Source: Octopus sinensis
Taxonomy: Eukaryota
Assembly (NCBI RefSeq): GCF_006345805.1
Contig: NC_043004.1
Location: 41,788,001 to 41,852,000 of the forward strand
Direction: 5' to 3'
Length of the DNA: 64,000 bases
A program made the position numbers and the translations under genes. The notes under the pieces were generated by a model, which saw only the letters and a program-made list of their open reading frames with translations, did no database searches and was not told the origin of the DNA. Positions 1 through 64,000 of this stretch are shown piece after piece. The first letter of the stretch is position 1. The number at the start of each line of letters is the position of its first letter.

Positions 1-519
1 TGAAAAGTTTTTCTTTGTTGTGTGGCAAACATTTATTTTGAAAATATATTTTGTTTCTCTATCAACCAACTCATTTTACAGTTTCTATAATTTAGTCTCT
101 CTTGATATGATTTTTAATATCATGAACATAGTGGCAGGTTCGAAACATGTGTTCCCCATCGCATTACTTAAAATGAACTACGATGGTGCGGCACACTATG
201 CAGGTACAATAATTGTTTTTATAACAAGTAAAAATCAAAAAAATGTTTTGCTATGTGCTCATGTCATTAAGGTGACCGCAGGTTAAGATTTATATACATC
301 TTTATACACATTCATTATATGTATTTGTATGTATGAATGTATCTAGCTATATAACTATCTATCTATCTTTCTATCTGTATGAATTTATATCATTGATTAA
401 AATCTTAGGGTAGCAAGAATATTCATAGAAAAATTCTTAGTTACCAGTGGTCTAGCGAGAAAGAAAAAATTAGTCAATAGACCATATATTATTCAAAGAA
501 GAATACAGTGTACGTTCAA

Positions 520-725
520 ACACAAAAGAGATACCCGAAGAATAGGATATCTGACTCGCTAGAAAGAGCAGTTAAAACTTCAAGCCCCCAATTGTTGTAA
601 TTCCGAAGGTGGTAAAAGTTTTTATTTTCCAATCACTTTCGGAATTACAACAATTGGTGGCTTGGAGTTTTAACTGCTCTTTCTAGCGAGTCAGATATCC
701 TATTCTTCGGGTATCTCTTTTGTGT
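520..725. repeat. Inverted repeat with ~94-bp arms (520-613 / 632-725) and an 18-nt spacer, within an insert (391-722) flanked by a 15-bp direct repeat
   Basis: ACACAAAAGAGATACCCGAAG...TTCCGAAGGTGGT is the reverse complement of ATCACTTTCGGAA...CTTCGGGTATCTCTTTTGTGT with ~4 mismatches. TGTATGAATTTATAT occurs at 376-390 and 723-737. Confidence 0.9.
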
Positions 726-1366
726 ATGAATTTATATATATAAAACAATATATTGATCATACAACGACCGTAAAATATCACTGAACGAAACTAATTAATA
801 GGAATGTATCCTTCTCGTAACAATACAATAAACTAACCAGTGCACAGCCTTAAGTTTATTACAGGCCACAAACTTGTGGCTTGTATGTTTGTTTTATGAC
901 TTACGAAGAATGCGTTCAATAAATATAGAATAATGCACTGCGGCAGTAATGTTTGATGCAAGTCCCATCAATTTATTTTCATTATCGAAAACTTTTGTTC
1001 TTTAATTACTCTTATTGTCGGTCATGTAACACGAACCCATAAAATGTCGACCATGACGAAGAATTGTAAGAAAGACATCCAACTAACTGTGGTAGTCGCT
1101 CCACAATACTTGACTTCGATTTTGATAAACCCATAGATTTAGATGAAGATTTTTGTGGAAATGCTGGAGATGGATTTCGATATATATTATCCTATATTTC
1201 TAAGTTTTTATCAAACAAAATTACTCTTTTTGCTTGTAGTATCCTCATTGCTTAGTGTTTTAAAATTCAATTTCAAATATATTCGTCACCATAAGAAAAA
1301 CTTAGACAACGAACATGCCATTATATATGCTTATATCTTTAGAGAATGGGCAGATATTGGTAACTG

Positions 1367-1806
1367 GGATCTTTTCGGTTTGAACGGCAGTTTTTTCTAG
1401 CGGTGTCATATGAAATTGTCACCCATAATTATGACCCTGGTATCGATCTATTGCATTTCAATCTGTTTTAGGGTTAGGGTTAGTTAGGGTTAGGGGTGGG
1501 GGAAGGGTTAGGGTTAGGGTTAGGGTTAGGGTTCACAAATGTAAATAAACCCAATCTGTTTCTTAAACGAGGGACATATTCATACGGCACAGAACGTTTA
1601 TTACCTCAATACACGTCATTGATTGGTTGAAATTGCAGAAATTGAAGAAAAAAAAAACAACAAATATCATACAAACTATAGAATTTTCTCAATAAAGCCG
1701 AGAGAAAAAGATGTTTTATAAACACATTCTAGCAGTATACGAAGTTAAAATTTTTTTAGTTACCTAGAAATTATGTTAAAAACTGCCGTTCAAACCGAAA
1801 AGATCC
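1367..1806. mobile_element. Non-autonomous DNA transposon (MITE) with GG-terminal TIRs, 8-bp TSD (Merlin-like pattern) and an internal (TTAGGG)n tract
   Basis: TIR GGATCTTTTCGGTTTGAACGGCAGTTTT / AAAACTGCCGTTCAAACCGAAAAGATCC. TSD GGTAACTG at 1359-1366 and 1807-1814. A second copy lies at 47890-48335. Confidence 0.9.
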
Positions 1807-2020
1807 GGTAACTGGCAAACTAAAATAAAACTACACATCAATGCTATACTTTTATAATGTAATACATCCATTATTTAAAACACCTAATAGATATACCTTA
1901 CTTCGTTAAAAAACATAGAGTATCAATATTTCAGAAATAAAACAGCATGGGAATAAAATGACAATGATAAGTTTGGTGAACATTTTTGATGTATTAGAGT
2001 TGATTTAACCCTAGATTTTG

Positions 2021-2052
<32 letters not shown>

Positions 2053-2194
2053 GGACAAATCATATTGTTCAGTAATTTCAGACGTTTGGGATGTATGATG
2101 ACCGTAGACAGAAAGGTTATTTGGTATGCAATTAGTAGAAGTGGAGGAACATTAATATCTATTTAAAAAATTTTTTTTATTAAAAAAAAATTTT

Positions 2195-3065
2195 TTTACT
2201 ACCCACAAGGGGCTAAACGCAGAGAGGACAAACAAGGACAGACAAACGGATTAAGTCGATTATATCGACCCCAGTGCGTAACTGGTACTTATTTAATCGA
2301 CCCCGAAAGGATGAAAGGCAAAGTCGACCTCGGCAGTTTGAACTCAGAACGTAACAGCAGACGAAATACGGCTACGCATTTCGCCCGGCGTGTTAACGAA
2401 TCTGCCAGCTCGCCATATCACTAAGCATTTTATCCGATCAGCTAACGATTCTGCCCACCCAGCGCTTTTAATGGCCTCAAATTTTAGCACAAAAGGCAGC
2501 GATTTTAGGGTATGGGTGGCTGGCAGGAAAATCGACTGAATCGTCCCCATTGCTCCGCTGGTACTTGTATTATCGACGCCGAATAGGTGAATGAGAAAGT
2601 TGATCTCGCTGACACATGAACTCAGAATGTAAAGCCGAACGAAATGCTGCTAAGCGTACTAACGTTTCTTATTTCTTTATTGCCCACAAGGGGCTAAACA
2701 TAGAGAGGACAAACAAGGACGGACAAACGGGTTAAGTCGATAACATCAACCCCAGTGCGTAACAGGTACTTAATTTATCGACCCCGAAAGGATTAAAGGC
2801 AAAGTCGACCTCGGTGGAATTTGAACTCAAAACGTAACGTCAGACGAAATACCTATTTCTTTACTACCCACAAGCGGCTAAACACAGAGAAGACAAACAA
2901 GGACAGACAAACGGATTAAGTGGATTACATCGACTCCAGTGCGTAACTGGTACTTAATTTATCGACCCCGAAGGATGAAAGGCAAAGTCGATTCAGAACG
3001 CAGCGGCGGACGAAATACCACAAAGCATTTCACCCGGCGTGATAACGTTTCTACCGGTTCGTTGT
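2195..3065 (-). mobile_element. Cluster of ~4 copies of the abundant SINE with a Meta/MESC-like central domain
   Basis: Repeated blocks CCCACAAGGGGCTAAAC...GACCCCAGTGCGTAACTGGTACTT...GACCCCGAAAGGATGAAAGGCAAAGTCGACCTCGG, the reverse complement of the copy at 58803. The Meta-domain assignment is from recalled consensus. Confidence 0.85.
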
Positions 3066-3821
3066 CTTAAGGAGTAACATAACAGTAATAGCGATTGTTT
3101 AACGATAGGTTGCTTCAAGCGCTGCAAAAACTGTGGATGAATGTTGTTCATGTCAGTGACTGGCTGCACTTATAAACATTGTATAGTTACTCATTTTATT
3201 GATTTTATTGACCTTGTTACGGATGTGTGAGCTAAAAGTTCCAGGAATTCAGGCGAATACTTGAAAGGGCATTGCAATGATTCTGTCATTAGAAACCCAC
3301 ATGAATGCATGAATACGCAAGGATTTTTGTGTTAGATTCACATGCAAACATTTCTGGAGGACGTCTTTCCTGAGTAGCAAATTTTAATAGCGAATATAAC
3401 TATAAAAGCTTGAGAAATGTGAGGAGGGAAGGAAATAACCAAACCAACATAGTGCATGTTGAAAAGGAATAATAAGATATCGTAAACATTGAAGTAGCTG
3501 ATGTGTCGTAATTTTAGATCTAAATATAAAAGATTAATGTTAATTTGTTAGGTTCGAAGTGTTAATCATTATTTTTAGATTCGAATGTAGATAAAGTGAA
3601 ATAACAGAACGACAATAAATTCAGAGAAATATTTACGTGTGTTTCATTGTGATGTATAGAAATGAAAATATCATTATCAAAATCAATATTATTAATGATA
3701 TTAGAGTGGCGAGCTGACAGAATTGTTAGCAAAATGGTACGCAACATTTCGTTCCAATTTTGCCAAGGTAGACTTTGCTTTTCATTATTTCAGGGCAATA
3801 ATATATATATTATATATATAT

Positions 3822-3857
<36 letters not shown>

Positions 3858-3858
<1 letters not shown>

Positions 3859-4047
3859 TGGCGATTTTTTTCCCCTCCGCCTTCCCTTCTCTGGATCTTT
3901 CCTTTTCCCATGTTTCTGACGAAGAGCTCCGCTCGAAACATAAAACCCTCCTTCTTCCCTTCCTTCCTGAGCGTCCAATAATACTATATTTGTTCCACGT
4001 CCTCGCGTTGTTGTGTTTTCTCTTTGTGCTTTCATGTTTGGATTAAC
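3858..4047 (+). mobile_element. ~190-bp non-coding element with a hammerhead motif, inserted in (TA)n (putative Penelope pLTR-derived)
   Basis: Closely similar copy at 27090-27278. Both end GGATTAAC directly against a (TA)n run. Confidence 0.75.
3912..3946 (+). ncRNA. Minimal type I hammerhead ribozyme motif
   Basis: GTTT-CTGACGA-A-GAGC(TCC)GCTC-GAAAC-ATA-AAAC: core boxes, 4-bp stem II, stem I GTTT/AAAC. Confidence 0.7.
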
Positions 4048-4515
4048 TATATATATATATATATATATGCGTGCACAATTTCTGATGCAGGCAAAGCTGA
4101 AAACATGAGGGGAGTGTTCAGTCTTTCACATACTTCTGCTTAAGACTCTGGAATGTAATTTATAGGATCTCAGAGGTGTTTCAGTCTTGTTCCATGTGAA
4201 TTTGAAACAAATTCTCCAGCTGAGCACTGGACACGATGTTATCGACATATCTCCTCCCTTGAACTTACTGGTATTGTGTCAAAATTTAAAACCAATATTT
4301 TTAATGATATTCTGCTCGATGTATAACTGAAATAAAATAGTATAGATATAATAGTTAAAATAAGTTGTGTGGAAGATAAAAACGATTCAAAGCTGTTCAT
4401 ATTGAATGCATTTCTAACCTGTTTCATGCATTTCTAACAACCGAAATGATACGCGTTTATTATAAGCCGTTCACATGTTCAAGAAGATAGTCTTTTTTAG
4501 AGATTCAGTGCTTAA

Positions 4516-4651
4516 CCCTTTGAGCCCGTAACAGCGGTTTACATGTGGATAGCGTATTTTTTTCTATATCGCAGGACTGCTCTACCGGCGGAGTGCATCA
4601 GGAAGCCAGGTATACGGTCAAATAAGGTTCAGGATGTCAGGGCTCAAAGGG
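4516..4651. mobile_element. piggyBac-type MITE
   Basis: TTAA|CCCTTTGAGCCC ... GGGCTCAAAGGG|TTAA: 12-bp TIR with TTAA TSD. Confidence 0.85.
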
Positions 4652-4921
4652 TTAATCCGAAGATTCTCTGTTTCATTACGCTCCTCCTTATATGGGCACC
4701 TGCACTAGACTATATAAATTGCTCTCTAGTAATTTTCTTATAACTCAGCGTCAAAATACTCACAATGGGAATTATTGATATATTTACAATTTTCAACTTC
4801 TGACTTGTAGCCTAATCGACATTAGAAATATTTGGTTGAACACTTTTTTGTTTGAGAGATGATGTAAACCATTATCCATAGTAGCTTCTAGCTAGCACGT
4901 TATTAAGATTTCATAAGAGGT

Positions 4922-5008
<87 letters not shown>

Positions 5009-5097
5009 GTCTGCTTGTCTGCTTGTCTGCCTGCCTGCCTGCCTGTCTGTCTATCTATCCATCCATCCATCCATCCATCTATCTGTCTATCTATGTG

Positions 5098-5138
<41 letters not shown>

Positions 5139-5208
5139 TTATTTATCTGCCTGTCTGTCTGTCTGTCTATCTATCTGTCTATCTATCCATCCATCCATCC
5201 ATCCATCC

Positions 5209-5290
<82 letters not shown>

Positions 5291-5320
5291 ATGTCTGTTT
5301 GTCTATCTGTCTGTCTATCT
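4922..5320. repeat. (CTAT)n/(CCAT)n/(CTGT)n compound microsatellite
   Basis: Direct reading. Confidence 0.98.
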
Positions 5321-5321
5321 A

Positions 5322-5790
5322 CCTTAAAGGAGCATTCCTGAGATGTGTTGATGGTCGTAGAAAAGAGAGTGTCACTGGAAAGTGGGTGTACAAGGCCTAA
5401 AAGAAAATATCTTATGAGATGATGGGAATACTTGTTATGAAATTAGTGTTCGCTTTTGTTGGTTATAAAACGTTTTGACAGCTAGAAATGTACCGTTAAT
5501 AAGATTCCGTGCGTCCAAACTTCGTAGCTACATAATAGATAGCTGCTAATTTGAGTTGCAAATTGTGAGGAGAGACAGCAGTAGGCAGGAGATATTTAAG
5601 AAAATTTGTTGAGTAGAGGAAATATTTTTAATATCAGCTATAATGTGAACTGACCATTTGGACTCGGAGGTTATCTCTTTAGTGAAAATGACATTGATGT
5701 CCTGCACAACGTCATTTTTAGAAGGTAGAATGGTGCGTTCAGAGAACCTTTCATTGTTTTCATAATGTGTGTCCAGCATGAAGTTTCAAT
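5322..5790 (-). pseudogene. Decayed Helitron PIF1-family helicase fragment
   Basis: Minus-strand translations ERTILPSKNDVVQDIN, PHNLQLK, IM*LRSLDARNLINGTFLAVK and [22 protein letters not shown] match the PIF1 motifs RAILAPKN..V..IN, PPH.L.LK, IMLLRNL....LCNGTRL and QFPVRL.FAMTINKSQGQSL. Confidence 0.8.
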
Positions 5791-6204
5791 AAAATTTCAT
5801 TAGATGTTTTAATGAATGATTCAGAAATTCTTTGACATTCTGGAGCCCCTATAGCCAGTGTCAGCTGGTCGCAAACCTACGCTGTGACATCTCTGATAAG
5901 TGCAACTCACATGTTGGAAGAAAGGGGAACTTATTTCTCTCGTCTCTAACAGAGATTTCTTTGGGGGATGCTCTCAAATCATCAGTAGGTACAACATTTA
6001 GTTTGATTCGAATCTTCATAGAACTTGAGAATTATGAGAAGCATATGAGGATTTGCTTCAAATCCACATGGAACAAGACTGCAACAACGGTCAGCATTGC
6101 CTCTGAGATCCTATAAATTACTTTCCAGAGTCTTAAGAAGAAGTATGTGAAGGACTGAACACTCCCCTCATGTTTTCGGCTTGGCCTGCATCAGAAATCG
6201 TGTA

Positions 6205-6255
<51 letters not shown>

Positions 6256-6259
<4 letters not shown>

Positions 6260-6565
6260 TGTTTGTTTGTTCCTTCTCGAGCCATGCATGGCTCATAAGG
6301 GCCGGTTTCCCGGTTTCTTGGCGTATAGGTTCCCCACCTGAACAGGACGCCGGTCCGTCGCAGGTGAGCTGCAAGATGCAGGAGGAAAGAGTGAGAGAAA
6401 GTTGTGGCGAAAGAGTCAGAAGAAGTTTTGCCATTACCTTCTGCCGAAGCTGCGTGGAGCTTAGGTGTTTTCGCTCATAAACACACACATCGCCCGGTCT
6501 GAGATTCGAACCCACGATCCCTCGACCGTGAGTCCGCTGCTCTAACCACTAGGCCATGTGCCTAC
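6256..6565 (-). mobile_element. tRNA-derived SINE (OR-like head), tail type A
   Basis: Head TGGCCTAGTGGTTAGAGCAGCGGACTC...GGGTTCGAATCTC (A and B boxes) and an (AAAC)n tail. Same subfamily as 24317-24624. Confidence 0.9.
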
Positions 6566-6570
6566 ATATA

Positions 6571-6665
<95 letters not shown>

Positions 6666-7279
6666 ACATATATATAATACATACACACACATATATATAC
6701 ATATCCACACACGCACACACACATACGTATATACCTTAGAAATATAAAAGTATTCAAATTTGTAACCTATATTTGTGATAACTTATGCTAAACAAATACT
6801 TCTCTGTAAGGAGCAAAGTAACAGACTTCATTAACTCTATTTCGTTTTACCTCTATCTTGGTATTCGACAGATGAAACTAAAATTCACTCTACTATCAGG
6901 CTTTTTGGCTTACATCTCATAAACTTGAATATTGTAATCTTTAGACCTTCATTAAATGTCAGAATACAACAGGTCTTTAAAAAAAAAGTCGCGCAAAAAG
7001 AGAAAAGGAAAATATTTCTATAGAAAAAAAAAATACCAGGTGCCAAACAAAAGCAGCCAATAATTGGATATCGGTGCCAAATCTAGACGGCAAACTTATT
7101 CAGCTATGCTAAGGTCGACTATGTTGGAAAAAATAACATCAAAAAAGCAAACAAAAAAATTAAACAAACCCTTGTGTTGTGTTTGAAATGAAGACTCTAG
7201 AGTATTTTAGTCTTGTCAAAGTAGACAGACACACAACCAAGGCTACAAGAGTTTAATTAATGTTTCAAAGAAACAAGTA

Positions 7280-7371
7280 CTTACACACGCACACAAACAC
7301 ACATACACGTACACACACATACACACACGTACACATACCTACACACACAGATATACACATACACAAACACA

Positions 7372-7420
<49 letters not shown>

Positions 7421-7734
7421 ATGTATGCATATACCAGCATGTATGCGTGTTTGCATATTCAGGTATATTCGTGTAACTTACTCTATTTCACGTTAACAAG
7501 AAAGTACATTCAGACAGAACCCAACCGCACACGCACATACACAAACTCACATACATACACCCACAGCTATGTATGTATGCATGTATGTATGTATGTATGT
7601 ATGTATGTATGTATGTATGTATCCATGCATCAGGGTGTCTGCATGGTGTACTTGCTTGTGAGTATGTTTACATTTAAATACGTATATGTACATAAATATA
7701 TATATCAATGTATACAGATATGTGTGTCTATATA

Positions 7735-7797
<63 letters not shown>

Positions 7798-7909
7798 GTA
7801 TATATATATGTGTGTGTGTGTGTGTATATTTATATATATATGTATATATATATATATATTATATGTATATATTCATATCCTTATACACGCTGTATATTTA
7901 CATAAATAA

Positions 7910-7972
<63 letters not shown>

Positions 7973-7995
7973 TATATATATAATATATATATATA

Positions 7996-8047
<52 letters not shown>

Positions 8048-8419
8048 CTTATGTATGTGCAAATATATGTATATGTATGTATGTGTATATATTAACATAA
8101 TTGCATACATAATATTTTGTTATCTATCAATGTATATATATATCTTGCTTACACTTTTGTTCAAGTTCTCATTCCACTAACCTTGAACAATATCAAAAGA
8201 TTTGATATTTCTTTACTTTAGTGTACTTTCTTTTTTCTGTTTCCTTTTGACCTCTATTGAATTCTTTCTCATGAATTATAATGTTTCCTTTCATGCCAAT
8301 ATTCATAAACAAACGCAGTCGCTCTTCCACACAGACAGACACACAGACAGACACACACACACACTCGCACAATGTTTTGCGTGCATTAATGAATATATAG
8401 ACAGAGACATCACATCCTC

Positions 8420-8451
<32 letters not shown>

Positions 8452-8592
8452 TATATATATATACATGTATATGTATATATATATGTATATATATGTATAT
8501 ATATATATATATGTATATATATATGTATATGTATATGTATATATATGTATATATATATGTATATGTATATATATGTATATATATATATGTAT

Positions 8593-8624
<32 letters not shown>

Positions 8625-8668
8625 GTATATGTATATGTATATATATATATGTATATATATATATATGT

Positions 8669-8700
<32 letters not shown>

Positions 8701-8990
8701 GTATATATATTATATGTATATGTATATATATATATATGTATATATATTGTATATATATATTATATATATATGTTATATATATATATATATAATATATATA
8801 TATTATATGTATATGTATATATATATATATAGTATATATATATATATGTATATGTATATATGTATGTATGTGTATATATATATATATGTGTGTGTGTGTA
8901 TGCGTGTGTGTGTGTGCCTGTGTGTGTGTATGTGTGTGAAGGTGAGTGCGTGTGTAAGCACAGAAAAAGATGCTTATTTATATATATAGT
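7280..8990. repeat. Long (TA)n/(TATG)n/(CA)n microsatellite field
   Basis: Direct reading; explains the YIYI-type ORFs. Confidence 0.95.
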
Positions 8991-11899
8991 ATTTAAATTG
9001 GGAGACAGCGTCAAGATAGAGGAAGGAAATATTGTTTAATTCTTTCCTTCATTTAATTTCAATATGAACAATTCCGTTTGAAAAACTTTAGCTCAATAAG
9101 ACCTATTTAGATGTTTATTTTTAAAAATTAAATTTAATTAAAAGGAAGTTAAAGTTTCCGATGTGACATAAAGTCAAAACACTGGAACCTTTTTATATAT
9201 TGTGACTTCATATCTTTTTGCAACTTTCGCTATGTTCTCTGTTGAATATGTTGTATTAAGCAATTCTTCCTGCAAGTAAATGATAATTAAACATCGATAA
9301 TACACTCACTCGATCCTGGTAACTTGCAAATGAAGAGCGCAATACGTTCAATTAATATTTAGTACAATATCGATCACAAAACGAAGTTTTTTACCTCCAA
9401 TTTCTTTCTGAAATATGACAAATTATGTTCAAAGGCATAACTGTCGTCTGCAACTGTTTGCGATGTTTAGGTCGCACTAAAACAGTGTTCATGAATATTG
9501 ATGTATATTCAACACCGACGTGTTTCCTACCACTGACTCTCTTTAATGCTGGCGTTCAAAAGGTACAAATCTCACGTCAAACGTTCCAAAAATAACCTGA
9601 TAACCTTCTCCTTCCCAAAAGGTGCACTTACAATTTGATAATTCTTATGAAAATACTAACGCAACGTCTGTCGAAGAATATAAATTCTCTTTGGTTGGAA
9701 CAAGCGATATTACAGCCTATAGTTATGATAGTTTCCTCATGACTGTCTCAAATGCTAAAAACTGCACAGACGATAGAAGGTAAGAGTGCAAATGATTTAA
9801 TCAATTCTAATGCAATTGTTTGTAAAGCTAGTAATAGAGAAATTGTAAAAGTCAATCTAGACTTTCTTCTGAGAGGTCATAATTAGTTTATAAACAGAAT
9901 AATCTACTCGGCAGACATTATTAAATTAATGTATTACTGGTCAGAAGTCTTTAAAAAGAAAATTTTGATGTTATGCTGATGGATTTATTTGTCACTCGAA
10001 TAAATTTTATTGACTTCTTCTCGAATAGGCATTGATTAATATGCTGCTATATCATCAGATATACGCCTGATTAAACAATTCGCTAATCCAATCTCTGTGC
10101 GCTTGGTGTACCGGGAAAACGGATTTAATATCTTGCCTAAGAAGCCCATCTATTTCAACCATACAATTCATAATTTTATGGGGTATGTACTAACCTATGC
10201 TACCCCTACCTGCTGGCCTACGTAATGCTTTAGATACGAACATACTACTCTAGATACAAACTAGATGATCCAATGGCAAAAATGGTGCATTTTGGAATTT
10301 AACTCAGGCTGTCTCAGATTCCTGAAAACGTGTGAACATGTTTACGAGACTTTTGCAACCGCTTCCTTATCAGCTGGCACCACACAGTCCATAGGTACAT
10401 CCAAAATGGCTTTCCAATTATCTAATGGCACTGACTACCAGAGTACTGTCTGGGTTCATGAAAATCAACCGGATTTTGTGACGCACCCCTTCCTAAAAAA
10501 CAACGCTACACCGTTCTCTATTCCATGTCGGATAAGAAATGCATAGAGTTATAAACAACAGTTGAAAAAAACGCGTCAGGAACTTCGTTCTTGCTGATGA
10601 CTACAAAATCCATAGCTAGTGACATGAAGTCGTTGAGCAGGTACCCCCTGCTTCCAGGATAAACTCAGGCGAAGCGTATTTATGTGACGCACTGTTAGAT
10701 CCCATAATGGTAGGGAGGCTGTGTGGTTCCAGACTTATAATCGTTCCTCACAGACGGTATAGCGGTTTACTTTTCCCATCTCCCATAACTCGCAGCTCTT
10801 CTCCATTCGGATGGGGAACAAGTGAATAGATCAAATCCATTACAAGGCTGGCTCATGTTCATCAATCTCAAAGAGTAAATAGCCAAATGGATCTCGGCAG
10901 ACTTGAAATCAAAATGCTAACAGCCGTAATATCGAAAATCATTGTCTGACATGCTAACAATTCTGGCAATATTCCTCAGCAAGCATTACCATTGCGTATC
11001 AATTCACTTACAGTCATTTTGTTAAGACACTGCTGCTTCATATCGGCACTCAATAAAATCTAAACATGATTTAAATATTATTCTGTGAGAAAATGAAGAA
11101 AGAAATTCCAATTTCAAACATTCAAAGAATCTCTAAGGGAATGGCAAATATCAAATGATGAAATTCTGTGTTGCAATTTGTGTTCCCTGACAGGGATTAA
11201 ATATTGCTGACAACCAAACTAAAAGTCAATAGTACAGCATTGTATCAACGCTATTACAGTGGCAAAATGTTCAAATTTATATTATAGGAACCACATTTGG
11301 GTAGAGCAGTATCATCTGTATTTAGGGAGATAAATTTATAACTAGCGTTTCATAGTTTGCTATGCTGATGGAAAATAATCTCTATGAGGGATATCATAGT
11401 CACCTGAAGTATAAAAAAATACTCCTGTGTTATTATGAATGGATAGTTTTGTACTTAAAATTGTGTATTCAAACATTACTTTGAATGAGTGGAAGAAATG
11501 CGGATAACACGAAAAATAACTGAGTGTATGGACCGATGAACAAGTAGAAAAACAAACAGAGATAACGGAATACATAAGCAAACACACGGACACACGGACA
11601 CACATACATACACCCATGCACAGATAAAACACATATAATACACACACACACACAGACATATATATACACGCATCTAAGCAGAATGATAGATATTTGAAGT
11701 GAGAAAGAAGGCATAAATATATGTAGATGCACAAGGTGTTAGATAAGTATATAGATAGATACGTTGATAGATAGTAAGTTGTGAAAGGAAAGTGGGTACA
11801 CAAAAGGAACACACTGATAATTGTGTCGATATATATGTGTATATATTAAAAATGTTTGATATATGTCTATATGTATGTATGCAAACATCCGGGTACACA

Positions 11900-12429
11900 A
11901 GTCTATATGTATACGTGTGTGTCTGTGTGTGTGTGTGTGTACACGAACATCCGGGTATAGTAGTCTTTATATATGTGTGTGTACGTGTATATATATACAT
12001 ATATATATAACCATATATTTATATACATATATATATATATATATATATACAACCATATATACATACATACATACATATATATATGTATATATATATATAT
12101 ATATTATATATATATATATATATTTATATACATATATATAAAATCATATATTTCTATACATATATATAACCATAATACACATACACGTAAGCACGTACAA
12201 ACATACACACCGATACACACTCACACAAGTACATAGAAATAAGTAGACACAAACAAACAAATACTTGATTCGTATAGTGAATATCACAAGGAGGTGTATG
12301 TTTCTTTTTTTAAATTCGAAAATAAAGAATAAAAAGAACCTTTGGCAATATTTTCAAAAGACACTATGAATAAAATGATAAAAAGAAATCACTGTCCCTC
12401 CTCTTTTATTCTCTCTCTCTATGTATGTA

Positions 12430-12509
<80 letters not shown>

Positions 12510-12710
12510 TATATATATATATATAATTCATTATATACTCACTTTTATATATATTTATGCACACATATATGTATTACATACATTTATATATAATGAGTTA
12601 TATTTTTATAAATATAAATACATATATAGACGTATACGTATGTATGCATATCAAGAAATTTATATATATATATATATTATATAGACAAGTAGACACACAC
12701 ATATAACATA

Positions 12711-12755
<45 letters not shown>

Positions 12756-12938
12756 TATATGTATGTATGTTATGTATGTATGTATGTATGTATGTATGTA
12801 TATATGTATATATGTTTTATATAAGTATGTATGAACATAGGTATATGGCACATTGAAAAAGACAACGAGATATTAGGAGCGACTTAAAGATTCATACAAA
12901 AATGAATTTTTTATTACAAGCTATCTACACATATACAG

Positions 12939-12989
<51 letters not shown>

Positions 12990-13100
12990 TAATATGTATA
13001 TACTTGTATATTATTGGTATGCACATATACATACGTGCATAACTACATTCGCACACACACATACACAACACACACACGCACATATATGGAAAAACATACT
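11900..13100. repeat. (TA)n/(TG)n/(TATG)n microsatellite field
   Basis: Direct reading. Confidence 0.95.
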
Positions 13101-13138
13101 TATATACTGAAGTTTATATGCACTCACACATTGTTGTA

Positions 13139-13170
<32 letters not shown>

Positions 13171-13269
13171 CTAGTTTCAGCTTATGAGCTGTGGCCATGC
13201 TGGGGCACCGCCATTTGGTGTTGCTACTTGGTTTCACTTCATGGAGGCTTTCTAGCAACTGCTATTTGG

Positions 13270-16200
13270 TGCATGAGAGAGTTCGATGCAGCTGCCCTCA
13301 TCTGCCCCTCCTGCCGTGAAGTTGGTTCATCTGGGACACCTGACAGGAAGAGATCCAGCTTCATTTTAAAGACATCTGTATCCACCCCATGCAGGTCTCT
13401 CAGGTTCTTCGGGAGGATATTGAAGAGCTGGGGCCTCGGAAGCCCAGGCTATCACAGAATCTTGTCCTACATCTTGATGGCAGGTTTGGAGTCCTAGGCA
13501 CCACGCAGTGGCGCCCAGTTCTGGCATTTGCGTAACTCTCGATGCCAAAGTTCAGGACACTTCCCTCCAGGATCTTCCAGATGTATATTATGGCATATCT
13601 TTCCCGCCTACGCTCCAGGGAATATAATTTTAATCTCTTGAGTCTTTCCCAGTAGCTTACATTCTGCATAGAGGCTATCTTCTTTGTGTAGCTTCGTTGG
13701 ATCGCCTCAAGTTCTGTGATCAACTTGACACTGGATGGTGACCATAGCTGAGAGCAATAGTCAAAGTGGCTTAGGACAAGTGTCTTCCAGAGGACCATCA
13801 TGGTTTCTTGTTCTCTTGTTCTAAAGGTTCTAAGAATCCATCCAGCCAGCCGTCTACATTTCATTGTCAGTTTAGCAACATGTACATGAAAGGTCGCGTC
13901 ATCACTCATGTGAATACCCAGGTCACGCACTGATTGTGCCTCTGGGATTGCAATCCCTCCGGGTCCAGTGTATTCATTGGGTATTGCATTCAGTTTTGCA
14001 TGCTGATAGTATAAAGCTTGAAACTTTCCAGCATTGAACTGCATGCTATTCTTTTCAGCCCACTTGTATATTTCGTCCAGCTCACATTGCAGGTGTTTAG
14101 TGTCCTCAGGGTTCTGTATTGCCTGTGAAACTTTTGTATCATCTGCATAACTTGTGATCGTGGCTCTCTGCGTGGCTGAGGGCATGTCTGAGAGGCCATT
14201 ATGAACAGTAGTGGTCCCAGAACAGTGCCCTGCGGAACACCGCTCACTATTGTGTGTGTTAATGGAGGTGGCCCCATTGGCTACTACCACCTGACTTCTA
14301 TCCTTCAGAAAGTCATGAAGCCATTCTCCCAGTTTTCCAACTATGTTGAGATCACGCAGTTTGTGACATATCATTCCATGATCGACTTTATCAAAGGCCT
14401 TTGCAAAGTCGAGATATATCACTTCCACATTTGAGTGGTTGAGCAGCCGTTTCAGCACCCAGTCATAGTGTTGTAGGAGCTGAGTTAAACAGCTTCTCCT
14501 GGTCGGAAACCATGTTGGGTGTCGGGCAGCAAGTCATTCTCTTCAAGGAAGGTGATCAGCTTCCTTCTGACTATTCGTTCCATGACCTTGCTGATGTGTG
14601 AGGTCAGAGAGATAGGTCTATAGTTCTTGGCTTCCGCTCTGCTACCTCCTTTATGAATGGGGCATATTTTACCTTCCTTCAGTTTTCCTGGAAGTTTGCC
14701 AGCTGCAAGGAAGCTCTGAAAGAGGAACTGCAGTGGTCTGCTAGGACTCTCTTACATGCTTTTAGGAGGATTGCCGGGAATCCATCGGGGCCAGTAGCTG
14801 AGTCTGTTTTCATTTCATCTATAGCCTTGGTTACATCGTCTTCCTTTATATCGATGTAATCTATCGTCGCCGCCTCTGATTTTATCTGCAGTGGTAAAAA
14901 GTCAGTTGGATTGGTGATTTGGAGATGCCCAAGGGGTGAGTGAAAACACTCTTGAATTGCTCATTCAGTATTTCACTTACCCTCATTGGTTTTCCTGTAA
15001 GTGTGCCATCCTTTTCGAGGAGTGGCCCTATTCTACAGTGCACTGTAGCTGTTTCTTTGGCATACCTGTAGAAAGCTCTGGGGTTAGATTTTATGTTTTC
15101 TATAGCCCAGGCTTCTTTGTCTGCTCTTTCTTTTTCATGGGAGAGTTGCAGACATTTTTCGATTTCCAACAGTTTTATTTTTAGGCGGGACTTTTCACTG
15201 CTTTCAATCTGTTTGTTTAGGCGATTTGAAAATTTCGTACGCCGTCTCATTAAATTTTCCTCTCTCTGGGGATTTTGTTCTTGTGTACAGTGGCCTTTCT
15301 CTCTGGGACACATTTGTAGCATATGGCTTGCATTACAGACATGAATTGTTGAAGTTTCACGTCGATGTCTGGCGAGGAGAGACATTTAGGCCAGTTTTGT
15401 TTGAGGATCTCTTTCTCAATTTGTTTCCAGTTTGCCTTATGGTAGTTCAAGCTGGAAAGATTTTGAGGGTTTCTTGTAGGCTGCATGTCCGTGCTCTTTT
15501 GGCCCGTACATGGTCAGCTCTATCATGTTGTGATCCGAGAGTAGTGTCGGTGTCACTTTCACATTATGGATGAGATCCATGTCATTTGTGAAGCAGAGAT
15601 CCAGTGTGTTTCCTGCCCTGGTTGGTTGGAGTATTACCTGCTCCATGTACAGGGTGTTGATGAGGTTCAGGAGGGACCTCGCCTGTCCTCGTTCACATCT
15701 TGTCATTCCTGGGAGAGAAAGGCCCTCGGGCCATCTGACATTGGGCAGATTGAAGTCTCCCATAAGAAGCACACCTATGTGTTGTTCTAATGTGGTTAGA
15801 ATTTCTTCTATTTTTATAAGGCAGTCTTCAAACTTGCCCACATGGCTTGGGGCATCTGGAGGGCGATATGTAGCACACACAACTACATCAAGTTGCCTAA
15901 TATGTACAATTAGTGTGTCACACACCGAGTTTGAGTATGACAAGAGGACCTGGGGTGTGAGGTCCTCACAGATGTACATAGCAACACCTCCATGACTCCT
16001 TTCTTTCCTGTCGGTACGTAGTACAGCATACTGTGGTATGTGTAACTCCGCATCTGCTATGTCCGGTTTCAGGTGCGTTTCTGTAAGTGCTATGCATAAG
16101 GCTTGATTGCATGCAACAAAGTCTCTCAGGAACGGGATCTTTGTCCTGTTACTGAGTGTTTGCAGTCCTCTGATGTTCAGTAGGAGTATCGAGGTGAGGT
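13270..16200 (-). pseudogene. CR1 ORF2 (APE endonuclease + reverse transcriptase), broken by single-base frameshifts
   Basis: EN motifs LLNIRGL, ALTETHL, HGGVAMYI, YRPPD, GDFNLP, TLDLCF, SDH. RT motifs GPDGFP, NYRPISLTS, QHGFR, YLDFAKAFDKVDH, SGVPQGTVLGPLLF, YADDTK. CR1-type C-terminus LEAIQRSYTKKI...SYWERLKRLKLYSLERRRER. Confidence 0.95.
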
Positions 16201-16299
16201 GTACGTTGTTGCCGGCGGTGTCCATCCTGTGTCTGTTTGCTGTGGTGGTCTGGTATATAGTGGGTAGTCCCACCTGCGGGCTTGGTTTGATGAAGCCAG

Positions 16300-17078
16300 G
16301 TCAGCTGCTGTACAATCTTTTGCCATGCACAAAAAAGATTGTTGCTCAGCAGCTGCTCTTTCGACAACATCATGTTGGCTGTTTGTGGCGCGCACAACAT
16401 CTGCGTACCTCCGCTTTGGGGCAGGTGGTGCGTGTTCCATCCCTTTTCTTTGTGTTGATGGTTGTCCATCTGCCTCGTGTCTCTGTGGCAGGGTCCCCGA
16501 TGTGCAAAGCGGCAGCCTGCACCTTCCTTTCCGTGCCAGCAGGAACCTCTCAGGTAGAACATACACACCCCGTGTGCGCTGTTTGGTTCCATCCTTTGCG
16601 GTTCCACTTTTATTCCTGGTTGTTTCACTCTTTGGTCCTGCTTGAGCTTTTTCTTTTCCTTTAGCTCTTCCAGTCCTTCTTTTAGTTCTTCTTCCTCCCT
16701 CTACCTCTTCACCGGGTTCTCCGTCTCCATGGCCCTTGCTGCCGGTCGGAGAACTTGCACCTGGGTTCACTTCCCGGGCAGGTTTCTCATTCAAAACCTC
16801 CTCCTGGCGTCTACCAGGTGGGGGTGACTTCTTCATCGTCTCCATTCTTGCCATCTTTGCCCCGCTCGTTCTCAAAGATGGCATCAAGTGCCAATGTGCG
16901 ACAGTACAAGCGCATATGAGCGCACGAATTCTGTCTCTTTCGCTCCATCTGAGCCGCTGTCCTCTTGTAGCCTCTGCTCTTCAGCGCAGCCGCAATCACC
17001 TCGCTAGGGCTATCTCCGCCGGCGCACTCCCGCTCGTACGAATAAATCCAGCTCGTCACGTCTCCATGCTCTGGACAT
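16300..17078 (-). pseudogene. CR1 ORF1 (frameshifted): Myb/SANT-like N-terminus, basic linker, CCCH zinc finger
   Basis: ATG at 17078 gives MSRAWRRDELDLFVR, then after a frameshift EVIAAALKSRGYKRTAAQMERKRQN, and later CMFYLRGSCWHGKEGAGCRFAH. Confidence 0.65.
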
Positions 17079-17134
17079 GCTGGATAATCCGTCTATCCGT
17101 TTATCTATCTAATTATGTTCGAGAGAAGACAGGA

Positions 17135-18270
17135 AGATATTAAGGCTAATTAGAAGATAGAGTACTTGAAAAAGAAATATTAACAATATTAAAGTTTGTG
17201 TAAAACGTTATTTGGGTAAAAACGTTATTTAATCTTAAGGCTAATTAGGAGATAGAGTATCTGAAAATATATTAGCAATATTAATATATATTGAGTGTGG
17301 GTAAAAAAACGTTATTTAATCTTAAGGCTAATTTGGAGATAGAGTATCTGAAAATATATTAGCAATATTAATATTATATTAGAGTGTGGGTAATATTAAA
17401 CGTTATTTAATTTAATCTTAAGGCTAATTAGAAGACAGAGTATCTGAAAAATTATATATACAATATTAAGCAATATTAACCGTTATTTAATTTAATCTTA
17501 AGGCTATTAGACGTTATTATATTAAACGTTATTTAATTTAATCTTAAGGCTAATTAGAAGATAGAGTATCTGAAAATATATTAGCAATATTAATATTATA
17601 TTAGAGTGTGGATAAAACGTTATTTAATCTTAAGGCTAATCAGGAGATAGAGTATCTGAAAATATATTAGCATGTTAATATTATATTAGAGTGTGGGTAA
17701 TATTAAACGTTATTTAATTTAATTCTTAAGGCTAATTAGAAGATAGAGTATCTGAGAATTATTAACAATATTAAAACAATATTAAACGTTATTTAATTTA
17801 ATCTTAAGGCTAATTAACAATAATTATTAACAATATTAAACAATATTAAACGTTATTTAATTTAATCCTAAGGCTAATTAACAATAATTATTAACAATAT
17901 TAAACAATATTAAACGTTATTTAATTTAATCTAAGGCTAATTAACAGTAATTATTAACAATATTAAACGTTATTTAATTTAATCCTAAGGCTCATAAATA
18001 GACGTTATTAATATAAACGTTTTATTTAATTTAAAATCTTAAGGCTAATTAAAAGATAGAGTATCTGAAAAATTATTAACAATATTAAAACAATATTAAA
18101 CTTATTTAATTTAATCTTAAGGCTATTAACATAATTTATTAACAATATTAAACAATATTAAACGTTATTTAATTTAATCCTAAGGCTAATTTGACGGTAT
18201 CAATATTAAACGTTATTTAATTTAATCTTAAGGCTAATTAGACATAGAGTATCTGAAAAATTATTATATC
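17135..18270. repeat. AT-rich tandem minisatellite array upstream of CR1 ORF1
   Basis: Core AAACGTTATTTAATTTAATCTTAAGGCTAATTA repeated many times, with or without GAAGATAGAGTATCTGAAAA, in units of ~45-75 bp. Confidence 0.95.
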
Positions 18271-19069
18271 GAGAACAGTTATTGAAATGTAAACAACCAA
18301 ATGACGATCGCACCTTAAATAAGAGTGGGCCTAAGTGAAAGATAAAATAGAATAATAAATAAAATATGAAATAGATGAAATTGATACTTAATCCCAATGT
18401 GGTCTGGATTATTTTTTTTTTGGTTTACGGGATTTTTTTCAGGAGAGATGTTTCTTTTTTCTTTCTTGCAGGAGATAACTTGATTCAGTTTTTTGCACCA
18501 TGTGCGTTTCGGCGAAAATGAAAATTACGTGTATATGTATATATTTATATATATATTTTTAAAAATATTTTTAACCAAAGTGTTGTAGTGATCTCTATGA
18601 CTTAGAGTTTTACGTTTTGCAACTACAGTGGGTTATTTCGCCGTTCTATGCAGACTTTTTCACAGAGCAAAGGAAATCACGTCTTTCTCTGCTGAAAACG
18701 GAACCGATATATTAGGCTTACATCTGTATATATATATATATACATATGGATGATTTCAAATAACTTCATAATCTAAATATATTCAGGTTGTGTAGCAGGA
18801 ACAAGGTTATACAAAGGGTTAAAAGTTTACCGCAGTAGTCATCAAGGAGAATAGAAGAGAAATGATAATCAACTTATACATATATGAATTTATTTACCCT
18901 TATATTAAGCATGGTACATAACTTAATACAATTGCACACAAGCACACGGACATAGTTACACACAAAGATACACACGAAAACATGCACACTTGCACTCACA
19001 TGAGGTCTCATAGTAAATATGTATACTAATTCTCAATTATTTTCTTTATTTCAGTAAGTCATATAAACA

Positions 19070-19070
19070 T

Positions 19071-19103
<33 letters not shown>

Positions 19104-19255
19104 TATATTATATATTATATACATACATATATGTATATATAATATATATATATATATGTTATATGTATATGTATATATATATAGATATATATGTATATAT
19201 ATATATATATATAATATATATATACATACATATATGTATATATATATATATATGT

Positions 19256-19289
<34 letters not shown>

Positions 19290-19383
19290 GTATATGTATA
19301 TACATATATATATGTATATATATATATGTATATGTTATACATATATATATGTGTATATATATATATATGTATATGTATATACA

Positions 19384-19422
<39 letters not shown>

Positions 19423-19466
19423 ATATATGTATATATGTATATATGCATATATATATATTATATATA

Positions 19467-19515
<49 letters not shown>
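19070..19515. repeat. (TA)n/(TATATG)n microsatellite
   Basis: Direct reading. Confidence 0.97.
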
Positions 19516-19517
<2 letters not shown>

Positions 19518-19644
19518 CAAAATAAGCGTAGCTAATTTTGATTTTAATCACCTTATTTTGAAATTGTAAGGATAATATCAAGCTAAACTCTGGCGCCTCA
19601 ACTTAAGTGCCATATTCATCTGAATCTAAATTTTTTTTACTGAA

Positions 19645-19807
19645 CTCATCTTTCTTCTCTCCTTGTTTCTCTCCTTGTTTTTTCTGTGTCCCTTTCTGTA
19701 GAAGTGCGTAGGTTCTCAACGTAAAATACTTTTTCTATTCCTGAGCGTTTTACTAATACATCTGTTTGTACCACCTGTCTTCGTCTTCTGTTTTTTTCGT
19801 AAAGTCT

Positions 19808-19810
<3 letters not shown>
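19645..19810 (+). mobile_element. Degenerate HHR-bearing short element related to the 3858/27090 family
   Basis: TTT-CTGTAGA-AGTGCGTAGGTTC-TCAACGTA-AAA (19693-19726), then the shared TTCCTGAGCGT...AATAC motif. Ends at (TA)n. Confidence 0.5.
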
Positions 19811-19844
<34 letters not shown>

Positions 19845-19856
19845 GCACGTTTTAGC

Positions 19857-20332
19857 ATTTACTTGTTTCAGTCATTGAATTGTGGTCATGCTGGGGCATC
19901 ACCTTAAAGGATTTTGGTCGACAAATCTGTACTTTATTTGTAAACCCTTGTACTTTTGTTAGCGGGGTCTTTTGTCAATCGCTAACTTACAGGGACTCTA
20001 ACATACTAACACCGGTTGTCAAGCAATAGTGGCGGCGGGGAGCAAACTCAAACACGAAGACACACACGAATAGATACATGCATACATACAAACATACATA
20101 CACTTATACATATATGTGTATGTACACACACACGCACATATATGAATGTATGTATGAATATACATAAGCTGGGGTTCTTTCAGTTTCCCCTCTGCCAAAA
20201 CCAACAGACAGCCCTGGTCGGTCCAGAGCTAAAAAAACAAGACAATTGCCCGAGGTACCATACAGTGGGACTGAATCCGGAACCATATGGTCAGGAAGTA
20301 AACTTCTTACCATACAACCACGCCTGTGCCTA
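19857..20332 (-). mobile_element. tRNA-derived SINE with a CORE-like segment and a CR1-derived 3' tail
   Basis: Head GGCACAGGCGTGGTTGTATGGTAAGAAG...GGATTCAGTCCC and CORE-like ACCTCGGGCAATTGTCTT. Tail GATGCCCCAGCATGACCACAATTCAATGACTGAAACAAG matches the CR1 3' end. Confidence 0.8.
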
Positions 20333-20419
20333 TATTCCTATTTTATACGTGTACACATCAGTGTACATACATATATTATTTATATATTGTCATATAATAA
20401 TATACGTCTATGTGTTCAC

Positions 20420-20637
20420 ACACACACACACACACACACATATATGTGTATATATGTGATATGTATATGTGATAAATATATATATATATATATATGTATA
20501 TACATATATATAATGTATATATATACATATATATATATATAATATATATACATATATATAATATATATACACTTATATAATAAATATATACCCACACATA
20601 TATATATATAATATATAATATAATATAATATAATATA

Positions 20638-20710
<73 letters not shown>

Positions 20711-21145
20711 TATATATACATTTTCACACTTCTGGCGTCGTTGTGTGTGCGCAAGTTCAAACAAAGATATGAAGTATACATTTTTAAAGAAATCAAAGTA
20801 AATTATTTTTGCACTGTATGCAATATTTTTCTTTATTTTCTCTAATCTCGAAAAACACGTGATATAAATATTATTGTCATAAACAAGATTCCTTGTAAAT
20901 ATATGTATATGCACGTACTTATCTTGAACTTGTTTCTTTTGAACACCTTTGATCTCTTCTGTATCATACGAATGTCTCTCTCTCTCTCTGTCCCTTTTGT
21001 CTCTCTCTATCTCTCTCTGTTTCCTTCTGTTTCTCTTTCTCACTCTTCCCCCTCTCTCTCTCTCTATATATATGCATATATTTACATATATATACATATA
21101 TACATATTATATATAACATAGATATACATACATATATATACACAC

Positions 21146-21179
<34 letters not shown>

Positions 21180-21340
21180 ATATATATATATATATATACA
21201 TATATAATATATATATGCATATACATATATATATTTATATATATGAATATATATATTTATATTTGTATATATATATATATTAATAAAAATATATCTATAT
21301 ATATATATACACTTTTCTATGTAAAGATATAACTATATAC
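20420..21340. repeat. (TA)n/(CA)n/(CT)n microsatellite field
   Basis: Direct reading. Confidence 0.9.
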
Positions 21341-23209
21341 ATATATACGCACGTATATTTTTATATTCACATAGTTCTATATTGACGGCTCCTGACACAC
21401 ACTTTCTCATTTCAATAGTTAGCGCCATTCACGTTCAAAAAGTGACAGCTCATATATACTATATTTCCATATAACCGACTGGCCAAATTGTTATACAATA
21501 TAGAATAGACACATAACCTTATCTATTTAGATTAAAATGTTCATTTTTCACGTTCCTATGAATACTGCTAAGAGATAGCTGTATGCGGTCAGCCTAACAG
21601 TTAGAAATGGGTGACGAATCTCTCTTAGAGAGGGATCATAGCATCTCGAAATGCATTAAAAAAAATATAGACCGAATTGTCTTAGCCAGAACACTTTTCA
21701 GCAAGCCTAGCGACAAGGTGAAGGACGGTTAAATCAGATGATAAAAATAGTAATTGTTTACAGAGCTAACTTGGCGCTCTAGTATTCTCTTCTTTGAGCT
21801 AGATATACGAGGATTGAGAAATAATCCTGAGTGACTGGCACCTTCTCACATTAGTGATATCTAGTAATATCAGTCTGAACTTCTGTTGGTTGGTAATCAT
21901 AGGAATAACAAACGTTAGATTCTAGAGAGTAACATGTCAGGGGAAGAAATATCGAACCATATTTTTAGTGTAGGATATAGAAAATATAGTTGCAATGATA
22001 AAAATAGGAGAGATTCCCTAAATAGAGCTTGCATGCAATTATCTATTAATTATCTATCTTTTAATTCCAGGAATACATCATTTCCTGCTGGTTACCGACG
22101 CACAATCTGAGTCTGAAATATACAGTGAGCAAGGGAGCGTACTGCTCCCTCTTGGCCACTAGCAGTACCAACAGACCAAGGATTTCTGCATAATTTCCCG
22201 TCTTCGGTGCTGGCCAACCGTCGGTTAGAGGTAATAGCTTACTCGACCTTACTCACAGTATATAAATATAGAAGTGACAGACAGTCACTGATCTCGTAGT
22301 GAGTAAAATAGCTAGTTTCAAAACTCTGAATGAGATCTAAGTAGAAACTATACCTCACATTAAAATCTATTTGCCAATGACTTGATTTTTGGAATCTTTT
22401 TTCATAGAGGCAGGGTAAGTCTACTGTAATGTGACTAGCTTTCCTGTAGATCATTCTGAGGGGCAAAGGATGGAAGGTAGATTGTTAAATGTAACTACAA
22501 TAAGATTAGCCACTTTCAGAAAAAAGTACACTCTAGAGTATATTAATTGCATCTTGGAATGCATCATCGTTAAGAAAATATGGGAATGTATAAAACACGA
22601 TAGAATAGATTGAAATCGCAGTCTAGCAGCAAAATTTCGACGCAAGCGATAGGATACACATGAAGTTCTTAGATATATTAGCCATCAAATACTTATTTCA
22701 ATCAAAGATTCGCTAACGTCAAAGACACAATGTCTCTACGTTCAGCGAAAGTCTCAAGTACGAAGCTATACTCGTAGTAACTAAGAGGCAGTGGGAGTTA
22801 AAGGTGAAAAAACATAATTAACTAGTATTTTCAATTTTTTTTTATCTTGACTGTGACAGCTTTAAGCGGTTAGTCGACAATGTTAGAAATTTTTCTCATA
22901 TTGGGGATGGGACACAAAGTATTTCTAAATATTGCATTATATTCGTGTAAAGAAAAATGTTAGGGTAGCGTGAGAATAGGTGTTAGTTAATGAGCTTTCT
23001 ATATGAGATCAAAGGAAAAGATTGCATAATTGCGGGCTATCTTTCTGGGGCGAAGCAACTGGTGTAATTTATGAGAAGTCACGACAGAGTATATGTTGGT
23101 GAGACCAATAGTAAACCAAAAATTCACGAAGGGTTAGATTTGTGTTTTCGGTGACTTCAAAGCACCGATGAAGGAGGTGTTTGGTGCACAATTTCTTAAG
23201 ATTAGAACT

Positions 23210-24833
23210 CACCTGTTGGTCCATGTGGTGATGTTGTATCATAGAACTTTTATGAATTTAAATTCGTCTTGGATATCATCTTCGAAGTGGTGAGCAGGAG
23301 CGCTGTCAGGGATGAGGAGGGCCTTGAGAGGAAGATCTTTCTCCAGAAAGTACTTTTCACCGCTAGTCCGAAGATAAGGTTGATCCATCCGGTGAAGAAT
23401 TGCTAGACGGTCCAGGCTTTAACATTTGCCCTGCACATGACCTGCAGATTTTCCTTCAGAATTTTGTGTGAACGCTCGGGGGTTTTCGGAATGGTAGACA
23501 AGGATCGGCTTAATCTTGAAGTCTCCACTCTCATTGGCGCAATGGGCGAAAGTTAGCCTATCTTTTATAGGCTTGTGACTTGCCATTTTCTTCTCTGCAG
23601 TTATGTAGGTTTTTCTGGGCATTTTGTTAAAAAAGGCCAGTTCCATCACAATTGAATACCTGTTGTACAATGTACACCTCGGCTGCGATGAGCTGACAGA
23701 ATTCACGCACGAAGTCCTCAGCTGCCTTCGTATCAGAACTCGCTGCTTCTCCGTACCTGACAACGCTATGAACACCAATTCTCTTCTTGAAATTATCGAA
23801 CCAGCCGCGACAGTCCTTAATTGCGTCTGCTGAGGTCTCCTTCGTTGATGTTCCAAGTTTCTGCTTCAGGAGGTCCCAATACAGCGCTCGTGCTTTCTCT
23901 CAGATGATGGTCTCCGTAATCATATCACCTGCGAGTTGCTTTTCGTTGACCCACGGGAGAAGCAATTTTTCCATCTCTTCGTGGACAAGTGTGCATTGTT
24001 TTGAGAGCCTGGAGACACCCTTTGCTGTCGTAACGGCCTTGATCTCGATAAATGGTGCAGATCATCGACGTGCTTCGGTCGTATTGACATGCTATATTCA
24101 CCACACGTACTCCTCTCCCATGTTTATCTTCAGTTTATCTTTCCTTCTTCAGTTCTGTCTTAATCAGCTTTCCCTTCTTCTCATCACTGCACTTTGTATT
24201 AACCTGCTTAGGGACCATGTTTAACACAACTGACTATTACAAAATAATAGCAATATCCGCACAAAACTAAAAAAGAAACACTATGAAAAACACACGGATG
24301 GTGCCACATCGACATAGTGGAGGCACATGGCCTAGTGGTTAGAGCAGCGGACTCGCGGTCGAGGGGTCGCGGGTTCGAATCTCAGACCGGGTGATGTGTG
24401 TGTGGGGGTTATGAGCGAAAACACCTAAGCTCTACGCGGCTCCGGCGGAAGGTAATGGTGAACTTCTGCTGACTCTTTCGCCACAACTTTCTCTTTCTCT
24501 TTCCTCCTGCATCTTGCAGCTCACCTGCGACGGACCGGCGTCCCGTCCAGGTAGGCAACTTATACGCCAAGAAACCGGGAAACCGGCCCTTATGAGCCAG
24601 GCATGGCTCGAGAAGGAACAAACAACATCGACATAAACACGTGAACTGAGCGATCGGAGATTGCGTTTGTTGGGGGAGCGTGTGCCAGTTCAGCGCCATC
24701 TAGTGGCTGCTTGTATGGAACCCGCTCGTACTGCGGATTTCCACTCGTACTTCAAGACAAAAATTCGCACGAGCCTCGGTTCGTGCAGCAAGCTTCTCGT
24801 ATAATGGTGCATACGTACTGCGAAGTTCTACTG
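23210..24833 (-). mobile_element. Decayed Tigger/pogo DNA transposon (CENP-B-type/DDE transposase remnant)
   Basis: KMPRKTYITAEKKMASHKPIKDRLTFAHCANESGDFKIKPILVYHSENPRAF is Tigger1-like. Terminal CAGTAGAACTTCG (minus) at 24833. Confidence 0.85.
24317..24624 (+). mobile_element. tRNA-derived SINE (tail type A) nested in the Tigger element
   Basis: A and B boxes; 11-bp TSD ACATCGACATA at 24306-24316 and 24625-24635. Confidence 0.93.
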
Positions 24834-24921
24834 TGTGTGCCTGTGTATTTGTATGAATATCTTTATAGAGATTTTCTATATATAAAAAAATATATATGTG
24901 TATGTATGTATGTATGTATGC

Positions 24922-25138
24922 ATTTCTTTACTACCCACAAGGGGCTAAACACAGAGGGGACAAACAAGGACAGACAAAGGGATTAAGTCGATTACATCGA
25001 CACCAGTGTATAACTGGTACTTATTTAATCGACCCCGACAGGATGAAAGGCAAAGTCGACCTCGGCGGAATTTGAACTCAGACGAAATACGGCTACACAT
25101 TTCGCCCGGCGTGATAACGTTTCTGCCAGCTAGCCGCC
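24922..25138 (-). mobile_element. Meta-like SINE copy
   Basis: Same blocks as 2195-3065. Confidence 0.9.
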
Positions 25139-25139
25139 C

Positions 25140-25615
25140 TGTATGTATGTATGTATGTATGTATGTATGTATGTATGTATGTATGTATGTATGTGTGTAT
25201 GTATGTATTATGTATGTATGTATGATGTGTATGTTGTAGTATGTTTATGTATGTATGTATGTATGTATGTATGTTGTATGTAGTAAGTATGTAGTATGTG
25301 CGTGTAATGTAGTATGTAGGTATGTATGTGTGGTATGTATGTATGTATGTATGTATGGTATGTATGTATGTAGTATGTATGTATGTAGGTATGCAATGTA
25401 TGTATGTTATGTATGTGCTGTATGTATGTATATGTATGTATGTATGTAAGTATGTATGTGTGCGTGTATGTATGTATGTATTATGTATGTATGTATGTAT
25501 GTGTGTGTATGTATGTATGTATGTATGTGTGTGGTGTGTGTGTGTTTGTGTGTGTGTTTGTGTATGTATGTATGTATGTATGTATGTATGTATGTATGTA
25601 TGTATGTATGTATTA
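25140..25615. repeat. (GTAT)n microsatellite
   Basis: Direct reading. Confidence 0.97.
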
Positions 25616-26295
25616 GTATAAAGGAGATACATAGCATATTCTGTGAAAATAGCGAATATAAAATATATAATGACGGAAAGGGAAGCGTATAAACGTTATA
25701 TTATTTGCATCTATTTATGTAATAATATCAATGGTTTAGTAAATGAGCACGAGAGAAAGTTTGCAATTTTTTTTCTTTGTTTCTTCGAATCAACAAAAAA
25801 AAAAAAAAAAAAAAAAAAGAAAGAAATAAAGCAAAAATATAAACATATTTCTGACTATGAAATATTATGTTTGTCTGACTTTTAAGACCTTTAGCAAATG
25901 TAGATGTTTTTTGTTTATTTATGTCTTCAGTCTGTCACAAACTGGCGAAAGCAATGGCAGTTAAACGAAGATCAAAAGATTACTTGAAGCCTATATATGT
26001 TTGCTTTCTACATAGTTTGTATAGATGTAATTTCTGTTGTTTTTCTTTGGGACTTTTTTTTTCTTCCCTTATATTTTCTCTGTCTATCTATCTACCTAAA
26101 TCACTGATTTACACTTTATACCTTCACTCTTTCTATCTATGTTTGTCTACCTCTCGCTCTCTCTGTAAATTTGTTTGTGCGTCATTTATGTTTGCATCTG
26201 TCTGTGATTAGGAGCCAATATTTGTATATTTTAATGCGCATACACACAACCATACAAACACACACACACACGTACACACATACGCACATTAACAC

Positions 26296-26468
<173 letters not shown>

Positions 26469-26732
26469 CTCTGTCTATCTACCTATCTATCTGTGAAATA
26501 TTATTTGTGAAAGAGATGTCTAAAACCATCTCCTTTAACCCTAGTAAACCTTGTAATAGGAAATAAATCAAATTGGGGTATATTTCCAAAACTTTTAAAA
26601 AACCTACATATGCACACATATATATATGTATATATATGTGTCTATAATTATAATGTATGTGTGTATGTGCGTGCGCACGTTATTTCTAACAAATAAGAGT
26701 AGGGAGTACTAAATAATATTCTACTGGTGTAG

Positions 26733-26792
26733 AGTAAAAGAGTATAATTATATTTATTCGACCCCGAATAAATATAATTATCCTCTTTTGCT
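26733..26792. repeat. 28-bp-arm hairpin with a 4-nt loop
   Basis: AGTAAAAGAGTATAATTATATTTATTCG-ACCC-CGAATAAATATAATTATCCTCTTTTGCT. Confidence 0.85.
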
Positions 26793-27089
26793 TTTCTTTT
26801 CTATGAATCTGCGGTGAAACAAAGGACCCACATTGCACTATAATGGAAAACGCTTCAAGTCTTCACGTCTGGTTTTTTGCAAGTATTATATTATGGAAGG
26901 TTCCTTCCCCTCGCAATATATTATAATAATACTTTTGTGAAAATCTGCTGTAAATACACACACACACACACACACACACACACCACACCACACACACACA
27001 CACACACACACACACACCACACACACACAAACACACAACACACACACACACACACACATATATATATGTGTGTGACCGCGTGTGTATCG

Positions 27090-27274
27090 TTGGCGATTTT
27101 CTTTCTCCGTCTTTCCTTCCTTGGACCTTTCCTTTTTCTATGTTTCTGACGAAGAGCTCCCCTCGAAACGTTAAATCTCCCTTCTTTCTTTCCTTTCCTG
27201 AGCGTCCAATAACACTATACTTGTTCCACGTCCTCGCGTTGTTGTGTTTTCTCTTTGTGTTTCCATGTTTGGAT

Positions 27275-27278
<4 letters not shown>
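27090..27278 (+). mobile_element. Second copy of the ~190-bp HHR element (HHR at 27142-27176)
   Basis: GTTT-CTGACGA-A-GAG(CTCCC)CTC-GAAACGTT-AAA, with palindromic AACGTT in stem III. Ends at (TA)n. Confidence 0.78.
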
Positions 27279-27317
<39 letters not shown>

Positions 27318-27503
27318 AATATATATATGTGGGTGGTGTGTGTGTGTGTTGGGTGTGTGTGTGTGTGCGTGTGTGCGTGTGTGTGTCTGTGTGTGTGTGT
27401 GTGGTGACCAGTAAATGCCACCACGGAAAATTCCACCACGATATATTTCACCATGGTAAATTTCATCATAGGTGAAATCCTCCTCCTCCTCCTCCTCTTC
27501 ATG

Positions 27504-27562
<59 letters not shown>

Positions 27563-27599
27563 TTTTCTTTTTCTTCTTATTATTATATGGGTTACGATA

Positions 27600-28310
27600 T
27601 TATGGAAATAAACAATGAATGCATAAAAAATAATTTTCAATAATGTCAATGAATATAAAAAATACGAGGGAGAAAAAATAATTAAGGTAATACGAGGAGA
27701 ATACTTTAAACACCTGGATGAGGAAGCACTATCTAAAAGAGACTCATTGAAGTTTATAAAACAAAGCAAATACTCAATGATGGATAAAAATATTATACAG
27801 TATTTACAAGACAGAAACAACTACCATGGATGAAAAAAGACATGCAGATATTGTAAAAAAAACAAAACAAAGGAAATATTGAACATATGGCAATGCAATG
27901 TGGAAAAGGAGTACACACGAAATATAAAGAGAGAGACAATGAGATAACCAAGGTAATCTTTGCGAACCTACTACAACAATATAACACATCAAAAACCCAG
28001 AATATCAGTAACGGGCAAATAGAAAAGGTAACAACTAGTGAAAATGTTAAGATTTTAGTAGACTGCCCAGTAATAAAACCAAATCATATGGGAAACAGCA
28101 AACTCGATATTGCAATATTTTTACCACGAAAGAAAAGAAACAGCAATAATCGAAATTGGAGTACCATCGACAAAAAACTGAACGAAGTCGAAATGACAAA
28201 ACTACAAAAGATTTGCGAAAGAAATTAAACAGATGAATGGTTATAAGGTTAAAATAATACAGTGTATAATGACTCGGGACGGAATGGTCTCAAAGAGGAA
28301 AAAATAAGAC
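27600..28310 (+). pseudogene. Dong/R4-clade non-LTR retrotransposon 3' fragment (CCHC knuckle + restriction-like endonuclease)
   Basis: TCRYCKK..GNIEHMAMQCGK..KYKERDNEI; VKILVDCPV...SKLDIAIF; IIEIGVP. Confidence 0.7.
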
Positions 28311-28344
28311 GAAATGTATATTTGGTGCAGTGTAGTCAACAAGA

Positions 28345-29330
28345 AGAGTGCCTAAGATTGAAAGAATAGGTGGTTAATCGAAAAATCACATGGAAAGAAC
28401 TTTGGGATTGGGAAAAATGAAGAACATCCTTCCTGATCAAGTCTACCTTCGACGTTTTGCTGGTAGAAATATAAACGGCTGATGAATGTAAATGCGGAGA
28501 GAAAGCGACGATGGGACATGTCCTGTCAAACTGCAGGCCGACACTGGACAGATATACATGGCACCACAATTAAGTCCTCGGTGTTATAAGCACAGCACTC
28601 AAGGAGAAGCTCGAGGAGAATACCAAAAAGTGGAAAAGCGCGGAAGGATATACTTCCAGAAGGCGAGAAAATGACATAAGACCAGGTCCAGAAAAGTATC
28701 CGAGACAGACGAAAGATGGAAAGGATACTGGGAGCTGGTCGCGGACTTGGAAAGACATGTAATATTCCCAATCATAATAACAACAAAAAGACTAGACTTA
28801 GTCCTTTGGAATACAGAAAGGAAAATTGGAATTTTGATAGAGTTGACAGTGCCGTGGAGAAGAGAACATCGCTAATGCAGAGCTACGGAAGGAGAGGAAG
28901 TATGAGAGACTAATAAAAGAGAGCAGGGAACAGGGGTGGCAGAGGGGGCGAGAGGCTTCATTGAAAGGAAAATGACAACGCTATTTAAAAGAAGGTTTGG
29001 ATTTTTGAGCACGGAGCTGAGATAACTAATAAGGAGGATATAGGAGGCAGTCGAAAAGGCCAGCTTCTATATATGGCTGAAACAAGAGGACTCAAAATGG
29101 CTCGAAAGCTATAACATGCCGACTGAGAAATAGCGTCGCCAGGTGAGGCTGGCCGACACTTAAACAGCGTTGCTACTTGACAGGTCAACCGAGGGAACAT
29201 ATCTTGTTCATTGCGTGCCCCTCTCACCGATGGTTCAAAGGTTTGACAGCTAGTCAGCTCCGTGCTCGAAAATCCAATTTTGTGATGAGTCTTTTTCATA
29301 GATTCCTACTCGATGGGAGTACATTAAAGC
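28345..29330 (+). pseudogene. Hero-like (RLE) non-LTR retrotransposon 3' fragment plus 3' UTR
   Basis: RKITWKELWDWEK*RTSFLIKSTFDVL; CKCGEKATMGHVLSNCRPTLDRYTWHHN*VL; ILIELTVPW; ENIANAELRKERKYETL. Confidence 0.75.
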
Positions 29331-29687
29331 GACCCCATCTCAATTCAAGTAGATTATAAAGATTATTTTCTATCTCACCTTCAGACACTTTCTCTCTCTC
29401 TTCTTAAAACTTGAGAGACAGACATATTAAATAACATAGGTATTGACCCACAGTATAAAGAAACTGATCACGGTGATTATTAGCGGGAGCAGGTTATATT
29501 GGAAGTCTGTCCATGGGTGGAATTTAATATGGTGGAATATACCGTGGTGAGATTTCCCTGTGGTGAAATTTAGCTGGTGGAATTTACCTAGAACTATATA
29601 TATATATATATATAAGAAATATTGAATTTCTAAATCTCTCGTAGAGATATGTACGGTGGTGGGGCAAACCATTCTATATATATATAT

Positions 29688-29750
<63 letters not shown>

Positions 29751-32631
29751 GTGTGTTGTGTGTGTGGTGTGGTGTGTGTGTGTGTGTGTGTGTATGTGTG
29801 TGTGTGTATGTATATATATTATATATGTATATGTATACGTTGTGAGATAGATACACACACACGCACACACCCGCACGCACACACACACATTATACATACC
29901 TAAATACATGAAAATATTGCAAAGAACTGTTCCTGAGTTTATATATACGTACACAACACTTTTCTCAACTATTCGTGAAACCTGTTGCTAAGGGCGATGT
30001 AAGTTTACAAGGAGAATGCAGGTTGTCCTCAATGGTTGGAAAATTACGCGCTTATTTTTAGCCGTAGATTAAATTTGACAGAGTATAAAGATGAAATACT
30101 TTCCAGCCACGACCTTCCCAACATTCAGTAAAATTACCTGGGTGACTGTATTAATCAATGTGTAATCGGTGCGTATGATCTGAGGGAAGTTTGTTCCCTT
30201 TCTGGCAGATCATTCGGTCATATTTAGACGCTGATTTTGACGCGGTAATAACTATGTAAGCTAGGTGCTGAAAAAGAGATATTATAAATAATATAAAATG
30301 TCGGCAAACGTGACAATAATTTGAAGAAATAGAAATAGACTGAGATCACGTTAGACCATAAAAAAAGGCAAGCAAAGAGAAAAAAATTATGTAATAGAAA
30401 AACCAAAAAGAAAAGCCATAACGTTTGAAAAATCGATATGAAGACATACAAAAACTAAATGGTAGAAAATATTAGGTAAACGGTGGAATATAGAAAAAAA
30501 TATTCTATGCTAGACTTCGTATTTTTCACTGGGTTACATATGCATAGAAAACAATTGAATAAGGCAAGAAAAATGTATTAACGAAACAACAGACTTCCGT
30601 TTAAGAAGAAAAGCAAGCAAGAATTGTGTTTTTATGTCACCTATAGATACTATTTCATTATTACTTACACGTTCATGCACCTGTAGTGCATGTATATACA
30701 TGCATACATACGTATGTATATACACATACATATGTTGTTGTGTGTGTAAGTGCATGTATATGTGTGAGCTCAGCCACAAGCCGTGCAAGTATGCACGTAT
30801 GTATATGCATGTGCAGATGTATATAAAATATAGCTAAAGTTAAATACGATAATTTATAGCTTTTTACACGCTTAATATATATATATGTATATATATATGT
30901 GTGTGTGTGCGTGTGTGGTTGCGTGTGTATGTGTGTGTGTATGTATATATCTACACACGCACACACAAGTATATATATATATGGGTATATCGAAAGACAA
31001 ATCTTTCTATATACAAATATACTACACATATAAATATATCTGTGTAGATTTGCACGCACACTCTCACACACTCACACATGGGCACACACACACACACACA
31101 CACGGGCACACACACAAACACACACACGTACACACACATGTTCATGTATAAAGAGGTATAGATATATTTGCCAAATAATATAGATATATAGTTATAGGTT
31201 TGTAGACTTATAGAATTTGCATTAGTTTTTCGAGCAAATCTTTTGTGGATTATACGCCATACTAGACCAAGCAACAAATCAAAAATTTCGAAACGCCTCT
31301 TACAGGTTTATAGCAGTTGCTAATGCTGGTTTTTCTAAAATTGTGTTGTTTATATTAGTATTATTTAAGTTATTTCTTACTAGTATTATTGTAGTTACCG
31401 GCTACGTTACATTGGGTGCTGTTGTTATTGCTTATTGTCTGTTTTTCAACAATGCAATTTTTATACACGAAATCATAAGAATTAGCTGAATGGATGGATG
31501 TGGCCTGGCTATATGTAGTTAATGCGCGTGTTTGCATTTCTATATGTTTGCGTTTGTGATTGTATATGTATGCCTTTGTTTTCCCATGTGTACGGATGTG
31601 TGTGTTAGTGGCATGTATTGAGATACTTGTGTGTATGTATCTGTTTGTTTATGCTTGTTAATTTGTGCATTTAAACATTAGATGTGCATATTAACCGTGA
31701 AAAATATTTTGTTATGAAGAAGAGAGAAAGAAAAATAGAGACAGATGTATGTGTACATACATGCATATATATATGCATATTATATATATATATATACATA
31801 TTATATATATATATATAATATATTCATATTATAATATATAATATATGTATAATATGTACATATTATATATATATATATATATATCATATATATATATATT
31901 CATAAATGAGGGTGATATACTCACACATGCATATACGCACACATAGACACATACGTGCACACGCGCATACACACTCACATAGACACATCCGTTCATTTTA
32001 AAAAAGTAGAGAAAAACACTCCATACTATGTTGGACGTGATATTTAATTTGTCTAGTCCATTTGATTTTGGATTTTGGAAATTTTGCATTTGGGTTCATT
32101 CACCGGTTATCGCGACATTCACTTGGGTGCATAGTCTTCTCAACAACAGGAACACAAGTACATGATATTGAACTTAGTGCAGAAATCTAGGTAGTGTTTG
32201 TGTATTCGTGGGAAATCATGCAAAACCATTGCGGTAGCTGAAAGGAGTAGTGACCAGTAGACATTTGAATTATTGACTACTCCGAAAGGGCTGGTAAATT
32301 TTCAAGCGCCTAGCGATGTACTAGGGAGTTATTCTTTTCAGAGATACAAGTCAGAGATGCTATCTTTATAGGTAATAACGTGCTTGCAAAAGCCAGCCAA
32401 TTTTAAGCTTCTGTCTTCGTGCCGTTCATCGTTCAATTCATCGTCGAATAATGGGGAGGGGTCGATTTATGCACGTGGCATGATTCATCTGAATGAAAAA
32501 GACCAAATATTGGGGTAAAACCCACTTTTAGGGACAACTAGATAAACCGAAATATGTTAACTATGTATGTAAGTATGTATGTATGTATGTATGTATGTAT
32601 GTATGTATGTATGTACGTATCTATATATATC

Positions 32632-32666
<35 letters not shown>

Positions 32667-32934
32667 TTATCTATCTGTTGGTGCATATAATTATAACACG
32701 GTATTTTAATTTCACATTGTTTATACATTCCAGTCGCTGTGCGACGTTTGAAAGTCTGAAGATCACTGCTCATACATACACACACGCACAGCTATCTTCA
32801 TCATAAAAGTCTCCGTTAACATCATTTCCTCCAGTAATCCTAATAATTATCGGTTCTGCCTGCAGCATTTTAAATTAAATAAATGATACACAACGCATAC
32901 ATCACCACGAACTGAGATAACACAGACCGGTCTA

Positions 32935-33172
32935 CAGTAATCCCTCGACTATCGCGAGTGTTACGATCCAGAACATCCCGTGATAGGTGAAAATCCATAG
33001 AAGAGTAGAAACAGTACTGTACTGTATATATTCATATTATTTTTATAACTGGTATATATTTATTTTATTATAAATGCAAAACATCACCCCAGATGATTCG
33101 ACATAAGCTTAAATAACAAACCGTGATAGGTGAACCATGATAGGTGAACCGCGATATGGTTAGAAATTACTG
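32935..33172. mobile_element. Tigger/Tc-mariner-type MITE
   Basis: TA|CAGTAATCCCTCGACTATCGCG ... CGCGATATGGTTAGAAATTACTG|TA. Confidence 0.8.
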
Positions 33173-33237
33173 TACACCAGCAATCCACAAATAATGTAGG
33201 TATATATTCATCTATTTCATATATATATATATATATA

Positions 33238-33274
<37 letters not shown>

Positions 33275-33424
33275 ATAAGACTGACGTCTCATTTTAACAG
33301 ATATATTTACCAAAATTACATAAAATATCTTGAAATGCTAAAGAGTAAATTTGTTCAACAAAATTGCAATTGGCTTCAACCACGGCCTCCTTTTTTAAGT
33401 TGGTGAATGCTACCTAAAGCTTTT

Positions 33425-33772
33425 CTTCAGGACTTTCAAACAGGTCAAATTGTTGGTGCTCGTATGACAGGCGCTAGCGTAACAAAAACAGCCGAAATGT
33501 TCGGTCTACCAAGAAGTACTGTCTCGAAAGTAATGACAGCCTTTGAGAAACAAAACCTCGGAAGAAACCAAAACTATCAGATAGGGACCGTCATACACTT
33601 ACGCGAATTGTTAGAAAGGATCGCAAACGTACAGCTCCCAGGATTACTGCAGAGCTTAATAACCACCTCGAGAACCCTGTTTCCACAAAAACTGCTCGCC
33701 AAGAGCTGCACAAAGCCGGATTTCACGGGAGAGATGCAATCAGAAAACCACTAATTTCAAAAACAAACGTTA
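33425..33772 (+). pseudogene. Tc1 transposase N-terminal (paired-like HTH) fragment, truncated at the assembly gap
   Basis: DFQTGQIVGARMTGASVTKTAEMFGLPRSTVSKV, then after a frameshift GRKPKLSDRDRHTLTRIVRKDRKRTAPRITAELN...VSTKTARQELHKAGFHGR.AIRKPLIS. Confidence 0.9.
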
Positions 33773-33872
33773 NNNNNNNNNNNNNNNNNNNNNNNNNNNN
33801 NNNNNNNNNNNNNNNNNNNNNNNNNNNNNNNNNNNNNNNNNNNNNNNNNNNNNNNNNNNNNNNNNNNNNNNN
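33773..33872. other. Assembly gap (100 N)
   Basis: Run of N. Confidence 1.
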
Positions 33873-35123
33873 CATATATATATATATATGTATGTTGCAT
33901 GCATACACACACAAACACTTATGTGTGTGTCTGTCTGTCTGACTGTTTGTCCTTGTCAGTGTTTCGTGCTCACTCTGATTTCACAGCTTTCATTCCATTC
34001 TATTTGTCTGTCTGTCTGTCTCTATCTCTGTCTCTCTCTGTCTCCCTCTATCTTTAATATGCATGCCTACTTTTTGCATCACCTCTTTTTCTCTTTAACT
34101 CATCTATTCTCTGTTTTTCATTATATCTCCCTATACCTTTCTTTCTTTCTTTCTTTCTTTCTCTCTCTCTCTCTCTCACTCTTTCTCTCTCTCTGCCGTC
34201 GACATTTTCCATCCATATATTTCTTGTCACTTTCGTTCTTTACTGATTTTCTTCTGAATTTGCGCATCATTCACTCCCCCCCCTCGTACATGAGACACAT
34301 TGCGCCACCCTCCTTATCTTCTTTCTGCTTTATCAACCTCACCTTCACTTTTTTTCCTCACTAATACATTACATCTTACGCTCTTCTTTGTATTTCTCCC
34401 TCAATTTCTAATTCACTCCCTCGCTATCCCATTTTCTCTATAACATTCACATACACAAACGCTCGCGCTCACACACACATACACACGCACACCACATTCA
34501 CATTCACACACATACATACACACATATATTTATATATAATTGTTTCTAGCTCCTTATGACTCAGTCATTCTCTGTCAAACTTTCGTTGTCTCTTTTCTCA
34601 GTTTCCCTCATGATGGCGTTTCGTCTTTAATCTTTTTAATTCCTTCCATTACTTTGTGAGATTCTCACTTTCTGATTATTTATTCTTCCTTACTTTCTTC
34701 TTCCCTTTATGCCATTCTCTCTCACTATCTATTTTACTCACGTGTTCATACGTTAATTCCTTAATCTCTTCTATACACATGCGCACGCACAAAGATACAA
34801 CCTCTCCCCAATATTCTCTTGTCCTTTCTCTTTTCTGTCCTCATTTCAATCGTTTCTCCCTTCTGCTTCTTTTTCTTTCTCTCCTCCGTGTCACCTCTCA
34901 CAAATGCCCTTTACTTCTTCCTAATTTCTCTGATTGTTCCTACTACAGCCTCAGTCACTTCTGATTCACGATAGTTCAATAATATTACACTTATTTACAG
35001 CTTTTAATTTTCCCCCATTCAATTCTCTGCCAGACTGTCCTTATCTGCTCGTTCATCTCTCTCTGTCTCTTTCTCTCTCTCTCTTTCTATCTTTTAAATT
35101 CGGATGTATGAACTATTGACGTA

Positions 35124-35194
<71 letters not shown>

Positions 35195-35366
35195 AATATA
35201 TATATACTTATACATAGACTATATATATACTATATATATATACATACATGCAAACACATATAATATATATATGCATTCATAACGTCTCTCTCTCTCTTTC
35301 TCTCTCTCTATATATATATCTATACATACATACATATACATATTTGTGTATGTGTGTGTGTGTATA

Positions 35367-36045
35367 ACGTCAATAGTTCATACATCCGAAAAACAAGTAA
35401 CTTGCAAAATAGTAGTCCAGTAATATACTTAAGAAATTATATCTTATGGCCGTTCATAGAGTGGCCTTTGGTTTCGCACCTATAAAGTGACTCGTCAGGC
35501 TCAAATTGCCGAAGGAAGAAATATGTAGCATTCAGTCAGTTTTGTAAACAAAGAATATTTATCCGTGCGTAGAGCGCTGCAGCCGGGACGGAGATATTAC
35601 CCTTACTTCGGTTCCGGCCGTGGTGATATTCGACGGAGCTGCAGTGTGCCTGTTCAAAGAATGGGGGATTGCAAGATTGTAGGTGAGGGCATTAACTAAA
35701 TACTTCTTTCCTAGAGTTTAAAAAAAGTCCCCGTGTCGAACGAGATAGTTTTAGGCTTCTTGCCCTCTCTACTAAGCAAAGCTTACATCGTTTGCTCCCT
35801 TTTATATGTCTCCGGTTTTTCAAAAAGATCCCATTTAATTATGTATGGGGTTCCTCCCTCTTTCAAGCGCCATAAGTAACTGGCAAGAGGTATGGGAGCG
35901 TGGTTGAACCGACATATTTTCAAGTCTGTGCATTGGATGCGCTACAACGGCTGATGTTTCTTTCGTTAGCTACGGGTCTGATGTAATTGTTGTTACTGCA
36001 GTCACTGCCGGGCCTGATATTCCTGGACGTAATTCTGGCGGCCTT
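35367..36045 (-). mobile_element. Penelope-like element 3' end: GIY-YIG endonuclease remnant plus 3' UTR with HHR
   Basis: KYVGSTT; SLASYLWRLKE; IKWDLLK; GSKRCKLCLVERA; FLNSRKEVFS*CPH; followed by a hammerhead motif. Confidence 0.85.
35458..35502 (-). ncRNA. Hammerhead ribozyme motif (partly mutated)
   Basis: Minus strand: GAGC-CTGACGA-GTCAC(TTTATAG)GTGC-GAAACC(AAA)GGCC-ACTC. The cleavage triplet appears mutated from GTC to GCC. Confidence 0.7.
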
Positions 36046-36771
36046 GAGAGACAGAAAGAGAGAGTGAGTTAGAGAGAGAGAGAGAGAGAAAGATATATAT
36101 ATATATATATAAAGAGAGAAAGAGATAGATAGATAGATAGAGAGAGAGAGAGGGGGAGAGGGAGGGAGCGAGAGATTACGTATGTTTATAATAGCCATAT
36201 ACTGAATGTCGTGATGTCAAATGATGACAGTATCTCCTTCACATTGTTTATTTTATGGCTTCAAGCGACTTCGGTTCTCTTCATCACAATTCTGTATATA
36301 TCTTTATATGTATATTCCACCTCTGATCATTTCTTCCTCTTTACATACAGTCAAATATTCATCAACTTACAACACAAAGTCTTTTACATTACATAAGGCA
36401 AAAACAAAACAAAACAAAAAAAAACAATATGCCCTTAGCTTGTTTAAAGTTGTGCTCAATAAAACTTCTGTTTCATTATAACAAAATATATTGCGGTGGT
36501 TATCGTGAGAGAAACCCTTCCATTGGCTTTTGGTGCAAAATGCATTCTTGTTTATATCGATAGCGGGGAGATAAATCCCTGTCATCTCTAACGCCCAGAC
36601 CACCAGCTCACGCGATTTACGCGGCTCTTGGTCTTGTCAATGACGGACGCTTGTCTACTAGAGATAGCAGCGAATCATCTCCGCTAGCGACATATATGAT
36701 AACAGTGCCAATTTTAACAGAAAATCCACGTTTATTTGGAGATAAATATTACCTCACGATTTTAATTCTGC

Positions 36772-37146
36772 GTTGTTAACAGGCCGGGCGCGGCATTTCG
36801 TCCGTCCTTACATTCTGAGTTCAATTTCCGCCGAGGTCGATTTTGCCTTTCATCCCTTTCGGGGGTCGATAGAATAAGTACCAGTTGATCGTTGGCGCCG
36901 ATGTAATCGACTTGAACCCTTCTCTAGAACTGTTGGCCTCATGCCAACATTTGAAACCAATATTAATCCTGCCTCTATCGCTAATAAATATTTTTTAACA
37001 AACCGCTGTGTGTATCGCTGTCACTTTCACTGCTTCTACTCACCATTCTCCATTGTTGTTTGTACATATGAATATATATATATACATATATATAAATACA
37101 CACACATACGCACACACACACACACACATACACACACACACACACA

Positions 37147-37191
<45 letters not shown>

Positions 37192-37567
37192 TATAAATAT
37201 ATACATACACACACATTGACATGCACATATATATATATACATGCGTATACGTGTGCGTGTGTGCATATGTGTGTTGTTAACAGGCCGGGCGAAAAGCTTT
37301 GCGACATTTCGTACGTCCTTATATTCTGAGTTCAAATTCCGCCGAGGTCGATTTTTGCCTTTCATCCCTTTCGGGGGTCGATAGAATAAGTACCAGTTGA
37401 TCGTTGGCGCCGATGTAATCCACTTGAACCCTTCTCTAGAATTGTTGGCCTTATGCCAACGTTTGAAACCGATTTTAATCCTGCCTCTATCGCTAATAAA
37501 TATATTTTTTTAACAAACCGCTGTTTGTATTGCTGCCTCTTTCACTGCTTCTACTTACCATTCTTCA
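36772..37567 (+). repeat. Local direct duplication (~290 bp; Meta-like SINE plus unique 3' flank) split by a microsatellite
   Basis: 36772-~37052 matches 37273-~37567, including non-SINE flank TTAATCCTGCCTCTATCGCTAATAAATA...CACTGCTTCTACT. Confidence 0.9.
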
Positions 37568-38514
37568 ATGTCATTTACATTGCTACTGCTATTACTACTA
37601 CTGTCGTTTACCATTCGACCGCCCGCATGTTAAGCATTGTCCCTTACTGCTTTCACCACTGCCATTTACCGTTCTCCACTATTGCCACTGCGACAGTCCA
37701 CCATATTCCGTTTAATGGCTATTTTGTTCTTTTCTTTTTGTTTGGCAATGGATAAATGGATAAATTCTAAAGGCGATGGGGAAACCGAAATAACTGGAAT
37801 CGATTGCTGACTTTTTGCTTCCGGTTATGGGTCTGGTTGTGGGTCTTGGTGGTTCTGGCAAGCATCACTGAATACGTTCATTAGTAAATCAAAAGATGAC
37901 TTTGTCAATTAAGATCGACCGTTTCTGGTAGCGAGGCCAAACATTCTGACTTCATTTGGAAGCATACAAACGATCAAAACAACATCATTAAATGACTACT
38001 AATAGGAGAATGGCGGCAGTAACAGGAGCGGCGATGGCCAACCTCCCCATGAGGAGTGAATGAAACAGTGAAGATTAGGGAAGGGCGATTAATTTCTCCC
38101 GGAAAGCTGGTCGGTTGGTTGGGTGGTTGGCTGGTTGGTATTAAGGGTAGAGAATTTTCATTTCAACGATTAGATGGAAAGCTTTTTTTTTATGTTTAGC
38201 GCATGGTTAGTTTGTTATTATTGTAACTGTAGTAGCAGCAGTAGAAGTGCATAAAAATGACTCTAGCAAGTAAGTACGTAAATAAATGAATAAATAAATA
38301 AAACCTAGTGTCATTTTTATCGATGTGAAGTAATAAAAAAAGATTTATAATGAAGGAATTGTGTACCGCCATTGTGTGTCTTCTTTTAGAACGCAATATA
38401 TAACATATATTATATAACAGTGATCTTATATATCTTTATATATAACACCACTTTAGGGAACAATCTGAAATATTTGAGAGGAAACTATTGAAAACAGAAA
38501 TTATATTACAGGAC

Positions 38515-39650
38515 TGAAGTTGTGTTTCAGCCACCAAGTGTAGTTACAATAGCATCAGCTATACATATAATAAGCTGGCTGCATAAATTTTTGCCCCTTG
38601 CGTCATTTTGTTATACACAGTCGTTTGAATAGTCACAGTTGGTACAAGGATAACTAAGCGTTGATGGGTACAATGGTACTTTCAGGTTGCAGATGATGTA
38701 AATTTATGTTTGAGCTTTTTTTTAGATTTCCCTTTGTTCTTTGTGTATCTGATAGAAAGAAGTAGTCAACTCCGTAATTTAGGTGGAAGGTGCATAGTTT
38801 CCGTTTTGTATCCCCTATCTTTGTGAATTCCAGATGGGTGATTTACGGGAAGTGTTTGATAAGGGCGTTTGTTTGGTGTTGCAATTTATGCATTTTTATT
38901 TGAGATTGTTGTTGTATACGGAAGATGTGGCCGTTGTTGTTATTGCTGCTAATTATTCTGTATAGAGCTTTCCTGTCAGTTCTTTGATTTATGCTTGTCA
39001 GTTTCTGATTTTTGCATATCTCTTCTTCGCCTGTTATTTATTTAGTAGTTTGATGCGAAGTTTTATTTCTATAATATGCAGTTTTGCTATTTTATGTTTA
39101 AAGTTGTCTCTAGTTTTTCTTTTTATGAGGTTGGCAATATCTCGTATGTAATTGGGGTAGCGTTTTTTTATGTTGTTCTCTGGGATGCGTTTTATAGATG
39201 CATCTATAATTACTTTGAATTTATGTATTGCAATGATTTTGGCGGTGATCTGGTTGTTGCTGAATTCTGAAAACTTAGATTCTGTTTCTTCGTGGAGCTA
39301 GTTCTAGTTTGCATTCCCCAAGTAGATGTAGATAATCAGTGAAAAGTTGGAGAGTTGTTTGCCAACTTTTTGTCGCTGCTAGTTCTCAGGAGTAATATGT
39401 AATGTCGTAGGGAGAATTCTGGTCGTTGATTGGTGTGGATCTACATGTAACTCATTGTGATGACGGGGTGGGCTTACATGTAATTAATTGTGTAACTAAT
39501 TGTGATGATGCACTACTCTTTTAGCATTCGAAAGGCAGTTGCTTCATTCTGAAGTATGTCAAGAAGCTAAAGTTTTAGATTATGCAGTATAATCTGGTGA
39601 ACGGTTGATTTGCTCTGTTGTATGTATATAAATTTAATATATTGTGTTGT
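38515..39650 (-). pseudogene. Heavily decayed Penelope-like element (linker/GIY-YIG) with a possible degenerate HHR at 38515-38562
   Basis: Minus-strand fragments LP..YIRDIANLIKKK, KCINCNTK and IGDTKRKL; CTGATG-CTATTG...TGGTGGCT-GAAAC downstream. Confidence 0.5.
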
Positions 39651-39957
39651 TGAGTTTACTCATATATATATATATATAGGGACTTATCTAGCGAACTCAA
39701 ATAGCGTTATTTATTACAATTAATGACACCGGATAATACTACTAGATATAACTCTTTCGGCTAACACCGCCGGTCAACTAATCATTTTCCCTACTTACTG
39801 GTCCATTCATCTAATTGAAGAAATGTGCACACACGTGTAACCTTTAAAGGATACAAAAATGTAAGCCTAAAGACTTAACGAACTTTTTTTCCATTTTTTC
39901 CTTTTTCTTTTCCTTTCTCCTTTTTCTCCTGTCGATATTTCTCTGATAAACTCTAAA

Positions 39958-40038
39958 TCATTCTGACGATGTTTGTTACGTGGAATAAGATAAATGCAAA
40001 TTTACCTAAAAAATAACAAACTGAAACAGCTGTAAATG
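39958..40038 (+). ncRNA. Hammerhead ribozyme with an extended stem II
   Basis: CATT-CTGACGA-T-GTTTGTTA(35 nt)TAACAAAC-T-GAAACAGCTGTA-AATG. Stem I CATT/AATG, palindromic stem III ACAGCTGT, GUA cleavage triplet. Lies ~50 bp from the 3' end of a ~410-bp unit (39679-40088) flanked by (TA)n. Confidence 0.8.
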
Positions 40039-40100
40039 TTATTTTAACTACAATTAAACTATTGTTGCTCCATTACTTTTCTTATCTGTATATATATATA

Positions 40101-40155
<55 letters not shown>

Positions 40156-40169
40156 AGATATATATCGTT

Positions 40170-41257
40170 TGTCTTCTATTGAAACAATAGAAAGCACTAG
40201 ATAAAGCCTTTCGGCCAAACACCAGAGTGATAATTAACGCCTGGAAGAAATCTTCAAATGGATATAAGAAAATAATTAGTGAGAGGAGAAAAGTTGACCA
40301 GCACGTTAGGCGAAAAGGCAGAGAACAGAAAATCAGTCAAGGGTCAGGTGTGGGCAACGGATAGAAGGGAAGTAGGATGAGAGAGAAGGAGAGAGAGAGT
40401 AGAGGGAAGGAGATGAGAAAGTCTACAATTAAGTGTGAGAAGACGAGAGAGAGAGAGAGTGAGGAAGTTGGGATGCAAGAAAAGGAAAATTAGGACGAGT
40501 GAGAAAGAAAGAAAGAAAGGAAGAAAGAAAGAAAGGAAGATTTGCCAAAAAAACGTACAAACTTATTGTTAACAAAAGTCGGGATGCGTGGCGTTCAGTT
40601 AATTCATAAATGAAAAATGCATTAAATATTACAAAACGTATACGTGGGACAGAAAGAAGGACCTAATCAGTTATCGACCAAAAATGCTAATACCCAGTGT
40701 CGTGTCTTTAATTATAAGACTGGCCAAACACGAGAATCCCTACTTCCTCTCTCTCTCTCTCTCTCGTCTTTTCACAATTATAGACTTTCACCCTTCCTTC
40801 TCCTGTACTCTGTCTCTCTCTGTGCCATTCTCTTTCTCCCTCGCTCTCATCCCCTTTCCCTCCTATCTGCTGCCCACACCTAACCCGTGACTGATTTCCT
40901 ATTCTGTGCCTTTTCGCCACCGTACGCTTATACTAATTCTTTTCTTAAAATCCATTTGAGGATTTCTTCCAGGTGATAACCATCACTCTCGTGTTTGGCC
41001 GAAAGGCTTTATTTATTATCTTCGTCTATCGTTTCAAATTACATTTGCTTACTTTTGTACGTCCACCGTATATTGTTTTGGTTGCTCGAACCCTAATTCT
41101 ACGCGAATCTTGCGGGTGCCGACAATATACGAAGTTCTCAGTCTTATCGTTAAATGCTCAAAACTGGGTATTTTTGGTCGATAACTGAGGAATGATTTGG
41201 GTCCTTGTGTCTGTTTTACCTGTACGTTTTGTAATATTTAATGCATCTTTCATTTAT
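40170..41257. repeat. Compound degenerate inverted duplication between (TA)n runs
   Basis: ~40170-40480 is the reverse complement of ~40735-41040, and ~40605-40720 is the reverse complement of ~41140-41257. Confidence 0.8.
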
Positions 41258-42003
41258 ATATATATGTATATATATATATAACCACTCTTATATATATAAA
41301 GGACACATAAAGTATAGTTATTTTAATGCTCATCCAAAAATTGGACAAATATAAAATAAAGAGTTTATATTTTCGTGTTGAAAACAAAGGCAAGCATTCT
41401 GTTTAGCCAGTGCTCTCACTCGACACATAGTTGATAGAAACATCATTAGATGTTTCTCAACAAGTGAACGATTACAAACTAGAGAACGTCGGACCCTTCA
41501 CGACTCTGTTAAAGTCGAAAATACTCACAATTCGAAAGTAGAATCAGCGTGTGGAAGAAATTCAGAGAGCAAGGTGGACAATATTTTCTTGATACAAATA
41601 AGTGTATTTCCCATTTTTGTGTTTGTTGGTGTAGTATATTTTTATCTGTCTCAATATGTTGTATTTTTGCCCATCACCCATATTTATTTTTTTCGGTGTT
41701 GATAAAGAAATATCCGACAAGGGCGATGGGTTGGCAGAATTGTGCTATCTGTTCCATCTCAGAAACTGAAGGCAGTGACATATATGTCAGAATTGTGATA
41801 GACAGATAGTATCGGCAATTTGAAAAATCCATTGGAAACTTAGTTTCCTTAGTTCGGTCGAAAATTGACTGCCACGCCCCATACACACACACTTACATAC
41901 ACACACACACAGGCACACACACATACACACACTTATATTCGCACACATTCATCTTCTCGTTTTATAACGCCTTTTGAACTTTAATTACGTGTACCTGGGA
42001 TCG

Positions 42004-42043
<40 letters not shown>

Positions 42044-42424
42044 GGAGGCGCAATGGCCCAGTGGTTAGGGCAGCGGACTCGCGGTCATAGGATCGCGGTT
42101 TCGATTCCCAGACCGGGCATTGTGAGTGTTTATTGAGCGAAAACACCTAAAATCTCCACGAGGCTCCGGCAGGGGATGGTGGTGATCCCTGCTGTACTCT
42201 TTCACCACAACTTTCTCTCACTCTTACTTCCTGTTTCTGTGTACTGTATTTCAAAGGGCCGGCCTTGTCACTCTCTGTGTCACGCTGAACATCCCCGAGA
42301 ACTACGTTAAGGGTACACGTGTCTGTGGAGTGCTCAGCCACTTACACGTTAATTTCACGAGCAGGCTGTTCCGTTGATTCGGATCAACCGGAACCCTCGT
42401 CGTCGTAACCGACGGAGTGCTTCC
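42044..42424 (+). mobile_element. tRNA-derived SINE (OR-like head), tail type B, inserted in (TTA)n
   Basis: GGAGGCGCAATGGCCCAGTGGTTAGGGCAGCGGACTCGCGG head and shared core. Distinct tail ending CGTAACCGACGGAGTGCTTCC. Confidence 0.9.
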
Positions 42425-42459
42425 TTATTATCATTATCATTTATGGTTTCCTTTCATTA

Positions 42460-42945
42460 TAACTTTATTTCATCTGTCTTAGTACCGAACATGCCCCGGA
42501 GGCCAAGATTAGCATGGGCACTTTTGTTTTACTATGTATGCTAAAATTATCACCACATTTATTCCATTTTAGATGGATGGTGCTTTCCGTAGCATATAAG
42601 TTGTACCCATCAAAGTTATCTTTTGTGAAAGTACGGGGATTGGAGTTACCTGGGGTTTACTTAATATACTTCTTAGCCCCCTTGTTTATCATTCCAAACG
42701 CACCAATTACTACTGGTATTATCGTAGTACTAAGCTTCCACATTTGTGTGATTTCAATTTGAAGACCTTTATAGTGAGACAGCTTTTCGTATTCCTTTCT
42801 TGAGATATTTTGATCTTGTGGGACAGATATATCTATTAACAGACAAGTTCCTCTGTTGTAGTCCTTGATCACAATGTCTGGTCGATTGGAGTTAATTTTC
42901 TGTCTGTTTGTATTGGGAAGTTCCAATGTATTGGGAAGTTTCCTT
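42460..42945 (-). pseudogene. Dong/R4-clade retrotransposon 3' end (restriction-like endonuclease)
   Basis: HWNFPIQTDRK / INSNRPDIVIKD...CLLIDISVPQDQNISRKEYEKLSHYKGLQIEITQMW...IIPVVIGAFG. Ends toward a (TAA)n tract. Confidence 0.9.
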
Positions 42946-44539
42946 GGACGTTCTTCCGCTCGAAAGATTGCGTACGTCCTATTGCCTCGTCGTTGTCGTA
43001 ACCTTGCCGAAGTATGCTCAGTGTCTCTGTAGTAAACTTCCCAATTTGATGCAAAATTTCTTTGTTCCAATTTCCTGTCCATAACAAAAATCGCAGGCTA
43101 CAGTATACCCGTGATCACAAAAACAAAATTTCACAATTTGCCAAGTAAACCCAGCGATGTCTGTTTGGCACACTGTCTCATGAAGATCCCTGATATCTCT
43201 CACTGCGCAGGCAACAGTGTGCTGATATCTATTGGCGTGCAACAAAACTAGTCCAGGGACTTTGTGGTACCACCTCGTAAGTACCAGTCGAGCTCTTGGG
43301 TCGATGTTATCGACTAGGCCCGACCCCTAATATTTAAGTCCTTATGCCTATAGTAGAAAGGGCTATTAGGAGGGTGCATTTGCGAAATCATTAGGGGTTC
43401 GGAAAAATACATTATGGTATTCCACCTCGATAATACGCTACGGTCTGAGATCACGTTTGAGATTAACCCTAATCATGTCAAATTCGAATTTGCTCTTCAT
43501 TTCTCCGGGTTCGAAAAAATAAATTACCAATCGAGTACTGAGGTCAAATGCAACAACTTAAACTTTCTTTTCAATAGTTAACTATACCTAATTTAGAAAC
43601 AGCTATTAAGGACGATGGATTACCAGAATCGTTAGACCATACCTCGCATACCTCGCATACTTGTTCCGGTTTTTTTTGCATTCTGAGTTCAAATCCCGTT
43701 TAAGTCAACTTGTGCTTTCGGGGTCGAAAAATAGCGTACCAGTCAAACACTGAGGCATACTTAATTTGCTAATTACCGCACTAAAAATTTCTGGGCTAGT
43801 GCCTATGCAAAAAACAATCATCATTATTATAGCGGAACAATTTCGTTTTCTTTTCTATCTCTAGATCAAATGAAAGTGAGTGAAACAAGCCAACTAATAA
43901 TTTTATTAAAATACTATTGTCTCCAAGCTACACGAAGCATTTGGCAACAAAATCTTTTAGCTTTTTATCAGCCTGGAGTTTTCCGTTGTTTACATAAGAG
44001 AAAAAAGAACAATTTATCGTCCTTTTCACAACAGTAGAAAACTGCTCAACCTTGCTATTAGCATCTTATTTATATTTTTGCTTGCTAATTTGTAATATTC
44101 ATTTATTTATTTGCCTGAAGAGGGATAATTGAAGCATTTGGGTATACATGACATTTTACGGGAAATTTCTTAATAATTTTGTCTCTTATGTTTTTCGTTT
44201 TCTTAGTGAAAAATTAATTACTGACATCTTTAAGCTATCGCAAATTAAGGAGGCAATTTACTTCGCGATAACAAGTTGTATTTCTCTGGTGATTTCAGAG
44301 AATTACATTCTTTTAAATACATTACTAGATAGTTATCAGCTCTAACTGTTGTCACTAATTATTATAGTTGTCCAGGGAGCTGGGTTCGCTATCTGGCTTC
44401 AATTGTAACTAAAATCAATTTTAGTTCAATTACGTCAGGGATATCCATAAGGACAAAAGTAGAAAATTCGACACATTCTAGTGTCGCCCCCTTCGAAATA
44501 ATTAGAGATATTTGCAGCTCCTAAATAATATTGTTTAAT

Positions 44540-45570
44540 ACTTGAAGGGTAGTTTGTTTTAACAATCCCGAAAGGATGAGAGGTAAAGTCAACCTCGGCA
44601 GAATTTGAACTCACGAAGATTCGGAACATTTATTCCAACGTCAAACGTTTCTACCATTCTTAATGGTTTCTAATTTTAGCACAAGGCCAGCAATTTCCGG
44701 GGAGGTGGTAAGTTTATTACATTCACCCAAATGTTCAACTGGTACTTTATTTTATCAACCCCCAAACATTGAAAGGTAAAGTCGACTCCGCTGGAATTTA
44801 GACTCAGAACGTAAGAATAGATGAAATACCGCTAAGCATTTATACGTTCCGCTGTAATGATTCTGCCAGCTCGCCGCCATATATGAATTTTTGATAATAA
44901 CGCTTTCTAAAGCGACGAGCTGGCAGAACCAGTAGCATACCGGGCCGATGCTTAGCGGCGTTTTGTCCGTCTCCACATTCGGTGTTTGAATTCCGCCGAG
45001 GTCGACTTTGCCTTTCATCCCTTTCGGGGGTTGATAAAAATAGGTGTCAGTTGAAAACTGGGTCGATGTAATCGACTTAACCTTTCCCCGAAATTGCGGG
45101 CCTTATTTCAAAATTTGAAACTAGTAATACTGGTTGTAATTTAGGTACAAGATTCGCAGTTTGAGCGGAGAAGATTAGTCGCTAACCTCAATATCAAGTC
45201 TTGACTGCTACATTATGTTATCAACTCTGAAAGAATGACAGGCATAGTTGATCTCGATATTCGAACTCAGAATATGAACACGAAGAACCGAAACGAATAT
45301 AACACCTTAACGTTCCTAATAATCGACTACTCTCAAACATATTCGTAATGTTTTCAAATGTTGCCACAAGGTCAGCAATCTTAGAGTGATGTTGGAGGTG
45401 GTTATTCGATTATATCAATCCGATATGTTCAGCTAGCACATATTTTATCGAATTGAAAAGGATGAAAGCCAAAGCCGATCTGGGCGGAATTTGAACCCAG
45501 AACACAAAGGCGGGCGAAATGCCGCTAAGCATTTTGTCCGACGCACTAACGATACAGCCAGTGCCTGCCT
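44540..45570. mobile_element. Cluster of ~5 diverged Meta-like SINE copies on both strands (head-to-head pair at ~44878/44910)
   Basis: GGCGAGCTGGCAGAA heads and GAGGTCGACTTTGCCTTTCATCC cores in both orientations. Confidence 0.8.
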
Positions 45571-46256
45571 TTATGTTCATAATAATAGCGGTGTATCAAT
45601 GTGTCCTTTTTCAAGCTGAATTCACAATCAACTCACAATCGGTTTACAATGTGTTTATATTTTCCAGCTAAGCCGGTTCACTTAAATGCTACTGTGTGAA
45701 CTCTTTCTCTCAAACAGCGATCGAAGTCATTTATAAAAGTGTTTTCAAGATCACCTACGAAAAACAAAGCACAATAGAAAACGAGAACATAATTTGCTGA
45801 ATATGTACGTATAGACCGCGATCATGGAACTCTACTCACATCAGACACCGGAAATTCAAATGAGTATTTCTGAATTTCAAAATCGATAGGAACCGATAAA
45901 ACACAAATACACCTAAATAACCTGTTAATATACTTACCAATATCTTCATGAAAGAGCTTCCATGTCGTCTCTCAAACGTGCTCGAAACAGCAGCTAAGTT
46001 TCCCTTAAGTCACATTCCGGTAGTTTTGAAATAAAGGAACGAATTGAATAAGATTTTTAGGACACACGAACTGCACGTTAAGCGCACAGCCGAATCCTTA
46101 ATCTGAAAACTATATACGATCTCTATAAGCTAAAGTAACAATACACAGAAATGTCACCTTCCTATTCACGCATCTAAAGCTTTGAAAACCAGCCTTGACA
46201 TTAACAATACACCACGTTTCTTCTTCTAACATACAAAGGGATTCAAATTTTTGATA

Positions 46257-46608
46257 ATACATACATACATACATATATACATACATACATACGTACATAC
46301 ATACGTACGTACATACATACGTACGTACATACGTGCATGCATACATACATACATAAATACAAACATACATACATACAAACATACAAATATACATACGCGC
46401 AAACAAACAAACATACATACATACATACATACATACATACATACATACATACATACATACATACATACATACATACATACATACATACATACATACATAC
46501 ATAATACATACATACATACATACATACATACATACATACATACATACATACATACATACATACATACATACATACATACATACATACATACATACATACA
46601 TACATACA

Positions 46609-46637
<29 letters not shown>
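46257..46637. repeat. (ACAT)n microsatellite
   Basis: Direct reading. Confidence 0.98.
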
Positions 46638-46639
<2 letters not shown>

Positions 46640-46913
46640 GTGTGTGTCTGTCTGCAATAAATTGAGAAGTAGTGACAAGTCACAATTCTGTAAATGGTAA
46701 TGAATATTACAAGCTTAAAGCTAATTAGCGATCACCGTGTACTCATTAAAGAAAATAGTCAAGTATTAGGGCATATTAGCCCTCGACAGAAAGAGTGTTT
46801 TCCATACGCATGGGGCTCGAACCCATACCTGTCATTCTCGTGTCCGAGGAAGACCATCGTCGATCGTTCAGAACATTGCACACTCAAGCAGTACACCTGT
46901 GGATCTGCTGCTG

Positions 46914-47291
46914 TTGCTGTTGAGCGAACGGTCTTCGTCCCAGAGCTCGGAAGATGGGTTAAAGTCCGAAACGTTGTCCTTTGCTATTCGTAAGACCCGC
47001 AGAAGAGAAAGCAGGTCAACCCCCGACACCGAGAGCATCGACGGATGGATGAATGCGCATCCAGGCTCAGCGGTTGCGTAGGAAGTCGGGGACAAGAAAC
47101 AGGAAGAAAGAGTGAGAGTAAGTTGGTGCGAAAGAGTACAACAGGGGTCACCACCACCCCTTGCCGGAGCCTCATGGAGCTTTAGGTGTTTTCGCTCAAT
47201 AAACACACACAACGCCCGGTCTGGGAATCGAAACCACGATCCTCCGACCGCGAGTCCGCTGCCCTAACCATTGGGCCATTGCGCCTTCACT
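46914..47291 (-). mobile_element. tRNA-derived SINE (OR-like head), tail type C
   Basis: Same head and core as 42044, different tail. 14-bp TSD TGGATCTGCTGCTG at 46900-46913 and 47292-47305. Confidence 0.92.
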
Positions 47292-47607
47292 TGGATCTGC
47301 TGCTGAATAATGAGCCCATTTGTTGAGAAACAAACACGTACGCAAATATTGCAGACATAACTTCCCCCATTCTCTAGGAGCGAACAGGTCGCGGTCTTAA
47401 AGTGACGAAAATATTTTGACAAATTAAACTTAAATGTTGAAGTGAATCGAACGGCTTTTGTGTGTTTCTTAAATGGCTTACAAACACATTCCACGCTGCA
47501 ATTGTTTTCGTTTCAGCACACGATCTCAGATCAAATCACTTTCTATGCAGGTACATCTCCGTAAGTTCAATTCTGTTTGGAAAATACGATTTTTCTCGAA
47601 AATGCGA

Positions 47608-47645
<38 letters not shown>

Positions 47646-47761
47646 ATACACAAACACGCACACATGTTGATGCTTGTTTTTGTGGTCAGTTACAATGAAA
47701 AGTTTTACATTTATCTAATATGTTACTCTATACTTTTGCAGAGTACAAATATATTTATTCT

Positions 47762-47881
47762 TATACAAGAATGTTGTTGACAGTGACTTCGAAGATTCAG
47801 CTAGCTAAGTCATCGTCAACACTCCAAAGATGGCTTAGCTGGCCGAAACATCGAAATCACAGTCAAAAACATTCTTGTATA
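47762..47881. repeat. 53-bp-arm fold-back with a degenerate HHR-like core
   Basis: Arms 47762-47814 / 47829-47881. Right part reads CCAAAGA-TGGCT(TAGCT)GGCC-GAAACATC. Ends at a TA run. Confidence 0.75.
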
Positions 47882-47889
47882 TATATATT

Positions 47890-48335
47890 GGATCTTTTCG
47901 GTTTGAACGGCAGTTTTATCTATCGGTGCCATATGAAATTGTCACCCATAATTATGACCCTAGTATCGATCTATTGCATTTCAATCTATTTTAGGGTTAG
48001 GGTTAGTTAGGGTTAGATTTAGGGTTAGGGTTAGGGGTTAGAGTTAGGGTATCTTTTTTTCTTCACAAATGTAAATAAACCCAATATGTTTCTTAAACGA
48101 GGGACATATTACTATGGCACAGAATGTTTGTTACCTCAATAGACGCCATTGATTGGTTAAAATTGCAGAAATTGAAGAAAAAACAACAACAATTATCTTA
48201 CAAACTATAGAATATTCTCAATAAAGCCAAGAGAAAAAGATGTTTTATAAACACATTCTACCAGTATACGAAGTTTAAATTTTTTTAGTTACCTAGAAAT
48301 TATGTTAAAAACTGCCGTTCAAACCGAAAAGATCC
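47890..48335. mobile_element. Second copy of the TTAGGG-containing MITE
   Basis: Same TIRs and internal sequence as 1367-1806. Flanked by TATATATATT on both sides. Confidence 0.92.
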
Positions 48336-48436
48336 TATATATATTCTCACTGTAAACATTATCATTAAGATTAAGATAAAAAAATCATCCCCTCGAACAA
48401 GCCATCTCTACCCATTCTTTCATAATATATATATAT

Positions 48437-48467
<31 letters not shown>

Positions 48468-48498
48468 ATACAGTACAAGGACTTTCTCTATATTATTC

Positions 48499-48538
<40 letters not shown>

Positions 48539-48817
48539 ACATACATACGTATGTCCATATAAGTATGAAAATGCATATATATAATCATGCATAGCAGTCT
48601 GTCCCTCTGTATATATGAATGCATATATGTATGCTTGTATGTATGTATAGAAAGGAGGTTCCCTATAGTAACTTTCATTCGTATGACATTCATCAGACTG
48701 AACCTGGGCAGTAAACATTACTCTAAAAAAAATGCTCTAGGATCGAACCAAAAGTATCTAACTGCAAAGGAAGATGTTAAATAGAACACGATGTCTTCAC
48801 ATGCTTAGTGTCAAACA

Positions 48818-48872
<55 letters not shown>

Positions 48873-48973
48873 TTATATATTCCTTTATGTGTATATACAT
48901 AATATACACATGCTCACACATAATCACGTAGACACAGAAATTATATATATACATATACATATATATAATATAC

Positions 48974-49012
<39 letters not shown>

Positions 49013-49022
49013 CATATATATA

Positions 49023-49076
<54 letters not shown>

Positions 49077-49091
49077 TATATATATACACCC

Positions 49092-49128
<37 letters not shown>

Positions 49129-49135
49129 CATATAT

Positions 49136-49188
<53 letters not shown>

Positions 49189-49342
49189 CATATACAAAAG
49201 CAATAAAGATTCAAGTTAATTTAAATGAATTTACTTGAATATGGTACCTAACTTAGATGCACCAAAAAAAACTATACTGTTTTAACAATACAGTAATGTG
49301 GGGTGATTATAAGCGAGAAAGAAGCAACAAGAATGGATAGGT

Positions 49343-49432
49343 TTTTAGTACAATCGTTTCATACAAGGACAGGCTTTATTAAATGTTGCAAAATTACAGC
49401 ATACAAACGCGTCCCGTACTCATCAGCTAAAA
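49343..49432 (-). ncRNA. Hammerhead ribozyme with an extended stem II (intact core)
   Basis: Minus strand: TTTTAG-CTGATGA-GTACGGGAC...GTCCTTGTAT-GAAAC-GATT-GTA-CTAAAA. 6-bp stem I, GUA triplet. Confidence 0.82.
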
Positions 49433-50294
49433 TACATGTGAGTTCTTAGACATCCTAGTGGTTGAGGCTATACTCATGAAGTAATGTAGATAATTAAGTA
49501 ACATAAACAGATTTCCAAAGTTCATTAAAGTTCTTTAAAGATGATGTACAGTCTTATCACATAATTTTAAAAAAGTTTTAATAGCATCACAGAGAAGGTG
49601 ACCTAATCCATAGTGCACATATGAATTTCCAGAGATATGAGGAGGGATTACATACTCACAGACGACAAATTTATCCATTGTTAATCACAACGAGGTGGGT
49701 CTCAATTCCTGCTTATTAGCATTACAGAGAGGGTGAATTAATCCTTTGTATAGATGCACAATTTCCAATGGTGTAGATGTAAATTTCCAGAGAAATGAAG
49801 AGGAATTTCATATTCACAGGCGATAAATTTATCAATGGTTGAACACAATGAGGTAGGTATCAATTCTTGTTACCACCTCATTGTGTTCAACCATTGATAA
49901 ATTTATCGCCTGTGAATATGAAATTCTCTTCATTTCTCTGGAAATTTACATCTACACCATTGGAAATTGTGCATCTATACAAAGGATTAATTCACCCTCT
50001 CTGTAATGCTAATAAGCAGGAATTGAGACCCACCTCGTTGTGATTAACAATGGATAAATTTGTCGTCTGTGAGCATGTAATCCCTCCTCATATCTCTGGA
50101 ATTCATATGTGCACTATGGATTAGGTCACCTTCTCTGTGATGCTATTAAAACTTTTTAAAATTATGTGATAAGACTGTACATCATCTTTAAAGAACTTTA
50201 ATGAACTTTGGAAATCTGTTTATGTTACTTAATTATCTACATTACTTCATGAGTATAGCCTCAACCACTAGGATGTCTAGAGAACTCACATGTA

Positions 50295-50384
50295 TTTTAG
50301 CTGATGAGTACGGGACGCGTTTGTATGCTGTAATTTTTGCAACATTTAATAAAGCCTGTCCTTGTATGAACGATTGTACTAAAA
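50295..50384 (+). ncRNA. Mirror copy of the hammerhead (GAAAC read as GAAC)
   Basis: TTTTAG-CTGATGA-GTACGGGAC...GTCCTTGTAT-GAAC-GATTGTA-CTAAAA. Confidence 0.75.
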
Positions 50385-50500
50385 ACCTATCCATTCTTGT
50401 TGCTTCTTTCTCGCGTATATATACAATATATATATATACATATATATATAACATATATATATTATATATACATATATATACATATATATATATATTATAC

Positions 50501-50567
<67 letters not shown>

Positions 50568-50663
50568 GAGAGAGAGAGAGTGAGAGAGAAAGAAAAGTGA
50601 GAAAAAAAGACAGAGGGATTGAGAAAGGAGGGCAGAAAGTCAGGCACAGAAAGAGAGGAGACG

Positions 50664-50695
<32 letters not shown>

Positions 50696-51560
50696 AGAGA
50701 GAGAGACAAAGAGGGAGAGAGAGGAAGGAAGGAAAACATAAATGAATCACGTCACACATTCCGACATTCACCATCTTTGGAAACAATTTTCAAAACAAAA
50801 CCAAACCAAAATCAATGACACTTCATTAGAACGTTTTTCAGTTCTTAATATCTTTTATAGATCAACTCTTTTATATATTATTTTGAAAGGAAGTGAGGCT
50901 ACACACACACACACACACACATACACACACATATAAGTATATATAATACTATATTATATTTTTTGTATTTAATATTCTTTGCTCCTTTTGTAATTATATT
51001 TCTGTAATATTTATTATTTTTTGTGGGGGAATGGCGGGATAGGCTTTTTTATATTTTAAGCATTTACTTTTCACTTATTCATCAAACGAAACCAATAAAT
51101 TTTCAGAGCATTAAATTTATTATGGTCGTTAGAATTACTTTTTTTATTTGTCTGGCGTCAAAGATAATGATTTTTCTTTACATTTTAATTTTTAAATGTT
51201 GTCTTTATTTTTATTCTTTAGGGTTTTTATTTCCAGTAGAAAGGTATAAGGTCAGTGTTTGTAGATAACCGAGGTGTATTTAGTCGATCGAATTTAATAT
51301 TGCGGGTAATTATTTTATAGATCCTTAGATAAAATAATGGGCCAAATCGACCTTTGTGCTTTTCGAACTTGGGGCAAATAGAAGCGAATATAAAGTATGT
51401 AACAGGCGTAAGAATGACTATGGTTAAAAGTGTCGCTTTCTAAGCATGATATTTCGGGTTCGTTCATACTGCGCAGCACCTTCAGCACAAGTCTTTTACT
51501 ATAGCGATCAATCTAGTTGACAGAACCCGTGTGCAAAACCTGTCTTAGATATATATATAT

Positions 51561-51836
51561 TGGTAAAAACGGTAAGATAACAAAAGAAAGAGACCTCAAT
51601 ATTATGTAAATAGAGGAAATTTATCTGTAAAATAATATGTGACAATTATTCAATAGCCAAGATAAAACTCGGAGTTTCGGATGCCGAGGTGGAAATCCAC
51701 ATCATCTCTTCGGTTATCTGTTTTTTCAGATGGCCAGATAACCGAAGAGATGGTGTTGTGGATTTCCACCTCGGCATACGAAACCAAGAGTTTTATCTTG
51801 GCTATTGAATAATTGTCACATATTATTTTACAGATA
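51561..51836. repeat. Fold-back insert in (TA)n with ~100-bp arms (51622-51720 / 51735-51836), each carrying an HHR-like motif
   Basis: AGATAA-CCGAAGA-GATG...CAT(C/A)C-GAAAC...GTT-TTATCT at 51736-51798 (+) and 51660-51719 (-). Confidence 0.85.
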
Positions 51837-51846
51837 TATATATATA

Positions 51847-51936
<90 letters not shown>

Positions 51937-52229
51937 GGCTGGTTGAAAAGGAACACGTGTTGATATTTATAAGGAAAATAAGACAAAGTACAAAATGCTG
52001 AAATAATTTTATCATAAAGTTTCAGTCTTCGCAACTTTCTCAACTTGGAATAAAACATAAAAAAACATTAAATTGTGGAAAAATTAAATGAAATGCTTTT
52101 TAAAAATATTTCCATAGTTTTCAAATGCAAGGGACATTTTCCTATTTTCTATCTGTCTCTGTCTCTCTTTTTTATTCATGTGAGGTCTTGGTAGCAGGTA
52201 GAAGGTAGTAATCGCCCTAATATTTGATA

Positions 52230-54783
52230 CGAGTTGTTGGTTTTGATTGTCTAAGCAGCAGGTCGGCCGGATTTCTTTCAACGTCTAGAGGTTTTCCTGG
52301 GAACGTCTCGACCTTTGCTTTTAGTGAGGGATTGGAACGCTACTTTGGACACGCAGCTAGACTACTGGGTAGCAATAGGAATAGGAGGAGATGTAAATGC
52401 CTCAAAGACCTGCTCAGATGTTTCCAACTGTCTGACAGGTAGCGACTGGGCCACCCGCATATGCCAATGTGGACATGGAGTAGCCGCATTGTGTCGTCCA
52501 GATCGTATTTAGATAGAGTATTTTGTAGAACAGTGGATAGGGATAGTGTAGGTTGTCCACAATTTCGTATAGTCAGCTACACAGGTCACAGGCAGGGCGC
52601 TGGTTACTGGAAACTGAGCGTATAGTCCACGGCGCGACAGGCTTACAAACAGTACGTTTGATGAATAAGTGAAAAGTAAATGCTTAAAATAAAAAAAATT
52701 TGATTGGCGTTGACGGGAGCCATCGTCAACAATAGATGGTGATATGCCCTATAGAAAGCAATCAAAGCAGAATCGGTTGTAAGGTTCTATCGATAGATCG
52801 AAATAGAATAGAGGGAGACCTAGTTAAGAAATTAGAAGAGGCACATAGAAGTAGTATGGCGTCGAAATTGGTTCTCAACCAACACTTCTACGCCAGACAC
52901 GAAGGATGCGTTGTCAGAGCTAGGATGCGTCCTCTGAGAAACGTAGGAAATGAACCCGCCCGAGAGATCCGAGTGGCGAAGCGCAACGAGGCAGCAAAGC
53001 CACCAGTAGGTCTCTGACAGATGAACAGAAGCGCGGGCCCGAAAGGATGTGTAAGGCCTTTCAACAGTATTTTGCCCAACTGTTCGGGACAACTGGTGGG
53101 TCAGAACGAAGAGTGGACTTTATTGCCTACCTGCATGGCCCGCAACGATTCTCGGCAAGACTGGCGGAGCGTTGTGAAAAGCCCATCACAACCGCGGACG
53201 TACGGGATGCGATGGCATGCTGCGCAGGAGACAAGTCGCCAGGCTTCGATTGTCTACCCTAAGAACTTTATTGTCAAATGCCAGACTTGTCTGGAGGCGT
53301 CTTGGCAGTAGTCTATTGTAACTGGCAGCAAAACTGGACTATCCTTAGTTTTGTGAGCCGAGGAGCGGTAGCATTGCTAAAGAAAGATCTAAACAAGGGA
53401 AACGTCATAGATAACGTCAGACTCATCAATCTGCTCAACGTAGATTGAAGATTTTGGCCAAGTTACTAGCCGAGAGGTTAGCGCTTGTCATCGAGAAACT
53501 ATTCGACAAAGTGTAAACATGCGCCGTGCCGGGAAGGAGTATCCATAACAACCTCCATCTGATGCGCTACATCATAGATAGGGTAGTCAAGGAACCTGGC
53601 TTGGGTGGAGCGCTGATCAATGTGGATCAATCGAAAACTTTCGGTTGAGTCAACCATCGTTACTTGGAGTCTGTCTTTAGAGCGGCTGGTTTCGGTCCCG
53701 TTTTCCGCGGTTGGATCGCTGCCTTATACATCGGCATCCGCTCGGTAGTTCGCGTAAATGGTCATCTATCTAGACTATCTATTTAATATCACGCTTTCAG
53801 TTCGTGAAGGATGCTCTCTCTCGTCGCTTCTGTACGTATTCATTGTAGAGCCACTGTTGCGGAAGCTGGTGACGCTGCGCGGCATCCCGCGAGAACTGGG
53901 TGGAGCGTGTCTGATGATGCGCAGACATGTGCTGAGATTGTGACATCTCCGGCGCTTCATAGACGACGGTGAACAGGTATGTTCGCTGTTTGTGAGACGC
54001 GCTTTCCCGTAGCTTGTCTCTTTGGCCGAGCTGCAGTTATGGATCAGAGAGAGAGCAAGGCTAGGCGAATGGTACCGCAAGTGCCGTCTTGCCCTCTAGC
54101 AAATCTGTCGTCCGGGACCGAACTTGTGCGACTTCAATTCCACGAATACTATAGAGGAATAGTGGAGGGGAGGTGCGACGAAGTTTCATGGGAGAATCTG
54201 GCCGTCGACGAGGAACGAACACCTGACCCGCCTCCTCAGGACCACGTTCGGGCCGGGACCTATGAACAATCACCAGAGATCCCTGGCCTGGCACTGCTAT
54301 CGGGAAGCATTGCCCGTTTGGGATAAGCACTACAAGCACGGTTCGAGAAACACCGGACCGACTTGCCCGAGATGCGGTCAGAGCGACGAAACCGTTCTGC
54401 ACGCACTCGTGCAGTGTCCAACCATTTCGGACCTGTGGGCTTATGTCGAACGGCTGCTGTCACGTATGGGACAAATTCAGTTATCCGCCGAGTCTATCGT
54501 GAATATTGCCCCGCCCCCTTCCTTAACCGGGATGGCAAGGCAGTTTTCATTCTACTGGGGGATATGGTGAAAGAATGCGTGTGGTGGACTCGTCCGAAAG
54601 GTTTAGAGACACACACTTTCCTCTGTGGCCAATCGCTCATCAACTTTTTTAGATACCTCTTGAAAAGGAACGTGAGAATAGAGATGAAAATTTTGTCTCA
54701 TGAAAGTTTCAATAAAAGGTGGGTGAATGTAGCAAAAATGGTACGCGTGCATGACGAAACCACTTTCAGCATGATGCTGTAAC
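52230..54783 (+). pseudogene. Decayed Tx1/L1-clade LINE ORF2 (EN remnant, RT, C-terminal CCHC) with an internal deletion
   Basis: LVRDWNATLD; SYLDRVF; DKSPGFD; RLINLLNVD; TCAVPGRSIHNNLHLMR; SVREGCSLSSLLYVFIVEPLL; TCPRCGQSDETVLHALVQCP. (GA)n follows at 54790-54860. Confidence 0.92.
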
Positions 54784-54787
54784 CCCA

Positions 54788-54856
<69 letters not shown>

Positions 54857-55106
54857 AGAGAGCGCTTTGCTCTCATGTCTTTCTTTCTCTGCCTGAGTTT
54901 ACCGGGGTCTTTTTCGTAGGCTTTTCTTTCTGCGGATAAACCTAATCTGTTTTACATTTTTACTGCCACTTATTTTGCTGTTTACACGTCTCATACGCTT
55001 TTGATCGTATTTCTTTCTTTCTTTCTTTCTTTCGAAAAGAAAAGAAAAGTTCTTTATTTATATTATTTACAATTCACCGATATTTGGCCTCATCTATTTT
55101 GTTGTT

Positions 55107-55152
55107 AACTCAACGTTTCGGCTGATACACCCTCCATCCTTCATCAGGTGTC
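55107..55152 (-). ncRNA. Minimal hammerhead ribozyme motif in a short repeat (~55065-55230)
   Basis: Minus strand: ACAC-CTGATGA-A-GGATG(GAGGGTGTAT)CAGCC-GAAACGTT-GAGT, with palindromic AACGTT. One mismatch each in stems I and II. Confidence 0.72.
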
Positions 55153-56024
55153 TTGGAGAAATTCGAACCTGAAATTTCCTAAGGTATTTTTCGATGTTGT
55201 TGTTGTTGTTGTTGTTACTCAGGTCACTGCCTTATAGCAACAATTGTGTAGACTATTTGCTCGCCATCAGATTTGAATCTTCCTCGGAATTCAGCCTACT
55301 ACGTTAGAGACGAAACCACTATAGTCCAATATACAAATAAGTCATGATGTTTCTGGTTAGAACATTTTTGATTATAATACCCCTCGATTAAGGTCGACCT
55401 GGGATTATATAATAATATCTCGGCATTGTTTGATGATTTTATTTATAGCTTTCTGTTTTTTAACGAAGATGTTGACAATATCACTAAGCAGTCAACTGAT
55501 AAATTTTATTTTTCACAAGGGATATGATCTAGTGTTTTATATACTAATTTGCAGCTGCTAGATATTTTTTCTCGTAAAGGTATGTCGTAGAATGTATATT
55601 TATTTAAATAAGTTATCGTATGAGGTGAAGATATCGGAATGCGAAGGTTGATATTCAGTTAGAATATTTGAAAGTCATTGTTTGCGGGCAAATCGTGACT
55701 GGAGAGAGAATTCTAGCAGACTGCATTCATGGAGTAGGAATTTGGGTGAAATATTTTCGAGCGGGGTCTGAAAGATGAGATAGAAAAAAGAACAACCGAG
55801 AGTAGGTTTTGTCTTGAAAATATATCGTTATATTAGAAACAGAGAAGAGATGGTGAAGAAACTGTACATCTGGCAGATGAACGAAACTAAGATAGAAAAG
55901 GAAAAAAAATGAAAGAAACAAGCAAAAAATAAAATACAAAGGAAATTGAGGGAATGAGAACAGAGAAGAAATAAATGTACAAAAAGAGAAAAATGAGACA
56001 ATAGAATACGATGAAGTGATATAG

Positions 56025-56242
56025 AGAAGGGGCTAAACATAGAGGGGACAAACAAGGACAGACACAGGGATTAAGTCGATTACATCGACCCCAGTGCGTA
56101 ACTGGTACTTAATTTATTGACCCCGAAAGGATGAAATGCAAAGACGACCTCAGCGGAATTTGAACTCAGAACGTAACGACAGACGAAATACGGCTACGCA
56201 TTTCGCCCGGCGTGCTAACGTTTCTGCCAGCTCGCCGCCTTT
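56025..56242 (-). mobile_element. Meta-like SINE copy
   Basis: Reverse complement of the 58803 family. Confidence 0.9.
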
Positions 56243-58105
56243 GAGGCATATAGTGAGAGGCATATAGTGCACGAGACTACTACAGGTCAAATCTACAGAC
56301 GAACTTGTATCAATTCTCTAGTTATCTGAGCCGAAAGGAAAATAGCAAAATTGTTAAACGCAGAGTATCCATATATTTTCGAATTTTTCCCCATTTTGTT
56401 TTATTAACTGTACAAAAGTAAAATTATAAACATAACAAACAGACGACAGTGTCATTCTAACTGTTCTCTCTATTATTAACTTATTGAAATAGGAATGATT
56501 TACGTCATAATCCTGTGACCCTTGTAACTTGATATCTGTTAGCGAGACAATAGATGTAGTTGGCCAAATCGATGAAATGCCGGACACGTCAAACTGTGTC
56601 ACCGACGCTACCCGATGTCCATTACTACGAAACAAGTTCATGAACGAGCATTTAGGTAAACGATTGGAAAATCTTCATTTACAAATTTCAAATCTACGTG
56701 TGTTTGAAATAATTATCAATAATATAGGGTGAAATTAATTAATTTAGAAATAATCATTAATTTCACCAAGTAGAGTTCGGCATGTAAAAGACCCATTCAA
56801 GGAAGGTTTAAGTAATACTAATTAATTAAGGGTTCAGCAACGATTTGCCTCACCACATACCGAATTTAGAAATAGCAGTCAAAAAGTTTTGGCTATTCTT
56901 TCTACTTAAAAGAGCGATCCCAGTAAAACCAAAGCACTTAAAAAACAAACTACGCAGGCAAAATGTATGTATGGAAGAGTATGCTGAGAAAATTGAGATA
57001 GATGTATAAGATAAATGTGATTATGATAACGATGGGGAGAAGAAGATCAGTTGAAGTAATGAAGGCTGTCAAAAAGGGTCAATCGATTACATCTTTCTAG
57101 TATTTGCTTGGTACTTTATTTTATCGACCTTGAAAAGAGGAAAGCAAAGTTGACAGCGGCAGGATTTTTACCCAGAACTTAAAGAGACGGAACAAATTCC
57201 GTAAGGCGTTTGTCTTTGACGCACTAACGATTCTACCAATCCACCCACCTAACTGAGCGAAGAGCAACAGAAAGAAAAATAGATAGTATCAAAGAAGAAT
57301 ACAAAGTAGAAAATGAGAAAGAACAAATAACATGGAATGAGACAGAAAAGAAGAAGAAATATGATAGAAAGAAATACGGAAAATGGCGGAAGAAATGAAG
57401 ATAGATTGCAGAGAAGTACGAAAGGTAGGAAAGATAAAAATGAGAACTGCATAAGTGATTGAATACATAAATGGCCAAATAAGTGAAAGAAATGAATGAA
57501 GAAAAGAATGGATAGAGAAATAAAAATAACGAAAGAGAGAAATTACGACAGGAAAAAACCCCAGCAATGCCAACATATTCGAAAAATATATAAACATAAA
57601 AAATTAAAATAAAACCGCAACAATAACAGTAACAAAAACAATAATGCAAATTATATGTGAACATTTTTTCTCAGACTGCATCAATTAAAAATCTTTCCCT
57701 CACGGGTCTGGAGTAAAAATTTCATTTGTTGTTAGCCATTAATCAGCTGAAAGACGTGTTCAATTGTCCGTACAACGGAATCTTAGAAGTAAGTAGCAAG
57801 AGATTTCTAAGTTCGTTCATGAGTAACTGTTCTGCTTGCTGCTTGTTGTCTCTACAATCCCCCATTCGCTGGTTCCAATCCAACCAAATGGTCTTGCATT
57901 CAATTGATCTCCCTCTGCCTCTCTCTGTGTACATACATACATACACACAAATATGTATATGTATATGTATATATATATATATATTATATATATATATATA
58001 TATATAATATATATATATATATTATATATATATATACATTTATATACATATATACATTTATACATATTACATTATATATATATATACACACATATACATA
58101 CATAC

Positions 58106-58145
<40 letters not shown>

Positions 58146-58505
58146 ATATAATATGTATAAATGTATTGACTGTATGTTGTGTGCATGGTACTGTGCGTGC
58201 GTGTGTGGGTTAAATATGTATATGTGTGTGATGTTTGTAGGTATGTTTGTGCGTGTGCATGCATAAAGAATGGACAGAGAGTAAACTGGTTGTGCAGCCA
58301 CTCACTCATATTCTTGTTTTTCGCTCCCTCCACCGAATTCTTCCACAACTTTCTCCTCCTCTTCCTCCTCCTTCTCCTCTTTCTCTCCTTCTCCTCTAAC
58401 ACTTTCTTTTTGTGTAGTTAGCTTTTTGCTAATTCTCGTTATTAATCCGATAAAATGACACTAACAGTTCTTCTACGTTATTTCACACACATACAGATAG
58501 ATAGG

Positions 58506-58540
<35 letters not shown>

Positions 58541-58802
58541 GTAGATAGAGATAGGAGAGGGAAAGACTGACGGAGGGGGAAGAGCAATGTCATCCTCTGT
58601 CTGTATCTTCCGCACATTACTTCCACTATATCTCTATATTTCTCTTTCTTTGTCATAATGTATATGCGCGTATTTGTGTGCGTATGTCTATGTGTGTGTG
58701 GCTATGTGTATGTATGTGTGTGTGTGTATGTGTCCGTCTGTGCTTCATATATGTTCGCATATATGTGAGGTGTGCATGAGTGTGTTAATATGTGTTCGTG
58801 TT

Positions 58803-59205
58803 AAGGCGGCGAGCTGGCAGAAACGTTAGCACGCCGGGCGAACTGCGTTGCCGTATTTCGTCTGCCGTTACGTTCTGAGTTCAAATTCTGCCGAGGTCGA
58901 TTTTGCCTGTCATCCTTTCGGGGTCGATAAATTAAGTACCAGTTACGCACTGGGGTCGATGTAATCGACTTAATACGTTTGTCTGTTCTTGTTTGTCCCC
59001 TCTGTGTTTAGCCACTTGTGGGTAGTAAAGAAATAGGCATTTCATCCGTCTCTACATTCTGAGTTCAAATTCCGCCGAGGTTGACTTTGCCTTTCATCAT
59101 TTCGGGGTCGATAAATTAAGTACCAGTTGCATACTGGGATCGGATCGATCTAATCGACTGGCCCTCTAACCCAAAATTTCGAGCCTTGTGCCTAGAGTGG
59201 AAAAG
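58803..59205 (+). mobile_element. Meta-like SINE, full-length copy plus tandem partial copy
   Basis: AAGGCGGCGAGCTGGCAGAAACGTTAGC...GAGTTCAAAT (B box)...GAGGTCGATTTTGCCTGTCATCCTTTCGGGGTCGATAAATTAAGTACCAG. Confidence 0.9.
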
Positions 59206-59968
59206 AATATGTGTTCGTGTTGGAGTTTGTATGTGTGTATGCTCGTGCTAGGGTTGATCCAGACAGCTGCAAATCTAAATTCATGTAGAATATTTCATAC
59301 ATTACAGAGTAACTTTACCTGTTGTGAGTTCGTGTCATAGCGGTGTATATACTTTCATTTTGTCCTCATCAATGAAAGATAAGTACAAACTGAGGTTACC
59401 CAGGTTCGAAAATTCTCTGATGGAGCGACTATGGTCATTCGATTTGCTACAGATAAGTTTTCCAAATGACGAATTACACTATACCATGTGAATAATAAAG
59501 AAGATACACGATGGATAATGTTCACGATGCACAATATCTGAAGCACTAAAATGGGGGATACTTTGTTGGTGTCAATCCCATCATGGGGCTCTTGAATTAA
59601 TGGTGATCTGAAGGTAAACGATTAGGCAATTTCGATTACAAGATGTCATCACGTTATTTATCTTAATGCCATTACTGTTCCGAGAAAAGGCACCAGTAGT
59701 TTTTGATACTGAAGATTTGGCAGACACGTTGACAAAAATGTTTATTGACAAGAAGTGTTTATTAACATAAAAGAGTTTCGCTCTTGTAAATAACCCGTCA
59801 CTGATCCGGTGTCCTAAAGTAGAAATAATTATACCTTCTAAGTAAGTTTATCTAAATACATCTCTTGGTCAATTCACATCACGTGGCTTGGTTGGCGAAA
59901 CAGCGACACCAGATAATTTTATTTATTATTGCACATGGTAGATCAGCGGTGACATTTTCCAGTATTGA

Positions 59969-60394
59969 TTCAGGACATCCGTATACCGCAAGCCGACAAT
60001 CATTGGCCGCAACCTCAAATTCAATTCCTACCATCAATACAGTGTAAAGAGCGGGATTGCTCAGTACCTAAAACATCGAGCAAAGAATATAAGTAACGAT
60101 CATGATACCCACCACGAAGAAATGGTGAAGCCCAGTAACAATCTATTAAGTAACAACTTCCCAAGAATATACCATCCACTCCAATTATGAAGAAAAGAGA
60201 GGATGAAACCAATACTGTCCACAGTCTGTCTATCCTATGTGAAAGGCTTCTCTAAAAAGATATAAAATATATGCGGCCAATATGACATCAGGGTAGTATT
60301 CAAAAGTAATACAACACTTCGCAAATATCTCCTTAGAGTAAAACCACCAATAGAAGAGAATATGACCAAAGACTTCGTGTACTCCATCCCATGC
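59969..60394 (+). pseudogene. Penelope-like RT thumb, linker and start of the GIY-YIG domain
   Basis: SVYRKPT...LKFNSYHQYSVKSGIAQYLKHRAKNIS...NLLSNNFP; VCLSYVKGFSKKI*NICGQYDIRVVFKSNTTLRKYLLRVKPPIEENMTKDFVYSIPC. Confidence 0.9.
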
Positions 60395-63300
60395 ATCCTA
60401 TTTCACACCACTGAGGCTTCAAGAAAATTATTTTAAACAATCGATTTAGATGGAGATAGGACAGCTGAAACAAGACGCAATGATTAAAGGCCCTTGCGTT
60501 CCAGAAGAATTTTCTATCTATAGTCAAAGATATTTTAGACTTATTCAGTAGTTCCGAAAATAGTAACTGCTTCAGTCTTGTGAATCTCCGACTTATTGCA
60601 CAGGATCCCCACAAAGCGGCTAATAGTGAAAGGTATTTCAGTAACAGGGTATTTCCTTGTACATTTCTGACGTATTGGCACCATTGTCCTATCTTTGACT
60701 GCTGGAACATCCTATAATATGCTATTTTAATGATTCTATCCTTTAAAGTGTTGCTGATTTAGAACCCGTTTTCTCGCAAAAGTCGTTGGAAGAGAGAAAT
60801 GTGTTTTGAATTTTTAAACTCACAAGTTGTATATTAAAGGTAACGTATTAAAACTGTTGCTCGATATACATGTGTATAACCTGGTGTTGCATAAAGTTTT
60901 ATTGAATAAAATTTTACCTTTGATATTTTAGAGTATATGTTTGAAAACAAGACTATATTCAGGTTAAATTCACCTAACAAATAATGTGCATGCAACCTTA
61001 TGTTTTGTCCTGACTTGCTTTGACTGCATGAAATGCGTTTGAAGCACATAATCCAAAGAAACAGGAGTTCAAACCCTCCAAAGAGTTATTACTGTCAATA
61101 TAGAAAATCGCATAAGATACACCAAGGAATTCTAACCTCATTTCACTAAGAACTAAAATTTCAGTTAGACTATAACATTCTAGTATATTTGGTCTTTTCT
61201 GCTACGATTTTTATTCGGGGAAAATGTGTCTCGCACTCCAACGAGTAATCCACTGGGTTTCTGTTGATATTGTTTACTACTTAGCCCTTTTGGAAGAAAT
61301 ATCCGGATCCGGAAATGTCCTCTTACCTTCTTATTTCTGTTTCTTTTTTGATTCTCTTTCACTTTTCTCTTCTTGTGTTCTGAATATCTGTTTATACATT
61401 GCAATGATATGTCTGAAATATACGCACGAAAATAAATGTTTATTGGGATCACATCTATGATAATTTATATATGATATTTCTTTTTATCTCCTACATATTA
61501 ATAGAAAAAGACCTATTACGATCTAGTTGCTACTCTAATGCAATAATAATTACTCACCACGTGATACGTAATATCAGAATAGGTGCTTTAGATGGAGCAC
61601 ATTTCCGATATGGAACATTCAAGATCCTAATTCGTACCATTAATCAAATCAAGGATTACAGGTGTTACTATAAACGAATATATTTGATAATATAGTCTTC
61701 TATATTCTATAACTAAAAATAAAATGGAGGTTTTGCAATGGAATGCTTTCATTTATAGGTCTTTTCAGTTAACTAGGGACTCAATGCCTCATTCCCACTA
61801 AAACAGCAGTAGCAACAACAATAACAATAAAAGCAAAGAAAAAATGAATAAAACAAAAGATTATTCTGCTAACGTTTTCGAGATTTTCGGACGTGATAAA
61901 TTTCTAATTATTCTTTCTCTGAAAATATATTCGTCATCGTGCTTGGTCGAAGGAGACCAACGTATATCTTTAATTGATATAGTCTTGTGATGCTGTTGGT
62001 TTTGGCTCTTCTCATACTAGAATATGAATAAAACATGTTTTGTTTAGCAATGAACTACGGTTTTTCTTTTTGTAATATAAAATTTGTTGTACTACTTTGA
62101 ATATTTTAAAAAGTAGATTTACGAGCAAATAAATTAGGTGGGTGTATTTATCGTCATATTTTTATTGCGACACAGGTGACTTCGGAATTGTAGAAGTGGA
62201 ATAGTAGCAGATTAAGTGCTGTGATAGTTACCTGCATATTTCTATATTCTGATTTCCAACTCAGCTGAAGTTGATACTGTCTTTCATTCTAATGTGTTGT
62301 TGAAATAATTACGCCAATGAAATATTAGTTATATTATTTCAGCGACTATATCCTCTTTCAAATTAAGTATATTTCTTTTGTATGTTTCTAATGTTAGAAA
62401 TCAACTTAAAAAAGACATAACCACCTCTCAAAAATAAATATGTACTCTGCTTTCTCCAACTGTTTTAGATAACTATGTATTCGCAAACCGGCATGCATAC
62501 TTCGTTAGCCATACCATTACCACATACATTGATGCCAAAAGGGATGAAAGGTAAAGTCGACCTCAGAGGAATTGAAACTCGGAATGTGAGTGCTAACGAT
62601 TCTGCCAGCTCGCTTCCTTGCGCCATTCTTTTATGGAGATCAAGTCAACAACCTTCTACTTTTCAAATATTTCTCTACTCTGTAAACCGAATTTATGACA
62701 TTTGCAAATTGTATTTAGTTTCGTTTTCCCGCAGATTTTTGGGTTATATCCAATTGTGATACCCTTAGCTTTCAATATCTTGGTGTCGGTAAAGTATACT
62801 CCCCGATACGCACACCCTTCAAATCTGCTGTGTTATATACTAACTTTCGAGCATGAAGACCAGTAAGGAGGCAGCGATGACAGACATAACCGCCGTAGCA
62901 GTGGGGTTGTTTCTTGCTTTGACATCTTTGCTAGCTGTAGCAAAATGTTGATTCTGGAGTAATTGTTTAACAGGCTATATATGTGTTGACTCTGAAAACG
63001 GTGGTAATGCTTTAGTACAACATAGCAATGAAACAAAGAAGGCTTCTCAATAAACAAAAAATATCGAGGGTGAAATGTGATAATAATAAGAAGAGCAAAA
63101 CGTGTCGAAATGCCACAGTAACAATAACATAGTCAACAGAAATAAGATCAACAACTACAGTAACCTCAAAACAAGAAAATAAAGTAGTAAAATGGCACGC
63201 GACAATATGAACAACAACCTTGCTGTTATCCCATGAACAGCACGTCATCCAACTGCTTACTTCACTAGTACCATCATTATCATCACCCATTGCCTCACCA

Positions 63301-63589
63301 TCAGCCATTGCAAGAAATTGGACACAAATCTATCGTAGCTGAGATCAGCAAAACAACTAAACTTTTTGCTAATCTTGCAATAGATATTGCTATCATTATT
63401 GCCAGCATGACCACCACCACTGTTTCTACGTCAGTTGACACCTCCATCCTTTCTGATAGCAACACCAATAGCAACAACAGTAATAAAAAATAGATATGGC
63501 AAAATTTCTGCAAAGAGTGTCACCGACCGACAAGAGATACAGAATGAAATAGCCGAGATAAGCCACGGGAATCTTCCGTGAGATAATCT

Positions 63590-63812
63590 ATTTCTTTATT
63601 GCCCACAAGTGGCTAAACACAGAGGGGACGAACAAGGACAGACAAACGGATTAAGTCGATTATATCGACCCCAGTGCGTAACTGGTACTTAATTTATCGA
63701 TCCGAAAGGATGAAAGGCAAAGTCGACCTCGGCGAAATTTGAACTCTGAACGTAGCGGCAGACGAAATATCGCTAAGCATTTTGACCGTCGCGCTAACGT
63801 TTCTGCCAGCTC
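63590..63812 (-). mobile_element. Meta-like SINE copy
   Basis: Same blocks as 2195-3065. Confidence 0.9.
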
Positions 63813-64000
63813 AATCAATAGATGCAAAGTGTCATAGAAGTGCCGAGATATAAAATATCGACGAGTGGAGAGACCAACACGTGTGAAGAGAAAAGTAGCT
63901 GATCGCCCTAATTAAGCTACCAAATGCATTCGATGTTTTTTAGTGACAGTGAAAGCCTCTGGTTCTACATGTGCAGTGTCACCAGCCATCAAAAAGATAT

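Follow-up and report, generated by a model that had tools for sequence, protein, structure and literature searches.

According to the accessible portions of Craig et al. 2021 (PMC8557442), Penelope-like elements (PLEs) occur with inverted 5'-truncated copies and with a tail of 30-40 bp, often at one end only. Hydra-1_Obim and Penelope-13_HM are listed there with an inverted copy, and in the supplement the 5'-truncated inverted copy of Penelope-13_HM goes along with hammerheads on both strands. The same text gives RWK, DKT, CxCx5C, CxxC, CxH and (TA)n targets as hallmarks of the Hydra clade, for which a length below 3 kb is a tendency rather than a defining trait. Also, opposite-strand hammerhead pairs 100-700 bp apart are ascribed to truncated PLEs in the available part of PMC4209133, where a short palindromic stem III is presented as a signature of hammerheads predicted to act as dimers. 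For PAc, a Poseidon PLE of Anolis, the accessible text of Frangieh et al. 2024 (PMC11167929) reports cutting and extension of both strands in vitro, two internal reverse transcription (RT) starts that bound the tail, and the use of uncleaved hammerhead RNA as template. How PLEs integrate, and how inverted copies and tails arise, are questions still listed as open in these portions of PMC8557442 and PMC11167929. In Octopus vulgaris, the part of PMC13282606 available to us reports 30 recently active Penelope families, and the family treated here may already be present in a repeat library.

The window analyzed in this work is a stretch of 64,000 nt from Octopus sinensis (contig NC_043004.1), and it contains a palindrome at 49195-50414. 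We consider it highly probable that this palindrome consists of two 5'-truncated copies of a Hydra-clade PLE placed head to head within a (TA)n tract, produced in one insertion in which both cut strands likely primed RT. It is likely a single insertion of a young element and ordinary in kind; indeed, the locus is one of many hundred similar young insertions and in itself matters little, the value being in the family.

The palindrome and its hammerheads

A preliminary description placed near-identical inverted arms at 49313..50414, and such arms are present there in the assembly. When 49195-49863 is aligned locally to the reverse-complemented 49864-50430, 548 positions match, 3 mismatch (two of them at the edges) and 7 one-base indels appear, and with simple repeats masked this is the sole inverted repeat of such length and identity in the window. 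The left copy (49195..49872, minus strand) is a 5'-truncated piece of the 3' UTR/pseudo-LTR, 98.7% identical to positions 3938-4617 of the element unit at locus L031, whereas the right copy (49875..50414, plus strand), also 5' truncated, is 97.5% identical to that unit. The outer ends differ. The right copy, of the short-end type, stops 36 nt past the ribozyme cut and is followed by a G and (TA)n, as would fit the arm end first proposed at about 30 nt past each hammerhead; however, the left copy, of the long-end type, ends 154 nt past the cut, running 118 nt further to 49195. This 118-nt 'tail' (49195..49312, minus strand), found in the left copy only, had been overlooked, and in tandem copies its sequence runs on into the leader of the ORF, with the AUG at about +211. 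The supposed 11-nt spacer between the arms is actually extra 5' element sequence of the left copy: the center (49859..49874) comprises these unpaired bases and a junction of 2 nt, and the 5' truncation points of the two copies lie about 9-18 nt apart depending on the alignment. An internal direct repeat of about 90 nt with 82% identity (49624-49715 and 49782-49872) belongs to the element 3' UTR. The (TA)n target tracts extend over 48942..49194 on the left and 50416..50563 on the right, and a target-site duplication is unreadable inside such sequence.

A palindrome of this type could also be a fold-back chimeric long read carried into the assembly. The arms differ by seven one-base indels as against one internal substitution, and near-identical copies of the element show frameshifted ORFs, which would agree with an artefact and indicates base-level assembly errors. 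Nonetheless, flanks and ends would be mirrored in a fold-back read, whereas here the flanks differ between left and right and one end is long and the other short, following the rule of the family. An artefact is therefore extremely improbable, and the locus is very probably real in the genome, beyond the assembly. Arm sequence is partly present in 20 of the 24 sequencing runs listed, none of these 20 being recorded as RNA; in contigs of four runs over 49825-49935 the center is spanned by none of the pieces listed, and the loose ends are ordinary family sequence.

The left arm contains a type I hammerhead with an intact core (49343-49432, minus strand; predicted cut after 49349), formed by a 6-bp stem I, CUGAUGA, a 59-nt stem II, GAAAC, GUA and a 2-bp stem III with a self-complementary loop. 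Its mirror image lies at 50295-50384 (plus strand; corresponding cut site at 50378), so the placement of one hammerhead near each outer end, both pointing outward, is confirmed; on the other hand, the right core is one A short in the assembly and reads GAAC, not the GAAAC first reported. Exact copies of the ribozyme 3' half number 2,005 with GAAAC versus 18 with GAAC genome-wide, and the right-arm form would be an assembly slip or a dead copy, at a rate compatible with slips in one-base runs. The Rfam comparison that had been proposed returned no hammerhead at the gathering score over the window and none at E<=10 over 49200-50500. The Rfam matches that did appear are to generic hairpin families, and the long stem II likely defeats the hammerhead models.

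As Rfam gives no match, the hammerhead call rests on core sequence, pairing and covariation. Over 19 sequences of the family and its subfamilies, a set of few independent lineages, 92% of the stem cells are paired and 4 of 22 pairs change on both sides (two of these in stem I), whereas slid controls pair at 29-49%; covariation across copies, on which the preliminary description had let its reading depend, is thus present. The stem II region measures 56-60 nt in the family, and stem III consists of two pairs plus an 8-nt self-complementary stretch in the three variants examined (3/3). With a stem III of 2 bp, dimer dependence is suggested, and by analogy with other short palindromic stems the family hammerhead would likely need a dimer. 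The active fold differs from the predicted minimum-energy fold (z -0.11). The hammerhead likely serves the RNA cycle of the element, helping, as a dimer or with a protein, to process the RNA to unit length, and would be a passenger at the window locus.

Octopuses belong to a lineage with abundant A-to-I editing, and the preliminary description linked ribozyme cleavage to a large dsRNA. It can be imagined that the host uses the element, with a read-through RNA forming a 540-bp duplex for ADAR or Dicer that is switched by cleavage. A transcript across the locus is indeed predicted to form a long duplex, and the available part of PMC3846280 reports small RNAs from inverted PLE structures in a rotifer. 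However, whichever strand is transcribed, the arm with the sense hammerhead is the second to be made, and folding of the 1,231-nt palindrome is predicted to pair this hammerhead throughout (-977 kcal/mol, compared with about -14 for the ribozyme fold). Moreover, the right copy is without one core A, a motif that likely needs a dimer would occur only once in sense orientation per transcript, and this is one among many hundred young pairs. No host coding exon was recognized among window ORFs of at least 95 aa, beside which short exons may remain. Neither do the copies show a sense A>G excess (A>G at 55 of 1,495 A columns, T>C at 73 of 1,322 T columns; 69 segments, 4,100 columns), a count that bears only on editing carried into cDNA. 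Host use is thus very unlikely, and a cleavage-versus-duplex switch at this locus is unlikely. The reading of the palindrome as a miRNA precursor was also rejected.

The element family and its clade

Comparison of the arm with its own genome yields 1,714 candidate places, the best 40 scored being about 99% identical, and in 20 longer stretches it extends upstream by up to 4.6 kb. In other copies the arm runs upstream into an RT/GIY-YIG ORF, for which the preliminary description had suggested looking, and this and the high identity of the copies support the recent, PLE-derived origin proposed for the arms. An open frame of 947 aa is present at L063 (L063:2998-5838). L031 holds a partial tandem composed of a truncated copy, the leader, a frameshifted ORF, a 1.7-kb 3' UTR and the arm, and at four tandem loci (L031, L064, L065 and L066) the unit length is 4,552-4,630 nt. 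With an RT fragment as query, 9,822 candidates are obtained, the 150 scored spanning 100% to 67% identity.

A model of the L063 protein (mean pLDDT 72.5) has a telomerase RT (TERT) as its top Foldseek match (E 1.9e-8). It reaches a VIA Z of 14-16 to TERTs, level with a DGR RT, and YRDD is located at residue 355. Residues 825-929 superpose on the GIY-YIG catalytic domain of I-TevI (Z 10.5, rmsd 2.3, 89/92), and an Atlas search pointed to a cluster with 33% PF01541. Pfam gives no match at the cut-off for six L031 fragments, two long frames and 16 aligned proteins, with a below-cut-off match to GIY-YIG in 2 of the 16 relatives only, and a PDB sequence search with the element protein found none. 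RWK is present at 37 and DKT at 124, both conserved in the subfamilies; the CxCx5C linker reads CKCRIKSKC at 808, CxxC reads CQLC at 905, and CxH reads CVH at 935, while CCHH is absent from the proteins as judged by eye on the alignment. Also, the copies sit in (TA)n targets, as in the Hydra clade. The shortness of that clade (<3 kb) is not shared, since Asn-rich inserts and the 1.7-kb 3' UTR bring the unit to 4.55-4.63 kb. Judged from its motifs and target, the element is an EN+ PLE of the Hydra clade. The PLE traits found are a telomerase-related RT in a single ORF, a C-terminal GIY-YIG, pseudo-LTR tandems, 5' truncation and an inverted truncated copy.

The Asn-rich inserts of the L063 ORF are two and disordered (residues 486-574, 24% N, and 664-804, 38% N), and in some subfamilies they are longer, giving frames of >1,000 aa. 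The nearest named proteins carry Octopus annotation. Among public entries, the family fragments P0001, P0002 and P0034 are annotated as kinase-like or GATA zinc-finger proteins, names that likely stem from the Asn-rich composition.

The leader between the ribozyme cut and the AUG (L031:6566-6790, minus strand) folds strongly (z -7.5). Its first 154 nt correspond to window positions 49195-49348 (minus strand), and both element ends map within the leader domain. In 7/7 sequences, positions +11..23 form a 13-bp helix with the region of the start codon, in which changes are one-sided only; the other leader helices show 7 two-sided pairs in these seven sequences, four of which are near-identical.

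Other features were observed along the window and the loci. Shorter or older palindromes occur at window 515-730 (216 bp, 90%) and 51622-51836 (215 bp, 87.5%) and at L031:1307-1988 (680 bp, 92%), all three unrelated to the PLE by BLAST and possibly MITE-like. Hammerhead-like motifs of other families are found at L064:2743(+) and 2207(-), L081:1833(+) and 3436(-), and L082:2587(-), the L064 pair facing outward near (TA)n. Translations judged by eye reveal decayed mobile elements at window 13403-16980 (-), 52954-54779 (+), 33407-33939 (+), 23422-23865 (-) and 42660-43097 (-), namely a LINE that retains frames for endonuclease and RT, a further LINE fragment, fragments of Tc1/mariner-like and pogo-like transposases, and a fragment of a restriction-like endonuclease. 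Short degenerate interstitial (TTAGGG)n tracts (window 1468-1533 and 47991-48050) and an AT-rich minisatellite with 54-87-nt and 185-nt periods (window 17217-18266) are also present.

Two ends, probably one insertion

Copies of the element end at two sites, about 36 nt (short) or about 155 nt (long) past the ribozyme cut, and the same two ends recur in subfamilies at 66-74% protein identity. Short ends are matched by exact patterns 733 times and read-through sites 1,017 times. One contig (C1) has 55 short and 62 read-through matches, among which there are 30 outward pairs within 10 kb, all 30 combining a short with a long end, and this set contains 2 tandem neighbors and no inward-facing pair. 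A second sample from C1, the first 100 of the 2,005 ribozyme matches chosen without regard to end type, overlaps with the former and is not independent of it: 68 of these 100 copies form 34 outward-facing pairs, each with one short end (34/34), the other being long in 33 and reading through into the leader in one. A tail of about 119 nt is thus found at one end in 33 of the 34. A non-LTR retrozyme was rejected as the source of the arms, the unit being 4.6 kb long and coding and the neighbors among these 100 copies being 3 tandem versus 34 divergent. Solo copies of the element also occur.

Truncation of the inner ends varies, covering a range of 30-4,400 nt. Long inverted arms in many near-identical copies would also be expected of a foldback or MITE-type DNA transposon with long terminal inverted repeats, but the unequal termini, the variable internal structure, the tandem and solo copies and the RT ORF speak against this candidate, which was rejected as scarcely credible.

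The arms within a pair resemble each other more than they resemble those of other pairs. The stem III loop allele is concordant in 34/34 pairs (19 TT, 15 CC), and in the 15 pairs with at least 150 common columns the substitution level is 0.41% within pairs (34/8,276) versus 0.91% between pairs; the window arms have in common an allele absent from all other arms of this set. This suggests that the arms of each pair come from one source, and gene conversion between arms could be partly behind the common alleles.

The centers give information on how the two arms are related. For 33 of the 34 pairs, one with a 77-nt gap being dropped, the arm with the long end exceeds its partner by >40 nt in 12, the reverse holds in 9, and the other 12 have a center that is symmetric within 25 nt. 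The symmetric class is much larger than expected by permutation (mean 1.7, maximum 7 in 20,000), and an earlier sample of 23 loci, taken from the best-scoring matches, under-represents it, 2 of the 23 being without an adjacent pair. At the window, the offset of 9-18 nt puts the locus in this class, so the term fold-back used in the preliminary description is fair. Short palindromic fillers are seen at several symmetric centers (L088, L107 and L111).

A single cDNA started at the long site could fold back and copy itself, with the endonuclease trimming or resolving the hairpin at +36; self-priming and EN-mediated tail resolution are discussed in the accessible text of PMC3846280 and PMC8557442, respectively. 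This would account for the 12 symmetric centers of 33, the window included, and for the alleles shared within pairs, and the +36 site adjoins an AT-rich stretch. However, in 9 of the 33 pairs the short-end arm exceeds the long-end arm by 45-3,243 nt and cannot be its copy. As either arm may be the longer one, neither merely copies the other. Moreover, in the available part of PMC11167929 the two ends of the tail are assigned to RT starts. We therefore regard self-copying as improbable for the family as a whole.

We favor priming at two sites, in which the unequal outer ends, one long and one short, likely stem from two RT starts on the element RNA within a single insertion. The RT-GIY-YIG protein, probably as a dimer, would cut both strands of the (TA)n target; then +36 would be the priming site of one 3'-OH and +155 that of the other, each site adjoining UA-rich bases of the structured leader, and the two cDNAs would extend upstream across the ribozyme site. 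Because both cross this site, the template would be an uncleaved multimer or a ligated circular RNA. The cDNAs would stop early, and stops that are far apart (21 of 33) would be joined via short microhomology or filler, whereas for symmetric centers (12 of 33, including the window) either one cDNA would fold back or both would run off the same broken RNA end. Simple templated priming leaves one detail unexplained: 21 of the 34 short ends read CGCG and then TA-rich sequence, with a G missing from the read-through sequence (for example, window 50414-50416), which is perhaps an untemplated base or slippage.

A stronger form of two-site priming can be put forward tentatively, as something that might hold but that we would not yet expect to. 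Here, the dimer would obligately prime both target strands on a single RNA (multimer or circle), at two sites separated by about 119 nt. These sites would be presented by the conserved structured leader of about 200 nt, which starts at the hammerhead cut and also pairs the AUG, and in this way the processing by the ribozyme, the control of translation and the two-site priming would be coupled. Roughly one event in three would end as a perfect hairpin, seeding hundreds of long palindromes.

Comparison with described elements

The significance of the family lies in its being young and in having about 2,000 ribozyme-bearing ends, which gives a countable end rule, arms from the same source, a fold-back class and exact predicted RT starts. 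The long tail, the long stem II, the structured leader and the countable ends make PLE integration testable, and if the stronger form of two-site priming is the true reading, the family would be a genome-scale record of Penelope integration. Long, near-perfect palindromes in octopus also derive from it, and these would be relevant to A-to-I editing if they are transcribed. No published description of the family or count of its end rule was found, and closed papers, Repbase, Dfam and the remaining supplement of PMC8557442 may hold one.

The Hydra clade shares with the octopus element RWK, DKT, CxCx5C, CxxC and CxH in the EN, the C-terminal GIY-YIG, the (TA)n target and a type I hammerhead in the pseudo-LTR. 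However, the octopus unit is 4.6 kb long rather than <3 kb and has two Asn-rich inserts in its ORF. The stem II region is 56-60 nt, whereas none of the 26 rows for Hydra elements in the accessible supplement of PMC8557442 exceeds 24 nt; two Selaginella PLE-X rows there also show long stem II regions. The tail is about 119 nt compared with the 30-40 bp described in that paper. By comparison of hammerhead rows only, the octopus element is a family other than Hydra-1_Obim (2,507 bp).

For Poseidon PAc, the RT starts reported in the available text are adjacent and inside the ORF, whereas in the octopus family they are predicted to lie about 119 nt apart in a noncoding leader before the AUG. PLE hammerheads and non-LTR retrozymes, in the accessible parts of PMC4209133 and bioRxiv 10.64898/2026.07.22.740005, have the same type I core and a short palindromic stem III predicted to be dimeric; yet retrozymes are described there as short tandem noncoding monomers, and the octopus arms are fragments of an autonomous 4.6-kb element. 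The Penelope elements of Adineta vaga, as given in the available part of PMC3846280, are similar in their head-to-head inverted pseudo-LTRs, one-sided tail, palindromic junctions and Asn-rich inserts, and they differ in having few copies, a 31-bp tail and readable target duplications of 8-10 bp. Opposite-strand hammerhead pairs and one-sided tails are thus already published, and what is added here are the counts of ends, alleles and centers on C1, which the roughly 2,000 ribozyme-bearing ends of the octopus family permit, in contrast to the few-copy families of Adineta vaga.
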